The notes under the pieces were generated by a model that was given only the letters and a program-made list of their open reading frames with translations, did not search any database and had not been told where the DNA came from. Both the position numbers and the translations under genes were made by a program. DNA of 64,000 nt, from the sequence record PV158447.1; one strand, given 5' to 3'. Below, one piece after another: positions 1 to 64,000 of this stretch; position 1 is the stretch's first letter, and each line of letters begins with the position of its first letter.

Positions 1-69
1 TTTGAACAAGGCAAGTTCCCAGGTGAAATCACCCTTGTTGACGAATGTTGGAATAAGTGTAAAAACTAA
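1..69 (+). CDS. 3' end of a CDS entering from the left edge (FEQGKFPGEITLVDECWNKCKN*)
   Basis: Frame 1 is open from base 1 to TAA at 67-69. Confidence 0.5.
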   Translation, partial: FEQGKFPGEITLVDECWNKCKN

Positions 70-83
70 ATACATTTAAGATC

Positions 84-107
84 CATAATTTTTCAGACCT
101 ATATTAC
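84..107 (+). promoter_or_regulatory. Early (virion RNAP-type) promoter CATAA-TTTTTCA-N4-TATATTAC
   Basis: TATATTAC at 100-107 matches the phiKZ early promoter consensus; near-identical copy at 63044-63067; upstream of the RBS and ATG at 158. Confidence 0.75.
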
Positions 108-157
108 TAAAGTGTATAAGCTATAAGCATTTAACACTTATTTAGGGAGAAAGATTT

Positions 158-646
158 ATGTGTGATACCAACAAAAATCCGGCAGACATTTTCTTTGTAA
201 ATTTGGCCGCCATCACTGGCGCTGGTTCCTTGGTTAAGTTGAACCTGACCAACGACCTGGAAATGGAACGACGGTTCGATTTGGTAGAGCGTCGAAACCG
301 TAAACTGGATACCTACGCCGCTGCCGTAATGGTGTATTTCCACGACGTCCTTGGGTCGAAAGGATTCGATAAATCTCATCCCGATAAAGAGCGCACTCTC
401 ATCGGTATCGCAGATGTTCTGACAACAGCCTGGGTGCTCTTTGACTCAGGCCGAATTTTACCCGGCGATGACGTTCCTTACAAGAGTATTGAATCTCTTT
501 CAAAGTGGCTGGACTCTAAGTTGAAAGAAGTCTTTTCTTTTGGCCTGGATACTGCCCTTCGTCCTACCGCAGAATCGTTGAAGTACATTCTGAAAGATTT
601 TGAACGTATCAGTAACGTTTCTGATGTTATCTCCGGTCACAATTAA
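158..646 (+). CDS. Hypothetical early protein, 162 aa
   Basis: ORF with GGGAG RBS directly after the early promoter. Confidence 0.8.
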   Translation: MCDTNKNPADIFFVNLAAITGAGSLVKLNLTNDLEMERRFDLVERRNRKLDTYAAAVMVYFHDVLGSKGFDKSHPDKERTLIGIADVLTTAWVLFDSGRILPGDDVPYKSIESLSKWLDSKLKEVFSFGLDTALRPTAESLKYILKDFERISNVSDVISGHN

Positions 647-658
647 TAAGGATAACCA

Positions 659-778
659 ATGTCTATTTCCGTAGCATTTTTCGGCTCTATGGCTGTGTTG
701 GCAATCGGTACTGTTGTCGTGCATTTCTGTAAAGACATGTTCGGTAACCGACCCATGGCTACTCGCAACAAACGTTAA
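659..778 (+). CDS. Small membrane peptide, 39 aa (MSISVAFFGSMAVLAIGTVVVHFCKDMFGNRPMATRNKR)
   Basis: Not in the ORF track; AAGGA RBS, ATG 659, TAA 776-778, one hydrophobic segment and a basic tail; terminator follows. Confidence 0.7.
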   Translation: MSISVAFFGSMAVLAIGTVVVHFCKDMFGNRPMATRNKR

Positions 779-783
779 ACTTC

Positions 784-814
784 AACCCTCTACCTTCGGG
801 TAGAGGGTTTCTTA
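784..814 (+). terminator. Rho-independent terminator
   Basis: aaccctctacc-ttcg-ggtagagggtt stem-loop followed by T-rich tract. Confidence 0.85.
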
Positions 815-850
815 TTCTCATTTATTTTTTTTTATTCCCAGGAGGAAAGC

Positions 851-1246
851 ATGGCGGGGATTGTAGGAACAATGAGCACACTAGGTTGGGTCGATGAACC
901 TACCGTTATGATCGACAAACTGTTTTCTTATTGGATAGCCAATCGTCGAGATCAATGTATCATCTTGACTAACATTCAAAGTTTTGATTTTGTCATTGGT
1001 TCTCATCAAGGTGACACTGTTATTGATAAGTTCTTGGATGATGCAGAAGAGAGTTTCAGAAGTATGCTCTTGGAATGTTTCGACAATGTTCAAGTTTCTG
1101 TTATGTCACCAGACCACGAACAGGCTAAGAAGAATTTCACCTTGGCTATTTCTGGAACGGTGCATAAAGACGGTATTGGGTATGATCTGGCAAGATCTGT
1201 CATATTGAACGGTAAAACGTTCGAACTTATTCAACAAGGAGAATAA
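851..1246 (+). CDS. Hypothetical protein, 131 aa (probably conserved in phiKZ-like phages)
   Basis: GGAGG RBS; first gene of a tightly packed operon. Confidence 0.8.
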   Translation: MAGIVGTMSTLGWVDEPTVMIDKLFSYWIANRRDQCIILTNIQSFDFVIGSHQGDTVIDKFLDDAEESFRSMLLECFDNVQVSVMSPDHEQAKKNFTLAISGTVHKDGIGYDLARSVILNGKTFELIQQGE

Positions 1247-1248
1247 AG

Positions 1249-2076
1249 ATGTCCAATGATATCGTAAGAGAATTTCAAGAAGGTGGTAACGATCCTGACC
1301 AACACGGGAAGTTTATTGATTTCGTAACTGGTGCGTTTAAATACGTCAAGATCGGGGACCATGAGATCATTCAAACCCCTGATGGTGCGCTTGTCGAACA
1401 CGTGTTAATGGAAGAAGCGTATTTTGTCGAAAATTGGTTGACCCAGTTTGCTATTGCACGGGTAAATGGTAAAAACTATTTTGACCTGGCTGGTTGGTCT
1501 GAACTCACCGAAGGGTTTACTAAAGGGGTGATCATTCTTAATGAAAATAAAGAGCTGGTCTTTATCATTCGTAAATTCACCGACATGTCCCTGAACTACC
1601 ACGCCAAGGATTACATGAATCGCGCTTGTCGGGCTGGAACACAAGCTCACTCAGTTCCAGATGAACAATCCCGCGACGAGATCATCACTAAGCTGAGCAC
1701 TAACGTTAAGGGTCTCCTTAAAGACCACGTTAACGACGACACTTCCATTACAGCAATGATTCCCAAACAGTATTACATTGATAAAGGAATCTCGGTTGAT
1801 ACTCTCCAACAATTGATCTACATCCGTGATAACTTTGAATATGCTGGCAGTCCGATTGATCCTGAAGGTGATATCATGAAACGTCTGGAGAAGGTTCTCC
1901 GGAAATGGAACACCGAGTATATCGTCGAAGAACAGGACAAAAAGTTTGTTATCGAGATCACTCAAGGGACCTTTAATTTTAACAAACCCAGTCATTTGGT
2001 AGAAGAAGAATCCAAACAACAACCTTCGAAACCTGTTACTCAGGAAGTAGATGACGAATTTGATCCACTCGGCTAA
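1249..2076 (+). CDS. Hypothetical protein, 275 aa, acidic C-terminus
   Basis: AGGAG RBS; 2 nt after the previous stop. Confidence 0.8.
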   Translation: MSNDIVREFQEGGNDPDQHGKFIDFVTGAFKYVKIGDHEIIQTPDGALVEHVLMEEAYFVENWLTQFAIARVNGKNYFDLAGWSELTEGFTKGVIILNENKELVFIIRKFTDMSLNYHAKDYMNRACRAGTQAHSVPDEQSRDEIITKLSTNVKGLLKDHVNDDTSITAMIPKQYYIDKGISVDTLQQLIYIRDNFEYAGSPIDPEGDIMKRLEKVLRKWNTEYIVEEQDKKFVIEITQGTFNFNKPSHLVEEESKQQPSKPVTQEVDDEFDPLG

Positions 2077-2106
2077 TTGACTTAGCGGGTGAAGAAAGGA
2101 ATAACT

Positions 2107-3243
2107 ATGAAATTGTTCAAAGCGTTGTGGAGTTCAGACCACCATAACCTTCACCCGCACACTCCTACTTCTCACATCCTTGCCAACATGGACAAGTTTT
2201 ATTATAAGGACAATGATCCTAAAGAGATCAGTCTTTCTGTCTTTGGTGGGGATTTCTTTCATACACTGGCCTCTGCCAACGATCCAGACATGATCGCTTG
2301 TCAACGTTGGAGCAAACGTTACAACCAAATTTGTCACGATAACAAAACGTACGCCATTTATCTTGAAGGGACATCTTCCCACGATTGGCGTCAACCAGAG
2401 CTCTTGGAGTTAACCAAACCCAAAGACTCTCCATACATCATGTATATCGATAAACTCTCTATTAAGTATTTTCCAGAGTTCGATATTCACGCCATGTTTG
2501 TCCCTGACAACTTCGGTAAGATCACTACTGATTTGATCTATGACATGGCAATTGAGGAACTGGCTAAACATAACTTGACCCAAGTTGACTTTATCTTCCT
2601 GCACGGTGGATTTAAGTTTCAGCTTCCCCCAGTGGCTGATAAGCACGGGAACTTGTACGATGAATACAAGTGGAGTAAGTTAGCAAAACACGCTATCTTC
2701 TCAGGCCATATTCATAAACCAGCTCAAAAACTGAATATCTATTGCTCAGGTTCTTTTGACAGAACAGCTTATGGAGAAATGCACGCTAAAGGTGCTTATC
2801 GTTTCCAGTTCAATAAAGAACAGTTCTCTGCCCAGTTCTATGAAAACACCAGAGCCCAGATTTATGATTACATGGATGTTGATCCAGAGATCACTACTAA
2901 AGAGTTGATTAAACGGATTAACAATTACCTCGGGAAGAATCCACCTAAGAACACACACCTCAAAATACGTAATGGTAACGCAGATGTGGTTGTTTCAGTG
3001 TTGGGTGAGTTTAAAGAGAGTTATCCGCAGTATCACTTCGATTCCGACAATGCAAAGAAAGATAACGTCGTTATCGATGAAACACTTTATGACCCCAAAA
3101 TGTATAAGGGCGTTCAATTAACCAAAGAGAACTTGGAAGAGAACCTGATTCGTCATATGAGTGCGACAATAGAGGGTAATGACGATATCAGTGAAGATCT
3201 CTTGAAACAATTACTCTCGGAGGCAATGAATGAGTGCGCTTAG
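2107..3243 (+). CDS. sbcD: SbcD/Mre11-like metallophosphoesterase nuclease (phiKZ gp65-like)
   Basis: Calcineurin-like motifs SDHH, GGDFF, GTSSHD, LHG, SGHIH; start moved to ATG 2107 after the AAAGGA RBS. Confidence 0.8.
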   Translation: MKLFKALWSSDHHNLHPHTPTSHILANMDKFYYKDNDPKEISLSVFGGDFFHTLASANDPDMIACQRWSKRYNQICHDNKTYAIYLEGTSSHDWRQPELLELTKPKDSPYIMYIDKLSIKYFPEFDIHAMFVPDNFGKITTDLIYDMAIEELAKHNLTQVDFIFLHGGFKFQLPPVADKHGNLYDEYKWSKLAKHAIFSGHIHKPAQKLNIYCSGSFDRTAYGEMHAKGAYRFQFNKEQFSAQFYENTRAQIYDYMDVDPEITTKELIKRINNYLGKNPPKNTHLKIRNGNADVVVSVLGEFKESYPQYHFDSDNAKKDNVVIDETLYDPKMYKGVQLTKENLEENLIRHMSATIEGNDDISEDLLKQLLSEAMNECA

Positions 3244-4042
3244 AACATTAGGGACGGTTCCAATTAGTGTTGGGACCGCACTGGCCGTAGAGGCTCTTCA
3301 GAACACCCCCATGCATCGTTATCAGACTTTCTTGATGAACGTACGCACTCTAGTAAGAAACGCAAGAGAAGCGTTTGAGGAGCTTCCTAGTGAAGCTGAT
3401 TTGACCCAGGCTGTCAAGGAAGACATTATTGGGATAATGGAATACATTATCAGTCTGAAACTGAAAACAGTGTTGGATGTCAAAATCTACTACCCAAGTT
3501 ATAATTCGTTAGCGAGAACATTTCCACTGGCCAAGTTAAAAGAGATGGATCCCAAGAAACTCTTTAAACCCGCTGACCAGAGGAGAAAAGAAATTCTCAT
3601 CTTAGATGATAAGGTGATTAAGAAAACTATCGAAGAGTTTAACAAGTACATCGTACAGGTTGATTGTTCGATTCCGCAGTTTGGTGGAGAAGGTTTAATT
3701 ATCACGCACCACCCTGTTGATTTCACAACCACAGAAAGTTACCACAGGCTCCATCTATTAGAGTCACACACTGGCACGATCAAGCATTACTCATTACTTC
3801 ACACCAAGTTAACTGGCGGGAAAGAAATGCCCAACATGCCACTTAACAAACTCACCATTCAGATTTTTGGTGACAATGCTGTGAACTTCTATTCCCAGAG
3901 TACAGCGGTGAAAAACGAAGTAAAAGAGTTGGCGGCATCAGTACCTTGGAGTTCTGCTTCTACGGTAAGTTTCGTCACATCCTCAATCAGAAAACTTCCT
4001 GGAACATCCCCAGCGAAACCTATCTTATTGAAGATGATTTAA
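3230..4042 (+). CDS. Hypothetical protein, 270 aa, possibly a degenerate PIN/FEN-like nuclease fold
   Basis: Overlaps the sbcD-like stop; fold guess from FLMNVRTLVRN and IITHHPVDF segments only. Confidence 0.6.
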   Translation: MSALRTLGTVPISVGTALAVEALQNTPMHRYQTFLMNVRTLVRNAREAFEELPSEADLTQAVKEDIIGIMEYIISLKLKTVLDVKIYYPSYNSLARTFPLAKLKEMDPKKLFKPADQRRKEILILDDKVIKKTIEEFNKYIVQVDCSIPQFGGEGLIITHHPVDFTTTESYHRLHLLESHTGTIKHYSLLHTKLTGGKEMPNMPLNKLTIQIFGDNAVNFYSQSTAVKNEVKELAASVPWSSASTVSFVTSSIRKLPGTSPAKPILLKMI

Positions 4043-4082
4043 CCAGTTCAATTTTAACTAATTCAAATTAAGGATTTTCAAC

Positions 4083-4841
4083 ATGTCTAACCAACAACAA
4101 TTCCAACGCCGCCCCGATACCATGTTCAACGATTTCCGTTACCCGATGCCCGCTTCTTCTGCCCCCGTAGAAGGCGCCAAATACCCAGCTCGTTGGACTT
4201 GGAGTTTCGGTCTGGATGGCAAGATCTATTTCAAAGTGAATGACGGGGTGTTCGGTAAAGATGATCGCAATGCCAAGCTGAAAGAAGTACATCTGTCGAA
4301 CATGGACCGTAACGCTTTGTTCAACCTGATGAAAGAAGCGATCAATGATCCTAACTTCACCCGTGGGATCTATTATGTCAAACAGATCACCTTCGGTAAT
4401 GGCGGGCGTCTGAATGATCATGCTTCTACTCTGGGTTCGTTTACCGTCATCCGTACCAAAGAAGGTGCAATCAACGTAGGTTACACTAAAGGTACCTACA
4501 AGGTGATGTTCGAATTCAAATCCCCGTACGAATCCATCATCATGGTTCAGAAAGATGGTGAAGCTGTCGAAGACAAAGGGTTGATGTCCCGTGTCTACGT
4601 AAAGGCTTTCATCGACTATAGCCAGAAGTTCTGCGATCAGTACGAGTGGGATAACTACAAACCTCGTGAACGTAGAGACGCCAATGGCGGCGGTAACGGC
4701 GGCGGTGGCAATAACTGGGGCGGCGGTAATGGCCGTGGTAACGGCGGCGGTGGCAATAACTGGGGCGGAAACAATAATGGCGGCGGTAATAATGGTCGTC
4801 AAGATTCTGCTCCCGATTTTGATGACGATATCGAATTTTAA
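4083..4841 (+). CDS. chmC: ChmC-like phage-nucleus RNA-binding protein (Whirly-type core plus Gly/Asn-rich tail)
   Basis: Directly upstream of gp68-like and PicA-like genes as in phiKZ/Goslar; beta-rich core and G/N low-complexity C-terminus as described for ChmC. Confidence 0.7.
   Translation: MSNQQQFQRRPDTMFNDFRYPMPASSAPVEGAKYPARWTWSFGLDGKIYFKVNDGVFGKDDRNAKLKEVHLSNMDRNALFNLMKEAINDPNFTRGIYYVKQITFGNGGRLNDHASTLGSFTVIRTKEGAINVGYTKGTYKVMFEFKSPYESIIMVQKDGEAVEDKGLMSRVYVKAFIDYSQKFCDQYEWDNYKPRERRDANGGGNGGGGNNWGGGNGRGNGGGGNNWGGNNNGGGNNGRQDSAPDFDDDIEF
4692..4768 (+). repeat. 32-nt direct repeat x2 (45-nt period) encoding GNGGGGNNWGG
   Basis: ggtaacggcggcggtggcaataactggggcgg at 4692-4723 and 4737-4768. 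Confidence 0.9.
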
Positions 4842-4846
4842 TTGAC

Positions 4847-4882
4847 AAGGTGAGGGCTTCGGCTCTCACCTTTAGCTTTTTT
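4847..4882 (+). terminator. Rho-independent terminator
   Basis: aaggtgagggc-ttcg-gctctcacctt followed by T tract. Confidence 0.85.
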
Positions 4883-4888
4883 GTCTTT

Positions 4889-4913
4889 CTATATATTTTC
4901 AGACAGATATTAT
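4889..4913 (+). promoter_or_regulatory. Variant early-type promoter TTTTCA-N4-GATATTAT
   Basis: Same spacing as the TATATTAC sites; upstream of the gp68-like gene. Confidence 0.6.
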
Positions 4914-4958
4914 TGTTATGTAAAGCTAAGAAAATTTATTAGGTGAGGAGACTTAGTA

Positions 4959-6545
4959 ATGATTTTCAGTACTTCTATGTCGGGAAAGAAAAAGATAGAT
5001 GCAGTCGTTGTGGAACACAATGGAGAGACCATTCGGTTCTCTGGTTCAGCGGGGGTCAATGGGGGGAATGCGGATGAGAACTTGTTTGAGTTTATGAACG
5101 AGTTCTTTGAAGGCTGTAACACCAGTAAACTGGATCAACTGTGGGAAGAGTTCAAAGCAGCTAAACGGATTCTGTCACCAGGATATTTTAACGAAGAAGA
5201 AACAGAAGAGACACTCAAGATCCGACAAGATGGTCTGAATTACGAGTTCCTCACTTCAGAACTTCAAGTGATCATCAAGCGGATGTACGGAATCATTCAC
5301 CCCACTGAAATCATGTACGCTGCTCAAGTAACTGGTCGTTGCGTGGCCCCGAAAGATTTGATGATCATGGCCTCCTTAGGAGATTATCCAGAAGAGACAA
5401 CGATCAACAATGAGAAGTACAGTGAGCTTTGTAAACTGGCATTTGTTGGACAGTTAAGCTATCCGATCTTCCACGAACTGCTTGATCAAATCTACAGTGT
5501 CACTGGGAAAGACTATCAGTACGCCGTGGCAGGTGGGATGCTGAACCACATCGGGTACTTCCAAGATCTGGAAGGTTGGAAAGTGATGGACACTTACGTC
5601 AGGGCGAGTTGTGCACGCCAAGAAGCGCGCCGTAACTCTCTGGAAGTGGTTTCCGAAACTCGCTATGTTAACCACATCGTTTTCCGTGGGCTGTTCAATA
5701 AACTCTGTCTTTCTTTTATCCCGAGTAAGATCAAGGATAAGAACCTGAGTAAAGAACTGAACAGTTTGGTGGAGGGTGAAATTCGTCGGGATCAGGCAAT
5801 TAAGTTCAACCCACTGGACAAATCCAAGCCAGGTGCGGAAGAACAATCTATTCCTGAATCATTCCGAATCGCCCAAGCAGTTAACGCTGCTGATGAACTA
5901 GCGCAATGTGAGTTCTTTACCTTTGGAATGTTTGATGAGAAAGATGAACCCCGGTATAAGGATTTCTTTAAGTATCAATGTTTAGCACTGGGGATCAACG
6001 ACCAACAAACTGCCGAACGGATATTTGATAGTCTTCCTACCATGTGGGATTTCCGATACACTGCAATCCATAACAAACTGCTGGGTTTGGTATTCCGTGA
6101 CAAGGTCAATTATTACCTGTATCCAGCAATGGATCGTCGACAGCTTATGGCAGCTATTTCATTGGCAGAACAGAAGTTGTTTGAAATGGGTTTCGAGCAC
6201 CTTGCCCCGCTCTGCGGTGTGGTTCGGAATCCGAACGGCCCGATCACGTACATGATCGACGAGTTTAAACTCAATACAGCTGAACGAGACGCTCTTTGCA
6301 AGCTTTGTTATGTCTACGACGGACAGAGTACTGCTAGCGTTGACAACTTGCTTGTAAAAGACGTACAATCGTTTTTAGACGAACTGGGAGGGTCATCTTG
6401 GGAGAGTAACATCGAGCCTGGTTTGTTGGGTAATGAAAACTACGTTAAAGCCATGAGCCCAGGTGACTTGTATCCAGTAGAACTTTCTGTGGAAATAAAG
6501 AAGGAACTCTTGGAACTGGTCACCATGATGAACACTGAACTTTAA
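4959..6545 (+). CDS. Non-virion RNAP specificity (sigma-like) subunit, phiKZ gp68-like
   Basis: 528 aa, size and position between ChmC-like and PicA-like genes; GAGGAG RBS; no diagnostic motif, call is by synteny. Confidence 0.7.
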   Translation: MIFSTSMSGKKKIDAVVVEHNGETIRFSGSAGVNGGNADENLFEFMNEFFEGCNTSKLDQLWEEFKAAKRILSPGYFNEEETEETLKIRQDGLNYEFLTSELQVIIKRMYGIIHPTEIMYAAQVTGRCVAPKDLMIMASLGDYPEETTINNEKYSELCKLAFVGQLSYPIFHELLDQIYSVTGKDYQYAVAGGMLNHIGYFQDLEGWKVMDTYVRASCARQEARRNSLEVVSETRYVNHIVFRGLFNKLCLSFIPSKIKDKNLSKELNSLVEGEIRRDQAIKFNPLDKSKPGAEEQSIPESFRIAQAVNAADELAQCEFFTFGMFDEKDEPRYKDFFKYQCLALGINDQQTAERIFDSLPTMWDFRYTAIHNKLLGLVFRDKVNYYLYPAMDRRQLMAAISLAEQKLFEMGFEHLAPLCGVVRNPNGPITYMIDEFKLNTAERDALCKLCYVYDGQSTASVDNLLVKDVQSFLDELGGSSWESNIEPGLLGNENYVKAMSPGDLYPVELSVEIKKELLELVTMMNTEL

Positions 6546-6564
6546 GTTATTTAGGAGATAAAGA

Positions 6565-8088
6565 ATGCAACTGATCAAAGCAACTGTCGGTCTGACCAAC
6601 TACTACGTAAACCAAGTTATCCGTTCTGCAACTGTCGATATCGGGTCCACTGTTACCGACCAACTGGTGGCCGATAACATGATGGGTGGAATCAGTCAAT
6701 CTACTATCATGCAAGCAGCCGCAATGTCTGGTTGTCTGAATGGTCAGGCGGAAGCATTCGCTGGGATCAATGGTGGATGGAACGAATCCAAAGGTCTGAT
6801 GAAACTGGACTTTATCGTGGTTGATAACGTGGTCCACGTGGAATATCTGCACGTTATCGGTTATATCATCAATAACCACCATGATACCGGTCTGACCGAA
6901 GACGCGGTCTTTATTCCACAGTTCTCTTGGAAGTCTACTGAGAACAACGTGGGGTCTGGTGATCTCGGAGTTCCAACAGCAATCCGTCGCTCTCTGAGTA
7001 ACCGGAATGACTACCTTCTGTCTGACGGTGTTTCTAACCAGGGCGCCTATTCACTTCGTCCTACCGACATCTTCGAAAGTGCAATGAACAAAGGGAGCCG
7101 TAAAGACATTGAAGAACGGATGGCAGAAGAGTTTGAAATGGGTGATCAACCGTTCACCCCAATGGTGATGTCTGCCGCTGCCGATATTGGGCGCGTGGGT
7201 GTGGTTGCATCCAACCGTTCTAACATGAACCCGACACTGTACGCACAACAGCTATTGAGTGGTTCCCTGAACTACAGTACCAGGATTAAAAGTTATGCTG
7301 GATCTGGTTACGGCGATCAGGAAACACAAGGTCTGAACGAAGGTCAGTTGGGGGAGTTGGCTAACTGCACCCATGCATCAGCCAACCGTGAACCGCAAAT
7401 CCTCCGGGATGAGTTCTTTGCTGACATGATGCAGGGCATGGGGAATGCTTATCTGCGTGGATTCCGTGGTTACACCATCATGGATATTCTTCGCATGTAC
7501 GAAAACTTCGAAGAGGTAGTCGACATGACCTTCTTTGATGCCGCTATGTATCCTCCTGCCGACACCACAATGACTGGTGAGAACATGGGGACGTCAAGCA
7601 CTGGTGAATTGGTTGCTCACCAAGTGATGTTCAACATTTCTGATCTCCTGAGTCGCCATGGACTGGCTGCTATCTCAATCGAAGGTTCTAACTGCGACGG
7701 AATGGTTAATGATGGGCAACTCGGTAACGTAGCACTTGTTCCCTTTAACCCGACTTCTCTGGAGAATGATGACTGGCAACTAGGCCAGAAAGCAGAACAA
7801 CTCACAGATGACCTTACTAACCAAATCTTCATGCGTTTGAACGGTGAGACTGGCCGGCACATCACTCCTGTCCGTATTCGTATCGATGCGGAATTGATGG
7901 GTTCTACTGTTATCAACTTGACAGTGGTGGATGATCGAAACATAACCATGGGCGCTGGGACTTATGAGAAAACCTGGACCTTCCCTACATTCGCTCTAAA
8001 CAGTGCAAGTTCCGTGGTGGGTGATAGTGAAACTTCTCTTCAGAAAGGCGCTAACCTGTACGACAATATCATGTCTTATTTCTCCTAA
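6565..8088 (+). CDS. picA: PicA/Imp1-like nuclear-shell protein import factor (phiKZ gp69-like)
   Basis: 507 aa, immediately after the gp68-like gene; call is by synteny. Confidence 0.65.
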   Translation: MQLIKATVGLTNYYVNQVIRSATVDIGSTVTDQLVADNMMGGISQSTIMQAAAMSGCLNGQAEAFAGINGGWNESKGLMKLDFIVVDNVVHVEYLHVIGYIINNHHDTGLTEDAVFIPQFSWKSTENNVGSGDLGVPTAIRRSLSNRNDYLLSDGVSNQGAYSLRPTDIFESAMNKGSRKDIEERMAEEFEMGDQPFTPMVMSAAADIGRVGVVASNRSNMNPTLYAQQLLSGSLNYSTRIKSYAGSGYGDQETQGLNEGQLGELANCTHASANREPQILRDEFFADMMQGMGNAYLRGFRGYTIMDILRMYENFEEVVDMTFFDAAMYPPADTTMTGENMGTSSTGELVAHQVMFNISDLLSRHGLAAISIEGSNCDGMVNDGQLGNVALVPFNPTSLENDDWQLGQKAEQLTDDLTNQIFMRLNGETGRHITPVRIRIDAELMGSTVINLTVVDDRNITMGAGTYEKTWTFPTFALNSASSVVGDSETSLQKGANLYDNIMSYFS

Positions 8089-8120
8089 TCAAAATACAAC
8101 TCTCAAAGGAATAAAAGAAA

Positions 8121-9608
8121 ATGAATGAACTGAATTTGATCTATGCTGCTATGCTCGCTTCCTGGAACACTTCTTTCACCGCTGACCATCAGTTGATCCT
8201 GAACATGGGTGGTGAACACCCACTCAAAGTGGACGACAAAGATGTCTATCTGGCTACATCAGATAACTTGAACGGCATCACCATAGGGAAGGTCTTCTTC
8301 CATCCGGCTTGTGAATCCATCATGTCCAAAGAGACCGAGATCTTCAAGGTCATTCGGAAACTCACTTGTGCCAAGATCTATTCCACCTTCCAACCGATCG
8401 CTCAGGTTCTGTTCGGTGTCGCCGGTAAAAAGTCTGGTAAAACCCTGACCGGTAAGATGCAGGCTCAACTGGCCCCGTTCAAGGAGTGTAGCAAAGAAGT
8501 TCGGAACGAAGTGCTGGAACTGATCAAGCAAGTTGGGATCCTGCTGGAAGGGAAATCGATCGATAACCGACTGATCCACTGGAACATGAACAAAGGTGGG
8601 AAGGACTCCGAAGACCGTCATGTGTACTACACCGCGACTCCGGCGTACCCATACTACAACGAACTGGTTCGTTTCTTGATGAAGAACGACACCGGTGCGG
8701 CTGATGCTCGTTTGAACTTCAACGGTCTGAACGTTTCCAAGCAAGCAATCCAGTTGATGATCCATCTGTTCGAACTGGTGTTCCCGTCCACAGTGGACGT
8801 GGAAGTGGCAAGTTGCCAAGTGACCTCTCCAGATGCAGCTCGTTTGACTGCTTACCTGAACTCGTACATTTTGGTAGCGAATGGTGTGAACAGTTTGATC
8901 GGTAAGTTCCGTAAGGATTTCGATTCCGTATCTATTTACGGCATTGATACTGCGTGGGCAAGTGATATCGAGCGTCTGGGTGAACTGAAAGGTCTGATCC
9001 CGACTCTGGATTATAACAATCACCAAATCACGAAGTCACCGGAACCTGGTAATGTTTCGATGAACGTTCAGTCCAGCAGTATTCTGAATGGGATTCTGAA
9101 CACTACCACTACCAATCACTACCAACAGACTCAGCAACACCAAAACGTCACTACCGCAGGTAACCCGCCGGTTCAGCCGCAACCCCGCAACAACGAAAAT
9201 TACCTGGGTTGTAAGTATCTGGAACACAGTGGGCTCTATGAGTTTACTTACCAGAACACCGCCGACGGCATGCTTCGGGTTGTGATCTATGGTGAAGATG
9301 GTCGTCTGATCTCTGAATCCACCCGTGCTCCTCAGCCCACGATCCAAAATGGGATGATGACTGCTGGAATGGGAATGTCTATGGACCCTGCGACTATGAT
9401 GCAGTTGGCTCTGGTTCAGGAACAACTCCGCCGAGGCATTACGCCTCTTGGAATGAGTGGTCAAGGTCAAATGGTAATTGATCCATATACCCGTCAGCCA
9501 GTGATGACCACTCCTCAACAGAACAATGGTGGGTGGGGGACACCTTCTGTAGCAAGCTCCACCCCGATGGGTGTGGCTGGGATGGACTTGAGTGTAAACG
9601 GTCTGTAA
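8121..9608 (+). CDS. phiKZ gp70-like hypothetical protein with Q/T/M/G-rich C-terminal region
   Basis: AAGGA RBS; position between PicA-like and nvRNAP beta genes. Confidence 0.7.
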   Translation: MNELNLIYAAMLASWNTSFTADHQLILNMGGEHPLKVDDKDVYLATSDNLNGITIGKVFFHPACESIMSKETEIFKVIRKLTCAKIYSTFQPIAQVLFGVAGKKSGKTLTGKMQAQLAPFKECSKEVRNEVLELIKQVGILLEGKSIDNRLIHWNMNKGGKDSEDRHVYYTATPAYPYYNELVRFLMKNDTGAADARLNFNGLNVSKQAIQLMIHLFELVFPSTVDVEVASCQVTSPDAARLTAYLNSYILVANGVNSLIGKFRKDFDSVSIYGIDTAWASDIERLGELKGLIPTLDYNNHQITKSPEPGNVSMNVQSSSILNGILNTTTTNHYQQTQQHQNVTTAGNPPVQPQPRNNENYLGCKYLEHSGLYEFTYQNTADGMLRVVIYGEDGRLISESTRAPQPTIQNGMMTAGMGMSMDPATMMQLALVQEQLRRGITPLGMSGQGQMVIDPYTRQPVMTTPQQNNGGWGTPSVASSTPMGVAGMDLSVNGL

Positions 9609-9624
9609 TAACATAATCAAATAG

Positions 9625-9660
9625 TCCAGAGGAACCCGATGTGGGTTCCTCTGGTTATTT
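9625..9660. terminator. Bidirectional terminator between convergent genes
   Basis: ccagaggaaccc-gatgt-gggttcctctgg flanked by A and T tracts. Confidence 0.85.
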
Positions 9661-9681
9661 ACTTTCATCTATTCTTTTTTT

Positions 9682-10017
9682 TTATTCACGAATAACACGA
9701 GTAACCTGAGTTAAGTTCCCGATCACACCTTTGTTCACAATAAAGATTCCTTCTAGACCAGAAAGATCTTGATTAGGATTCTCTATATCGTTAATAAAGG
9801 CAATTGTCCAAATCAAGTCCTCTGACATCCCCCTTGAAGTTAAGGTGAGTGCTCTGATCAACTTGTTGAAGTTACCACGATATGCCCAGGCTTTCACGGT
9901 GTCATCAAAAGGAATCCACTCCGCTTGTGATAACAGAATGTCTTTACAAGAACGAATGATCGTCTTGTATTGTTCTGTGTAATAAAAGGGATCTCCAGAG
10001 GGAAGATTCAAGGCCAT
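9682..10017 (-). CDS. Small protein, possibly LysM-like baseplate component (T4 gp53/P2 gpX type)
   Basis: GAGGAG RBS; LIWTIAFINDIENP resembles the W-x-I-x-x-x-N-x-I-x-x-P signature of that group. Confidence 0.5.
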   Translation of the reverse strand: MALNLPSGDPFYYTEQYKTIIRSCKDILLSQAEWIPFDDTVKAWAYRGNFNKLIRALTLTSRGMSEDLIWTIAFINDIENPNQDLSGLEGIFIVNKGVIGNLTQVTRVIRE

Positions 10018-10044
10018 TATTCCAACTCCTCAATAAACTTGTGT

Positions 10045-10076
10045 CTATATTTTTTCAAGTAGATATTATCTACTTG
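10045..10076 (+). promoter_or_regulatory. Variant promoter TTTTCA-N4-GATATTAT embedded in a 21-nt inverted repeat
   Basis: ctatattttttca-agta-gatattat; arms caagtagata/tatctacttg at 10056-10076. Confidence 0.65.
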
Positions 10077-10169
10077 TTATGATGAAAAGAGTTAATCTTA
10101 ACTACACTTAGAGATAATGTTATCTCACTCCCAGAGCTATCATTATGGAAACGCAACGAGGGAAACGCA

Positions 10170-12290
10170 ATGAGTAAGATTATTCGAACAGAACGGAAAC
10201 CATTCGAGAACCAAATCAGTCCCATTTCAGCTGGTGTCGCCGTTGGGATGAACGTTAACCGTTCTGTCAGTTCTCCGTCCCGTCTTTACATGGTCGGTAA
10301 GAACCAAGGTAAAGCAGCCGTTATTACAGGATCCACTTCCCGCCGATATGTCTCGGGGGAAGAACAAGAATACGCCAAAACAGCTCGGAAGATCGAAACA
10401 CAAAGCGAAATCGAGATTGAGCAAGTTTTCTACACGGCCGATGTCACTAATACGTCAGAACCTAACAGTTGGGGTGTATTTTACGCGGTTGGTAAAAACC
10501 TGGAAACAGGTGAGTATGACCTGATCGAGATGCCTCGATTCAACTCTCAAAACATGGAGTTGGGTTTTGAGTACAAATACGACCAAGATAAACTCCGTAC
10601 TTTGATGCCGGGTGCACGTTATCGGAAGGGAACTGTTTTTGGGAGTTCCGCTCGGATTACGGAAAGTGGCGAGTGGTGTCCGGGTCTGGAAACCAGTGTT
10701 GCGCTGATTTCTCATAATGATACTGAAGAAGATGCCGTTGCAATCTCTGATCTCTACGCTGAGCGTATTGGAGTAGTTTTTGGGCGTTCCCACGATTTTC
10801 AGTGGAACGAAGAAGAATATATCCCACTTGATCTCTATAGTGAACCGGAAGACGAATTCCCACAACCATTCCCGTTGAATGGTCAATCAGTGCGTTCTGA
10901 TGGGATTGTAATGGGGTTCCGTAAAAAGGATGGTAACGCAGCAATGTCTGGTTTGACCAGAGCAGCACTCCGTAAACCAGATCCTAATTACGACATTCTC
11001 TTTTACTCTACCCCAGGTTGTGTGGTGATGGATGTGGAAGTTCAAACTGAACGTTATAAGAACCAATCTAATAACCGAAGTGCGAACAAGCTCACCCATC
11101 CACACACCATGATTTTGGAGAAGATTGAAGAAGCTAGTAATACCATGTACAACAACGTGGTGAAATGGTTTCTGAGTAAACGCCGTCAGTATTCCGATAA
11201 TGTCCCTTTGAGCAAAACACTCTGGAACTTTATCCTGAATGCGGAAGCCCACATTACCCGTGACTTCACTACCCCACATGCCCAAGGTAAATTCCGGAAG
11301 GTTCGTCGGAAATATCAGAACATCAATCTGAAAGACTGGCGGATAAGTATCAAGCTCCGGGAGGAAGTGACAGGTAAAGCTCGTTTCAAGAACACCGGGA
11401 TGGACGGTAATAAATCGGTCATCATGCGAATCATTCCTTGGCAAGATATGCCAGTGGATGACCACGGTAATCGTGCAGAAATGATCGTGGGTAACACTCC
11501 TGCATTTCGTCGTCAGATCCTGGGTAGTTTGATCGAGCAGGATGTGAACTTTGTTGGAATGCATCTCTGGAACGATATTGTCAAGGCTCGTAGTCAGGGG
11601 GATTACGAGAAAGCGTGGAATATTGCCTTTGAGTTTTACGAAACAGTTAACCCCGAGTTTGCCGAGCTCATCAGTGTCCTGAACGCCGATGAACGAATGC
11701 AACATGTTGACTGGATAACCAAAGACATCAATGAGTTCTCGGTTAAAGGCGGCTCACCATCTGTTGTCGGGATCAAGATTAGCGAACGCCTGGCTGATCG
11801 TTACCCTAACATTAAACCCACCCCAGTCACGTTTACCAGTGTGACAGGAGAACGGAAACGCACTCGTTATCCGGTGGTGATTAGTTCGTTGTATTACATT
11901 ATGTTGGATAAGTTCGGTGATGACATCTCTTGTCAGTCAATGCCAAAACTGAACGTATTTGGTCTCCCCACTTCCCTGGGTAAACACGAGCGAGCCAGAG
12001 AGTTCTACCGAGCTGTTCTGAACCGTAACGTGGGGGAAACCGAAGGTCGACTGATGATCAACCAACGTGGCGGAAGTACGGCTGTTCGTGCCCTAGCGAT
12101 GGCCAACTCCGAAGAACTAATTCTCCAAGGTGTGCGTCGGATCCTCCGAGCCGATAACCCATTCACCATTCATAACCTTGTCAAACCAGGAGAAGAACTG
12201 AAGAACCACACACTGCATGTGATTGATAACATCATGGGTGACTACGGCTTAGGTTTGAGGAAAGAGAATGAAAACGATAAAGTTGCGTGA
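10170..12290 (+). CDS. Non-virion RNAP beta subunit, C-terminal part (phiKZ gp71/73-like), uninterrupted
   Basis: GMDGNKSVIMRIIPWQDMP...AEMIVGNTPAFRRQILG matches the RpoB HGNKG..P.EDMP...D...NP.GVPSR region; C-terminal GETEGRLM. Confidence 0.9.
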   Translation: MSKIIRTERKPFENQISPISAGVAVGMNVNRSVSSPSRLYMVGKNQGKAAVITGSTSRRYVSGEEQEYAKTARKIETQSEIEIEQVFYTADVTNTSEPNSWGVFYAVGKNLETGEYDLIEMPRFNSQNMELGFEYKYDQDKLRTLMPGARYRKGTVFGSSARITESGEWCPGLETSVALISHNDTEEDAVAISDLYAERIGVVFGRSHDFQWNEEEYIPLDLYSEPEDEFPQPFPLNGQSVRSDGIVMGFRKKDGNAAMSGLTRAALRKPDPNYDILFYSTPGCVVMDVEVQTERYKNQSNNRSANKLTHPHTMILEKIEEASNTMYNNVVKWFLSKRRQYSDNVPLSKTLWNFILNAEAHITRDFTTPHAQGKFRKVRRKYQNINLKDWRISIKLREEVTGKARFKNTGMDGNKSVIMRIIPWQDMPVDDHGNRAEMIVGNTPAFRRQILGSLIEQDVNFVGMHLWNDIVKARSQGDYEKAWNIAFEFYETVNPEFAELISVLNADERMQHVDWITKDINEFSVKGGSPSVVGIKISERLADRYPNIKPTPVTFTSVTGERKRTRYPVVISSLYYIMLDKFGDDISCQSMPKLNVFGLPTSLGKHERAREFYRAVLNRNVGETEGRLMINQRGGSTAVRALAMANSEELILQGVRRILRADNPFTIHNLVKPGEELKNHTLHVIDNIMGDYGLGLRKENENDKVA

Positions 12291-14283
12291 TTTTGCCAAC
12301 ATGAATCTAATTGACGTTTTGGATTTGACCGAACGTCGATACAAAATAAAGGTTGTAGATGACTTCGAAGAGTCGGTTGTTACCGATACTTGGCTGTTGT
12401 CCTTAACCTGGTTCAGTCTGGTTGTTCACCGTCAGTTTGATGAAGAACCATATCACGTTGATGAAGTGGTGGTGTTCAAAGTTCAGGAAGGTCACCAGAC
12501 TTTCCTGGATGATAAGAAACTGAAAACCCCGATTGATAACTTCCTGAAACGAATCGGTCCGAAGTATGACTCTCCGGAGTTCTACGACCTGATCAAACAA
12601 CTGGTACACGTTTGGAATAACCAACGACACAACTACATGTGTGTGAAGTCAGAGGACGCCGTTGTTTCGGCTCGTTCGATGGATGTCCTTCATGCCTATC
12701 GTAATCCAACCATCGCAGAGATCAGGAGAAAGGTACATAGTGGTGAAATGACGATCGGGGACGCAATCCCCGAATTCGACAAAACCATGATGACCGACCC
12801 TTATTTCGACCGCTGTGTGTTCGGGTTGCTTTACCGGACCCGTTCGGTGAGTAGTGTGCAATCATTCCAGTTGGTAGTAAGTCGGGGTGACGTAACCGAT
12901 CTTAACTCCACCATCCTTCCCAACACAGTCATGACGTCCTATGGTGACGGGATTAATAACCTGGCAGACTCCTTGGCAGATTCAAAGGGTGCTGGTTTCT
13001 CTTTGATCTCTAACGGAGCCGCTCTCCAGAACTCCGAGTGGTTCCACAAGAAGATCCACAACCTAGCCTCTTCTGTTCGTGGAGTAACCTACCAACATGA
13101 CTGTGGTTCTACCAAGGGAGCAATTGTTCGGATTATCTCTAAAGAGTTCCTCAAGTCCTTGCAAGGGAAATGGCGAATTATGGATGACGGTTCTAATGAA
13201 CTGTTGTTCGGAGATAACCTGAATAAGATCAAGGTAGGTGAAACCATCAAGTTCCGTTCGGTAGCTTGGTGTCATGTTGGGAAAACAGGGAAACCATGCT
13301 CTAAGTGTTTCGGTAAAATGGAATCTGCTTTACCATATAACCGTTATACAAAGAAAGGGGCGGTGCCTGGATTGTTCTACGGTTCTACGTTTGCAGAACC
13401 CATTGGACAATCCATCCTGGGTACTAAACACCGTATCGGTTCTGCGTCTGCAATAGGTTATACCGTTGCGAAGATTGATGAGGAATATATCAGAACGGAC
13501 GACGAAGGAGATTTCATTTATTTCAACGATGAAATCCTGAATAGGACGTCTGATCCTTATCTCATTTTGGATAAAGAAACGCGAGAGGACTTCAGTAACT
13601 TTAGCTTCATGGAATCTCTGGAAGAACTCAGTGTCAACCGCCTGAGAACTTACGAGAGTATCAGTCTCCAAGTCGCTATTCAAAACCCCATGTTTCCCGA
13701 TAAGCCAGCGATCTACAACCCCGTGATTAATACCACAGTGGCGAGTCGTGATGCTCGGATGACCATGAGTTTTGTTGAGTTCCTGATGACTAAACCGATT
13801 GAGGAAGATGGACGGGTGTTTAAGATCTCCCTGCAAGGCTGGGATTCCGATCAACCAGCATTTGAACTTCCCCAAGTGAACGAAGACCTGGATGCATACC
13901 AACGTCGCGTAGAAGGTTGGTTTGGGTTTGAAGAGATCAAGGGAAGGTCTGACTATTGGATCAATGAAGAACGTCATGGTGAACTTCTGGTAAGCTTGTG
14001 GAAGGTTGTTGATGAGAAGTACAAAGGCGCCAACATCATCATCCACGACATCTTCACCTTTAGTTGTATGGCGATCGATCCCGACAACCTGAACTATGGG
14101 CTCCCGTCAGCTAATGACCAACGGAAAATGTGTACCCTCCACGACACCATTATTCATGGTGGGATTGGTAATGCACTTCTGTATGGCTATCAAGGAAACT
14201 CCTTGTTGCAAGATCCTGCTCGGTATCTCGTGAAGAACCGGAAAGGCAATGCACTTGAAGCATTCCTTTCTGTGATGGCATAA
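12268..14283 (+). CDS. Non-virion RNAP beta-prime subunit, C-terminal part (phiKZ gp74-like)
   Basis: DCGS plus C-x(7)-C-x2-C-FG zinc site; AEPIGQSILGTKH corresponds to the RpoC trigger loop GEPGTQLTMRTFH. Confidence 0.9.
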   Translation: MKTIKLRDFANMNLIDVLDLTERRYKIKVVDDFEESVVTDTWLLSLTWFSLVVHRQFDEEPYHVDEVVVFKVQEGHQTFLDDKKLKTPIDNFLKRIGPKYDSPEFYDLIKQLVHVWNNQRHNYMCVKSEDAVVSARSMDVLHAYRNPTIAEIRRKVHSGEMTIGDAIPEFDKTMMTDPYFDRCVFGLLYRTRSVSSVQSFQLVVSRGDVTDLNSTILPNTVMTSYGDGINNLADSLADSKGAGFSLISNGAALQNSEWFHKKIHNLASSVRGVTYQHDCGSTKGAIVRIISKEFLKSLQGKWRIMDDGSNELLFGDNLNKIKVGETIKFRSVAWCHVGKTGKPCSKCFGKMESALPYNRYTKKGAVPGLFYGSTFAEPIGQSILGTKHRIGSASAIGYTVAKIDEEYIRTDDEGDFIYFNDEILNRTSDPYLILDKETREDFSNFSFMESLEELSVNRLRTYESISLQVAIQNPMFPDKPAIYNPVINTTVASRDARMTMSFVEFLMTKPIEEDGRVFKISLQGWDSDQPAFELPQVNEDLDAYQRRVEGWFGFEEIKGRSDYWINEERHGELLVSLWKVVDEKYKGANIIIHDIFTFSCMAIDPDNLNYGLPSANDQRKMCTLHDTIIHGGIGNALLYGYQGNSLLQDPARYLVKNRKGNALEAFLSVMA

Positions 14284-14293
14284 ACAATAAACC

Positions 14294-14328
14294 GGACCGG
14301 AGGCCAGTGGGTCTTCGGTCCTTTATTT
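14294..14328 (+). terminator. Rho-independent terminator
   Basis: ggaccggaggcc-agtg-ggtcttcggtcc with G-U pairs, then tttattt. Confidence 0.75.
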
Positions 14329-14442
14329 AACCAGACTTATTTGACAACTACATGGTGAATATAATAGCTAGGAATACTTTGGGACCGCATAAATGCTGGG
14401 TTCCGAGCATTTCACCTTTTATGTTCATTTGGAGATAAGTTA

Positions 14443-16674
14443 ATGAGGACAACGTTAACTGTCTATAAGGCGAGCACGTACGTTCGTCTCACGGGCTACA
14501 AACCTGAACTGGAGAAACAGATACTTCGACCATTCTGTCGTCGTAACTTCTTCCGGGTTCAGAAAGTACCTGGTGGACCTTTTGGTGCTCCCCCTGAGTG
14601 GAAAGTTAGCCATGTGTTCGCCAGGTTTAATAATGACAAAACAGAGCTCAGATTCAACCTGAGTAAGTTGGAAGATCTCCTCTCAATGATGGAACAGCAG
14701 GGTTACAAACGTTCCCGAGTTGAAATCCTGGAAGAGAAAAAGATCCCTGCTAAGAAAGTAATGATTCCATGGAAGGATGAAAAGATCCAACCAAGGAATG
14801 AGGTTCAAGAAGAGTTCACCGAATTCATGTCTGGTCCAGCTGCGTTAACCACCAACAATATGGGTACTGGCCAGGGTAAGGAACAGGGGTTATCTACTCG
14901 AGTTAAAATACCTGGCGGATGGACCACCATGGGGCAGATCAAAAAGGGCGATATCGTTACTGCTTGGGACGGGACACCGACCAAAGTCCTCGAGATCTAC
15001 CCACAAGGTGTCAAAGACATTTACGAGTTCACGTTCAGTGATGGTCGTAAAGCAGAAGCTGGTTTAGAACATCTTTGGAAAGTATTTGATGGGACATGGT
15101 CCATTAAGACAACCAAAGAGATCATGTCTGGAATGCCAGAGGTTATGTACTCTATACCACTACTGAAACCAGAAGTCGTTGAAGATGTTGTCCTTCCAAT
15201 ACACCCATGGTCGTACGGGTTCTCCCTGGATGGGGACGAATACATCTCCAATGTTTACATGGACAGTTCTCCTGATCAGAAACGTTTATTGGTTCTTGGG
15301 ATGATGGCGGGTTCCGACCCAGAAGGAATTGATGATTATTACCTAGCTAAAACCGAGAAAGTTGCTAAACAGTTCCAAGAACTTGTCTGGTCTATCGGTG
15401 GGTGGTGTAAAGTTGTTCCAGGATATCATGGATTTGAATGTTACTTTGATTTGACCAAGGAAACGCTCGAGATAACAAAAGTGGAACTGGTTCGTCAGGA
15501 AGAAGCCCAATGTATTTCTGTCGAACATCCTGACCACTTGTATGTCTGTGATGACTACGTTGTCACTCACAATACGTTTTGTGCGTTGTATTCAGCCTGG
15601 AAGCTCGGTGAGCGCGTTTTGATCACCGTCCTACCCAGATATGTGGATATTTGGCTGAAAGCGTTTGGAGAGTTCTACAAACTCGAGAAAGGGGATGTGG
15701 TCATCGCCGACTTGATCAGTGTGGAACAATTGCACGAAGCAGTTGTCAGCAACAAGATTGATCCAAAGATCATCATTATTCCTCTTTCCAAGATAGACAT
15801 TCATCTGAAGAAGATGAGAGAAGTAGAAGGGACGTTGGATTTAGACAAGATATTTGAGGACCTACAATGCGGGACCCGGATTATTGATGAAGCCCACGAA
15901 TCTATTTACTCTGTTTATTGTTCACTGATGCATGGTAACCATAATAAGACGATGGTGCTTTCAGCAACCCTGAAAGGAGATGATGAATTCATTAACGGAA
16001 TCTATTCTCAGATTTTCCCGATGTCTTCTTATCTCAGACCAACGGAATACACAAAGTACATTCACGTTGTGGCTTATGTCCATCGAATGGATTTGTGGAA
16101 ATACAAAATCAATACCAAAGGTTTTGGTGGTTATAGCCACGTTAAGTTTGAACAGGGGATTCTGAAGAACAAGGGTTTGTTCGAACACTATTACCAAATG
16201 TTAAAGAGTGCTTACGACACTTACTACATGAATGAGTACCGAGAGAATCAGAAATCGATGTGGTTCTTTGCTACCATCGAGTTTTGCGAAGAGTTCAATA
16301 AACGGTTGTTGAAAGACTATCCTGATTTGGATTCTATCGTATTCACTTCGACCATGAGTAAGAAAGAACCCACCGCGTATCGAGAACATCGAAATGTCGT
16401 AACCACCCCTGGTTCATGCGGGACGGGACGTGACATACCAATGCTATATGCGGTATTCTCCCCAATAGCTGTTTCTAGTACTCAACGTAATGACCAGATG
16501 GTAGGGCGGACCAGACCCATTGACAAATGGTGGCCTGACTTGGATCCGATCTTTGTGTATTTTGTCTGCCTCGATGAAAAGAAACAGGTGGAATACCACA
16601 GAAAACGGAGAGGACTCTTCGATCGTAAGTGTAAGAAGTTCGAACTGATTGACAGTGGTTCGAGAATCATGTAA
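14443..16674 (+). CDS. SF2 DEAH helicase (phiKZ gp75-like) containing an intein
   Basis: Walker A GTGQGK|T restored after intein removal; IIDEAH; motif VI QMVGRTRP; spliced product 512 aa. Confidence 0.9.
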   Translation: MRTTLTVYKASTYVRLTGYKPELEKQILRPFCRRNFFRVQKVPGGPFGAPPEWKVSHVFARFNNDKTELRFNLSKLEDLLSMMEQQGYKRSRVEILEEKKIPAKKVMIPWKDEKIQPRNEVQEEFTEFMSGPAALTTNNMGTGQGKEQGLSTRVKIPGGWTTMGQIKKGDIVTAWDGTPTKVLEIYPQGVKDIYEFTFSDGRKAEAGLEHLWKVFDGTWSIKTTKEIMSGMPEVMYSIPLLKPEVVEDVVLPIHPWSYGFSLDGDEYISNVYMDSSPDQKRLLVLGMMAGSDPEGIDDYYLAKTEKVAKQFQELVWSIGGWCKVVPGYHGFECYFDLTKETLEITKVELVRQEEAQCISVEHPDHLYVCDDYVVTHNTFCALYSAWKLGERVLITVLPRYVDIWLKAFGEFYKLEKGDVVIADLISVEQLHEAVVSNKIDPKIIIIPLSKIDIHLKKMREVEGTLDLDKIFEDLQCGTRIIDEAHESIYSVYCSLMHGNHNKTMVLSATLKGDDEFINGIYSQIFPMSSYLRPTEYTKYIHVVAYVHRMDLWKYKINTKGFGGYSHVKFEQGILKNKGLFEHYYQMLKSAYDTYYMNEYRENQKSMWFFATIEFCEEFNKRLLKDYPDLDSIVFTSTMSKKEPTAYREHRNVVTTPGSCGTGRDIPMLYAVFSPIAVSSTQRNDQMVGRTRPIDKWWPDLDPIFVYFVCLDEKKQVEYHRKRRGLFDRKCKKFELIDSGSRIM
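14881..15573 (+). mobile_element. Class 3 intein, 231 aa, with decayed LAGLIDADG endonuclease
   Basis: Starts EQGLSTRVKIPGGW; block B EHLW, block F QCISV, block G VVTHN followed by Thr+1 (WCT triad). Confidence 0.9.
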
Positions 16675-16678
16675 CCGA

Positions 16679-16712
16679 ACTGAGAACTCCTCCGGGAGTT
16701 CTCAGTTTATTA
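16679..16712 (+). terminator. Rho-independent terminator
   Basis: aactgagaactcc-tccg-ggagttctcagtt then tattatt. Confidence 0.85.
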
Positions 16713-16725
16713 TTTAGGAGTAGAG

Positions 16726-17253
16726 ATGAATAACGGCCTAACTCCTTTGGTTCAACAACCAGGAGAAGCAAATTCATTCTTCTTTCAAGTTAATGCAAGT
16801 ACAGTAGACATAACTCACACTGTTGCCGCCGGGCTAATCGCAATGATTGGGCACGCTAGAGAAGTGTCAGATGGAGTCCTTGCTGATGTCTTTTGTTTCG
16901 ATGCCGCCAATTACCATATCGGAAATGCACTTTGCGATTATTACGGATCCATTAATAACTTTGAAGAAGAATACAACGAAGCCTGTTCTATCCTAAGAGA
17001 GATCGTATTGAATCAAGCGACTATCTTGGAAATGTACATCATGTCAATGCCCAGAGTAGGTAATATCTTCTACCACGCAACTGCCCAAACTCTCCTGTTA
17101 TTTATACAGGAAGACGACACACTGCTGACTTCTGGAACTTACGCAGGAGTCCTAGAAGAAATCAACTACGAAGACAATTTAATGCTCAACATTAAACTTC
17201 ACGCGGATCACTTTCCGTATCCACCTTTACCGGAGGGAGAATGTCCTTTCTAG
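16726..17253 (+). CDS. Acidic hypothetical protein, 175 aa
   Basis: AGGAG RBS; 23 D/E versus 4 K/R. Confidence 0.8.
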   Translation: MNNGLTPLVQQPGEANSFFFQVNASTVDITHTVAAGLIAMIGHAREVSDGVLADVFCFDAANYHIGNALCDYYGSINNFEEEYNEACSILREIVLNQATILEMYIMSMPRVGNIFYHATAQTLLLFIQEDDTLLTSGTYAGVLEEINYEDNLMLNIKLHADHFPYPPLPEGECPF

Positions 17254-17672
17254 ATCCTTTCCAGTTAATACCGAAATGTCATACAGAACCAACCACAGAT
17301 AACATTGTTAGTTGGTTGGTGGAACTCCCAACCTTTGGGCTACTTACCAGAGATGGGAATCGAGCCACACAGGAATGGTTAGTCTGTACCCTAGCAGAAA
17401 CCATTATGCGGGAACCTAACAACTACAACCCAGCCGGCTACTATGATCCCGATGTTCTTTATGACAACCTTGGGTTAGAAGACAAACTCCAATTTGATAC
17501 AATTTGGCAACAGCTCACTATCCAGTATCACGAACTTTGGAATCAATTTACTTTCCGTTCCTTGAATGGATCAGACGAAGGATTTTACCGTTATGATTAT
17601 CAACTCTTTGGTGAATCAGCTATACTCTACTTCTATTCCAGGTCAGATCACGAACGAGGTGATCAGCTTTAA
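17241..17672 (+). CDS. Acidic hypothetical protein, 143 aa
   Basis: GGAGGGAG RBS; overlaps the previous stop. Confidence 0.8.
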   Translation: MSFLDPFQLIPKCHTEPTTDNIVSWLVELPTFGLLTRDGNRATQEWLVCTLAETIMREPNNYNPAGYYDPDVLYDNLGLEDKLQFDTIWQQLTIQYHELWNQFTFRSLNGSDEGFYRYDYQLFGESAILYFYSRSDHERGDQL

Positions 17673-18180
17673 GTTCTCTTCCCCCGATCTCGCAGATTAC
17701 GTCGAAGGATGGACCCCAGAACAAATTAAGATCGCACTTGAAGCTGCTATTCGAATTGTGTTCTCCCCTTTACTCTGCCAAACATCTGGAATACCTCTGC
17801 TTGGAGATGAAGCGGAAACAGTCGTTACTGACGCTGATTATGAAGAAGCAATCATCAGTTCCGCCATTGTTGATATGAATACCGTCACAATGACCACACA
17901 AGCCCCTCAGATCAATTTGACAGAAGAAATGATGGAGTTACTCTACGCTGGGGAAGATCTTGAATCTGAAGCGTACAGAGACCCTCTCGTATCACTCATC
18001 AATAAACTCACTGAAGACATCACTGATGATAAGTATAATACTGACATCGGAACGATTTGTTCAGAAGTGTGTTTAGGAGGAAGGCCCACCCTTGTGGACT
18101 ATAAATTCATTACTCCCCAAGACCATCTTCATCTCTGGATGACCTTCCCTCCAGAGTCGATGTTCTCTTTGAAAGTATAA
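17659..18180 (+). CDS. Acidic hypothetical protein (start uncertain: GTG 17659 or ATG 17593)
   Basis: Frame open from 17566; GTG 17659 gives the usual short overlap with the previous gene. Confidence 0.7.
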   Translation: MISFKFSSPDLADYVEGWTPEQIKIALEAAIRIVFSPLLCQTSGIPLLGDEAETVVTDADYEEAIISSAIVDMNTVTMTTQAPQINLTEEMMELLYAGEDLESEAYRDPLVSLINKLTEDITDDKYNTDIGTICSEVCLGGRPTLVDYKFITPQDHLHLWMTFPPESMFSLKV

Positions 18181-18190
18181 AACTACCTAA

Positions 18191-18222
18191 CCTCTCCCTC
18201 ACCCAACCAGGTGAGGGAGAGG
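18191..18222. terminator. Perfect 13-bp hairpin lacking a downstream U-tract
   Basis: cctctccctcacc-caacca-ggtgagggagagg. Confidence 0.6.
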
Positions 18223-18434
18223 TGACCAAGGATTGTGAAATCAAGGGATTGGAGTTTGTTGTGTATGGTGGTTTGAGACTCAGAGAACTGGGATTTGACC
18301 AGGGGCATGTTTCCCGTTGTTGTGCCGGAAAATTGAGAAACCACGGTGGATGTAGTTGGAAGAAAATAACTAGGTCAGAAGCTAAGTATAAGCAACGAGA
18401 CTTAACTCCAGAACAATTGTTGAAATTACGTTAA
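18222..18434 (+). pseudogene. Orphan C-terminal DNA-binding domain (NUMOD1-like) of an HNH homing endonuclease
   Basis: LGFDQGHVSRCCAGKLRNHGGCSWK matches the homing-endonuclease HTH tail and aligns with the C-terminal repeats of the 26690 HNH; no nuclease domain. Confidence 0.6.
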
Positions 18435-18438
18435 TCTA

Positions 18439-18475
18439 AACTCTACCACCCGTTTGGGTGGTAGAGTTCTTTCTT
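18439..18475. terminator. Bidirectional terminator
   Basis: aactctaccaccc-gttt-gggtggtagagtt between convergent genes. Confidence 0.85.
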
Positions 18476-18485
18476 ATAAGTTAAT

Positions 18486-19790
18486 TTATTTTAAGGCGAT
18501 ATCCAAATCAATTGTCACTGTCTTCAATTGAGAGGTATGCATCGCCTTCATTCTTGTCAAGAGATATTGAGTAAATATAAGAACGACTTCGGCGGAGAGA
18601 CGTTCTTTGATCTTACCCAGAGCTGTGCCAAGACAAGTAGAGCAGATATTGTCGTCAGGCTGTTGGCAGTATTGCGCCACTCGCATCTGAACTATCTCTC
18701 CAATTTTCGGACCTGTCTCATCTTCAAACAGAACAGGTTTCCCATCAACCATGTAGAACGAGTTGATCCAACCTTTCCTGTTATGCTTATTGATGATAAC
18801 AGATTCTGTTCTCGGTGTTCCACAATCCCCTTCAATGGCGAATATCCGGTTAGTTAACAGAATAGCCAACTTAACTTCAGCACCACCTTCACCCGTGGCA
18901 TTACCTCGGTCATAGGAAGCAGAGATCGCAGTGTTAATGTATTCAGGGAAATGATCCATATCCCACCCTTCGTTCAGGGACTTACGAAGGAGAGTATACT
19001 TACCTGTATTGAAATCAGGAACCATATCAAAGATAATGAACATCTTCTTACGGGCGTTATCAATGAACTTGCTATTGATAAAGAAGTCTTTAGAAGGCCC
19101 GTTATATTGAATCTGTGCATCCAGAGCAACAACTTGGTCAATGGCTTTGGCGACAGCAACAGGATCATCCAATTTCCCTTGGTCTTCCAATTCCTTTAGG
19201 AGCTTATCCCGGAGTTGTACGACTTCTGGGTGGACTGTGAACATGTCGATGGAGGATGCTTTCACAAAGACTTGGTTCATCCCTTCCAGGTAATCCAAGT
19301 TCTTGGAGATCTGGAGGCATTGATCTACGGAAGCTTTCCCTTCTGGAATGGTTTCATTTCCTTCCGGATTGTCCACTATGATTCCTTCGATCACACCTTT
19401 GATGGTATTTCCGGTTATCTTGGCGTTGATGTAACTAGCAGCAGTCCCTACTGATTCCATTAGTACAACAATGTTGAATAGGAATAGTCCCACGGTAGTT
19501 TCGAAGCTTTCTTGAATCCAACCATTCACTTCTGAACTGACGGTAAACTTGTCGTTCTTGTGAAAGAGAGGACGTTCGTAGTTATCATGTTCTACGACAA
19601 CGCGTTCATCCCCACGGTAGAAGTAAACTTCCCGTTTTTCATCATTCCGAATGAGTGCGTAAGGGATTTTCTTTAATCGCTCATTGTTCTCTTTGTTGTC
19701 ATGAACAAGAGAGAATATAGAAAGTAAGAAACTCTTCTTGGTATAAGCGCGATGTTTGAATGCTTCAAAGAGATAGTCAAAACGATTCAC
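18486..19790 (-). CDS. Virion RNAP beta-prime subunit fragment (phiKZ gp80-like)
   Basis: DCGT and C-x(6)-IC-x2-CLG zinc site; TQYLLTRMKAMH trigger-loop-like end. Confidence 0.85.
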   Translation of the reverse strand: MNRFDYLFEAFKHRAYTKKSFLLSIFSLVHDNKENNERLKKIPYALIRNDEKREVYFYRGDERVVVEHDNYERPLFHKNDKFTVSSEVNGWIQESFETTVGLFLFNIVVLMESVGTAASYINAKITGNTIKGVIEGIIVDNPEGNETIPEGKASVDQCLQISKNLDYLEGMNQVFVKASSIDMFTVHPEVVQLRDKLLKELEDQGKLDDPVAVAKAIDQVVALDAQIQYNGPSKDFFINSKFIDNARKKMFIIFDMVPDFNTGKYTLLRKSLNEGWDMDHFPEYINTAISASYDRGNATGEGGAEVKLAILLTNRIFAIEGDCGTPRTESVIINKHNRKGWINSFYMVDGKPVLFEDETGPKIGEIVQMRVAQYCQQPDDNICSTCLGTALGKIKERLSAEVVLIFTQYLLTRMKAMHTSQLKTVTIDLDIALK

Positions 19791-20665
19791 ACTGAAATCT
19801 CCACTTCGTTGAGTAGTGCTTGAGCATTGTAGATACTGTCGATGGATTCACCGAACTGTTCCGCAGCAGCTAAGAACTGGGTTTTAATTTGTTGGTCTGT
19901 CAGATTCCCAATAATCATCAGGGCAAGGAGTTCTTTTAAATAACGATTGGTGTCGTCAACAAGGATCATCCCAAGTTCATTAATGAAAAGGTTCGTGAGA
20001 GGCTCTATATCGAGTCCTGCTGCACCGCCTTTGGTAATGTGGGTCTTCGCTAGGGTTCCGTCAAGAAATACCTTGTTGGTCACTATGCGGCGTCTGAGCG
20101 CAGGTTCCATGTAGTCAGTGTCGTCTTGCCCCAGGATGTTCAGACCGATCAGGATTCCTTTGGTCACATTAGGGGCGACATCATTAATCAGGTAACAGAA
20201 GTTCTCGGTATCAAAACCAGGATCCAGTTTCTCAAGGAGTTTGATGAAACGATCTTTGGTATCCAGCTCTTCGTCTTCCAACACACCCAGCATACCAATG
20301 ATATCTTCCATTCCGTCCAGTTCATAGATACTGTTCAAAATGAAGTTGAGATCTTTAATGGAGTCCGGTGTTGTGTAATCCAAGTCGATAACGATTCCGA
20401 TCATCTGTAACGCGTCGATCAATGTCTCGATCAGATACTTACGAATGTAAGCTTGTTTATTCACCACCTCCATACTTTCATCTATCAGTACGTTAGTGAT
20501 AGTGGTATCCAGGAAATTGTCCGGGAAGGTGATGGTGATTAAATTGTACGCATCGTTGAATAGTATAGCTGCCGCTGGAGTACACGTGGCTGTGAAGTCT
20601 AACCAAGTTTCTCCCAAATTGCCCTCGGCCAGGTTCACACCTTTAAGGTCGATAATGTCACTCAT
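19787..20665 (-). CDS. Acidic conserved hypothetical protein
   Basis: GGAG RBS before ATG at 20665; ATGA/GTGA-type overlap with the vRNAP gene. Confidence 0.8.
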   Translation of the reverse strand: MSDIIDLKGVNLAEGNLGETWLDFTATCTPAAAILFNDAYNLITITFPDNFLDTTITNVLIDESMEVVNKQAYIRKYLIETLIDALQMIGIVIDLDYTTPDSIKDLNFILNSIYELDGMEDIIGMLGVLEDEELDTKDRFIKLLEKLDPGFDTENFCYLINDVAPNVTKGILIGLNILGQDDTDYMEPALRRRIVTNKVFLDGTLAKTHITKGGAAGLDIEPLTNLFINELGMILVDDTNRYLKELLALMIIGNLTDQQIKTQFLAAAEQFGESIDSIYNAQALLNEVEISV

Positions 20666-20703
20666 TACTTTCTCCAATAATCCGTTCTATAAGGGGTCAT
20701 AAC

Positions 20704-21375
20704 ATGACTAAGAAAATTAAACAAAAAGTAGCTAAAAAGATTGCCCAAAAGCGTGCTACTCGTGGTCTTCGCAAACACCAATCTCAGAAAGGTATCGGTA
20801 ATTTCAAGGTAGCTCGTTCTGATAAATTTGTTAAGAAACTGGATAAGCTCCACGCTGCGATGGTTCGTAACGGTCTGGAAGATCCTGTTGAGTTTATCAA
20901 GAACGGTGGCAAGATCGATAACCTGAAAGAGCTCGATTACAAAGGTCTGGTAGGTGATGTGAAAGAACGCATCGGTGATGTGTTCAAACTCTTCTCTTAC
21001 AACACCATGGCAGCGGCTCTGATTGAAGCCAAAGTCTTTGAACATGAGTTCAAGATTGATCTGAAGGAGATCGGTCTCCAACTGGTCTCCATGGATAAGA
21101 CTTACCAAGGTCTTGGTGAAGCCATGAAACGTTCCAAAGAAGACTTCGCTATTGAGATCTTTGATCTTGCTGGAGAATTGGAAGATGTTTCTGCTAAACT
21201 CTACCAAGAGATCGAAAACCTGGAACCTCACGAATCCATCATGGGTCGACACCTTGAACATCATGCTAAACTCTGGGCCGACGAAGAACAGAAGCCCATT
21301 GAGAAAGGTTACAAAGCAGTGATGGAATCCGTCGCTTATGCTTTCCTCAACAAAATCACTAAGGAAGTTGTGTAA
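20704..21375 (+). CDS. Hypothetical protein, 223 aa, basic N-terminus, helical
   Basis: AAGGGG RBS; strongly biased codons; TAATG coupling to the next gene. Confidence 0.8.
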   Translation: MTKKIKQKVAKKIAQKRATRGLRKHQSQKGIGNFKVARSDKFVKKLDKLHAAMVRNGLEDPVEFIKNGGKIDNLKELDYKGLVGDVKERIGDVFKLFSYNTMAAALIEAKVFEHEFKIDLKEIGLQLVSMDKTYQGLGEAMKRSKEDFAIEIFDLAGELEDVSAKLYQEIENLEPHESIMGRHLEHHAKLWADEEQKPIEKGYKAVMESVAYAFLNKITKEVV

Positions 21376-23009
21376 TGTCCGAACAAGTTCAACAACCTGA
21401 GATCAAGAAGGTACGACCTGTTGATTCTCTCCGCAGCGCGGTGCTGTTAGGTAAAGAAGTAGAAGGAGCTCAGTATGGGCTCTCTCTTTTCCTGGGGTCC
21501 CTCTCTGAACAACACGAAGCAATCTTCGAGACTGCCGTGATCTTTGCTCGTCTGTCACAAATGCGCACCGACCAAGCACAAGGCATCGAAGTTCCGCTTC
21601 ATCTGATCAACTCTGCTGAAGTGAAGTACAACGAGTTGAAAGAGAAACACTTCGGGGAAGTGGACCAAGAAGACCTGGGTAAGATGTTGATCTCTTACTT
21701 CTCCTTTGTTAAACATCGCCGTGACAACTTCCTCAGCAAAGATGAGTACAAAGAGTATCTGAACCCTGAGAACTTTGTGAACACTGTTCCTCAGGTCAAG
21801 ATGGGTCAAATGCCTCTGATTGCCGCTCGGGCAGCAAAGGCAGAGAAAGCAGCAACTCTTCGTGATCGGATGCGTTCTTCTGTGATGAAAGTAAACGGGA
21901 CTCCTGACTCGTTCACTATTCTCCTGATGAACTCCATCATCATGATCCGTATCAAAACCCCTACCAACTGGGAAGTGGTCAGTTTGATCAACCGAATTGC
22001 TCTGAAACTTCAAGGCGCTTCCTATGGCACTCGTTACCGTATGAACTCTCTCCACTTGGAGCGCGCTCTGATCTCTAAAGTTCTGGTGGAATGGATTCTG
22101 GAACGTACCACCTACTGGTCTGTTGATGACATCGCGAGTTCTGACGAACTCCTGACGGTTATCGACAAAGCGGATCTGAACATCCTCAGTACCGCTATCC
22201 TGGGCTTGGCTTCGCCCAAAGGTGTTCCTTACCGTCTCCACTGCCTGGCGAATAACTGTAACTATCAGGAAGACATGATGATTGATGCGAAAGAACTCAC
22301 TGTTCTTGACCACACTCGTTATCCTGAAAGTTACTGGGAGATGATCTCCGCGATTGTCAACACGGGTAAGCGCTACACCATCCAAGAACTCAAGGATGCT
22401 CGTGTTCCCTACATCGGCCATGATGGTAAAGAAATCGAGAACAAAGTAACTGTCGAAGACGGTTCGATCGTTCTGGGTCTTTCTTCTCCGTATCTGAGCG
22501 AATACTTCAGTGTGTACGAAACGGTCGCCGAATTCCTGAATAAGGAAATCCGAGAACTGGCTGTTCAGTTCCCTAACGACAAAGAGTTTGCTGAGAAACG
22601 TAAAGAACTGCAAAGCTCTTTCCGTCTGATCGACTACGTTCAGTATTTCGAAAGTTATACTCGTAAAGGTGACCCTCTCAACGAAGATGAAAAGGATGAA
22701 GTGATTCTTCGTTCCGAAGATCCTGCACAGTTTGTTCAGGGTTTGATCGACATGTTCAACGAAGATGAAGACCTGTACGCAAATGCGATCTCTCAGGTTC
22801 TGAAATCTGTTCCGAAGATGTCTTACACCTTTACTGGAATCATGGACGACGAATGTCCTTCCTGTAAGAAACGTGTGTCCGAGAACGTCCAGGAGATCAA
22901 CAACGGGTTCACCCCGATTGATCCTATTCTGAATTTTTTCGACCAAGCCCGAACTATCGTAATGCGCCGGAAAGACATCGGACAATACCAAGAGGAACTT
23001 CTTTCCTAA
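21375..23009 (+). CDS. Putative tail/baseplate hub assembly chaperone (T4 gp26/gp51-like C-terminal region), 544 aa
   Basis: HCLANNC and CPSC cysteine pairs; ends ...ILNFFDQ at a slippery site. Confidence 0.55.
   Translation: MSEQVQQPEIKKVRPVDSLRSAVLLGKEVEGAQYGLSLFLGSLSEQHEAIFETAVIFARLSQMRTDQAQGIEVPLHLINSAEVKYNELKEKHFGEVDQEDLGKMLISYFSFVKHRRDNFLSKDEYKEYLNPENFVNTVPQVKMGQMPLIAARAAKAEKAATLRDRMRSSVMKVNGTPDSFTILLMNSIIMIRIKTPTNWEVVSLINRIALKLQGASYGTRYRMNSLHLERALISKVLVEWILERTTYWSVDDIASSDELLTVIDKADLNILSTAILGLASPKGVPYRLHCLANNCNYQEDMMIDAKELTVLDHTRYPESYWEMISAIVNTGKRYTIQELKDARVPYIGHDGKEIENKVTVEDGSIVLGLSSPYLSEYFSVYETVAEFLNKEIRELAVQFPNDKEFAEKRKELQSSFRLIDYVQYFESYTRKGDPLNEDEKDEVILRSEDPAQFVQGLIDMFNEDEDLYANAISQVLKSVPKMSYTFTGIMDDECPSCKKRVSENVQEINNGFTPIDPILNFFDQARTIVMRRKDIGQYQEELLS
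22934..22940 (+). promoter_or_regulatory. Candidate -1 ribosomal frameshift heptamer T TTT TTC
   Basis: In-frame X XXY YYZ heptamer; the -1 frame opens just after TGA at 22919-22921 and runs to 23455. Confidence 0.7.
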
Positions 23010-23455
23010 CACCTGCTGAAGACAACAAACGCCGGAGACTGATTGAAAGGTCGGTCTCCTTTCACCATGCACTTTGTCGAGTACTTGATGTTTCGTTAAG
23101 CGAAGTGTTTAAAGGTGAACATAAAGCGTATATGCTTCAGTATGGTTGGGTTGACGAGAAGACCAACATGGTAGAGGGGGTTAGGTACAACCCCAATAAA
23201 ACAGATTACTATCACTTCTTATCAGCCCAGTCAATAGGAGATATGTTCGGGTACAACGAATACGACCAGATCATGCCACTTAAAGACTTCATGGAAGCGC
23301 CTGTAGACGTCATAGAAGATCTTTTGAATGGGGTCGCTACTGGTAGACGCCGAGCTAAGGAAGAAGCTGAGAGAGCGGCTAAGAACAAGCTTGGTAACAA
23401 AGGTAATGACCCGATGAGTATGATTCCCAAAAACCTTCTTAAGGAGTTCAAATGA
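22940..23455 (+). CDS. -1 frame extension (gpT-like part); ORF-track GTG start at 23105 is probably not the real start
   Basis: No stop and no ATG/GTG/TTG between 22922 and 23104; no SD before GTG 23105; predicted fusion 693 aa. Confidence 0.65.
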   Translation, partial: RPSPNYRNAPERHRTIPRGTSFLTPAEDNKRRRLIERSVSFHHALCRVLDVSLSEVFKGEHKAYMLQYGWVDEKTNMVEGVRYNPNKTDYYHFLSAQSIGDMFGYNEYDQIMPLKDFMEAPVDVIEDLLNGVATGRRRAKEEAERAAKNKLGNKGNDPMSMIPKNLLKEFK

Positions 23456-24000
23456 AGCCCCTCGATAAACCGAATGTCAGTACCAAACCTTCCGCTGTAG
23501 AGCAACAGGTAGAACTGGAGAAAACCCAAGATAAATCTCTGGGTGTTCCCACTACCGCTCACAAGGAGATCGGTCCTGCTGATATTCACAAGAACACGAT
23601 CAATACGTTTGTGAAGTTCCTTGCTGGAGAAGCTCACAATGCTTCTCTGGAAGAACGCACTCATTTCCAATGCACTTTCATTGATGAGATCCCGAAGATC
23701 CTGTCTGTGAAGTACAGCGTAGTAGAATCGGTGATGGACCACTTCCTGGTTCAGATCGCCGAGAATCGTCAACTGTTCGGTATGAACGAAGCCATGGGAC
23801 ATCTTTACAACGTAGAGAAAACCAAAGCCCGTTCTATGGAAGTGATCACTCGTTACAAGCAGTTCCTGAGTTTCATGATCATGTTGTCTGATAACGCACG
23901 TAACCGCACTCGGTTTATTGCTGGGTACGATGTGACTAAACTCTGTAACAGTTTTGAAGCGACTGCTGGTCAGAATCTTCATAACTATATTCATAGTTAA
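23452..24000 (+). CDS. Hypothetical protein, 182 aa
   Basis: AAGGAG RBS, ATGA overlap. Confidence 0.8.
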   Translation: MKPLDKPNVSTKPSAVEQQVELEKTQDKSLGVPTTAHKEIGPADIHKNTINTFVKFLAGEAHNASLEERTHFQCTFIDEIPKILSVKYSVVESVMDHFLVQIAENRQLFGMNEAMGHLYNVEKTKARSMEVITRYKQFLSFMIMLSDNARNRTRFIAGYDVTKLCNSFEATAGQNLHNYIHS

Positions 24001-24013
24001 TATGTGATAAACA

Positions 24014-24045
24014 TCACCCTCTACTCCACGTGGAGTAGAGGGTGA
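24014..24045. terminator. Perfect 32-bp palindrome, terminator-like
   Basis: tcaccctctactccac|gtggagtagagggtga followed by attctttg. Confidence 0.8.
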
Positions 24046-24092
24046 ATTCTTTGCTCTATTAATCTCTTTCTCTCTTCTATTAGGAAATCATT

Positions 24093-25082
24093 ATGAACGT
24101 CAGTTTAGATAACCCGGATCACGTGATCAACATGATCAGTGGGTTTGAGGCCATCAAGCTCAAAGACTACCAAAACTTAGACGCCCAATACGCCAACAGT
24201 GTTCTGAAAATGAATGGTTGTGATCTTTCTGCCATCGCCGGTCAGGAAGGTTTTCTCTCTGCTATTAAAACAGGTGGTAAAAAACTGATCGAGATGATCT
24301 GGAACTTCCTGAAGAAAGTCAAGGAATTTTTCTTTAGTCCTAGTGGTGGTAAAGCAGACAAGACCGTGGATGACGCTGTTAAAGTCTCTGGACAGGCCGT
24401 AAAGGAAATCGAACAGGGTTCCGACCTCCCTGCCAAGGTGCTCAAAAACGAAAGTGCTCTTAAACAGCCCATCGAAAAGATTTCCAAACTCTCAGCCAAA
24501 GATGGGATTCAGTTGGATTTCCGTAAACTCGATGTTGAACTTCGAGATACTGCTGATTTTATTTACGATGCAGTCAGGATGATTAAGAATAGCGCGAGCA
24601 TTCCAGTTTTAGATAAATTGGATACGGTATTGAAATACAGTAATGATTGGTTCAGAAAACTCCATCATTTCGACGTTAAAGCTAGAAACGATGGAGATAG
24701 GATCGACGACAAAGTTGTTCTCACTTCCACCACGATGGCGAATGAACTCTCTATGATCATCAAGGGAATCCGCTCAGACACCAAAAAATATCTGTCCGAA
24801 ACCACTCCTCTCTTGGATGAAATGATCAAGGTTTACGAAAAGGGGATGAAAGAAAATGCCGATCCAGAGGCAAAAGAAACGGCGACTAAGCTGGAACGTG
24901 TAATCCAATACGTTGCACGTTCAATGAGTCAGACCGTCAAACTTATTCAGAAATGCAACGAATACATCAAAGAACTTACCAAAGCGATCGTAATGATTGC
25001 GAGCAAATTGTATGATAAAGACGCCCCTGCTGAACAAGTTATCAAAGATATTGAAGATCTTGATCGGTTCATGGCCGAATAA
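24093..25082 (+). CDS. Putative internal head/ejection protein, paralog A
   Basis: AGQE|GF prohead-protease-type site followed by an amphipathic helix ending LKKVKEFFF. Confidence 0.7.
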   Translation: MNVSLDNPDHVINMISGFEAIKLKDYQNLDAQYANSVLKMNGCDLSAIAGQEGFLSAIKTGGKKLIEMIWNFLKKVKEFFFSPSGGKADKTVDDAVKVSGQAVKEIEQGSDLPAKVLKNESALKQPIEKISKLSAKDGIQLDFRKLDVELRDTADFIYDAVRMIKNSASIPVLDKLDTVLKYSNDWFRKLHHFDVKARNDGDRIDDKVVLTSTTMANELSMIIKGIRSDTKKYLSETTPLLDEMIKVYEKGMKENADPEAKETATKLERVIQYVARSMSQTVKLIQKCNEYIKELTKAIVMIASKLYDKDAPAEQVIKDIEDLDRFMAE

Positions 25083-25351
25083 CCAAACTCCACTTAATAG
25101 GGAATAAAATGAACGTAGATATTCAAAACCCTGACCATGTCATCACCATGATCTCTGGTTTCGAGGCACTCAGTCTTCGTGACTATCAGAACGCGGATGC
25201 TCAATACGCGAATACCGTTCTGAAGATGAATGGTTGTGATCTGAGTGCTATTGCCGGACAAGAAGGCTTTCTGAGTGCCATTAAAGAAGGCGGCAAAAAG
25301 TTCATTGAAATGATCTGGAACTTCCTGAAGAAAGTCAAGGAATTTTTCTTT
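24294..25351 (+). repeat. 42-nt identical segment shared by the tandem paralogs (24294-24335 and 25310-25351)
   Basis: atgatctggaacttcctgaagaaagtcaaggaatttttcttt occurs twice. Confidence 0.9.
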
Positions 25352-26089
25352 GGTTCTCGGGGTACTAAATCGGATAACACCATCAAGGAACTCGGTAAAG
25401 CGACAACCTTTAATATCAGTACGATTAAAGCGGCTCCTAACGAACGACTCGACCAGTTGGTGGAGGAAGCGAAGGAATCTGTTAGTCGTTTGGACAAACT
25501 CATTTCCGGTGAATATGGTTCTATTCATTTCAAGAGCTATGACGATTTTGCAGAAACCATCAAAGACGTCCGAGAAAGTGTGATGAGAAAGTTTGACCTC
25601 GCAGGCCTCTCAATCACCAAGATTCCTGATCGTAAGTACAAGTCAGTTGAACTTGCCGACGCGATCCATGACGTCAATATGTTGATGTTGAATAACAAGG
25701 ACGGTGTGGCAAAGGACGGTGTTGTTCTACTCAAAGATCTCGAGACAGCAGATAAATTGAAAGGGAAACTGGAAAAACTCCGTGATGTCGCTAAGGATGT
25801 CATGGCTTCAATATCCAAGGACCTAGAGGTCGTCACTCCAGACCTGAAACGCACTGCCGAAATCATGGGTGACGATAAGAACCTGAACCAGCAATACAAA
25901 CGCCTGGAAGGATTTACTCGTGCCATTGTTAAAGCAGATGCCCAGTTGGTTAAGTTGGTTAATGACGTAGAGAAATACCTCACATCCCTCTCTGTCACTA
26001 CCGCCAATATGGTTAAGAAAATAGATCCTGATAATTTCAAAGATCTGCGTAAGTTCGAAGAGTTCATGACTACCGACCTTCCTCTCTAA
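25109..26089 (+). CDS. Putative internal head/ejection protein, paralog B
   Basis: First ~80 aa nearly identical to paralog A; C-terminal part divergent. Confidence 0.7.
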   Translation: MNVDIQNPDHVITMISGFEALSLRDYQNADAQYANTVLKMNGCDLSAIAGQEGFLSAIKEGGKKFIEMIWNFLKKVKEFFFGSRGTKSDNTIKELGKATTFNISTIKAAPNERLDQLVEEAKESVSRLDKLISGEYGSIHFKSYDDFAETIKDVRESVMRKFDLAGLSITKIPDRKYKSVELADAIHDVNMLMLNNKDGVAKDGVVLLKDLETADKLKGKLEKLRDVAKDVMASISKDLEVVTPDLKRTAEIMGDDKNLNQQYKRLEGFTRAIVKADAQLVKLVNDVEKYLTSLSVTTANMVKKIDPDNFKDLRKFEEFMTTDLPL

Positions 26090-26116
26090 CTGTAGTGTCT
26101 ATTAAACGTAATAAAG

Positions 26117-26146
26117 ACCTCTACCTCCCCTAGGGGAGGTAGAGGT
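26117..26146. terminator. Perfect 30-bp palindrome, terminator-like
   Basis: acctctacctcccct|aggggaggtagaggt then tactttgttt. Confidence 0.85.
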
Positions 26147-26160
26147 TACTTTGTTTGCCC

Positions 26161-26184
26161 CATAACTTTTCAAACATATATTAT
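26161..26184 (+). promoter_or_regulatory. Early-type promoter CATAA-TTTTCA-N4-TATATTAT
   Basis: Same architecture as the sites at 84 and 63044. Confidence 0.7.
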
Positions 26185-26272
26185 CAAGGTGGTAAGGCAA
26201 CCGTCTTATCTTAACCTTGTAATTAAGATGGTGGTACATCTTAATTACATCTTACCTTGAAGGATATGTAAA

Positions 26273-26650
26273 ATGAACACTCAACAATTAGCGGATTTCC
26301 GAGCCAACGTAATAGCTGGCGTTCTTAACAAATCTGTGGAAATATTCCTCCACGAAACGAATGAAAAGTTACCTTTCATTCCGACATTCGATAATGTATA
26401 TCATAGATCCCCTAAGGGGTCTGTTCTTTTCAAACGTGTCATTTTTGATGACGGAGAAAAGACAACATACGCTATGCGTTACGCCGAAAGTCAACAGGGA
26501 CTGTTACGTTTAGAATTCCATTCACCGAATAGTGATGGTTTCCTAAACTGGACTGAGGTGGATAATGGTGGGCCACACGCTCCTTATATCCAAGTCCAAC
26601 GTATTAACCGAAGCAGTCGAGAAAACACTTCTGGGTATACAGAACATTAA
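26273..26650 (+). CDS. Hypothetical early protein, 125 aa
   Basis: AAGGA RBS, downstream of the early-type promoter. Confidence 0.75.
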   Translation: MNTQQLADFRANVIAGVLNKSVEIFLHETNEKLPFIPTFDNVYHRSPKGSVLFKRVIFDDGEKTTYAMRYAESQQGLLRLEFHSPNSDGFLNWTEVDNGGPHAPYIQVQRINRSSRENTSGYTEH

Positions 26651-26689
26651 CCCCTCAGTTACTTTTAACAACCAAAAGGAAATGTGGTA

Positions 26690-27757
26690 ATGCAAGCAGT
26701 AGACATTGTAATCGAAGACCAAGAAGTAGAAGTGCTCGTAGAACGTCCTGCGCTGCTCTCTGAGCAACTTCAGCTCGAAGATGGTACCAATCTGTGTAAT
26801 TACGAAAGTAATCTCCAGAAGAAGTTTGAGCACGTTAAAAAGGAACTTGAGAAAGATCCCAATTACGTCGCTTACGACTGGATGTACTACGTGAATAAGT
26901 TTGGTGGAATTGTGAAGCGGGAAGCAATCATTTCTACTAATGGTGATTTCATGACACTTCGTCCTAATAACAAAGTGTATGTGAGAAAGGGAATCCGGAC
27001 ACGTTCCGGTTATTGGGAGATTCGTCTCTACAAAGACAACCCAGGGAATACTCCAGGACATGATATCTTCCAACTCCATCGAGCAGTAGCCGCGACGTTC
27101 GTAGCACCACCCACTGGGTCCTGTATTGTCTTTAACAAACTAGAAGCAAATCACGAGGACGGTAACAAAGATAATAACCACTTCTCCAATTTGACCTGGA
27201 TGACCAGAAAGGAGAACCTGAATCACGCAATTGATAACGGTTTGATCAAATCTGGTATTGCCAACGAGAATACCATTCCGCTTATGGGTGAAATCACCAT
27301 GCCCTGTAAGTGGAAAGGTCGGAAGTTCATTGTGGCAGGTGACCGAATGTTCCTTGAGAGTGGTTTGGTCCGACATTCTATTGTCATTCGTATCTCCGAG
27401 CAACGGATTATATACGGCTGTCTTTGGTCGTATCCTACTCAGGAGGAATTGTCGGAAGTTCCGATCGGTATTCCCGAAGGGTATTTGGATTATTATCGTG
27501 CTAATAAGTCAGATGGTGATTCCAAAGTAAAACCTGTTATCGGAAAGATACTCAAAGGTCCCCACAAGGATCATGAGTTCTACCTCCTAGGTGCCACTGA
27601 AGTAGCCGCTAATGGCTTTGTACAAGCTTGGGTATCTAAGGCGGCCAGAAAGATCAAACCCGATTACAAGGGGATAGAGTGGCGATATGGTACACATGAA
27701 GAAATAGAAGGGATGGAGAGAGGAATAACTGAAGAGATGAAAGCAACAATTAAATGA
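26690..27757 (+). mobile_element. Free-standing HNH homing endonuclease with two C-terminal DNA-binding repeats
   Basis: LHRAVAATF...NHEDGNKDNNHFSNLTWMTRKEN; ATG 26690 after AAGGA. Confidence 0.9.
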
Positions 27758-27770
27758 TATAATAGAAGTA

Positions 27771-27805
27771 ACCTACCTCTCCCAAGTGGAGAGGTAGGTC
27801 TTATT
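27771..27805. terminator. Bidirectional terminator
   Basis: acctacctctcc-caagt-ggagaggtaggt between convergent HNH and polymerase genes. Confidence 0.85.
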
Positions 27806-27810
27806 ATAGG

Positions 27811-29547
27811 TTATTTATTTTCTTTTACTTTGTTGAAGAAAGGAACCATTTCATTAACAAACAAGTCATTGATTTCGGTCAAGTGCGGCATACCGTAAAT
27901 GGTGTTACACAACGTTACGCAATTACCAACCGGAGAGCTTGCATAGTTAATACCTACTCGGCGATACTCCATTCGATCAAGTCCTTCGATCTCAACCACT
28001 TCCAACTGCGTTGTTTTATTGGACACGTTCAACGATATCGTTGTTGTTGGATATGCTGCGCTCACATCGATATCATCAGTAGCACCACGTGCTTTGCTTC
28101 GCCAAGAAGGAAGTCCTTCGAAGATAGCTTTGCCTTTATCTTCGTTCAGTTCAGCGTGGAGTAACGCAATCCAATCTCGGAGATCAGGTTTCATCTCTTT
28201 GAAAGGATCTTCTTTATTCCGACCTACTGTCCCCCACACAAATCCATTCTTCAATGCGATGAAAGAAAGTTTATCAGAGATCATAGACGGTTGTGACTGA
28301 TAAGACTTCAACTCAGAAGAAGTGACCAAAGAAGGAAGTGACAAAGAGTAGTCATTCGTCTTACGGTTGATTTCTTCAATGACCCAGTTATCCTGGATGT
28401 TGTACATGGCATACAGATACGGTTCATTCTCCAGCATCCATTTGTGCCATTCTCCACTACCCGCAGCTAAGTGAGAACCGATGTCCGTATACAACTTGCT
28501 CATTACCTTTTCAGCACGGGCAGTTGACTCTAGGGAGTAAGATTCCAATTTACCCTGAGGAGCTCGTTTGATTGCGTAGAAGGACATCCCGTCAAACCAC
28601 TGCCATTTAGCGGGTGCTTGTACAACTGGAAAACGTTCCTGGTTCTCTAGGGGGGTTTTAGAACCATCTACTTTGGTTTTGAATTCACGACCTGGAAAGA
28701 AGAAGTAATCTTCATAACCACGAGGTGTGTCTGGGTCACTATAAACCTTGGGGAGACTGTAACCTTCATTGAGCAGTTCTCTTTGGTTCGCTTCCATATC
28801 AAATCGAGCATTCCAAGAGACGATGAAATCAGGACCGCGTTCATGCCAGAACTGAATGTTGTTATACACTATTTTAGCTGGAGTGTCTTCCAGTTGAAAG
28901 TGGATTTTAACATTGTGTTCTTCCATGTACTCTTTGAGGTATTTCTCTGCGTATTCGTTAAGGGTTCTGAGAATCACTTCGTCAGAATCACCTTTGAAGA
29001 TACGACGAAGACCAGCCCAGTAAGCACGTTCATTGATCGTGGTGGAAGCCATACAAACTGGTCCAGTGTCTCCGTTGGGGAGAACAAATGTTTCCACGTC
29101 ATATGCGGCTACTGTGTACGCTTCCTGGGGCTGATGTTCAGGATATTTATCATAAAACTTTTGCTTGAACTTAACGGGGACGGTTTCTTGACAGCCAAAA
29201 ACATATTGACTGTTTTTCATGTCTGACAGAGATGCTTTCCGGTCGGGACGTCCATGAAGTACACGAGAAATGTTAGATGGCATTTTAGCATCATTGGAAG
29301 AATGTTTATCACACTTACTGATTTCGATGTAATCTTTTTGATCTTTGAAAGTACGGTACTTTTCCTTAACCGTGTAGAAATCTACTTTGTAGTTCTCTAG
29401 AAACACAATACGATCACGACGAGTGCCATCTGGCATGATTTCAGTGATCTTGGCGGTTAAGAGATCTTGACCGTATTGTTGATTATGATAAGAGAGAAAG
29501 GCATGTTTACAGACACGCGCAATAGGTTTTTCTTGGGTCGTTAACAT
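27811..29547 (-). CDS. Family B DNA polymerase, 3'-5' exonuclease-containing subunit of a split enzyme (phiKZ gp82-like)
   Basis: ExoI YDVET, ExoII SWNARFD, ExoIII YNIQD, motif A DIDVSAAYP; stops before motifs B and C; start moved to ATG 29547 to avoid overlap. Confidence 0.85.
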   Translation of the reverse strand: MLTTQEKPIARVCKHAFLSYHNQQYGQDLLTAKITEIMPDGTRRDRIVFLENYKVDFYTVKEKYRTFKDQKDYIEISKCDKHSSNDAKMPSNISRVLHGRPDRKASLSDMKNSQYVFGCQETVPVKFKQKFYDKYPEHQPQEAYTVAAYDVETFVLPNGDTGPVCMASTTINERAYWAGLRRIFKGDSDEVILRTLNEYAEKYLKEYMEEHNVKIHFQLEDTPAKIVYNNIQFWHERGPDFIVSWNARFDMEANQRELLNEGYSLPKVYSDPDTPRGYEDYFFFPGREFKTKVDGSKTPLENQERFPVVQAPAKWQWFDGMSFYAIKRAPQGKLESYSLESTARAEKVMSKLYTDIGSHLAAGSGEWHKWMLENEPYLYAMYNIQDNWVIEEINRKTNDYSLSLPSLVTSSELKSYQSQPSMISDKLSFIALKNGFVWGTVGRNKEDPFKEMKPDLRDWIALLHAELNEDKGKAIFEGLPSWRSKARGATDDIDVSAAYPTTTISLNVSNKTTQLEVVEIEGLDRMEYRRVGINYASSPVGNCVTLCNTIYGMPHLTEINDLFVNEMVPFFNKVKENK

Positions 29548-29637
29548 GGTAGGGATCTCGAATGTTATGACGTCATTAATGGGGTTGTCTAAATTATAGC
29601 CCCCACTCTTTAAATTTACTCCGGAGTAAAAAGAATT

Positions 29638-31005
29638 ATGCTGAGTATCGATTTCCTGAAAAAGGATATCCCACTCGACATTAAGTTGGCTGGGATGGAA
29701 TACATGGATGCGGTCCGTAACCGCAATGTGTACGAAACATTGACCAAGTATGTTGACGAACATATAGTCAGAAAAGAGGTTGTTCCTGGGATCACTGAAG
29801 AAGTTTTCGATTGGGATCGGGCGGATAAGGATGCGTTTGCAGAATTAATCATGCGAGAGACCGGGATCGGTGTTACTATTGTTGATGGAAATGAGTACAC
29901 ACCTTTTGCAATTGAAACTGGGTTCCTTTCCCCCAACCACATTCTGAACAACAAGGGTATTGATCAACTGCTGGAAAGTAAGTACAGTTCGGTCAGTCAA
30001 GCCATGAAGGTACTCAAGACCGACGTTCTGAAAGGTTGGGTCGAACCCAAGACAGGCCGAGTCGGTGGGGACTTTAGTAAGATCAAGTTCAACCTGCACA
30101 TTGGCTGGATCCCTGCCGCCATCCTGGACACTAAGGTTCTGAAGAAACATAACGTTTCTGTTGCACAAGCATCCGCTATTGCAATCCTTCACGAACTTGG
30201 TCACGCGTTCAGTGCATTCTATTTCTTGGCTCGACAAACTGTCGATCTTGCGATGGTGTCCATCACTTCTCGGATGATCGCGAATGCGGAAGTGGGAACT
30301 CGGAAGATCGCTCTGTACAAAGAGTTCGCCAAAGAACTGGAAGTAGTTGAGAAAGTAAAAGATCAAGATATTGAACGTCTGGAAACCGAGGATGACGTTT
30401 GCTTGTTCCTAAACAAGATGGTGACCAACCGGAACATTCGGTCTACACTGAGTTTGGGTATTGCAGATCGCGCTTCCGAAGTCTATGCTGACATTTACGC
30501 CATGAAAATGGGTTGTCCAGAAACACTGATCAGTTTGTTTGCGAGCATCTACAGTACTAAGCCAAACCGGATTCTTTACAGTGCGTTGATGTTCTCTCCC
30601 TTTTATCTCTTTCCCATACTTGGGGCCTCCGCCGTGATGCTCGTTCCTTCATTGATGGTCCTCGGCCTCATGTTCTTCTTTGCTGACGTATTCACTGTCG
30701 CACCCAATGAAGTTTACGATAGCCCGTACCGTCGTTCCAAAGCCATTCTTCGAGAGTACGCTGGTGAGATCAGCGCTGCTAAAGGTCTTTCTAGTACTGA
30801 GAAAGCAGACATGCTGAAGCGTGCCAAGAAGATGGAAGAGATGGTCAATGAGATGAAAGATTCTCTGGAAGGGACCTGGTTCCAACGCATGTCAGGCTGG
30901 ATCGTTTCTGGGAGTGAATTTAAGTACAGTGACTTTGACCACTATACTCAAGAGATCCTGAACCACAACCTCTCTCTTTATACTGAATATTTCAAGAAGG
31001 ATTAA
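29638..31005 (+). CDS. Putative virion zincin metallopeptidase with hydrophobic segment
   Basis: ILHELGHAF (HEXXH), downstream EVYAD, ~40-aa hydrophobic stretch. Confidence 0.65.
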   Translation: MLSIDFLKKDIPLDIKLAGMEYMDAVRNRNVYETLTKYVDEHIVRKEVVPGITEEVFDWDRADKDAFAELIMRETGIGVTIVDGNEYTPFAIETGFLSPNHILNNKGIDQLLESKYSSVSQAMKVLKTDVLKGWVEPKTGRVGGDFSKIKFNLHIGWIPAAILDTKVLKKHNVSVAQASAIAILHELGHAFSAFYFLARQTVDLAMVSITSRMIANAEVGTRKIALYKEFAKELEVVEKVKDQDIERLETEDDVCLFLNKMVTNRNIRSTLSLGIADRASEVYADIYAMKMGCPETLISLFASIYSTKPNRILYSALMFSPFYLFPILGASAVMLVPSLMVLGLMFFFADVFTVAPNEVYDSPYRRSKAILREYAGEISAAKGLSSTEKADMLKRAKKMEEMVNEMKDSLEGTWFQRMSGWIVSGSEFKYSDFDHYTQEILNHNLSLYTEYFKKD

Positions 31006-31008
31006 TCC

Positions 31009-31446
31009 ATGTCTCACTTAGCTAAAATTGTTGCAGTAAAGGAACAACTGATCAAAGAGGGCATCACCAACCCGATCAAACAAGCAGCGATTGTTCGTAC
31101 TGCATACGTCCGTGCTCTATACATTTTCCACCGAGCCCACTTTGGTCGTCCTCATCAGTGTCGCGCTTTCAACGAATATATCCTGAACTATTGGAATGAA
31201 ACTTCACCGATCCAAGGTAACTTGATCCTGGCGATGTATCAGTCTTTCGAAGGTCGGATGAACACTGCCTTGTTGACTGTTGGTAAAACAATGAAGGTGG
31301 ATGTTGAGATCACCCCTTGTGAAGAGGCGGGTGATTTGAACTACGTGGAACTCCCAGGTTACCAAGAACTGGTCGACACACTTCTTGGCGAATGTAACCA
31401 CAAGAAACCTCAGTACGAATCGATGTTTGGAGAAGACGATGTCTGA
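31009..31446 (+). CDS. Hypothetical (probably virion) protein, 145 aa
   Basis: AAGGA RBS, packed in the structural operon. Confidence 0.75.
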   Translation: MSHLAKIVAVKEQLIKEGITNPIKQAAIVRTAYVRALYIFHRAHFGRPHQCRAFNEYILNYWNETSPIQGNLILAMYQSFEGRMNTALLTVGKTMKVDVEITPCEEAGDLNYVELPGYQELVDTLLGECNHKKPQYESMFGEDDV

Positions 31447-32974
31447 CACTGTAAAACTGGGAACAGTTATTCAGCTTTCTCCCCATGGAGAGACTGACAA
31501 AATCAACATCATTGACAACAGTGATGAGGAAGGTGTTCTGGTCTCTCTGGACGACTCATATGAGGTTCATGGAGTAGAAAGTATCCAAGTCATCACCAGA
31601 TCCGCTAAAGAGCTCCTGCGCTCTCAGAAGCTGGATAAGAAGGGGATGACCGCCCTCCGTATCTCAGGTTGCGAATCCTTCTTCCCTGGTTATGATAAAC
31701 TCAATGCTCGTAAAGGCGGGGAATCTTTCCTGGGTAAACTCAAAGATGGATTCATTGCAATTGTGAAAGCGATTGGTAAATGGATTGCCGATTTGGTTAA
31801 CTGGGGCATCACTCGTCTCAAAGCTCTCTTTGGTTTTGCCAAAACTGAGAAACAAATAGCGGCTGCCGACAAACACCTTGAAGTAATCAAACCTCTGGTT
31901 CATAACTTGATGGTTCGTTCTTTTGGTGGTGCCCCTACAGCTGGTGTTTTCAATATCGAAGAGTTCATGGAATCTCTACCGAGTGGCGTCACTGGCAAAG
32001 AAACCATGGTAATTATCAAGAACCGAGCAGAGAGCAATGCCGTTGCTGTGGAACGTCTGACCAAAGCCAGTGACAAGATCACCGAAGGTCTTCGGATGCT
32101 AGAAGATGCTACACGCAAGGCCAAGGTCGTGAAGTCTCGTTATCGTCGTGCTGTTGATAACTTGCGTCGACTACTCATCTCCGGGAATGTCATGGCTGCC
32201 GATTTGGTTGATTTCAACCAGGAACTTTCTGATCTGGCAATGGAAGATCTTTCCTACACTTCTTACGTCGAGATGACGGACCAACTTTGTGACCAACTCT
32301 TTGGGATCGGCGTAAAGGGTTTAGGCGTGGAAGGTGGGTTCAAGTTTATCCAGGACGGGATTAAGAACAACTTGACCCAGATCAAAGCGTCTATTAACCC
32401 GAATGAGATCCAAAAGTACGTTGAGCTCAAAAAGAGTTATCTCACCCGTGTTAACGCGATGGATCAACTTAGCGTCAGTCCTGTCACTATTAAAGATCTC
32501 AAGGACATCGTTAATGACAAGGATGGCGAGATTGTTAAAGCTGTCGCCGACCTGTTCCCTCAAAACCAAGTTATCCTGAGTGACTACCTGGAATTTGCTG
32601 GCAAAGTTCGGATGTATAACGAAGCGATTACTATCTTGAGCCAAGTTCTCCAGAATGCCGTGATCACTTCCTCTTCAGTTGCTAAGTGGATCACTAGTAT
32701 CGAAGCAATTGGTGTCGCATATGTGGCCGGAGATATTGCTAAAATAGTAGAGGCGCACGAAGCAGCTTCCCCTGGTCAATCTGACATGTTTTTGAGTAAA
32801 GATGGTCTCCCTCGTCTTCTTCCTGATGACACTCGTGTTCTTCAACACTACTATCCTGGGATCAACGTAACTGAAGAAGTGAATGAGTTCGCGAAAGCAG
32901 CTAAGGAACTTCCGGCTATCAAGAAGGCGGTTAATGGAATGATGTCAGAACTCCAGATCCCGTTTAAGGTATAA
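31439..32974 (+). CDS. Putative internal head protein
   Basis: SGCE|SF and GGE|SF sites followed by an amphipathic helix; start moved to ATG 31439 (GGAG RBS). Confidence 0.7.
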   Translation: MSDTVKLGTVIQLSPHGETDKINIIDNSDEEGVLVSLDDSYEVHGVESIQVITRSAKELLRSQKLDKKGMTALRISGCESFFPGYDKLNARKGGESFLGKLKDGFIAIVKAIGKWIADLVNWGITRLKALFGFAKTEKQIAAADKHLEVIKPLVHNLMVRSFGGAPTAGVFNIEEFMESLPSGVTGKETMVIIKNRAESNAVAVERLTKASDKITEGLRMLEDATRKAKVVKSRYRRAVDNLRRLLISGNVMAADLVDFNQELSDLAMEDLSYTSYVEMTDQLCDQLFGIGVKGLGVEGGFKFIQDGIKNNLTQIKASINPNEIQKYVELKKSYLTRVNAMDQLSVSPVTIKDLKDIVNDKDGEIVKAVADLFPQNQVILSDYLEFAGKVRMYNEAITILSQVLQNAVITSSSVAKWITSIEAIGVAYVAGDIAKIVEAHEAASPGQSDMFLSKDGLPRLLPDDTRVLQHYYPGINVTEEVNEFAKAAKELPAIKKAVNGMMSELQIPFKV

Positions 32975-32977
32975 TCC

Positions 32978-33652
32978 ATGGTTAAACAAGAAATATTGAA
33001 ACTCATTGCTGAGATTCGTATTGCTCAACAAGGCCAAGATACTTTCCGAGAGTATTACACGGACTTCTGTTCGGTTCCTCGCTGCAAGAAAGGGATCGTC
33101 GAGTTCCTAAAGGAACTTAACCAGAGCGAAGATGAAAACAAAGTGTGGGTATTCCACGACATTGAACAAAATCTGAAGCTGGGTTTGGTCTCTGGTAAGA
33201 CTTTCCGGAATAGTGATCTTCTTCGTTATCAGTTGGACACTTGTACGTACAACGATTACAAGAACCGAGAGTTGAAAGAGAAACGTAAAGAACTGTTGAT
33301 GAAGGTCGGTGAGTATCTGATGTTCATTAATGAACAGTTGGAAACATCTCCCCTGCTCGACGCTAAGGAACGACAAGTTTACCTTCGCCGTGCAGTAGCT
33401 CGACTCACCACCGTTCTTGGAACGCATCTGATCACCTCAGTACAGGTTGATCAATGGCATGAAGTGGAACCTAATGAGCACACCAACTATTTGGTAGAGG
33501 ATTTGGGAGCACTTACCAGCCGGTTCAATTATGAAGGTGAACAAACTGAATACGGTTCGATCTATTACGATTGGTACGGTTTGAATAAACCACTCACCAT
33601 TGACTCGATCGTTACCTTCCTGGATTACGTGGACGGTTTCTTGGTCTATTAA
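32978..33652 (+). CDS. Hypothetical protein, 224 aa
   Basis: AAGGT RBS, last gene before the terminator. Confidence 0.75.
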   Translation: MVKQEILKLIAEIRIAQQGQDTFREYYTDFCSVPRCKKGIVEFLKELNQSEDENKVWVFHDIEQNLKLGLVSGKTFRNSDLLRYQLDTCTYNDYKNRELKEKRKELLMKVGEYLMFINEQLETSPLLDAKERQVYLRRAVARLTTVLGTHLITSVQVDQWHEVEPNEHTNYLVEDLGALTSRFNYEGEQTEYGSIYYDWYGLNKPLTIDSIVTFLDYVDGFLVY

Positions 33653-33662
33653 TAACATAATA

Positions 33663-33700
33663 AACTCTACCTACCCAAATGGGTAGGTAGAGTTCTAACT
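33663..33700. terminator. Bidirectional terminator
   Basis: aactctacctaccca-aa-tgggtaggtagagtt. Confidence 0.85.
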
Positions 33701-33706
33701 TATGGT

Positions 33707-36628
33707 TTATGTTCTTGGTACATGTCGACGGAAAGAGATTTCGATCCCTTCTTTGATCGTCAAGAGCTTATCAGAAGTCTGATCCAATGATTTACTCACG
33801 GAGAAACCGTTGGTGTCATCGATGTTGGTAATGACATCCACTTCCTCATCTCCCGCAAAAGCCAGGATTTTAACATCCAGGACGTTTGCGTTACGAAGCT
33901 CTTGGGACAGATCACTGACAGAGAACGTGTTCTTAGCCAGTTTTACGTTAGCCTGTTCATGGGTGTTCGCCACCAATGCTTCCTTCAGGTCGTTATCCAC
34001 CATTCCTTCATCAGTGAGATAGTAGACAACAGAAAGACTGATATCGGTACGAATGGTTCGTTTAACACCTTCATTCAACACAACCTGAGTATAACCCATG
34101 GTGGACCGGGGCTTAAAGAGCAGAACTGTCTCATCCAACAGCTTCTTGCGGATTCCCTGGATCTCATCGTTAACTTGACTAGCAAAGAAGTTCTCAACAG
34201 AAACAGCATACTGAGTGTCATAATCATCCTGACTCAACATGTAGTTAAAGTCGAACCCAATGAAATCCCAGTAGTAAAGGAGTTCACGGGCTTTCTTCAC
34301 CACAGGGTTGCCGTCCTGATCCTTAACTGTTTGACCGGCTAAGAATTCCCAACGAGGCGTTCCATCGGTATTGAGTATCGGTTCTCCTTTCTTGTGTTTC
34401 AGAACGGCCTTTCCGCCAACAATGACCAACTCACCGCGATCATTGGTTTCGAACTCATCGGCATCGTAAACGGCAGGAACGTTACTGGGGTATTTCTCAT
34501 ACTGCTCTGCTCCCACCATCGGGGTGATACGAGTGTAGATGCTATCTAGTATCTTACCGAAGGTAACGCGATAATCAGTTTGAATGATCGCAATGTTCAG
34601 ACGTTCGAACAAAGACTGATCAACAGCAAAGTCAGCAGAACTCCTCAACACCACTCCGTCACCGGAATACGTAAAGATAAAACTAGCAACCTCATCCATT
34701 CCAACCCGGACTTCGTTCTGAACATGACCAAATTGATTAAACCCTCTCAGGTCAATATCATCATCGATATCAATGTCAAAACGACTTTCCAGTTCGAACC
34801 TGAAGATCCGCTCCCCTTCCTTGGTTTTACCTAACAATATTCCACGTTTGGAAGCAGGTTCGTTACTGCCCGTTGTCTTGAAAGAGATTTGAATACCCAA
34901 AGAGTCGTCAGAGAGTTTCTTATACTCTTCACTGGACTTCGTTTCAATTTCAATCACGTAACCATTATCGTTAGGCTTGATGTTGATTTTACCAACCCCT
35001 ACCTGAATACCGAGGGAACTGTTCTCGTACCGGAATGTCTGATAACGGATCTCGGGACTCACAATACGATAACAACGAACATCGGCTCGATCGTTAGTAA
35101 CATCCAGGACATAAGTAAACGGAAGATAAACGAGTGAGTTCTTACCCATTAAATCAATCTTCGCTTGGTTACTAGAGCCCATGATGGTATCTGCTTCGTG
35201 TTTCGCAATCAAGCGAGATGTCTGACCAGTAATATCAAATGTCGCACCACGCCGAATCGTAATTCGTTTCCCATTATCAATCGCGTTGCCGGAATTCACC
35301 AACTCTTCGATGGAGGTTAGGATAGAACCAGTATACGTCCCGATAGAAGTAACTGCTCGTCCACTTGTCTCCTCATCAAAGAGTTTGTTCTGTTGGACAG
35401 GAAGATCCTTGGTGGTGCGATACAAACGTCGTGAGAAGCTGTCAATGGCTTTCGCGCTCGTATATCCAGCATTCCTTAAGGTTTGGTCCAGGTCGCTGTT
35501 ACTGACCGGTATACGACGCCTACGATTACCATAGATGATCATGTTCTTGAGTTCTTGGAACTCGACAGCATTACGACCACCTTGGATAGGAGTGTCTGTG
35601 TCAACGTAAACACCCTTGAGTTCTATTAGTGGTTCACTGTAACGGCCCAACTTACCTTTCTCATTTCGGTAATCGCGATAAGAGACTTGCTTGGTCTGGT
35701 CACGGAGTGTGGTGAGGTCTCGGTACATTTCACCTTTAGTGGTGTATGCGAGAATAGTAACACGCCCTGTCCCTGTACCACGCTGCAAATAAACACTAGG
35801 AATACTTGCTTCGAAACTAACACCATCAATGACATCAACTGTCAAAGTAGGTTGAGATGGATCGTAGACATCATTGTTGTACGCAATTGCCATTTCACTT
35901 CGGGTTGCACTACCATCAGGAGTGATAAACGCACGAACAGCATAAAGACTATCTTTGAAATCAAAGGTTTCTTTAAAACCACTGGTAATGTTTACCGGCC
36001 TCGCTGGGAACTCAGTCACTTCCAACTGACGAACCGGAAGATGGATAACAAGGTACTTGACACCATCAACGATAAAACTTTCTTTATCAGGGTAGTTGGT
36101 GACCAACGGTTTCAACGGAGACCCGGAAGTGCTGTCATACAACACTTGGATTCCACCGTGTTCCATTATTCTGATTTCAACAGGATTCTCCAATAAGAAA
36201 GGAATATCCGCATTGTAAAATTGAGTATCGGCTGGAAGAACGACTTTCTTATAGTTGTTCACCATTGCCTCACTAACATCACTGTAAGGGATGGCTGCTT
36301 TTGCTAACACATCCTCGGGCACTACCCAACGGAAAGTCGTTCCGCTTGGTTCAGCAAAAACGCCGACCCAATCTTCGTCACTCATAACCTTCGCCAGATC
36401 ACGGATGGTTCTGGCGTGTGCTGGGTATGTTGCTGCTGTGCTATCGCCTAGACGAGAAATAAACCCGTAGTTAGTCGCTACGATCAAATCAACGGCATAA
36501 GAGAAGGGATGGCCCTTCCCATTCAGTTGCCCGCCATTATTCAAGACCGATGTTTCAAGATCATTAAAGATCGTATTGATAACCCTGTTGGGGTTATTTG
36601 CATATCGGTTAAGTTCTTCAAAATCCAC
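33707..36628 (-). CDS. Baseplate wedge protein, T4 gp6/baseplate-J-like, 973 aa
   Basis: IQGGRNAVEFQELKNMI resembles the GG-x-D/N-x-E...R baseplate-J signature; AAGGAG RBS with GTG start. Confidence 0.6.
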   Translation of the reverse strand: MDFEELNRYANNPNRVINTIFNDLETSVLNNGGQLNGKGHPFSYAVDLIVATNYGFISRLGDSTAATYPAHARTIRDLAKVMSDEDWVGVFAEPSGTTFRWVVPEDVLAKAAIPYSDVSEAMVNNYKKVVLPADTQFYNADIPFLLENPVEIRIMEHGGIQVLYDSTSGSPLKPLVTNYPDKESFIVDGVKYLVIHLPVRQLEVTEFPARPVNITSGFKETFDFKDSLYAVRAFITPDGSATRSEMAIAYNNDVYDPSQPTLTVDVIDGVSFEASIPSVYLQRGTGTGRVTILAYTTKGEMYRDLTTLRDQTKQVSYRDYRNEKGKLGRYSEPLIELKGVYVDTDTPIQGGRNAVEFQELKNMIIYGNRRRRIPVSNSDLDQTLRNAGYTSAKAIDSFSRRLYRTTKDLPVQQNKLFDEETSGRAVTSIGTYTGSILTSIEELVNSGNAIDNGKRITIRRGATFDITGQTSRLIAKHEADTIMGSSNQAKIDLMGKNSLVYLPFTYVLDVTNDRADVRCYRIVSPEIRYQTFRYENSSLGIQVGVGKINIKPNDNGYVIEIETKSSEEYKKLSDDSLGIQISFKTTGSNEPASKRGILLGKTKEGERIFRFELESRFDIDIDDDIDLRGFNQFGHVQNEVRVGMDEVASFIFTYSGDGVVLRSSADFAVDQSLFERLNIAIIQTDYRVTFGKILDSIYTRITPMVGAEQYEKYPSNVPAVYDADEFETNDRGELVIVGGKAVLKHKKGEPILNTDGTPRWEFLAGQTVKDQDGNPVVKKARELLYYWDFIGFDFNYMLSQDDYDTQYAVSVENFFASQVNDEIQGIRKKLLDETVLLFKPRSTMGYTQVVLNEGVKRTIRTDISLSVVYYLTDEGMVDNDLKEALVANTHEQANVKLAKNTFSVSDLSQELRNANVLDVKILAFAGDEEVDVITNIDDTNGFSVSKSLDQTSDKLLTIKEGIEISFRRHVPRT

Positions 36629-36638
36629 AAGTAACTCC

Positions 36639-37706
36639 TTAACGTTCTACCCACCAAGTCAGTTTCATACCAGTGCGCTTGAACCCACCATTATCATCCA
36701 CAGTAGGAAGAATCAAAGGGTACGCACCGTAGCCATAAGCTTCGTATTCACTTGGACTCAGTTTACGGTAATATTGATTACGATATCTTGGTTTTAATCC
36801 GGGGTTGTACAAGTAGCTATGTTCATTGAATGCTTCGATCAGTCCCCATTCATTAAACCGCATCCCAGTGCTACTAAATTGCACAGAGAAGTCATCTTGA
36901 CCCTCACCACGAGCATTGGGTTGGGTAGTGTCTATGTTTGCCTGGGATCCTGCTGGATAACTATTCGGAATCGACTGGACTGTGGCAAAGATATGTTCTA
37001 CGAACTCAGTATCTTTGTTCATGATCAAGTGATAGATCCGACAATCATAATCTATTCTATTACCGAAGAGATAGTTGTCCCTCGGGCTTAAATGACGATC
37101 GCCGGAAGTCACTTCGGAAATCCAATCCATCCAGGTTTGGAACAATGCAGGAATAATGGAAGGTCTCGGGTTGTAATACGTCTGGTTCATGGTATACAAA
37201 CCGTTCTCTTCTAGCTTACTTGCCACCCGCTGGTAAACTTGATTACGTAGACCAGGCTGAGACGTTTGGATATCCATTTGAAGATCACCAAACCCCGTAC
37301 TGGTTTTCAGATAAGAAGTGAGAACCGGAATAAAAGGAAGTTTGTTATTCAAACCAACTGGCTGATTCGCAGCTCCCCAACGTTCATCCAACATCCCTCG
37401 AATATACCCACCGATACTATATTGAGACACTCCCAATAGGTTTTTCAGTCGCTCAGAGCGACTGAGATTATCATCGGTTAGATTGAGCTGCGGCCTAGTC
37501 ACGAAGGCTAATCCTATGGTGTTATCCGAGAGCGGCATCATTGCCGGACCCGTACCCACAATTCGGAATCCGCGCATCGTGTTTATAAGCGGAGCGGTGT
37601 AACCTGGTGAACCTTCTTCGAGCAAAGCGTCGTTTAGACGATCCTGACGATTCTCAATTGTCTCACCTGTATAGTTTGAAAAGTCTATTTCTGTATTTTC
37701 TGCCAT
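36639..37706 (-). CDS. Virion structural protein (355 aa)
   Basis: True start MAENTEIDF at 37706 with GAGGA RBS; the longer track ORF overlaps the opposite-strand gene. Confidence 0.7.
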   Translation of the reverse strand: MAENTEIDFSNYTGETIENRQDRLNDALLEEGSPGYTAPLINTMRGFRIVGTGPAMMPLSDNTIGLAFVTRPQLNLTDDNLSRSERLKNLLGVSQYSIGGYIRGMLDERWGAANQPVGLNNKLPFIPVLTSYLKTSTGFGDLQMDIQTSQPGLRNQVYQRVASKLEENGLYTMNQTYYNPRPSIIPALFQTWMDWISEVTSGDRHLSPRDNYLFGNRIDYDCRIYHLIMNKDTEFVEHIFATVQSIPNSYPAGSQANIDTTQPNARGEGQDDFSVQFSSTGMRFNEWGLIEAFNEHSYLYNPGLKPRYRNQYYRKLSPSEYEAYGYGAYPLILPTVDDNGGFKRTGMKLTWWVER

Positions 37707-37727
37707 AATTTCCTCAAGGAGAACGTA

Positions 37728-38843
37728 ATGATTCCTCAAATTTTGCAACTGGGTAGCTTTGTTACCTCGTTGGCCACTCTCGCCGGTAAGGGCGGTGAAA
37801 ATGTCGATAAAGCAAAGGAAGTGCTCGGTAAAGTAGGCGCTGCTTATAACGCAACAACCATTGGTTCGGCCAGTGCTTCTGGTCGACGCGTCATGATCAG
37901 CCCGATGGTTGTCATCGAACGGGATCTCGTGCACCAAGACTATATGACCGACTTGATGAACGTGGTTAATCTGCGGGACATCAAAGACGTGCTCGGGCAC
38001 CTCGCCCTCCAAGGTGAGGTCAACGGTATCAAGATAGCTGACCTGGTGGATAGCATCAACCCAGCTCGCCGGAGCGGTTTCCTTTCTTTGCAAGGCTGTG
38101 AAGATTTTGGTGGAGCTCAACTGATTTCTGGTATGGAAGCGGGTGCCGTTAAACCCCAAGGTAAACCCGTGCCTCAAGAAGGTCGTGTTGTCGTTGGTGG
38201 TAAAGAGTACGCTGACCTCTCCTCTGTCCCCAGTCTGGCTGTCGGTCGTACAGTAATGGCTCAGGTTCAACTTGGCGAAACCCTGGTTACTTTCCCGCTG
38301 AACTTCCGTCAGGTTCCAGTCCCTGCTTCTGCAAAGGATCTTGAAACTGTCTTCACCGCAGCTCGCCCCAAAGACGGTTGGTTTGCTCGGGTGAAAATGC
38401 ACCAGGCAGGTGAGCTGGACAGCCCTGAATTCCTGAAAGGTACTGACTTGATCAAACGTGAGTTCAACATTCGTATGAACGACATGTCTGGTTATTATGA
38501 AGAAGCTAGTAAACGTCAAGCCAACAACCGTATTGCCGGTATGACGACTGGTATCTTCTCCATGAACAGTCAGGCTAACACCTTTATCATGTCTTCCGAG
38601 ACCGCTCGTGAAATCGAGCTGGAACAAGGCGTGCGCTTTGATAAGGTCGGTCTGCCGAAGATCGCGAAATCTGTAATGGCGAATACCATCGTTATCGTTA
38701 ACGACGGTGAAGGTGTGGTAACTTTCTGGAACACTGGTTCTGATCTCTCCGAGACCTACACTATTCGTCAGCTCGCTTCCATATCCAAGAAAGAAAGTTC
38801 CTTGGATCTCCCTGCACTTATGAAAATGTTTGGTGGCCGCTAA
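37728..38843 (+). CDS. Head/inner-body protein (phiKZ gp89-like)
   Basis: 371 aa, QGCE and SGME cleavage-type sites, first of the head-protein run. Confidence 0.65.
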   Translation: MIPQILQLGSFVTSLATLAGKGGENVDKAKEVLGKVGAAYNATTIGSASASGRRVMISPMVVIERDLVHQDYMTDLMNVVNLRDIKDVLGHLALQGEVNGIKIADLVDSINPARRSGFLSLQGCEDFGGAQLISGMEAGAVKPQGKPVPQEGRVVVGGKEYADLSSVPSLAVGRTVMAQVQLGETLVTFPLNFRQVPVPASAKDLETVFTAARPKDGWFARVKMHQAGELDSPEFLKGTDLIKREFNIRMNDMSGYYEEASKRQANNRIAGMTTGIFSMNSQANTFIMSSETAREIELEQGVRFDKVGLPKIAKSVMANTIVIVNDGEGVVTFWNTGSDLSETYTIRQLASISKKESSLDLPALMKMFGGR

Positions 38844-39718
38844 TGATCCGTATTAAGAACGTCAAGAAAGCAGATACCTTGGTGACGCTTTCCGCTGAAC
38901 TCAACTTCCTGGTTGGTCTGAAAGATGCACTGACCAGTTTGAACAATCTCCCGAAACCCGTTCTTGATGATATTCATAACGTTATTAATCGTAATGCGAT
39001 TATTAACGGAATTGAGAAAAATGTTAAGAAAGGTATTCCGGGTAATCCTGATCTCCTTACCACCCTGGCAACTGCCATGACTGGTCTGACCATTTGGGTT
39101 GGGATGTTGGAATCCGCTCTGAAGAATAACAAGACCCAGAGCTTTGATTCTGAAACTATTACATTCAAAGAACGTGGGCTTTTGGATGCAATTGCTGCGA
39201 TTAACTTTTTTAACCGCTACACAGACATGCTCCTGGACATACTGACTACCACTGCGTACGAACCTACTCAGGTAGAGAAGATCCTCACCAAAGTCGATCT
39301 GGCAATGTTCAAAGACACCGCTGCTTATTATGCAACTTTGGTGGTCCGGTTTAACAGCAGTCCGAAATCTCTGAATGAGATGATTGAGAAACTGTCCGAT
39401 GAAGTTGCTGATGAGCTCTCCGAAGAGATCCTCCGTGGTGCGGATGGTGAAGCAGCGATCTCTATCCGTAAGGGTCTTTCTCCCCACGAATTGAATCCTG
39501 TCTACTGGTACGGTCTCTGGCGGATGCGACGTGATGTAGAAGCGATCCGTGGTGGTGAACGTCAAATTGATATCCTGGCAATGAAGATTGCTCGTTTGAG
39601 CAATAAAGCCAGTGGCGTAGAAGATCCTTCTCTGGATCATGCCATCGAGGTTTACACCGACGAGATCATCAAGATCAAAGCACGTAACCGTGCGATCGTG
39701 GAGAAATACAATGGCTAA
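38843..39718 (+). CDS. Head/inner-body protein (phiKZ gp90-like)
   Basis: 291 aa, TAATG coupling; synteny. Confidence 0.6.
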   Translation: MIRIKNVKKADTLVTLSAELNFLVGLKDALTSLNNLPKPVLDDIHNVINRNAIINGIEKNVKKGIPGNPDLLTTLATAMTGLTIWVGMLESALKNNKTQSFDSETITFKERGLLDAIAAINFFNRYTDMLLDILTTTAYEPTQVEKILTKVDLAMFKDTAAYYATLVVRFNSSPKSLNEMIEKLSDEVADELSEEILRGADGEAAISIRKGLSPHELNPVYWYGLWRMRRDVEAIRGGERQIDILAMKIARLSNKASGVEDPSLDHAIEVYTDEIIKIKARNRAIVEKYNG

Positions 39719-40235
39719 AGACTTTCGTCATGCTCGTTTCGGTCTGGTTCCTTCGGACCTTCACGACAGCCGGATGGAAGCTAACGAACTTATTCTCAAG
39801 GCGTTCTTGAACGCCTATAATAAGTTTGAACTGCTTTCCAATGCAGACAGCCACCAGGAAGTCTTTGTTGTTGCCAAAGAGTACTTCGGGGATAACTTCC
39901 GTAACTGGCTTTATGTTAACTTCCGAATGGGAATTGGTGCCCGCCGAGAACTTGCCAGAAAGATTGTTGGGTATATCAATGGTGAGTTGAGTGCACGTAG
40001 CGTGACCACCCAAGTACTCCAGGATATCTCCTTCCTGAAACTGAATCCCCCCGGCAAGCAGATGAACACCCCGGTACTTTACAACGAGTATTGTCCTGGA
40101 CAGGATGTGTTCAAAATCGAGAACGTGGATTTCAGCAAAGTAGAGAACCGTCATCTTGCCGACTTCTTTGCTCTCCTGGGTCCTGAGTTAACTGCCAAGT
40201 TTATCCTTTCTATTGACGGGGTTTATTATGGATGA
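39711..40235 (+). CDS. Hypothetical virion protein
   Basis: Start MAKDFRH at 39711 with GGAG RBS. Confidence 0.7.
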   Translation: MAKDFRHARFGLVPSDLHDSRMEANELILKAFLNAYNKFELLSNADSHQEVFVVAKEYFGDNFRNWLYVNFRMGIGARRELARKIVGYINGELSARSVTTQVLQDISFLKLNPPGKQMNTPVLYNEYCPGQDVFKIENVDFSKVENRHLADFFALLGPELTAKFILSIDGVYYG

Positions 40236-41505
40236 GAATAGTGTTATGAACTCTCTCCAAATGGCAGAGATCAACCTGGCTAAGGTTCCTAATATCGACG
40301 AACTTCAGAAAGAGGCAAAGGAGATTGTTAAGAACTTTCGTACTTCTGCCACCGTAAAGGACAAGGTTGAGAAAGCCCTGGATTTCATCGATAGTAAAGC
40401 AGATTTCGAACTGAACGAAGAAAACACCGCTGAAGTAGATAACGTCATCCGTGAGTTTGGCGGACTCTCTATCAAACGAGCTGGGATTATCCGTATCGAT
40501 GGATCAGAGGCATTCGGTATCAACCTCTCTCCCAAAGAGTGGCGTGAAACTCGGAAGCTGGGTCTGAAAGCACTGATGGAAGAAACCCTGCGGGATGTTA
40601 AACGCTGGGCCAATGCTCTCCAAGACAACTTCCAACGTCGCTGGACAGAACTCAATAGTTCTCTGAGTGCCCTTGATGAACGAGTGGTGCAGGTAGAGGG
40701 ATTGTTGGATACTGTTGGGCATCTCCGTGAGGGTTGTGATAAAGTAGATTACCCTTCTAAACTCTGGACTTCGTTGAGTACTCAAACTGATCGTTTTGAT
40801 GAAAATTTTGTCCCCAAGCTGATCAAAAACTTTGCGTACCTGGGAACTGTTCTGAAGTTCTACGAAATGGAAGAGATCCGTTATCGTAACTCCTTGGTGA
40901 AGTATTTTGGTAATCCAACCGCCAACAATCTCAATGCGCTGGTTAGACTTCCTCCAAAGGTACTGGATGTGCGTGTGCGCGATCCTCGAGATACCGAAGG
41001 GGAATTCGTCACTATGAAGTCCAAACCGTTTGCGGGTGATTACGCGCTGTTTAATCGCACCCTGAATCCAGCTTGGGTTAAAAACAACTATAAAGGGCCG
41101 GAAGATAATTCGACTCTGTTGGAAGCGATGTTGGAGTGCGGGTTCGAATTCGAACGAGATCGCTTGGATTATCCCAAGAACACGATGAATATCAACGTGC
41201 TTTCTCTTAACCAAATGTTCCAATTGGTGAATGCGGCTAAAGAGGTGATCGCTGTCATCCGTCGAATGAATGATGAGTACAACTCTCTGGACTTTGACAA
41301 GTGGACAGTGAAAGACAACATGGATACGCTTAAACGTGATTCTAATACTGCTGAAGGTAAAGTAACGGCTTTCCAAGCTCTAGCTACCGACTACCAGTAC
41401 GGAATCAACAACGTACGTTCTGAGCTCGCTCTGTACCTTTCTGTGTTGGCTAGTCACACTCTTACCGCAGTTACCCTCAACTTGGGTTGCTACGATGCCG
41501 AATAA
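40228..41505 (+). CDS. Putative internal head protein
   Basis: DGSE|AF site; ATG 40228 after GGGG RBS. Confidence 0.7.
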   Translation: MDENSVMNSLQMAEINLAKVPNIDELQKEAKEIVKNFRTSATVKDKVEKALDFIDSKADFELNEENTAEVDNVIREFGGLSIKRAGIIRIDGSEAFGINLSPKEWRETRKLGLKALMEETLRDVKRWANALQDNFQRRWTELNSSLSALDERVVQVEGLLDTVGHLREGCDKVDYPSKLWTSLSTQTDRFDENFVPKLIKNFAYLGTVLKFYEMEEIRYRNSLVKYFGNPTANNLNALVRLPPKVLDVRVRDPRDTEGEFVTMKSKPFAGDYALFNRTLNPAWVKNNYKGPEDNSTLLEAMLECGFEFERDRLDYPKNTMNINVLSLNQMFQLVNAAKEVIAVIRRMNDEYNSLDFDKWTVKDNMDTLKRDSNTAEGKVTAFQALATDYQYGINNVRSELALYLSVLASHTLTAVTLNLGCYDAE

Positions 41506-42553
41506 TGAAACTGGAGGGATCCTTATTCCCTCCTCTTTTACCGAACTCTTTGCTGAAGCAGCTGCGGAAATGAAATCTGTGGTTGTCGAACAGCAAGAGA
41601 TCCCGGTAGAAAATCTGGAAGAATCGTTTTCACCCATCATCCAAACCAGTGATCTAGTTGCTGGCAACGAAGGGATGCTAGACGAAGTCTTCGCTTCTGC
41701 TGCAAGTCATCTCAAGAAAGGTAGTCAGAAGTTAATGGCTGAAGGTGGGGAAGTTGCCAGGAAAGCGTTTCGTAATGCTGGCGACATCCTGGTGAAGCAA
41801 CTCGGTACTCGCAAACTCTTTATCTCTCGTTTGAATAAACAAGCAAGAGAAATTGAACTGAAAGACGAAACCGTTTTCAGTAAAGAGTTGATGAACAAAC
41901 TTTCTGGTACCGGAGACGTGAAGGATCTTGAAAGTGATCTGAAGCGGCTTATCGAAGAAATTTCTGATGTACTGAGGTTTGAACGAGAGTTGGAAGTTTA
42001 TTACCGTAAAGAACTGAATATCTTCAAGAACATCAGTTCTATCAAGGACACTGCTACTGCAATGAACTTGATTACGGAACTGGATAAACTGAAACTTCCC
42101 AACCCAGATTTCGCCAAAACCTCGAATACTATGTCAGACTCAGACCCACTTCCTGGAGGTAAGGTCTTTGTTGTGAAGGATACGGGTCGAGTTGAAGTGA
42201 CCTCTGTGGAGGTTCCTGTCAAGCAAGATACGATATCTTTTGCGAAGGATGATGTTATCGCGATTCTGTCAGAATTGAACAAGTTAGTGGACCTTTATAA
42301 ACAGTTAGCGAAAGCACTAAACACCTATGGTGACTACATCAAGGAGTTTAATACTGTGGTGGGGACTGGGTTCACCGAGCTGGAGAAGCTCAAAGGTGAA
42401 ATCAGTATCAATCTCATACGAGATATCCAGGGACGTCTTCAGGGGAATACTCTGTTATACACGTTCTACTCTGGTTTCCTACCAAAGATCACCATTTACT
42501 TGGATGATTATGTGGAAGGCTTTACATCTTCCCTGAGTAAACAATTTAATTAA
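41495..42553 (+). CDS. Putative internal head protein
   Basis: Acidic propeptide then AGNE|GM. Confidence 0.7.
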   Translation: MPNNETGGILIPSSFTELFAEAAAEMKSVVVEQQEIPVENLEESFSPIIQTSDLVAGNEGMLDEVFASAASHLKKGSQKLMAEGGEVARKAFRNAGDILVKQLGTRKLFISRLNKQAREIELKDETVFSKELMNKLSGTGDVKDLESDLKRLIEEISDVLRFERELEVYYRKELNIFKNISSIKDTATAMNLITELDKLKLPNPDFAKTSNTMSDSDPLPGGKVFVVKDTGRVEVTSVEVPVKQDTISFAKDDVIAILSELNKLVDLYKQLAKALNTYGDYIKEFNTVVGTGFTELEKLKGEISINLIRDIQGRLQGNTLLYTFYSGFLPKITIYLDDYVEGFTSSLSKQFN

Positions 42554-42606
42554 ATCGTTTCGTTTTGTTTCTGTTTTCTTTTAACACCCTTTTGAAGGAA
42601 TTTATT

Positions 42607-43776
42607 ATGTCTATTGCTGCACTGATGGCCTCTGTAACCGGTACCGAGTCCGACAACCTGGACCTGGGCAACGTTGAAGTAACTGTTGAAGCGGTTGCTG
42701 AAGCGGTTGTTGACAAAGAGCTGGCCGAAGTTGAAACCGAGCTGGCCGTCCAGGACAAAGAGATCGACAGTATCGAAAACGATATCGAGATCCTGGAAGA
42801 GAAAGTTGAAGAGCTGGAAGAAGAAATCGCTGGTATGGAAGCCATGCTGGCCGGTGGTGAATTCAACGCCGCTCTGTTCCAAGACAAGTACTCCCGCGCT
42901 GCCAAACTGGCTGCTCGCTTTGGTGCCCCGGTTGCTGAACTGGCCGGTACCGAATGTGCCGACACTTCTTCCGCTCAACTGAACGCCTTCGCTGGTATCG
43001 AAAGCTTCAAAGACACCGCTAAGAAAGCTGGTGGTGCGATCAAGAAGTTCTTCGTTGACCTGTACAATGGTTTCATCAACTGGTTCGTTGGTCTGTTCAA
43101 CAAAATGAAGGGTCTGGAAACCAAGGCCAAAGGTCTGAACGCCAAGGTCTCCGGTAAAGAGCCGAAAGAGAAGGTTAACTTCCCTGCTTCCGCTTCCTGG
43201 TTGGGTGGTAAGGCCGTTGACGTTACTGGTTCTCTGGCCAAGGTTGTTGCTGCTGGTGATACCGCAGCCAAAGCCGCTGACGCCAACAACGCTCTGAAAG
43301 CTGTTCAGTCCGCAGTCAGCGCCCTGAAAGAGCTGGGTAGTGCTTCCCAAGAGAAAACCAGTTCCGATACCGAAACCTTCAAGGTCAAGGTTGGCGAAGG
43401 TCACTTCACCGTGGTATATCCGCATACTGTTGCTGGTCTGGGTTCTGTTTCTGTTTCCGGCATGTCTGGCGGCGAAGCTAAGAAAGACCAAGCACCGCTG
43501 GCTAAGGGCGTGATCGGTTCCATGCTGTCTGGTGTTCAGTCCCAGGCTAAGACCCTGCAATTCAGCAAGCTGGATAGCAAGGCTCTGACTGCTCAGCGTG
43601 ACGCCACCATCGCTTCCCTGGAACGTATGGCGAAAGAAGACAAAGCCGACATCGCCAAAGATGTCGCTGGTATCAAGGCTGGTGTTCGTGCCATCCTGAA
43701 ACTCCAGAAGGGTGGTCAGACCCTGGCTGCTGACCTGCTGGCTGCTCAGCTGGCTGCCGTTAACGCTTGCTTCTAA
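42607..43776 (+). CDS. High-copy internal head/ejection protein (phiKZ gp93/95/97-type family)
   Basis: Very acidic propeptide with AGME, AGTE and AGIE|SF sites; codon bias like the capsid gene; AAGGA RBS before ATG 42607. Confidence 0.75.
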   Translation: MSIAALMASVTGTESDNLDLGNVEVTVEAVAEAVVDKELAEVETELAVQDKEIDSIENDIEILEEKVEELEEEIAGMEAMLAGGEFNAALFQDKYSRAAKLAARFGAPVAELAGTECADTSSAQLNAFAGIESFKDTAKKAGGAIKKFFVDLYNGFINWFVGLFNKMKGLETKAKGLNAKVSGKEPKEKVNFPASASWLGGKAVDVTGSLAKVVAAGDTAAKAADANNALKAVQSAVSALKELGSASQEKTSSDTETFKVKVGEGHFTVVYPHTVAGLGSVSVSGMSGGEAKKDQAPLAKGVIGSMLSGVQSQAKTLQFSKLDSKALTAQRDATIASLERMAKEDKADIAKDVAGIKAGVRAILKLQKGGQTLAADLLAAQLAAVNACF

Positions 43777-43804
43777 GCAGGTTGTAGAACACATGTTCAT
43801 AACA

Positions 43805-43840
43805 GAGAAGAGGGCCTTCGGGCTCTCTTCTCTTTATGTT
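43805..43840 (+). terminator. Rho-independent terminator
   Basis: agagaagagggcc-ttcg-ggctctcttctct then ttatgtttg. Confidence 0.85.
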
Positions 43841-43890
43841 TGTTCTCTTTTTATTTACTGGATCATATGACTTGTAAATAGGAGATTATT

Positions 43891-44955
43891 ATGTCTGCTC
43901 AACTTGGTGAACAGAATGATCCTGGGATAACCACTGATCCGATTTACGTAGAGGAATTAGCTCCGTTTGAAGAGAGTATGGATTTCTTTGTTCGTAAGGA
44001 TGTGAAAGTATCCAGTAAGGATGATGCTGAGATTTATGGTGCAGAAGCGCTTGTAACGCTCGTAGAAGGATTTGGTAAGGTTCCTGGTGAATCTGCACTG
44101 ACTTTGGGTGACGATGCTTTTATAGATGGTTCTGAGAGCTTTGGTGACAAAGCAAGAGCTGTATTGGCTAAGTTAGTGCAATTAGCTAAGGATGCTTTTA
44201 ACTGGATTATGAACATTATTAATAACCAACTCACCCGGTTAGATAATCGTCAGTTTCGAATGGCGAGTAAACGGAAACGTCACGGCTTGAAAACGGGGCC
44301 AGTCAAGTTCCCTGCCGGGGTACGTCGCTTAATCATTCCAGTGAAGATCACTGATGACGGACTCTGGATTAAGGAAAGCTTGAAAGAAGTCAATGACTTT
44401 TACAAAGGTTACGTAAAGGCACACGAGATCTTAGCTAAGGCCATTACTGTTGATTATAGTCCACGTGACTTGAACGACGTCATTAACAAGTTAACTTCTG
44501 CCATGGGATTGACTGGGACTTCTCGGGATAAAGATGGTACGGTAGTTTACAGTTCTGATGTTCTCCCTGGTGCTCGTCACTTCCGATTTAAATCACCTAC
44601 CGAAGAGTTCCATGGGACACAGATCTATTTTGATGCAAGTTCAGTGGAAGCTAAGTTACGTTCCGACACATTTGAACCGTCTGGTTACTTGATTGATGAA
44701 ACATTGGCATCAGTTAAAGTAATTAATGAAGAGATTCGTAAGAACCAGAAGGGCGTCAATGATCTCCATCGGGAGTTAGAGAGAAAAGCCAGTTCATTTA
44801 TGAACACTGATCACAGTAAACTTACCGCAGAGAACAAAGCGTTTATTCAGTGGTTAATCAACACTGATAAACAACTTTCTTCTAAAGTCATTAACTATGT
44901 AATCAGTTCTGCTGACATGGGACTAGACTTCGTTCAACGAGGAATTAACTCATGA
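43891..44955 (+). CDS. Putative internal head protein
   Basis: DGSE|SF followed by an amphipathic helix; AGGAG RBS. Confidence 0.7.
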   Translation: MSAQLGEQNDPGITTDPIYVEELAPFEESMDFFVRKDVKVSSKDDAEIYGAEALVTLVEGFGKVPGESALTLGDDAFIDGSESFGDKARAVLAKLVQLAKDAFNWIMNIINNQLTRLDNRQFRMASKRKRHGLKTGPVKFPAGVRRLIIPVKITDDGLWIKESLKEVNDFYKGYVKAHEILAKAITVDYSPRDLNDVINKLTSAMGLTGTSRDKDGTVVYSSDVLPGARHFRFKSPTEEFHGTQIYFDASSVEAKLRSDTFEPSGYLIDETLASVKVINEEIRKNQKGVNDLHRELERKASSFMNTDHSKLTAENKAFIQWLINTDKQLSSKVINYVISSADMGLDFVQRGINS

Positions 44956-45488
44956 GTATCCAACTGATGAATGTTTTTGATTTGACTGTCAAGCGAGATC
45001 TTATTAGTGGGTTCAATGAATTTAACAGTGAGGAACGAACTCCCGTACTGGAATACACGTTCTTCCATGAAGTTGGACCTGAACATCTTTCTTTGATGGA
45101 AGGGACGACCCACGCTGGTTTCGTAAGCAACAAGATCGAAGTAACCCATCTCCTTCCGCCTAAGTTATCCATTCGTGATTTCAAGGGAGAAAAGAAACAC
45201 AACTCCCAGATTCCGATGTTAACTGACAAACCCGCGATACTAGAGCTTGTGTCGTGTTTTAACAGTTCCAGAGACATTCAGAATGCCGACATAGAGCAAC
45301 GTTATCAAATGCTCCCAGAGACGCTTACAGAAGACGTATTCAGGGACTTTATGTTGTTCTGCAAAGTGTACGGGTTCTGGGTATTGACTTGGGAAGAAGT
45401 TTCTTTGTTGAAACAAGATGGTGTCCTTTATATCTCTGTTGATCACACTCATTCGACCTACAAGGGTACATTGGAGGTTCTGGTATGA
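44952..45488 (+). CDS. Hypothetical virion protein, 178 aa
   Basis: ATGA overlap, GAGGA RBS. Confidence 0.75.
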   Translation: MSIQLMNVFDLTVKRDLISGFNEFNSEERTPVLEYTFFHEVGPEHLSLMEGTTHAGFVSNKIEVTHLLPPKLSIRDFKGEKKHNSQIPMLTDKPAILELVSCFNSSRDIQNADIEQRYQMLPETLTEDVFRDFMLFCKVYGFWVLTWEEVSLLKQDGVLYISVDHTHSTYKGTLEVLV

Positions 45489-46036
45489 TGAACCGGGACA
45501 AATATCGACTGTTGAAGCAACAGTTAACGATTATCGAAACACTTCGATTGAACCAAGCCGTTTCTATCGATGGGAAGACTTTTGATAGTAAAACAGCAGA
45601 GACATTAGTTAAAACACTATTGGACTCCATCTTTCTGGATTTCACCATCCCTTCTGGGGTCTTGGATTCCAGAAAGAACCCGAAAGAACTCCTGGAACTC
45701 CACAAAGCAGTTACCGAACTGTGCGATGGGGACTTTAAGTTAATCGGTCATCGTTATGACTTGAAGAAACTGAGCGAACTTATCTATAGGTACCCAGATA
45801 TCAAAGAGTTCTTCCGATTAGCAAAAATGACCCCTGATCGAAATCCTGACGCTACTCCTAAGTTCTTCGTTGATCAACTGATGATTAAGGTAGAGGGACT
45901 GCTAGAACTGATCCGGTGTAACGGCAACGTCACTGGAGAACCCAGTGTTTCTCTTCAGGTGGTTTTGATTTTGGTTAATACGGTGGAATTAATAGATTCT
46001 GTTTTCTACGTACTGAATTTAAGGGAAGGTAAATAA
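45485..46036 (+). CDS. Hypothetical protein, 183 aa
   Basis: GGAGG RBS, ATGA overlap. Confidence 0.75.
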   Translation: MMNRDKYRLLKQQLTIIETLRLNQAVSIDGKTFDSKTAETLVKTLLDSIFLDFTIPSGVLDSRKNPKELLELHKAVTELCDGDFKLIGHRYDLKKLSELIYRYPDIKEFFRLAKMTPDRNPDATPKFFVDQLMIKVEGLLELIRCNGNVTGEPSVSLQVVLILVNTVELIDSVFYVLNLREGK

Positions 46037-46971
46037 TGAATATCGAAAGTAACGCGTCCATCCCAGGATGGTCACAGCACGCACCTGAGACCGATATCAC
46101 TGGGTTGGGGACGGTGGGTTCTGGCTCCACAATGTGTCCAGACAAATGCGTAGAAGGGTTTGTTGAAAACGAAGAGGAATTCAAGCACATTGAAACCATC
46201 CTGGAAGGTTACGGTGAATACCTGTCCAAGGAAGAAGTAAACGAAGCTTCTGTCTCTGGTACAGAGGCTTATGCAATGTCCGCACTTCAGATCTATGGAT
46301 ATGAATCCTGGATGGATAGTATCAAGAAGGGTGCTGAAAGTGCTTACAACGCGATTATAGCAACTCTGAAGAAACTCAAGGACTTCTTCTTTGGTGACGG
46401 TGAGAAGCGTGTTGAGGAAGCTGACAAGAAGGCAGGTGATAGTTTAGAAGCCATGGGTAAGTTGGATCTCAACGCCCCAGTGAAAGATGAAGCAGCCGCC
46501 AAGAACCCCCTGACTTTCTTTAAGGGTATTCAAGAGTCTGCTGAACTTGAAAAGGTTTACGAGAAATATCCTGCTGTCAAGACTGCTTTCGAAAAGATCG
46601 AAGGTTCTGTCAGTCGGGTTAAGAACTCTGAAACAGTGGGTCAGTTGGGTGCGGTATTCCAAGACATGCGTAAATCGGCATCGGCAGCTGGTGCTGCGGT
46701 TTCTTCTTCTCTGAAGAAAGCGCTTGATAGCGCCGAGAAGAAAGCTAATGAGATTCGTAATCCCAAAGGTGTTCCCGATGACGCTACTGCTGAAATGAAA
46801 GCGGCTGTTAAGGAAGAGCACAAAGAGACCGTTGCTGAAGCCAGGGAAGAAACTAAAGAGTCTCGAATCCTTGCCAGTCTCCAGAACAAGATCACCACGA
46901 TGCTCAATGCGATCTCTTCCAATGCCAGTTCTGTTAAAGGCGAAACCAAAGAGTCTGAATTTAAGGGGTGA
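46036..46971 (+). CDS. Putative internal head protein related to the 24093/25109 paralogs
   Basis: SGTE and YGYE|SW...LKKLKDFFFG. Confidence 0.7.
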   Translation: MNIESNASIPGWSQHAPETDITGLGTVGSGSTMCPDKCVEGFVENEEEFKHIETILEGYGEYLSKEEVNEASVSGTEAYAMSALQIYGYESWMDSIKKGAESAYNAIIATLKKLKDFFFGDGEKRVEEADKKAGDSLEAMGKLDLNAPVKDEAAAKNPLTFFKGIQESAELEKVYEKYPAVKTAFEKIEGSVSRVKNSETVGQLGAVFQDMRKSASAAGAAVSSSLKKALDSAEKKANEIRNPKGVPDDATAEMKAAVKEEHKETVAEAREETKESRILASLQNKITTMLNAISSNASSVKGETKESEFKG

Positions 46972-46974
46972 TGA

Positions 46975-47907
46975 ATGTCGTTCAAAGAACAGCTGATTCA
47001 AAAACTTTCCCCTAATCAAACTTTTGTTAAGGTATTTGCTAAGGACAGTGACAACACAGTCGTTGACTTACTGGAAGATAATCTCCCTAAACGTTACCTT
47101 CTAGAGAAGAAAGATATTAAAACGTTCTTTTCTAAACCACCTGTGTTATCTCTCCCAGTAGGGAGTACTGCTAATGATCTTTACAATGCGTTCTCAGAGC
47201 GTTTTGGACTAGGTCTGGTAAAAGGTGTGGATTACGATGACGGATCACTCCTGGAGCTTTACAGGGACTTTCAGTATGTTACCTTAACAATGAGTTTTGA
47301 TTCACTGGGTTACAAAGGTTCGATCGGGGTATTGGTGAATGATATTCAATTCACACTCCAAGGTAAATTGGAGCGTAACCTAAATGGGGCTGATCAACAC
47401 TATCTGTTCTCCAATGGTAGAGTTCGAGCCTATCTTTGTTCTAAGGTATTCACTTCTACTGTTAATCTTTTCTCTTCCAATAAACTCTCTAGACAGTTTG
47501 TCTCTGAATTACAAGCGCAGATCAAAGAAGCATTGGATATTGATTTCCGATACGAACTAGAAGCAGGTATGGCGATTGGACGTTTCAATGACGGTCTCAG
47601 TGATTTGATCCTCTTTAGAACTAGTTCTGGTTATGAATACTTTCTTCGCTTCAGTTCTTCTGTAGGTGACCTTCCTGTTTTGGATTATTTTTCTAAATCA
47701 GATTCCATTCTATTGGACGATGGCTCGAAAGAGTTGTTGTCTGGGATGGAAGTGATCAGTGCGGAGAAACCGGGTGAGAAAAGTGGGGAAGAGTTTATAT
47801 ATAGCGATTACGAAGTAATCAAGCATAATCCTTCTTTATTTCCAGAGGAGAATACTCCACAAGAGAAAGAATTGGAAATAGAATCAGAAGAAATCACTCT
47901 AGAATAA
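46975..47907 (+). CDS. Hypothetical virion protein, 310 aa
   Basis: AAGGGG RBS; shares a YKG-x-(L/I)-x-VLV module with the 44952 protein. Confidence 0.7.
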   Translation: MSFKEQLIQKLSPNQTFVKVFAKDSDNTVVDLLEDNLPKRYLLEKKDIKTFFSKPPVLSLPVGSTANDLYNAFSERFGLGLVKGVDYDDGSLLELYRDFQYVTLTMSFDSLGYKGSIGVLVNDIQFTLQGKLERNLNGADQHYLFSNGRVRAYLCSKVFTSTVNLFSSNKLSRQFVSELQAQIKEALDIDFRYELEAGMAIGRFNDGLSDLILFRTSSGYEYFLRFSSSVGDLPVLDYFSKSDSILLDDGSKELLSGMEVISAEKPGEKSGEEFIYSDYEVIKHNPSLFPEENTPQEKELEIESEEITLE

Positions 47908-47924
47908 CAAGAATACATAATTCT

Positions 47925-47954
47925 CTCTCTTACTCCTTAATCGGAGTAAGAGAG
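47925..47954. terminator. Terminator-like hairpin
   Basis: ctctcttactcc-ttaatc-ggagtaagagag. Confidence 0.7.
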
Positions 47955-48002
47955 TATATGTGTTTTTGAAAGATGTTATGGAATCGATTAGGGGAGGACA
48001 TT

Positions 48003-49538
48003 ATGTTCAATATTCATATTCCATCTCAGGAAACTTACAAGATACACTTAAGACCTGCGATATATCAATCCCTCGCTACTGTATTGGAATATTTCAACAT
48101 CCACCAGAAACACAAAATCTACTTTAATGGGGAAGGAGAAGTCTCCAAGTTGATTGGTGGTTTGTATAATAGTAAGCGTGGAGATGACATAGATTCAGAT
48201 CTTGGTTATGATGACAAGATCTTTGTTGAGGTAGAAATTGATTATGGTGGGTTCAACGACGAATTAGACAGTGAGAACAAAGGTGGTCAAACTGTTCCCC
48301 CACTTTGGGTTGATCCCATCACTGGAAGTATGATCAGACCTGTTTACACTGGACGTCGAGTAGATGTCACAATCAACAAGTTCTTTAAAGATAGAACAAC
48401 TGCCCAAACATTCCATAGGAATATTCGTTCTGGATTATTGCAGAGTAATCTGATTAGTACATTTGATGTCAATACACACTACCCGATACCAATGAGTTTG
48501 TTGGAATGTTATCAGGACGTGTACAAACGACTCTTAAATGGTAAAGCAGTTGATGAAGAAAACGGAAAGAACTTTCTGAGTTGGTTCAGAGGAAACAGTA
48601 CTGTTGAAACAGACATCATTTCCAATATCGTCGGAAATAACAACTGTCTGGTATTCTTACAACAGAACGCAGATAACGGGATGAATTACGGACCCGTTAA
48701 CTTTGCTCAAGTGAATAAAGGACGCTATATTGGTCAGTTTGAAGTTAGCTGGACATATAGTTTCTTCTGGAACGAACATACCAAATGGTCTCTGGAATAT
48801 CCTATCCAAGTGTTTCAACAACAAATGCCTGGAAAATGGATACCTGATCAACACGAGCGTAGTTTGAGACGACCCCCGAGTAATCGTTTCTTGGAATCCA
48901 CTTTTGCCAGAGCTGTGTTCGGTGCAGGTATCCCTACCAACCCGTTTTATCACGTGTTACCTAATCAGGATAACTGGAGACCTCCTACCGAGAGTTGGTT
49001 AAGTCCCCAGTTACAAATCTTGGTGAATATGGAAGATGTACAAGGTGAACAGGTTATTCTGAACATTAAGGATATACATGGGTTTACCTGGGATGAGAAG
49101 TTCCTTAAGTACATACTCCAACATCACACTAAGGTCACTAGACGACACCGCTCCCCACTGAACTTTAAAGTTTGGTCTAACAACACCCAAGTGTTAGAAA
49201 GTCAGATAGAACTTAGAGAGAATGGGGATTTGGTCATCACCCGCCCACCGACTTTGAGTAATATCTACCGAGTAGTCTTTAGTTTGGACTATGCACTTCG
49301 ACAATACACCGACGATGGTGTCTGGGACATCCTAGATGATGGTGAATACGGTAGGTGGATTATCGATACCTTATTTCCAGGAAATAAACTTCCAGATACC
49401 TGGCCTCACGGTGGGTGGAATGATTGGATCGATATTCACAATAAGGTAGAAGTAGGTGACGGTCCAGAGATTGATTATTTCTCAACGTACATGATGGGAA
49501 TGGTGGTCATCGCTAAACGAGAAGGAAACCTGTATTAA
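48003..49538 (+). CDS. Virion structural protein (tail/neck region)
   Basis: GGGGAGG RBS before ATG 48003; structural block. Confidence 0.65.
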   Translation: MFNIHIPSQETYKIHLRPAIYQSLATVLEYFNIHQKHKIYFNGEGEVSKLIGGLYNSKRGDDIDSDLGYDDKIFVEVEIDYGGFNDELDSENKGGQTVPPLWVDPITGSMIRPVYTGRRVDVTINKFFKDRTTAQTFHRNIRSGLLQSNLISTFDVNTHYPIPMSLLECYQDVYKRLLNGKAVDEENGKNFLSWFRGNSTVETDIISNIVGNNNCLVFLQQNADNGMNYGPVNFAQVNKGRYIGQFEVSWTYSFFWNEHTKWSLEYPIQVFQQQMPGKWIPDQHERSLRRPPSNRFLESTFARAVFGAGIPTNPFYHVLPNQDNWRPPTESWLSPQLQILVNMEDVQGEQVILNIKDIHGFTWDEKFLKYILQHHTKVTRRHRSPLNFKVWSNNTQVLESQIELRENGDLVITRPPTLSNIYRVVFSLDYALRQYTDDGVWDILDDGEYGRWIIDTLFPGNKLPDTWPHGGWNDWIDIHNKVEVGDGPEIDYFSTYMMGMVVIAKREGNLY

Positions 49539-50836
49539 TGGCACAGACAATCATCGGGGAAACCACTCCCCCTCCTGCTCCCAAACCTACGATATTTCCG
49601 GAGAGTTATCAACACTCTATCATCCAGAGTAAATATGTTCCACACACTAGCTTACTGAGCTTTGTGAATGGTTCTCCTACTCTGGTTGAGTATTATCGTG
49701 GTTCTTATGGGCGGGATGAAGAACAGCAAGGTTTTGAACCAGATTCAATCGAAACGTACTCTTCATATAAACGAATCCACAACCTGATTCTGAAATTAGA
49801 AGATGGGGAAGGTTCCACCAACTTTGACAACACAACCGCTCAGCTAGAGAAGATCTATTCTGGCTACGTTCTATTTGATCTCGCTCCCGGTAAAGGTGAT
49901 TTGTTCATTCGAGACGTTGGGGATGGGCGAGCTGGTCTATTCAGTATCTTTGAACAGCCCCAGATTAGAACTGTGTACGCTGATAAGTGTTATTACTTTG
50001 AAGCCAGGTTCCAGGGCTTCGTCACTCAGGATATCATGAACAACCTGAATGCGAAAGTCATTGAAGAACTTTACTACCAGAAAGATGTAGCAATTGGTGG
50101 TGGTAACGCACTACTCACCAAAACGGATCGTGATCTCAATCTTGACATCTGTCAGTTGAAATTGGCGATCATGGATGACATCCTTGCGAAACACTACTAC
50201 AAGGATGAAGAAACCATCATTCTCCCCAATGACGACAAAGACATTCTTTACGATCCCTATTTGGCCAAATTCCTTTCTTATACTTTCCCTGTGAAAGAGA
50301 TGGGAATGCGAGAGAAGATTCGTATTCTGGATGTGAACTATTGGGCTGATGATCGCCAACAACAAGAACCAATAACTGTTTGGGATATGTTCCTCAGGAA
50401 TGGTTATCGCCATCCTCAGATTTACAAACAGGACTACTACGTCCATCCTCGTGGTAACTTGATGAACACTCGTATGTACGGGAACGTTTATTACTCCAAG
50501 ATGGATAGAGCAATTGTGGTTCACAAAGACCACGCTGTAAAACAAACCTATCAGTTCAAAGGAAGTATGTTCCCCATTGGACCAGTTGCCCCTATCCCCG
50601 TAGAAGAATCCAAGAAATGGAGCTACTTCTTTTCTGACGATTTCTATAATGGTGGCGGGACCGAACTTGAGAAGTTTGTGTTCAAGATGTGGAAAGACAA
50701 AACAGTTGATAAAGCAGAATTGGTGAAGGTTCTGGAGAATTACTGGAACTTGACAGACATTGAAAAGCTTTACATGTCTGGGATCTACGTAGGGGCGTGT
50801 AAAACGATGCTCACACGTAATTCTAGCTTTACTTAA
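49538..50836 (+). CDS. Virion structural protein
   Basis: TAATG coupling; structural block. Confidence 0.65.
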   Translation: MAQTIIGETTPPPAPKPTIFPESYQHSIIQSKYVPHTSLLSFVNGSPTLVEYYRGSYGRDEEQQGFEPDSIETYSSYKRIHNLILKLEDGEGSTNFDNTTAQLEKIYSGYVLFDLAPGKGDLFIRDVGDGRAGLFSIFEQPQIRTVYADKCYYFEARFQGFVTQDIMNNLNAKVIEELYYQKDVAIGGGNALLTKTDRDLNLDICQLKLAIMDDILAKHYYKDEETIILPNDDKDILYDPYLAKFLSYTFPVKEMGMREKIRILDVNYWADDRQQQEPITVWDMFLRNGYRHPQIYKQDYYVHPRGNLMNTRMYGNVYYSKMDRAIVVHKDHAVKQTYQFKGSMFPIGPVAPIPVEESKKWSYFFSDDFYNGGGTELEKFVFKMWKDKTVDKAELVKVLENYWNLTDIEKLYMSGIYVGACKTMLTRNSSFT

Positions 50837-50853
50837 TAGGAAGGTGCTAGCTT

Positions 50854-51558
50854 GTGGACGTAACACGTTACATGATCATTAGAACACGTCAGGTGGAACT
50901 TTACAACCTCCTGATGAATGCAACATTCCCCACTCACATACCACGTTCTCATCTCATGTCCCTGAAGACGCTTCAGAGGCTAGTTGACAATCCTCCCATT
51001 CACGGTACGGATTGGATGGATAAACGAGAAGAACGTCCCATGACAATCGCTGGAATGTGTGTGGCTTACTCCAACATGGGTTCGGAAACCGAGATCTATT
51101 TCACCAGACCAGAGATCCACGTTCCTCGTGTTTTTGAGATTATACAGGAGTACGTGGGGAACTGGGTTGAGCTGATGATGAATTACAGTTGGTTTCAGCA
51201 CCCACCTCTGGAAGAACTTGACTTGTTAGAAGGAGTGGCTAAACATCTCTTTCCTGTATACAAAGAGTATAAACTCAGAACAATCACCCAGATGGCAGGA
51301 ACAAGTTCCCTAGAAGACATGACGTTGACTGACCTCCTTAGAGTTCGGATGCAACTTGGAGGAGTAAATCGGGATGGGATTTCATTTATTTCCAACATGG
51401 GGATTTATCGAGACTCCATGAATGATCATTCCATGCCAGGTGGATTTGATACCATTGGAAACGTTTCTAACGGCCTCACATCGTTTTCTGGGGGCGGTGA
51501 TGCTGAAGATCCCTTTGAAGCATTTAAACGAATGCAGACAGGGATAGGAGGGCTTTAA
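50854..51558 (+). CDS. Hypothetical protein, 234 aa
   Basis: AGGAAGG RBS, GTG start. Confidence 0.7.
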   Translation: MDVTRYMIIRTRQVELYNLLMNATFPTHIPRSHLMSLKTLQRLVDNPPIHGTDWMDKREERPMTIAGMCVAYSNMGSETEIYFTRPEIHVPRVFEIIQEYVGNWVELMMNYSWFQHPPLEELDLLEGVAKHLFPVYKEYKLRTITQMAGTSSLEDMTLTDLLRVRMQLGGVNRDGISFISNMGIYRDSMNDHSMPGGFDTIGNVSNGLTSFSGGGDAEDPFEAFKRMQTGIGGL

Positions 51559-52895
51559 TGGCTATTGATAATATCATCGGTAGTTTTCTACGACAAGCTT
51601 CCCTAACCGCCAAACACAAAGTCAGACTGAAGCAAACCTTAACCCTGAACGCGATCATCATTACACCCAAGGAACAGATCAGAGGAATACAAGTTACCCA
51701 CTTCTCAGAAGCGGCCGACTTCCTCTCTAACCGAAGTGAAAAGATGGGGATTAAGATCCAACTGAGACCAGGAGATTATTTCGATAAGATCGTTCCATAT
51801 CGGGACGACATCATTATCCAGGTAGTGATGGATTCGGATTCAGAACGTCGTATAAGAGAGTTCGTTGGAATCCCTATCGTTGATAGGGATTTACGTTCGG
51901 AAGGCGATCTGGCTTCCTTGGCTAACCTTTCCGCGTACAACGATATTAGTCTCGCGGAATATGAATTCCAGCTGATGGACAAGGGATTTGCTAAACTGAG
52001 AAATGAATTGGTGGGAGCCAACTTTGCTATGGAAACCCCAGGACAAATACTCCCGTACATCATGGATAAGTATAGTAAAGCAGTTGACTATGGTTCTGCA
52101 CCGAAATACAAAGGGATTTATTATCCACCATTTGATAATCTCTCTCCTGTTGCTCAAGTGCTGATTCCACCTCAGACCCGTTTGATCGATGTTCCTAGTT
52201 ATCTTCAAAACAAAGAAGAATATGGGATTTATTCCAAAGGGTTGGGTTCTTTCTATAAACAGAGCTGGTGGTGGATCTACCCCTTGTTTGACTGTAATCG
52301 GGTTGACCAACACCATCGACCGATCGATATCATCCGAGTACCGAAGGACAAACTCCCTACGCTGGACTATACCTTCTACATGTCAGAGGTCGCGTTAACT
52401 ATCATCTCTACTGGTGATGCGAAACATCAAGACCATGCCGACATTAGGAAACAGAACCAAGGTGTGGGTAAACGGGTCTTGCAATCAGCTGCGATTGAGG
52501 GTGAAACAGGAAGTCATTACACCAAAGGTCGTTCTGTCATTACTCGAGCCGATACATTACAAGAATACAAACTCTCTGATCGAAAGAACAGTGAGGAGTA
52601 TGTTCCGTTTGATCCTAAACCAACTTCGAATATGTCTGCCGTTCTTTCTGTGAATGCTTTCAACGAAGGAGAAATCCTAACTGTTGAATGGCACAACGGA
52701 GATACCGGGTACCTTGAACCAGGGCATCCACTTCGTTATCAGTACATTGGACCTGATGATCAGCTGATTATCCGGAAAGGTGTTCTGTTGGGTTATCGAA
52801 CAGATTACCTTCCCATTACAGCCGGCCCGGTTCCGGATATGAGACGAACTTGTGTTCTTCATATTTTTCTGAAGAAACAAAACAAATATAAATAA
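51558..52895 (+). CDS. Putative baseplate hub protein (T4 gp27/late control D-like)
   Basis: 445 aa; C-terminal GYLEPGHPLRYQY resembles the G-x(4)-PG-x-x-(I/L) hub motif. Confidence 0.5.
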   Translation: MAIDNIIGSFLRQASLTAKHKVRLKQTLTLNAIIITPKEQIRGIQVTHFSEAADFLSNRSEKMGIKIQLRPGDYFDKIVPYRDDIIIQVVMDSDSERRIREFVGIPIVDRDLRSEGDLASLANLSAYNDISLAEYEFQLMDKGFAKLRNELVGANFAMETPGQILPYIMDKYSKAVDYGSAPKYKGIYYPPFDNLSPVAQVLIPPQTRLIDVPSYLQNKEEYGIYSKGLGSFYKQSWWWIYPLFDCNRVDQHHRPIDIIRVPKDKLPTLDYTFYMSEVALTIISTGDAKHQDHADIRKQNQGVGKRVLQSAAIEGETGSHYTKGRSVITRADTLQEYKLSDRKNSEEYVPFDPKPTSNMSAVLSVNAFNEGEILTVEWHNGDTGYLEPGHPLRYQYIGPDDQLIIRKGVLLGYRTDYLPITAGPVPDMRRTCVLHIFLKKQNKYK

Positions 52896-52902
52896 GTGCA
52901 TG

Positions 52903-52938
52903 CTCTCTACCTCCCATTTGGGAGGTAGAGAGTTTATT
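52903..52938. terminator. Bidirectional terminator
   Basis: ctctctacctccca-tt-tgggaggtagagag. Confidence 0.85.
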
Positions 52939-52946
52939 AACATTCG

Positions 52947-54482
52947 TTAAATGGCATCAAAGTCTTCACCACCACCCATGGCTTCACTGCGATGAGCAAG
53001 TGATTTACGGAAAGTGGATTTCTCCAGATTGATATCGTGTATCAATCCATTAAGAGGATCAAGAGGATACATACCGAATCGTTCTGATTCTGGCGCACCT
53101 TCACCACGCATTTTACCACAGTAATAAGTTAGCCAGTTTTCCCCGTTACTGAACTTGGCGACATGTATCCCAAACACACAGTCAACTTCGTTGGTGAGCT
53201 TGGTACAACCTTCAGTCATTGACTTACCACCCACATCCCGAATAAAGTATGCTTCGGAATCTTCATCTGATTCACGAATAAACTTCTTGGCGTCCGGAGA
53301 AAGTTGGTGAGGAGTAATAAAAATAGAACCACGAGAACTGAAGAAGTTACGAGCTCGACGATACAGGTCCTGTAGTCTATCGGAACGAGATTCACCCGTA
53401 GTCCCAGTCAGGTCCATCATCGCCAAGTAGTCGTAAGCGCACAGAACAATTTCGTGACCACGGGATTCCAAATCACGAATACGTTGTTGTAGTTCGTGAA
53501 TATTATCATGACTCGGGTTAACACGATAGAAAACGAAATGCCATCCGTTTTCTTTAAATGTATCCATGATGACTTTGGTGGCTTCTTCCGTTGTTGCTTC
53601 AAAGAAGTCTGGTTTGATACCTGTCTTAGCAGTAACGAAGATTTCGTACATCCGCTTAAAGATAAGTCCCAGAGAGTCCTCTGCTGACATCAAGATAACA
53701 GTGGGTATCTTTGACTTGTCTCTGAGAACCGGTTTGTTATACAACGGTACAGAAGCGATGAAGTGAGCAAGAGAGAAAGACTTCCCACGGTTGGTCAGCG
53801 CTTCCACCATGTACATCAGACCACGTCGTAAACCAAAGTCAGGACCCAGGGCATTGTTGAATCCGACCAACCCAGTTTTAACGATACCTTCTGCCGACGT
53901 TTCTACTTTCAGTTGATCAAGGATATTGGCAATGGACATCGCGTCATTACCATCTGCCTTTTCAACCACTGCTCGATCAAACTGAGAACCATCACTGGCT
54001 ATCTTAGCACTCAGTAAATCAGCAATCAGAATTGCATCTTCTTTACTCAGTTCCATTTCCCCATCAAACATGAAGGGACGAACTAGAGATTTAAACTTGG
54101 TATTGAATTCGTTACGGATATCGTTCAGACGAAGATCATTAATAATTTGGAAGATAAGGGCCCGGGCATCTTCCTCTTTCATCTCTGCGTTGAAACCGGA
54201 ATTCAAGGTTTTCTCTAATGCAGAATCCAGTTTGATGATCTCCATCAACCGTGGTTCTATCAATGATGTTATGATGTTAGAATCACTGGGTTGCTCCCGG
54301 ATCCACACTAACAGTTTCCGTAACAAAGCTTCTACTTTCTTATCCTGTACTACCAGACTTTCTTTACTGTTCGGTACAGCATCAGCAAGTATCATCAATT
54401 CGTCCATCATGGACTTGTCTGACAGCCTCCACGCTTGGAACATTGCTGTAGCAAGTTTGACGAGACGGATTAGGTTATTCAT
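52947..54482 (-). CDS. dnaB: DnaB-like replicative helicase (phiKZ gp118-like)
   Basis: Walker A ALTNRGKS, SAED, YDYL (Walker B), TPHQLS; head-to-head with the capsid operon. Confidence 0.9.
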   Translation of the reverse strand: MNNLIRLVKLATAMFQAWRLSDKSMMDELMILADAVPNSKESLVVQDKKVEALLRKLLVWIREQPSDSNIITSLIEPRLMEIIKLDSALEKTLNSGFNAEMKEEDARALIFQIINDLRLNDIRNEFNTKFKSLVRPFMFDGEMELSKEDAILIADLLSAKIASDGSQFDRAVVEKADGNDAMSIANILDQLKVETSAEGIVKTGLVGFNNALGPDFGLRRGLMYMVEALTNRGKSFSLAHFIASVPLYNKPVLRDKSKIPTVILMSAEDSLGLIFKRMYEIFVTAKTGIKPDFFEATTEEATKVIMDTFKENGWHFVFYRVNPSHDNIHELQQRIRDLESRGHEIVLCAYDYLAMMDLTGTTGESRSDRLQDLYRRARNFFSSRGSIFITPHQLSPDAKKFIRESDEDSEAYFIRDVGGKSMTEGCTKLTNEVDCVFGIHVAKFSNGENWLTYYCGKMRGEGAPESERFGMYPLDPLNGLIHDINLEKSTFRKSLAHRSEAMGGGEDFDAI

Positions 54483-54514
54483 GGGGACTCCTCGGTAGAA
54501 TAGGTTATAAATCT

Positions 54515-55066
54515 ATGAATTTTAAACAAGGTAAAAATAAGCTCAAGATCGTTTTCCTCCGAGAAACTGATCTCAGGCTTTTGAATTCTCGTGGGCTAGA
54601 ACTTCCCGATTTACTCACTCTTCCTCAGTTTGACAAAATCGCTGATGAAGACTGTTTAGATTGGCTGGAATACCAACGCGGAATGGAAAAGCGATATGCT
54701 GGATTCAGCGTGACAACTTATGACCAGACCAGTGATAATCCAAATGGGAATTTCAATCGCCAGGGTCCGGTTTATAAAGCAAAATATGAATCGAGTCTGA
54801 ACACCGACAAGAAACCGAAAGTAGGTAAGTTTGCTTACTACTATCTGTTCAACAACAAACTCTTCATACTTCACAGTGATAATACTGTGAGCAACGACAA
54901 ATTCGTCGATATCGCCGGTGATCTCTCTCTTGCTATGTATCGGGCTGTCCTCGGTGCACTGGGGAATTATGATTTCTACGGTAAAGAAGAACGTCATCTT
55001 TCCGATACTGTGAAAGAGCGTGGCTATATTGACGCTGGGTTTGTTCTGTCCAAAGTACTTGCGTAA
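54515..55066 (+). CDS. Hypothetical protein, 183 aa
   Basis: ORF between dnaB and the capsid gene. Confidence 0.75.
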   Translation: MNFKQGKNKLKIVFLRETDLRLLNSRGLELPDLLTLPQFDKIADEDCLDWLEYQRGMEKRYAGFSVTTYDQTSDNPNGNFNRQGPVYKAKYESSLNTDKKPKVGKFAYYYLFNNKLFILHSDNTVSNDKFVDIAGDLSLAMYRAVLGALGNYDFYGKEERHLSDTVKERGYIDAGFVLSKVLA

Positions 55067-55187
55067 ATACTTTGTGAATAACGATTCTCCTGCATTACAG
55101 TAATGTTATGCGTGAAAATCACCATTGCGCGAACAAATATATTTGTTTTCAATTTCTCTTCAAATCTTTTCAAGAAAGGATAGTTTC

Positions 55188-57374
55188 ATGTCTTCTCAAA
55201 AATATGTTGTTAAAGGTTCTGGCCGCGACGGTACTAACCTGATGAAAATTATCGGTGCCGTGAACAACGGTATCGCTTACAACGCCGCTGCTCCCCTGAG
55301 TTCTATCCTGGGCGGTGAAGCCGCAATGACCGGCGCTGACCAACAGTTCCAATCTGGCATGTCCTTTGCTCAGAAAACTGCTTGTGCCAACGCTGTTGAA
55401 ATGACTGGTAAGAACTTTGCTTCTGCTGCTGCCAAACTGGGCGATATGATGAAACTGTCCGGCCTGGAAAGTTTCTCTCAACAGCTGGAAGCTGGTGCAG
55501 TTGATCGTCAGAAAGCCGCCACTATCGAACTGAACGCCCGTTCTAATCGTCAGTGGGTTGCTGCTGAGAAACTGTTCCCGACTCTGATCCTGGGTTACAG
55601 TGACGAAGCGCTGATCCTGCCGGTTGACGTAGCTGGTGTTGGTGCCTATAACCTGGGTGGTAACTCCAACGAAGCTTTCGAAGATCTGCGTCCGATCGCA
55701 TCCGTCCTGCGTGACTCCAAGTTCAACCCCGGTGATGACTTGCGTCTGGTTCCGGTTCTGCCGGCTGATGACAAAGATCCGAACTTCGATAAGTTCGTTA
55801 CCCCGGCCATGTTTACCCCGTGGACCCATAGCTATGGTTCCCAGGATCTGCTGAACCGTGGTTCTCACCAGACCAACTATCTGGCCATCAAGAAAATCAA
55901 CAACCTGATGTCCCTGTGTCAGGCACCTGGTGCTCCGAAGTTTGATCAAACTGACGAAATCGAACCTGGTTCCATCGCAATGGAATCTGTTCTGTTTGGT
56001 CTGAAGTCCAAAGACGCCACCACAGTTACCTACGTAACTCTGGACACCCGGACCATGAGCGGTAACGCTATGCGTCCGTCTACTGGTGTGACCTCTGATG
56101 ACAAACGTCAGATGAACTTCGTGATGAACAGCCTGAACGTCAAGCTGCTCAAGCAGAAGACCGGTGCTCCGACTACCGCATTTGACAGCCTGCTGGCTGC
56201 CGGTGTTGAAGTGTTCGTTCAGTTTGAAATCAGTGGTACCTACCACAAGTCTCAGCGTAGCTGGTCCCCGACCACCTCCGTCGTTACCATCTCCTACCTG
56301 ATGAAAGATGGTGTTAAGATGGTTCCGGGCACCCCGTCCATGCCGGCTGGTATCCAAGCTCTGGTTGATGCGCAAGTCCTGGAAGGTGAAGTTGTTGGTA
56401 TCCTGCCGTACCTGAACCACAACAACGTGAACCGTAGCCGTTATGGTACCACCGTTGTTTACGCAACCACCAACAAGCCGTACAACGTACATCGTCGTAC
56501 CCCGATCTCCGTTAAGTACCCGATGAACGGTGATGACAACAATGCCGATGTACTGGCAATGCTGGTCAAACAGATGGACGTCATGGTAACCCGCAACATG
56601 TCTCACGACGCGTTCAAAGCGGCCCACCAGCACTTCCAATACCTGTATGACAACAACGGTGCTCAAATCGTTAACATTAACGATGACAGCTCCAGCATCC
56701 TGCCGGGTCAGCACTTCCTGCAAACCACTGCCGTTGATGCTAAGATCGATCTGGTAGCCGAAGTTTCCACCCTGGATTCCAAGGATACCCGTGAGAACAT
56801 CGAAGCAGCCCTGGTTAACAAGGTGTACGATATCATCACTGCACTGCGTGTAAACTCGAACATTGCGGCTCTGAAAGAGATCGACGCTCGTGCTGAAGAA
56901 TACGACATTATCGCTCACTCTTCCCTGGCTCCGTTCCTGATGACCGGTGGCGACTACCGCACCTTTGGCCAGAACATCAAGTTCAACATCTACGAAACCA
57001 ACATCGACTCCGAAGTTGGTGCCATGTGGATTGTTCCGAAGTCTCACACTACTGAAAACCAAGTCGATATCTTCGGCGGCATGGGTGTGTGTATCGCCAA
57101 GGAACTCCTGGTCATCGAAGGTCAAGTAGCTCAGTCTGATCGTCAGTACAACATGATCATCACCCAGCCGGCTTATGGTCACCACGGTCTGTGCCCGGTT
57201 GCTGGTCGCCTGACTGTTACTGACATCGAGAAACTGCTGGGCGACGAAGGTCTGATCTCCGCAGTCAACAAGCAGCTGGTTAAAATCAGCGGTAAAGTTG
57301 AAACTACCGCAGCTACCGCTGGTGTTGCTGGTAAAGAAGTAGAAATCGAAGTTGGCGGTGCTACCGGCGGCTAA
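55188..57374 (+). CDS. Major capsid protein (phiKZ gp120-like), 728 aa
   Basis: Size, extreme codon bias, SGLE|SF cleavage site, position after dnaB; AAAGGA RBS before ATG 55188. Confidence 0.85.
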   Translation: MSSQKYVVKGSGRDGTNLMKIIGAVNNGIAYNAAAPLSSILGGEAAMTGADQQFQSGMSFAQKTACANAVEMTGKNFASAAAKLGDMMKLSGLESFSQQLEAGAVDRQKAATIELNARSNRQWVAAEKLFPTLILGYSDEALILPVDVAGVGAYNLGGNSNEAFEDLRPIASVLRDSKFNPGDDLRLVPVLPADDKDPNFDKFVTPAMFTPWTHSYGSQDLLNRGSHQTNYLAIKKINNLMSLCQAPGAPKFDQTDEIEPGSIAMESVLFGLKSKDATTVTYVTLDTRTMSGNAMRPSTGVTSDDKRQMNFVMNSLNVKLLKQKTGAPTTAFDSLLAAGVEVFVQFEISGTYHKSQRSWSPTTSVVTISYLMKDGVKMVPGTPSMPAGIQALVDAQVLEGEVVGILPYLNHNNVNRSRYGTTVVYATTNKPYNVHRRTPISVKYPMNGDDNNADVLAMLVKQMDVMVTRNMSHDAFKAAHQHFQYLYDNNGAQIVNINDDSSSILPGQHFLQTTAVDAKIDLVAEVSTLDSKDTRENIEAALVNKVYDIITALRVNSNIAALKEIDARAEEYDIIAHSSLAPFLMTGGDYRTFGQNIKFNIYETNIDSEVGAMWIVPKSHTTENQVDIFGGMGVCIAKELLVIEGQVAQSDRQYNMIITQPAYGHHGLCPVAGRLTVTDIEKLLGDEGLISAVNKQLVKISGKVETTAATAGVAGKEVEIEVGGATGG

Positions 57375-57409
57375 GAACTTAACTTCTGTTAGGGTTAATA
57401 TATAGAAAA

Positions 57410-57450
57410 AACCAGTACGTCCCTTCGGGGGCGTACTGGTTATTCTTTTT
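57410..57450 (+). terminator. Rho-independent terminator
   Basis: aaccagtacgtccc-ttcg-ggggcgtactggtt then T tract. Confidence 0.9.
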
Positions 57451-57472
57451 GTTTGTACATAAAAATAAAGAT

Positions 57473-57500
57473 CTATATTTTTTCAAATAGATATTATCTA
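57473..57500 (+). promoter_or_regulatory. Variant promoter TTTTCA-N4-GATATTAT with short palindrome tagata-t-tatcta
   Basis: ctatattttttca-aata-gatattat; heads the unit that contains the nvRNAP beta N-terminal gene. Confidence 0.65.
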
Positions 57501-57552
57501 ATAGAAAGAGTCTGGGAATTTATCTTCCAGAATAACCATTAACCTAAAAGGA

Positions 57553-58593
57553 ATGTTTCTTATGTCGTGGTACGCCAACGATGTAAGAGATCCCAATGCT
57601 GGTTATGGATATACACAACAATTTATTAACTTGAGCACGGTTCCATTAGCATTAATCGATCGTACCGGACTGATAACGTATCTCAGTCCACGACGTGGTG
57701 ATGTGATGGAGAATCGGGGGACACTAAAAGTAGTTCGTCGTTTTACGGTGACAAACTCCCGATCAACCAGTTGTAAACAAGTTAGAAACGATGTCTTTGG
57801 TAAAGCAATGGAGAAGGCTTATGACGATTCTGTCTGTTCTCCTGATCGCTCTGACAACGGTCTATGGATCGATGATGCGGCCAACGGTATTGTTGAACAA
57901 TATGTGGATATCCCCGAGCAAGGATCTTCTTACATTAACTACACACTAGGTTTCTTGGTATGTCGAGAAGCCGATATGAACAGTGAACTTCAGCGAACCG
58001 GATTTCTGTCCGGAGATGCGCTTGTTAACCTGGAACCTGACTTGAGTCAAGATCCTAAGTTACAGGCCCTTCACGCGGAAGAGCTGACTACTCTGAAATC
58101 GAATATTATTGTGGTTGATAACGAATTCCGTTATCAGTCGCTGTGGACCAATATCCACGGTCACGCTTTCCGAATCCCGTTGATCAGAAAACGTGGGGTA
58201 CTTGAAGAAGGTATTCATTTGAATATCGCAGGCACTGGTAAACAAACCGGTCACTTAGTTCATATATCCTTCGACGATCCCGAATTCAGCAAGAAACTTG
58301 AAAAGTACAATATTCATTTCGACATGCGCTCCGCTGAAGTTGGTCAAACTTCCAAGGTTAACGTCAGTCTGGCAGAACGTCTTAAGAAGGCAGAAGCTGA
58401 ACTGAAGAAACGAACCAAGGAGTACGAAGATTTAAAACAGCAATATGATCTCCATCAGAATGAGACCAAGCTATTTAAATCTAACAAGCAAGGTAATTTT
58501 ATACTCGACATCGCTAAATTCGGATGGAGTATCTTTGGTATAGAACTGAAGAGTATTCTGAAAAGTTGGGTATTCGGGGGAATCTTTGCTTAA
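57553..58593 (+). CDS. Hypothetical protein (phiKZ gp122-like position) with coiled coil and hydrophobic C-terminus
   Basis: AAAGGA RBS (start may be 57562). Confidence 0.75.
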   Translation: MFLMSWYANDVRDPNAGYGYTQQFINLSTVPLALIDRTGLITYLSPRRGDVMENRGTLKVVRRFTVTNSRSTSCKQVRNDVFGKAMEKAYDDSVCSPDRSDNGLWIDDAANGIVEQYVDIPEQGSSYINYTLGFLVCREADMNSELQRTGFLSGDALVNLEPDLSQDPKLQALHAEELTTLKSNIIVVDNEFRYQSLWTNIHGHAFRIPLIRKRGVLEEGIHLNIAGTGKQTGHLVHISFDDPEFSKKLEKYNIHFDMRSAEVGQTSKVNVSLAERLKKAEAELKKRTKEYEDLKQQYDLHQNETKLFKSNKQGNFILDIAKFGWSIFGIELKSILKSWVFGGIFA

Positions 58594-58616
58594 CCATTTA
58601 GAAGAGAGGAGATGTC

Positions 58617-60320
58617 ATGGATCCGCAATTGCTCAAGAAAATAGCTGCTTCCCAAAGGCCATTTACTAAGGAACTCGTTGACGGGTTTCATATGAAGGAC
58701 TTGGAGAAGGGGATGCAGCACTTGGAAGGGCGTATGAGGAGTATGCTACGTTCTCTAGAGGAAAAGGGTTATTATTTCGACGGCATCGAGATGGTTGATC
58801 CTCTGGAGTTCTATACGGGCATTACTCGTCCAGGACAGGGAACAGGAAGTGGCACCAAAGAGTTTGAAATCGCCAAGAACAGTTTCTACGGAGTGAGAAT
58901 CAATAATCACTACAAAGATCCGAAGACTGGCGTGGTAGAAGAATTGAAATGTCCGTTTCAGTTCCTACCGTTCACAAATAAACACGGAGACATTTATGTA
59001 CGTAATTCTCTTTACGGGATGCAGTACGTTTTGTCTGAACGTGGTCCGTCGGTAGATGGTGGTCGAGAGAAAACTATCTTTGTCCGAGTAACGGGATACA
59101 AGTTTAAAACAACAAAAGAATTACACGCCTTTAACAGGATCAGTGTAATTGGTGATAAGATAAGTACTGCGGCAATTAACATGACGTTGCCAGCTAACCG
59201 TTTCTATTCACCACGGGGAGATCGCGTAATAAAGAATACGAAAGTCCCGCTGCCTTTGTTGGCGTGGTATGTTTTCGGAAAGTATGGCTTTACAGAAGCG
59301 ATGAAGGTCTATGGGGAATGCGAGTACACACTCGACACCTTAGATACCTTGGTTGAGATTTGTAAAGAAAAAGATGGTTGGCAGATTTATGCCAATACGG
59401 GATCGGTTCATCCAAAAGCGTTTGATCGTCCTCGAGGAGCCCCCATGACAGAGGAACCTGCAATTGCAGTGAGACCTCTGAATAAGGGTACTGAGATCAA
59501 CAACTTAGCATTACAATACGTAGGTGGTTTGCTTCATATGTTTGGGGTGTTCAGTCATGAACTGGATGCTACCCAAATAGATGACATTACTTATTGGCGC
59601 TGGTTGATTGGTCGTTGTTCTATTCGTTTGGCTGCTAAGGCTGGTCCCGATGCTTATCTTCGCCAGATGAACGAACACTTTGCTTCTGTAGAGGAATACG
59701 CCGATGATCTCACCATCGATAAGTACAATAAGTTCGACTTGGACATTAAGAACACTTATGACCTGTTGAACTACTTGTTGCTGAACTATTCCAATTTGAT
59801 CAAGTTGTACGACCCAGCCGACATGCTTCACAAAGAGCTTGCCAGCATGGAGTTCCTGTTTGATCACATGATCAAACAGGTGAATGATTTCAAGTTCAGA
59901 ATTCGCAACAAGACAATGATCAATCCGAAGATCATCAATCGTGAGATTGATTCTTTCTTCCGTCTGTTCAACGTAGACCGATCTGTTCGTGAGAGCAATG
60001 TCTGCTTAGAGCAAACAGGTACTGATAATCCGTTTATTGATTACGGACTTGGTATCATCTTGCAAACAAGGGCAACCGTAGGTCGCGGACCTGGTAAGAA
60101 GTCAGATGACTTTGATGCCAATCATCCTGGTTCCGCCATCCACGCTTCTCAGCCTTTTGTTTGTAGTTACCAGTATGCCTCGAAACCCGCTCCTGATGGA
60201 CGTGGCACACTGCAACCGCGTGTCCATCTCATACAGGGTCGTTATACCGCATTACACCCTGAGGACCGCGAGCTGTACCAAAAGACAGCTAAACGGTTAA
60301 GGGAGCGGGAACCAATTTAA
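58617..60320 (+). CDS. Non-virion RNAP beta subunit, N-terminal part (phiKZ gp123-like)
   Basis: LPFTNKHGDIYVRNSLYGMQYVLSER corresponds to RpoB PxMTxxGxFIINGxERVxVxQL; synteny. Confidence 0.85.
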   Translation: MDPQLLKKIAASQRPFTKELVDGFHMKDLEKGMQHLEGRMRSMLRSLEEKGYYFDGIEMVDPLEFYTGITRPGQGTGSGTKEFEIAKNSFYGVRINNHYKDPKTGVVEELKCPFQFLPFTNKHGDIYVRNSLYGMQYVLSERGPSVDGGREKTIFVRVTGYKFKTTKELHAFNRISVIGDKISTAAINMTLPANRFYSPRGDRVIKNTKVPLPLLAWYVFGKYGFTEAMKVYGECEYTLDTLDTLVEICKEKDGWQIYANTGSVHPKAFDRPRGAPMTEEPAIAVRPLNKGTEINNLALQYVGGLLHMFGVFSHELDATQIDDITYWRWLIGRCSIRLAAKAGPDAYLRQMNEHFASVEEYADDLTIDKYNKFDLDIKNTYDLLNYLLLNYSNLIKLYDPADMLHKELASMEFLFDHMIKQVNDFKFRIRNKTMINPKIINREIDSFFRLFNVDRSVRESNVCLEQTGTDNPFIDYGLGIILQTRATVGRGPGKKSDDFDANHPGSAIHASQPFVCSYQYASKPAPDGRGTLQPRVHLIQGRYTALHPEDRELYQKTAKRLREREPI

Positions 60321-60334
60321 TTTAGGAGTTCTCA

Positions 60335-62860
60335 ATGTCATCAGGTCGTGTCATCCAGCCTCGTTCTCAACAAATGGGCGGAATGAATAATCAAGTACAA
60401 CAGAACCAACCTGGAATGCAACAGGGGCAGATCCCTGGGCAGCAACAGTATGGGAATCAACCCACTCCCGGTAGTCAGGCAGTCGGTGCCATCAGGAACC
60501 TAGCCGGAATCGCAAAACGTGGAGTAGCGGCCCAAGGTCAAGGTGGTGGTTGGGGGTTTTCCCACGAACGTCACAATACCTCGTTAACAGGAGAATTTGG
60601 TAAGTTTAAAGAAGACCTCATGACAGATGAAATGCTTCGTGGAGAGTATTTCACTTACGCATCAGAATTGGGTGCAATGGCCATGCAAGCCATTGTTCGA
60701 CGAAATGATCGGGGTGGATTTTACGGAGCGTTCCTTTCTGGATTGGAATTGGTGAAATCAGGTAACCCAAATATGCCTGGTCAAGTAGAACCTATCCGCG
60801 AGGAATTCTACAAGGAAATCCAGTGTAACGCCAGCATTTACCAGCATATTCTCTCCAACACAATTATTCAAGTTGTCGGTGATTTGACTGGGATGCAAAC
60901 ACAAGGTCGGCATATCACTCAGGATGGCAGTGATCTTCGTCGACTGCTGACCGAGTGTGCTGGCGTTTGTGCTTGGTTCATGTTGGTTGAGTACATTCTC
61001 TCTCACCCACAGTCTGCTAACGTCATTGGTAGTTTGACTCCGTTCACTCGTAAGTACTTGAGTAATCTGGAAATGTATTATGGCATTTTCAAAGCCCGAT
61101 ATGAACAAGTGGATGACGCTCAAATTCCCTGGAACATCTCCAGAGTAAGTGAGATCTTGAAGGGACCGTCAATCGTTAACCCACTGCTGGATCCCAACCT
61201 TTGGCTAGACCCTCATTCCAATATTTCCGTTCAAACCGCCAATCAACATCGTGTAGATGGCGGCCTTGATCTGCTAGGTCAACTTCCTGGCGGAACGGGC
61301 ATTGGTTATGGTCAGCCTAGCGCCCCTAAAAGCGAGCTGGATGCGTTTTGTGAGCGTCTGATGCTTGAGGCAAGGGAAGCTAGGGAGAAAGAGGAGAGGG
61401 CTGCTAGAGGTGATTACATGGCGAATGGCGGGATGTCCCACGGACCTGCTTTCACCGATGTTGACCGTCAGATCCCTTCCTTGGAGAAATTCTCCTGGGA
61501 AAATGCCCAGTACTTTGATCTGAATGATTACCTCATTAAGATCCCGAATAGCAAATACTCAGTGATGACGATTGAGAATGCTGCCGCTCTGATCACTCAT
61601 TTCCGTTTTAGAAACACCAACCGGATGTGTTCCACCGTTGATGTAATGGGTCAGTCTGCTGAAGATGTACCAATTTTCCATTTTAATATGGAAACTCGGC
61701 AAGCTGACATTCGTTATGTTCATATGTCCTTTGAGGAGCACGGATACAGTATGTACGATAAAGTGTTGAGTAATCCTGATCTCTTACTTCCTTATATGTG
61801 GGAAGAAGATGGACAGGTTATTACCAACTGGCAGCCTCGGCCTGTCACTACCGATAGTCTCATTGGAGAAGAAAATAATCTCAAACCTCTCTCCCCAATG
61901 GTTCCATTGGAAGAACGTCCGAACATGCTCTTTGGTAATAAGTGTGTCACATTTAGTGAAGATGATGTGATGCTGAATAAGGTAGATTCTTATACCAAAA
62001 CCTTCGATCCGAAAGGGACGTTAGATGCGTTTGTACTACCGGTAAAAATGGTCGGTAACTTGACTGTTGACCCAAGTTTTAATATCAAGGATCATTACGA
62101 AGAAATAGAATCTATCTTCAATCCCGACAATGCCCGTGAACACGGCGACTTCTTCAATACACTTCGTATCGTAGAACGTTTCCTGAAATCTTCCCGTAAT
62201 GCCCCGCTGGGTGGATTTATTACCCAGCACATCACCACTGTGGTTAACCGTTGGTTGATTGAAGCTCGCGGATATAACGAACTGGGTACCGGCAAACAGT
62301 GTTTGCACCTGGAAAACATTTTCCAGGACCTGGACCAGTTCAAAGAACATCTGATGAACAAGGATCAACCGACACTCATCAGTTTCCTGAAAGGAGGGAG
62401 TCGTTCCACTCTGTATCGCGAGATTCGTATCTTCGCTAGTCAAGAGAAAGCAAAGGAATACTTCACCAAGAACGTTGATAAAGACGATCCGGTAGAAGTC
62501 GCCGCCGCCGAGAATATGGTAAATACTGACCTGCTCCTGACCTCTGATGCAATTGTTATTCAACTGCGTAAAGAGTACGGACCTGTTAGTGAAGGTACCG
62601 TCAGAGTGGAGGAATCTCGTAATCCTAAACTCTTTGCTATTATCCGGCAAGCACTGGAAACCACCAAGAAACATTTCAACAAGGAACCTGCTATCTTGCT
62701 TGTTCATGAGAAGTCGACTGGTGCAAGAGTACGCTCTGTTAAGTTCTCTGAATTTGATGACAGTGTACTTTCCATGAGGGCATTGGATAAGTCCTGTGGG
62801 CTACTGCTGGGGGTTCCTGTGGCGCTACCAGAAACCATTGATCACATTCGACAGCGATAA
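60335..62860 (+). CDS. Large hypothetical protein, 841 aa, Q/G/N-rich N-terminus
   Basis: AGGAG RBS; cotranscribed with the nvRNAP gene. Confidence 0.8.
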   Translation: MSSGRVIQPRSQQMGGMNNQVQQNQPGMQQGQIPGQQQYGNQPTPGSQAVGAIRNLAGIAKRGVAAQGQGGGWGFSHERHNTSLTGEFGKFKEDLMTDEMLRGEYFTYASELGAMAMQAIVRRNDRGGFYGAFLSGLELVKSGNPNMPGQVEPIREEFYKEIQCNASIYQHILSNTIIQVVGDLTGMQTQGRHITQDGSDLRRLLTECAGVCAWFMLVEYILSHPQSANVIGSLTPFTRKYLSNLEMYYGIFKARYEQVDDAQIPWNISRVSEILKGPSIVNPLLDPNLWLDPHSNISVQTANQHRVDGGLDLLGQLPGGTGIGYGQPSAPKSELDAFCERLMLEAREAREKEERAARGDYMANGGMSHGPAFTDVDRQIPSLEKFSWENAQYFDLNDYLIKIPNSKYSVMTIENAAALITHFRFRNTNRMCSTVDVMGQSAEDVPIFHFNMETRQADIRYVHMSFEEHGYSMYDKVLSNPDLLLPYMWEEDGQVITNWQPRPVTTDSLIGEENNLKPLSPMVPLEERPNMLFGNKCVTFSEDDVMLNKVDSYTKTFDPKGTLDAFVLPVKMVGNLTVDPSFNIKDHYEEIESIFNPDNAREHGDFFNTLRIVERFLKSSRNAPLGGFITQHITTVVNRWLIEARGYNELGTGKQCLHLENIFQDLDQFKEHLMNKDQPTLISFLKGGSRSTLYREIRIFASQEKAKEYFTKNVDKDDPVEVAAAENMVNTDLLLTSDAIVIQLRKEYGPVSEGTVRVEESRNPKLFAIIRQALETTKKHFNKEPAILLVHEKSTGARVRSVKFSEFDDSVLSMRALDKSCGLLLGVPVALPETIDHIRQR

Positions 62861-62875
62861 CAACTAACACTGAGA

Positions 62876-62915
62876 AGGAGACTCTAACCCAAACGGGTTA
62901 GAGTCTCCTCATTCT
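62876..62915 (+). terminator. Terminator hairpin
   Basis: aggagactctaaccc-aaac-gggttagagtctcct. Confidence 0.85.
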
Positions 62916-63021
62916 CTCTGTAATCGTTTTGTAGAGATTCTTGATATCAATGTGATAAACTAGACTAATAAGATAAAGAAATCGTTTATAGCGTTTCCTA
63001 TAGCCCTTGAACTGGCTGTAG

Positions 63022-63074
63022 AAAACCAAATACATTTAATATCCATAATTTTTCAAACCTATATTACTAAAGTG
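63022..63074 (+). promoter_or_regulatory. Early promoter module, 50/53 nt identical to 62-114
   Basis: TATATTAC at 63060-63067 with a conserved A/T-rich upstream block. Confidence 0.8.
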
Positions 63075-63130
63075 ATAAACATAGATAGTTTATCTAAACC
63101 ATTTAATTAATTTAGGAAAAGGGAAATATC

Positions 63131-63520
63131 ATGGAAACTGTAACTCAACAACTGCCCGTAGTAAATGACCACGGTGATCTGTTCCTGGAGAACTCCCGGA
63201 CTCGCAACGCCATCTATGGTGCGATCGGCGGTCTGGTAACTGCCGGTTCTCTGGCCCTGGAATCTGATCTGTCCAACCGTGACATCCTGGTCAACATGGC
63301 GGCCGGTGCCGTAGCAGGCGGGGCCGTAGCCTCCCTGATCAAAGGTGTCCCCAGTTTCGGCGGGCTTGGTACTGCCTATGCCGTGAGCGTTGGTGTCGGT
63401 TCTGCACTGATCCTGACCCGTCCTCTGATTCTGGGTCTGAACAAGGTCGTCGATGTTTTCAACACCGATGAAGTAAATGACGAAGCATTCCCGGAAGTAG
63501 AAGATCTTCCGACCGTTTAA
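63131..63520 (+). CDS. Early glycine-zipper membrane protein, 129 aa
   Basis: Three Gly/Ala-rich hydrophobic segments with GxxxG spacing; acidic tail. Confidence 0.75.
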   Translation: METVTQQLPVVNDHGDLFLENSRTRNAIYGAIGGLVTAGSLALESDLSNRDILVNMAAGAVAGGAVASLIKGVPSFGGLGTAYAVSVGVGSALILTRPLILGLNKVVDVFNTDEVNDEAFPEVEDLPTV

Positions 63521-63575
63521 ACAACATCGCCATTGAGTAGGATTATTCCTACGGTTAATTTAGGAGAATAATAAC

Positions 63576-64000
63576 ATGTCAGACGTAATCCTGCTCGATA
63601 AAGAATTTAAAGATCTTAACACCGAAGGTATGATGCAGTCCCTGGTGACGGGTGCTGGCAAATATCTGTATTTCCGTGATCTCGGTCATGGATACCGTGT
63701 TGTCAAGAAGCTGACTGGGCACGATAACCAGGAAGCGTATGTGAAGGTTCCCAAGATGCTCTTTATCGAGAGCGGGTTCTTTCGCGAAACCCTCGCCAAA
63801 GATGGCGTAACCCAAACTGTAGTTAATAACTTCGTTAACCAAATCAAGAAGGAAAGTAAAATGGAAATCACTAACAAAGAAGCTCTGAGCAACGAAAACG
63901 CCGCTCCTGTAGAAACCGCTGAAGTGGTAACTCCGGTAGAACAAGCACAACCCGCCCTGCCGATAATCTCTGACGATTCTGACGAGCTGCTGGGTTGTTC
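63576..64000 (+). CDS. Hypothetical protein, truncated by the window edge (MSDVILLDKEFKDLNTEG...)
   Basis: AGGAG RBS, ATG 63576, frame open to the end. Confidence 0.75.
   Translation, partial: MSDVILLDKEFKDLNTEGMMQSLVTGAGKYLYFRDLGHGYRVVKKLTGHDNQEAYVKVPKMLFIESGFFRETLAKDGVTQTVVNNFVNQIKKESKMEITNKEALSNENAAPVETAEVVTPVEQAQPALPIISDDSDELLGC

Follow-up and report, generated by a model that had tools for sequence, protein, structure and literature searches.

When one gene of a phage genome ends in a run of T's and a second open frame, displaced by one base, continues far beyond its stop codon without a conserved start of its own, the question arises of whether the two frames are two genes or one gene decoded in two ways. 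This is the case at positions 21375-23455 of the 64,000-nucleotide stretch of record PV158447.1 analysed here (the window), from the nucleus-forming jumbo phage AhC3_1. The first-pass annotation of this DNA proposed a programmed -1 frameshift that would yield a pair of chaperones similar to lambda G/GT, in a locus that annotators would have split into two hypothetical genes. The observation was confirmed in every stated particular, whereas the interpretation was only partly supported: the recoding event is very strongly backed by comparison with relatives, while membership of the lambda G/GT family was not supported, and the suggested likeness to the T4 gp26/gp51 hub chaperones received modest support.

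The slippery site and the layout of the locus

The features of the locus are the following.

18486-20677, minus strand: divergent neighbours, a virion RNA polymerase beta-type subunit (18486-19790) and a cg19/phiKZ gp079-like virion protein (19787-20677).
20704-21375, plus strand: upstream neighbour (ORF156, 223 aa), positional equivalent of phiKZ gp078 and part of the conserved gene block.
21375-23009, plus strand: gene A (ORF157, 544 aa), the 0-frame product.
22242-22865, plus strand: span holding four Cys codons of A (C290, C295, C494 and C497), an inferred, probable metal-binding site.
22919-22921, plus strand: TGA that closes the -1 frame 12 nt upstream of the heptamer, the 5' limit of the slip window.
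22922-23455, plus strand: whole -1-frame open stretch (gene B region), of which annotated ORF158 is only 23168-23455; from about 23105 onward it encodes a conserved domain of about 110 aa (phrog_19747) and a Lys/Glu-rich tail.
22934-22940, plus strand: slippery heptamer T_TTT_TTC, in register with A (codons Phe521-Phe522 plus the last base of Asn520).
22934-23009, plus strand: dual-coding overlap, in which the 0 frame encodes the C-terminal helix of A (from the predicted model) and the -1 frame the first 25 residues of the extension.
23010-23104, plus strand: poorly conserved linker in the -1 frame that no canonical start codon can reach, yet coding.
23132-23134, plus strand: candidate internal ATG for a separately initiated short B, a possible second route that is not conserved family-wide.
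23452-24000, plus strand: gene C (ORF159, 182 aa, phrog_14374), whose start overlaps B's stop (ATGA) and has a strong Shine-Dalgarno (SD); it is conserved directly downstream of B in most loci.

Gene A reads CTG AAT TTT TTC GAC, the heptamer is in X_XXY_YYZ register and 22 codons follow TTC before the stop. The -1 frame stays open after its upstream TGA to the TGA at 23453-23455 (177 codons), and the proposed product lengths of 544 and 693 aa are arithmetically right. The first canonical start in the -1 frame is the GTG at 23105, which lacks an SD, with a duplex of -0.6 kcal/mol against -6.6 to -8.7 for neighbouring real starts (SD duplexes were scored with a generic bacterial anti-SD 10-mer). 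One correction is needed, as the ATG at 23132 has an SD-like AAAGGTGA upstream (-6.9 kcal/mol, long spacing), so that a separately initiated short B is not excluded in this phage. Among 60 in-register heptamers in ORFs of at least 100 aa in the window, this one is the clear outlier, with 173 open -1 codons from the site running 446 nt past the ORF stop, and the runner-up is a shadow ORF. The comparative evidence given below puts the pattern far beyond chance.

Selection on the -1 frame in relatives

The locus was compared in 28 isolates spanning most genera and in 22 IMG/VR loci (50 loci, about 45 genomes); two alignments were too divergent for the locus scan. All 50 loci have an in-frame TTT-TTN pair, a T-run of 6-8 and gene B in the -1 frame, with the -1 frame open across the pair and an extension of 156-184 codons, without exception. 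The heptamer is in register in 26/28 isolates and in all 22 IMG/VR loci, whereas in PhiPA3 and FLC9 the base before the T-run is G, so only the A-site tRNA could re-pair fully. The stop that closes the -1 frame lies 9-192 nt upstream of the pair in relatives and is always upstream. The first Phe codon is TTT in 28/28 isolates although TTC is preferred (P about 3e-14 over 22 lineages); the only two TTT codons of RSL2's gene A, for example, are at this site, and other F-F pairs in A start with TTC. The probability of B being in the -1 frame in all was estimated at about 3e-11. The preceding codon ends in T in 26/28 isolates while its amino acid varies among N, T, S, A, G and V.

Coding selection on the -1 frame was found to begin at the site. 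After A's stop, over 34 codons in 17 genomes, there are 0 stops in the -1 frame against 31 and 63 in the other two frames, and differences at codon positions 1/2/3 are 19/21/43 (p = 0.0016) in parts lying upstream of any start in either genome of each pair. Synonymous-codon identity in A is 0.76 from the pair onward against 0.49 gene-wide, with 0 of 505 windows as high, and is 0.42 in the 12 codons just upstream. Directly after the pair, Pro is at position 4 of the -1 frame in 25/28 genomes and at position 6 in 22/28, while the 0-frame residues at the same bases vary. For the -1 stretch as a whole, phrog_19747 was matched with E 2.3e-21 over residues 66-155, and tblastn matches start at residue 1-4 in distant relatives; no Pfam or PDB relative was found.

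The first-pass annotation had named loss of the heptamer or a well-formed independent start for B in orthologs as grounds for rejection, but orthologs keep the heptamer and lack a conserved well-formed independent start. The first canonical start lies 6-87 codons after the pair and is not positionally conserved, and the SD strength of the best candidate per genome has a median of -4.1 against -5.9 for real starts; Churi has no start for 87 codons. At the column of ATG 23132 a Met is present in 12 of 17 closer genomes, but this start is absent or lacks an SD in many others. A conserved stimulatory RNA structure was not detected, as the RNAalifold consensus fold reached only -1.9 kcal/mol with almost no covariation, 14 single-sequence folds had z between -0.8 and +1.5, and no Rfam match was obtained; no SD-like element is present upstream of the site. 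Such flanking stimulators are common at -1 frameshift sites but not obligatory. A small hairpin near A's stop varies by one-sided changes only, has no compensatory changes and lies more than 50 nt from the site, and the conserved bases there are better explained by dual coding. A search for natural in-frame A-B fusions among the 150 best of 387 family clusters found none.

Identity and predicted fold of gene A

Gene A is Chimalliviridae core gene cg18, an ortholog of phiKZ gp077, PhiPA3 gp074, 201phi2-1 gp136 and EL gp47, annotated as hypothetical. The assignment rests on the PhiPA3 annotation note and the supplement of Prichard et al. 2023 (PMC10299810), on an end-to-end match to phrog_4585 (E 1.8e-81), on orthologs in 73 and 235 phage records, and on tblastn chains from AhC3_1 to RisingSun/EL and then to PCH45 and PhiPA3/Churi/SPN3US, with conserved synteny; the upstream neighbour holds the same position in all loci. 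As the first-pass annotation had supposed, the phage belongs to the nucleus-forming family and the locus is split in the records into two hypothetical genes, with B starts that differ from record to record. The 'ZipA-like cell division protein' label of some records found no support in Pfam, PHROGs or fold search, and Goslar 'gp77', a capsid decorator under another numbering, is unrelated. Word-index protein searches, run twice, returned only 11 close relatives. No prior description of the frameshift was found in the literature.

A first structure model from 11 sequences was poor (pLDDT 52) and was not used, whereas the AF2 model retained for A has pLDDT 90.2 and pTM 0.89, with helix 517-543 at about 86-95. 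Across 92 family members, C290, C295 and C494 are invariant and C497 is at least 90% conserved. PDB sequence searches with A and B profiles and a PDB fold search were empty. Foldseek against predicted viral structures (BFVD), however, gave at least 6 targets annotated as baseplate hub assembly chaperone or protein (prob 0.97-1.00, E 2e-3 to 7e-3, target TM 0.37-0.55), among them a gp26 hit at TM 0.52; these are predicted, not solved, structures. Faint sequence hints point the same way, PF12322 (T4_baseplate) and phrog_150 ('baseplate hub') being the only recurring named families, but they remain below curated thresholds: PF12322 matches 2 of 92 members (best E 0.048) with no hit for the window protein, and phrog_150 matches 2 of 92 (best E 2e-4).

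Interpretation and comparison with known systems

In the preferred reading, to which a probability of about 0.8 is given, most ribosomes read through Phe521-Phe522 in the 0 frame and finish the 544-aa protein, whose last 22 residues complete a C-terminal helix, while a fraction slip back one base on T_TTT_TTC, with both tRNA-Phe re-pairing, and continue in the -1 frame to 23455. In the resulting 693-aa protein the end of that helix would be replaced by a poorly conserved linker of about 30-60 residues, the conserved domain of about 110 residues annotated as gene B and a charged tail. Sequence comparison shows that the site, the frame relation and coding selection on the -1 frame starting at the site are conserved across the family; that the shift is ribosomal rather than transcriptional, its efficiency and that a trans-frame protein is made are inferred, all the evidence being comparative. 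Also inferred, and only tentatively, at somewhat less than even odds, is that A is a distant relative of T4 gp51/gp26-type baseplate hub assembly chaperones, so that the pair A / A-B would act in tail or baseplate morphogenesis in a fixed ratio, the logic used by lambda G/GT, with the B domain as the added binding module. The locus lies beside virion RNA polymerase genes and not tail genes, which speaks against this function. A still bolder possibility, considered unlikely, is that cg18 and its frameshift product are the long-missing tail/baseplate-hub assembly chaperone pair of nucleus-forming jumbo phages, T4 gp51/gp26-type and lambda G/GT-type chaperones being two branches of one ancient morphogenetic device of two products in a fixed ratio; the B domain would then recruit the structural partner, and an unrecognised core protein would be added to every member of the family.

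Of the alternatives, transcriptional slippage is the least improbable, though unlikely. The same fusion protein would be made if the phage or host RNA polymerase added one extra U in the T6-T8 run in a fraction of transcripts, and this would agree with the invariance of a T-run of at least 6 rather than of a strictly canonical heptamer (PhiPA3 and FLC9), with the lack of a detected stimulatory structure and with the unusual multisubunit RNA polymerases of these phages, whose slippage behaviour is not known. Runs of 6 are, nevertheless, short for known polymerase slippage, and in 23 of the 28 isolate genomes the second codon is TTC or TTA, so the run is not extended although a synonymous TTT was available, which fits a heptamer better than selection for run length; the base before the run is T in 26/28. 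Initiation of B as a separate small gene at an internal, non-canonical or reinitiation start, with the long open stretch and the T-run as by-products of constraints on A, is very unlikely. It is favoured by phrog_19747, which models B as a protein of about 120 aa, by the semi-conserved Met at the start of the conserved domain, by the poorly conserved linker and by SD-like elements there in some genomes (for example AhC3_1 -6.9, Survivor -9.8 and N1M2 -7.1); in a few genomes with a plausible internal start, AhC3_1 among them, B may also be made alone. It does not explain, however, the absence of -1 stops, the codon-position bias upstream of every start, the invariable -1 frame and constant extension length measured from the pair, the retention of TTT, the synonymous constraint starting exactly at the pair or the conserved Pro codons, and in D9, pEt-SU, Kc263, RisingSun and Churi the first start lies inside or beyond the start of the conserved domain.

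A sequencing or assembly error in the homopolymer, or a recent inactivating mutation, is the most remote alternative. Homopolymer runs are error-prone on some platforms and one relative (vB_PQ1) is clearly a poor assembly, but about 45 independently sequenced genomes from many laboratories and platforms show the same two-frame layout with runs of 6, 7 or 8, the 0-frame tail after the pair is itself conserved and modelled as a confident helix, and both frames show purifying selection. That A / A-B is a true lambda G/GT homolog grown large is also very unlikely, in spite of the shared two-product logic and of tape-measure and tail-assembly chaperones among the weak Foldseek hits, since these hits are not significant (E 0.4-0.8, prob 0.07-0.35, about 100 aligned columns) and no Pfam or PHROG chaperone family is matched.

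A family-wide recoding event would correct the annotation of hundreds of genomes in a group of phages that is intensively studied and whose core genome has been catalogued, and would add a previously unseen core protein of about 690 aa. It also gives a concrete candidate for the tail or baseplate assembly chaperone that has not been identified in these phages, and a natural example of -1 slippage on a pure U-run with no evident stimulator, conserved across very deep divergence. In the core-genome list of Prichard et al. (PMC10299810), A appears as a hypothetical protein (Goslar gp081, PhiKZ gp077, RAY gp267) and is treated as a single ordinary ORF; the frameshift is not mentioned in the main text and, in the part of the table consulted, no entry falls between cg17 (phiKZ gp075) and cg18 (gp077), which suggests that B is not listed as a core gene.

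The lambda gpG/gpGT-type tail assembly chaperones (Xu, Hendrix and Duda 2004, cited in PMC9024508) share with this locus a -1 shift on a slippery heptamer near the 3' end of the upstream ORF that gives a short and a C-terminally extended product from one start, an arrangement conserved although the sequences diverge and often split by annotators. A, however, has 544 aa and not about 100-150 aa, its predicted fold does not match significantly, its heptamer is a pure T-run, its role in tail assembly is inferred only, and it is not placed between tube and tape-measure genes, its neighbours being a virion RNA polymerase subunit, cg19, a helicase and, in relatives, DNA polymerase, with no tail gene annotated nearby. 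The locus thus probably works like G/GT, with two C-terminally different products from one gene, without being a member of that family. T4 gp51 and gp26 are tabulated as hub assembly chaperones, and gp51 is needed for assembly and absent from particles (PMC3004832); A is likewise not named among virion components in the Goslar structure paper, where neither gp81 nor gp82 is mentioned, although this is only indirect evidence. These proteins are the best named relatives of A by predicted fold, but A is about twice as long, the matches cover about 270-360 alignment columns, and a frameshift is not known to have been described for T4 genes 51 or 26. In E. coli dnaX (tau/gamma) and the IS3-family orfA/orfB, -1 slippage of bacterial ribosomes on an X_XXY_YYZ heptamer likewise sets a fixed ratio of two proteins sharing an N-terminus, but those sites have strong flanking stimulators (an upstream SD-like element and/or a downstream hairpin or pseudoknot), none of which was found conserved here, and in dnaX the shifted product is the shorter one.

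Conservation of the Phe-Phe pair and of the −1 frame

The sequence examined belongs to Aeromonas phage AhC3_1 (PV158447.1, 232,884 bp; window base 1 is record base 124001). The first-pass annotation had described a T-run near the end of a long gene followed by an open −1 frame, and every element of this description was found to be present. The features concerned are the following.

21375-23009, plus strand: gene A, encoding 544 aa, annotated in GenBank as ORF157, hypothetical, and reading CTG AAT TTT TTC GAC at the site
22919-22921, plus strand: TGA closing the −1 frame, which is then open to 23455
22934-22940, plus strand: heptamer T_TTT_TTC in X_XXY_YYZ register, followed by 22 codons before the stop of A
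23105, plus strand: GTG, the first canonical start in the −1 frame
23132, plus strand: ATG, a candidate internal start for a short B
23168-23455, plus strand: ORF158, hypothetical, the only part of the −1 stretch (gene B) annotated in GenBank

Of the 60 in-register heptamers found in ORFs of at least 100 aa within the 64-kb window, this one was the clear outlier, with 173 open −1 codons reaching 446 nt beyond the stop of the ORF. The runner-up, with 107 open −1 codons, was located in a long antisense ORF (46641-46985, minus strand) that is a shadow opposite real plus-strand genes and is an artefact; a second antisense shadow ORF of this kind was found at 21555-23072 (minus strand). Homopolymer runs were scarce in the window, with only seven runs of T ≥ 6 and three of A ≥ 6 on the plus strand, which makes the retained T6 of gene A stand out more.

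The conservation of the site in related phages, which had been proposed as the test of the frameshift, was evaluated next. A tblastn search with the whole −1 stretch matched relatives of only 33–46% identity, with matches starting at query residue 1–4 and always overlapping the end of their gene A. The comparison included 28 isolate genomes covering most genera of the family (Chaoshanvirus, Ferozepurvirus, Ludhianavirus, the Petsuvirus/OBP group, N1M2, Kc263, AH04, RisingSun, EL-like, Miami, pTD1/Aphrodite1, PCH45/SPLA10, PhiPA3, SPN3US, phiKZ-like Churi, RSL2, FLC9 and Deimos-Minion), together with 22 IMG/VR loci, about 13 of them uncultivated. Pseudomonas phage vB_PQ1 (PQ516283.1) was left out, since its gene A region is split into several small annotated ORFs (three pieces by tblastn) and the record, with 488 features in 184 kb, looks like a low-quality assembly with many frame disruptions. 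In every locus compared, with no exception, gene A presented an in-frame TTT-TTN pair near its 3′ end, giving a T-run of 6–8, gene B was in the −1 frame, and this frame was open from a stop upstream of the pair to the end of B. The extension measured from the pair was 156–184 codons, although the tail of A after the pair varied from 39 to 138 nt. The base before the run was T in 26 of 28 isolates, whereas the amino acid of that codon varied among N, T, S, A, G and V; PhiPA3 and FLC9 have G at this position.

The first Phe codon of the pair was TTT in 28/28 isolates, even though TTC is the preferred Phe codon in most of these genomes. In RSL2, the only two TTT codons of gene A are those of the pair, and other Phe-Phe pairs in gene A begin with TTC. 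Based on the codon usage of each genome, P was about 3e-14 over 22 lineages, and the probability of B being in the −1 frame in all 22 was about 3e-11; both values assume independent lineages, which is reasonable at 13–55% protein identity but remains an approximation. In the 34 codons after the stop of A, 17 genomes presented 0 stops in the −1 frame, against 31 and 63 in the other two frames. When the comparison was restricted to the part upstream of the earliest canonical start in either genome of each close pair, differences were distributed 19/21/43 at codon positions 1/2/3 of the −1 frame (p = 0.0016). Synonymous constraint was determined on a codon alignment of 13 genomes as the fraction of identical codons among identical residues of A, and was found to be 0.76 from the pair to the stop of A, against 0.49 gene-wide and 0.42 in the 12 codons just before the pair, with none of 505 equal-sized windows reaching the observed value (maximum 0.63). 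Dual coding therefore begins at the heptamer. The first residues after the pair point the same way, since Pro is found in the −1 frame at position 4 in 25/28 and at position 6 in 22/28 genomes, whereas the 0-frame residues encoded by the same bases vary widely.

Start sites of gene B and mechanism of the probable shift

The first canonical start of B was located 6 to 87 codons after the pair and was not conserved in position, falling at or inside the conserved domain in D9, pEt-SU, Kc263 and RisingSun. The annotated start of B also differs in almost every GenBank record of the window and the related loci, a symptom of the missing start codon: AhC3_1 uses ATG 23168, Churi could be given only a 45-aa stub, and Deimos-Minion has a 182-aa ORF that starts inside gene A. 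Shine-Dalgarno pairing, scored against a generic bacterial anti-Shine-Dalgarno 10-mer, had a median of −5.9 kcal/mol for the real starts of these loci (A, its upstream neighbour and C, the gene following B), whereas even the best candidate per genome for B had a median of −4.1 kcal/mol, and many genomes had none. Nevertheless, a few genomes do present a fair internal candidate, such as ATG 23132 of AhC3_1 (−6.9 kcal/mol, though with long spacing). A short B made on its own may therefore coexist with the fusion in some phages, but it cannot explain the conserved upstream part.

No conserved RNA structure was found after the site: RNAalifold gave −1.9 kcal/mol with essentially no covariation, fourteen single-sequence folds had z-scores between −0.8 and +1.5, and no match was found in Rfam. 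No SD-like element precedes the site either. The last ~20 nt of A (22990-23009 and equivalents) are almost invariant at the nucleotide level in the 15 closest genera and contain a small predicted hairpin, but this shows no covariation, and the conserved bases are explained by dual coding rather than by an RNA element.

Ribosomal slippage on the U-run is the simplest reading of these results. Transcriptional slippage cannot be excluded from sequence alone, but is disfavoured because in 23 of the 28 isolates the run is kept at TTT TTC or TTT TTA rather than lengthened to TTT TTT. A sequencing error is excluded by about 45 independent genomes and by the conservation of the 0-frame tail, which is modelled as a confident C-terminal helix. 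The probability of recoding at this site was estimated at about 0.9, and that of specifically ribosomal recoding at about 0.8, on evidence that is entirely comparative. The conserved pair, the constant frame relation and the coding constraint on the −1 frame were shown by sequence comparison, whereas the fused protein, the ribosomal nature of the shift, the function suggested for the products and the metal site mentioned below are inferences.

Predicted properties of the two products

Gene A is Chimalliviridae core gene cg18, with orthologs Goslar gp081, PhiKZ gp077, RAY gp267, PhiPA3 gp074, 201phi2-1 gp136 and EL gp47, and is listed as hypothetical. It belongs to a block (18486-24000 in the window) conserved across the family, comprising the virion RNA polymerase beta-type subunit (phiKZ gp080), cg19 (phiKZ gp079), a gp078-like gene, A and B, and followed in most members by the 182-aa gene C (phrog_14374). 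Free-standing HNH endonuclease genes, probably mobile homing endonucleases, were found at different places downstream of this block in AhC3_1 (26690-27757, ORF163) and AerS_266 (3697-4272 of its extracted locus, L004). The family of A comprises 387 clusters at 50% identity, in which nearly all members end at the same profile position, and none of the best 150 carries an in-frame B. The Pfam search gave no match, and PHROGs returned two function-unknown families.

The AlphaFold2 model of A, obtained with a 92-sequence alignment, had a pLDDT of 90.2 and a pTM of 0.89, with the pair at the start of helix 517-543. A fold search of the PDB found nothing. Against predicted viral structures, the named hits following the jumbo-phage orthologs were "baseplate hub assembly chaperone", "baseplate hub assembly protein, bacteriophage T4-like" and "baseplate hub subunit" (prob 0.97–1.00, E 2e-3 to 7e-3, target TM 0.37–0.55), with a T4-type gp26 at TM 0.52, whereas hits to tail or tape-measure chaperones were not significant. 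The only recurring named sequence families were PF12322 (T4_baseplate; 2 of 92 members, E 0.048) and phrog_150 "baseplate hub" (2 of 92, E 2e-4). Gene A carries inherited labels in the records of ZPAH34, LAh10, RisingSun, Joad and KPN8, of which "putative ZipA-like cell division protein" found no support, while "putative baseplate protein", used in KPN8, agrees with the fold result. Four cysteines of A (C290, C295, C494 and C497; codons within 22242-22865) are invariant or nearly invariant in 92 family members, in two pairs about 200 residues apart, and a metal site, probably for zinc, is inferred from this conservation alone. Gene B encodes a conserved domain of about 110 aa and a charged tail, with no relative found in Pfam or the PDB.

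Relation to lambda G/GT and T4 hub chaperones

No description of frameshifting in phiKZ-like phages was found in the searchable literature, subscription-only papers not being covered, and the main text of the core-genome paper (PMC10299810) does not mention one. The first-pass annotation had suggested a G/GT-like chaperone pair and a likeness to T4 gp26/gp51, and this interpretation was only partly supported. The locus probably works like lambda G/GT, a −1 shift near the 3′ end giving two products with a common N-terminal body and different C-termini, but it is not a member of that family by size, fold or gene position. A morphogenetic chaperone function remains tentative, somewhat less likely than not, and rests on comparison with predicted rather than solved structures. 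T4 gp26 and gp51 are tabulated as hub assembly chaperones, and gp51 is absent from the particle (PMC3004832). By fold, these T4 gp51/gp26 hub chaperones are the best named relatives of A, at a level that supports relatedness without proving it.
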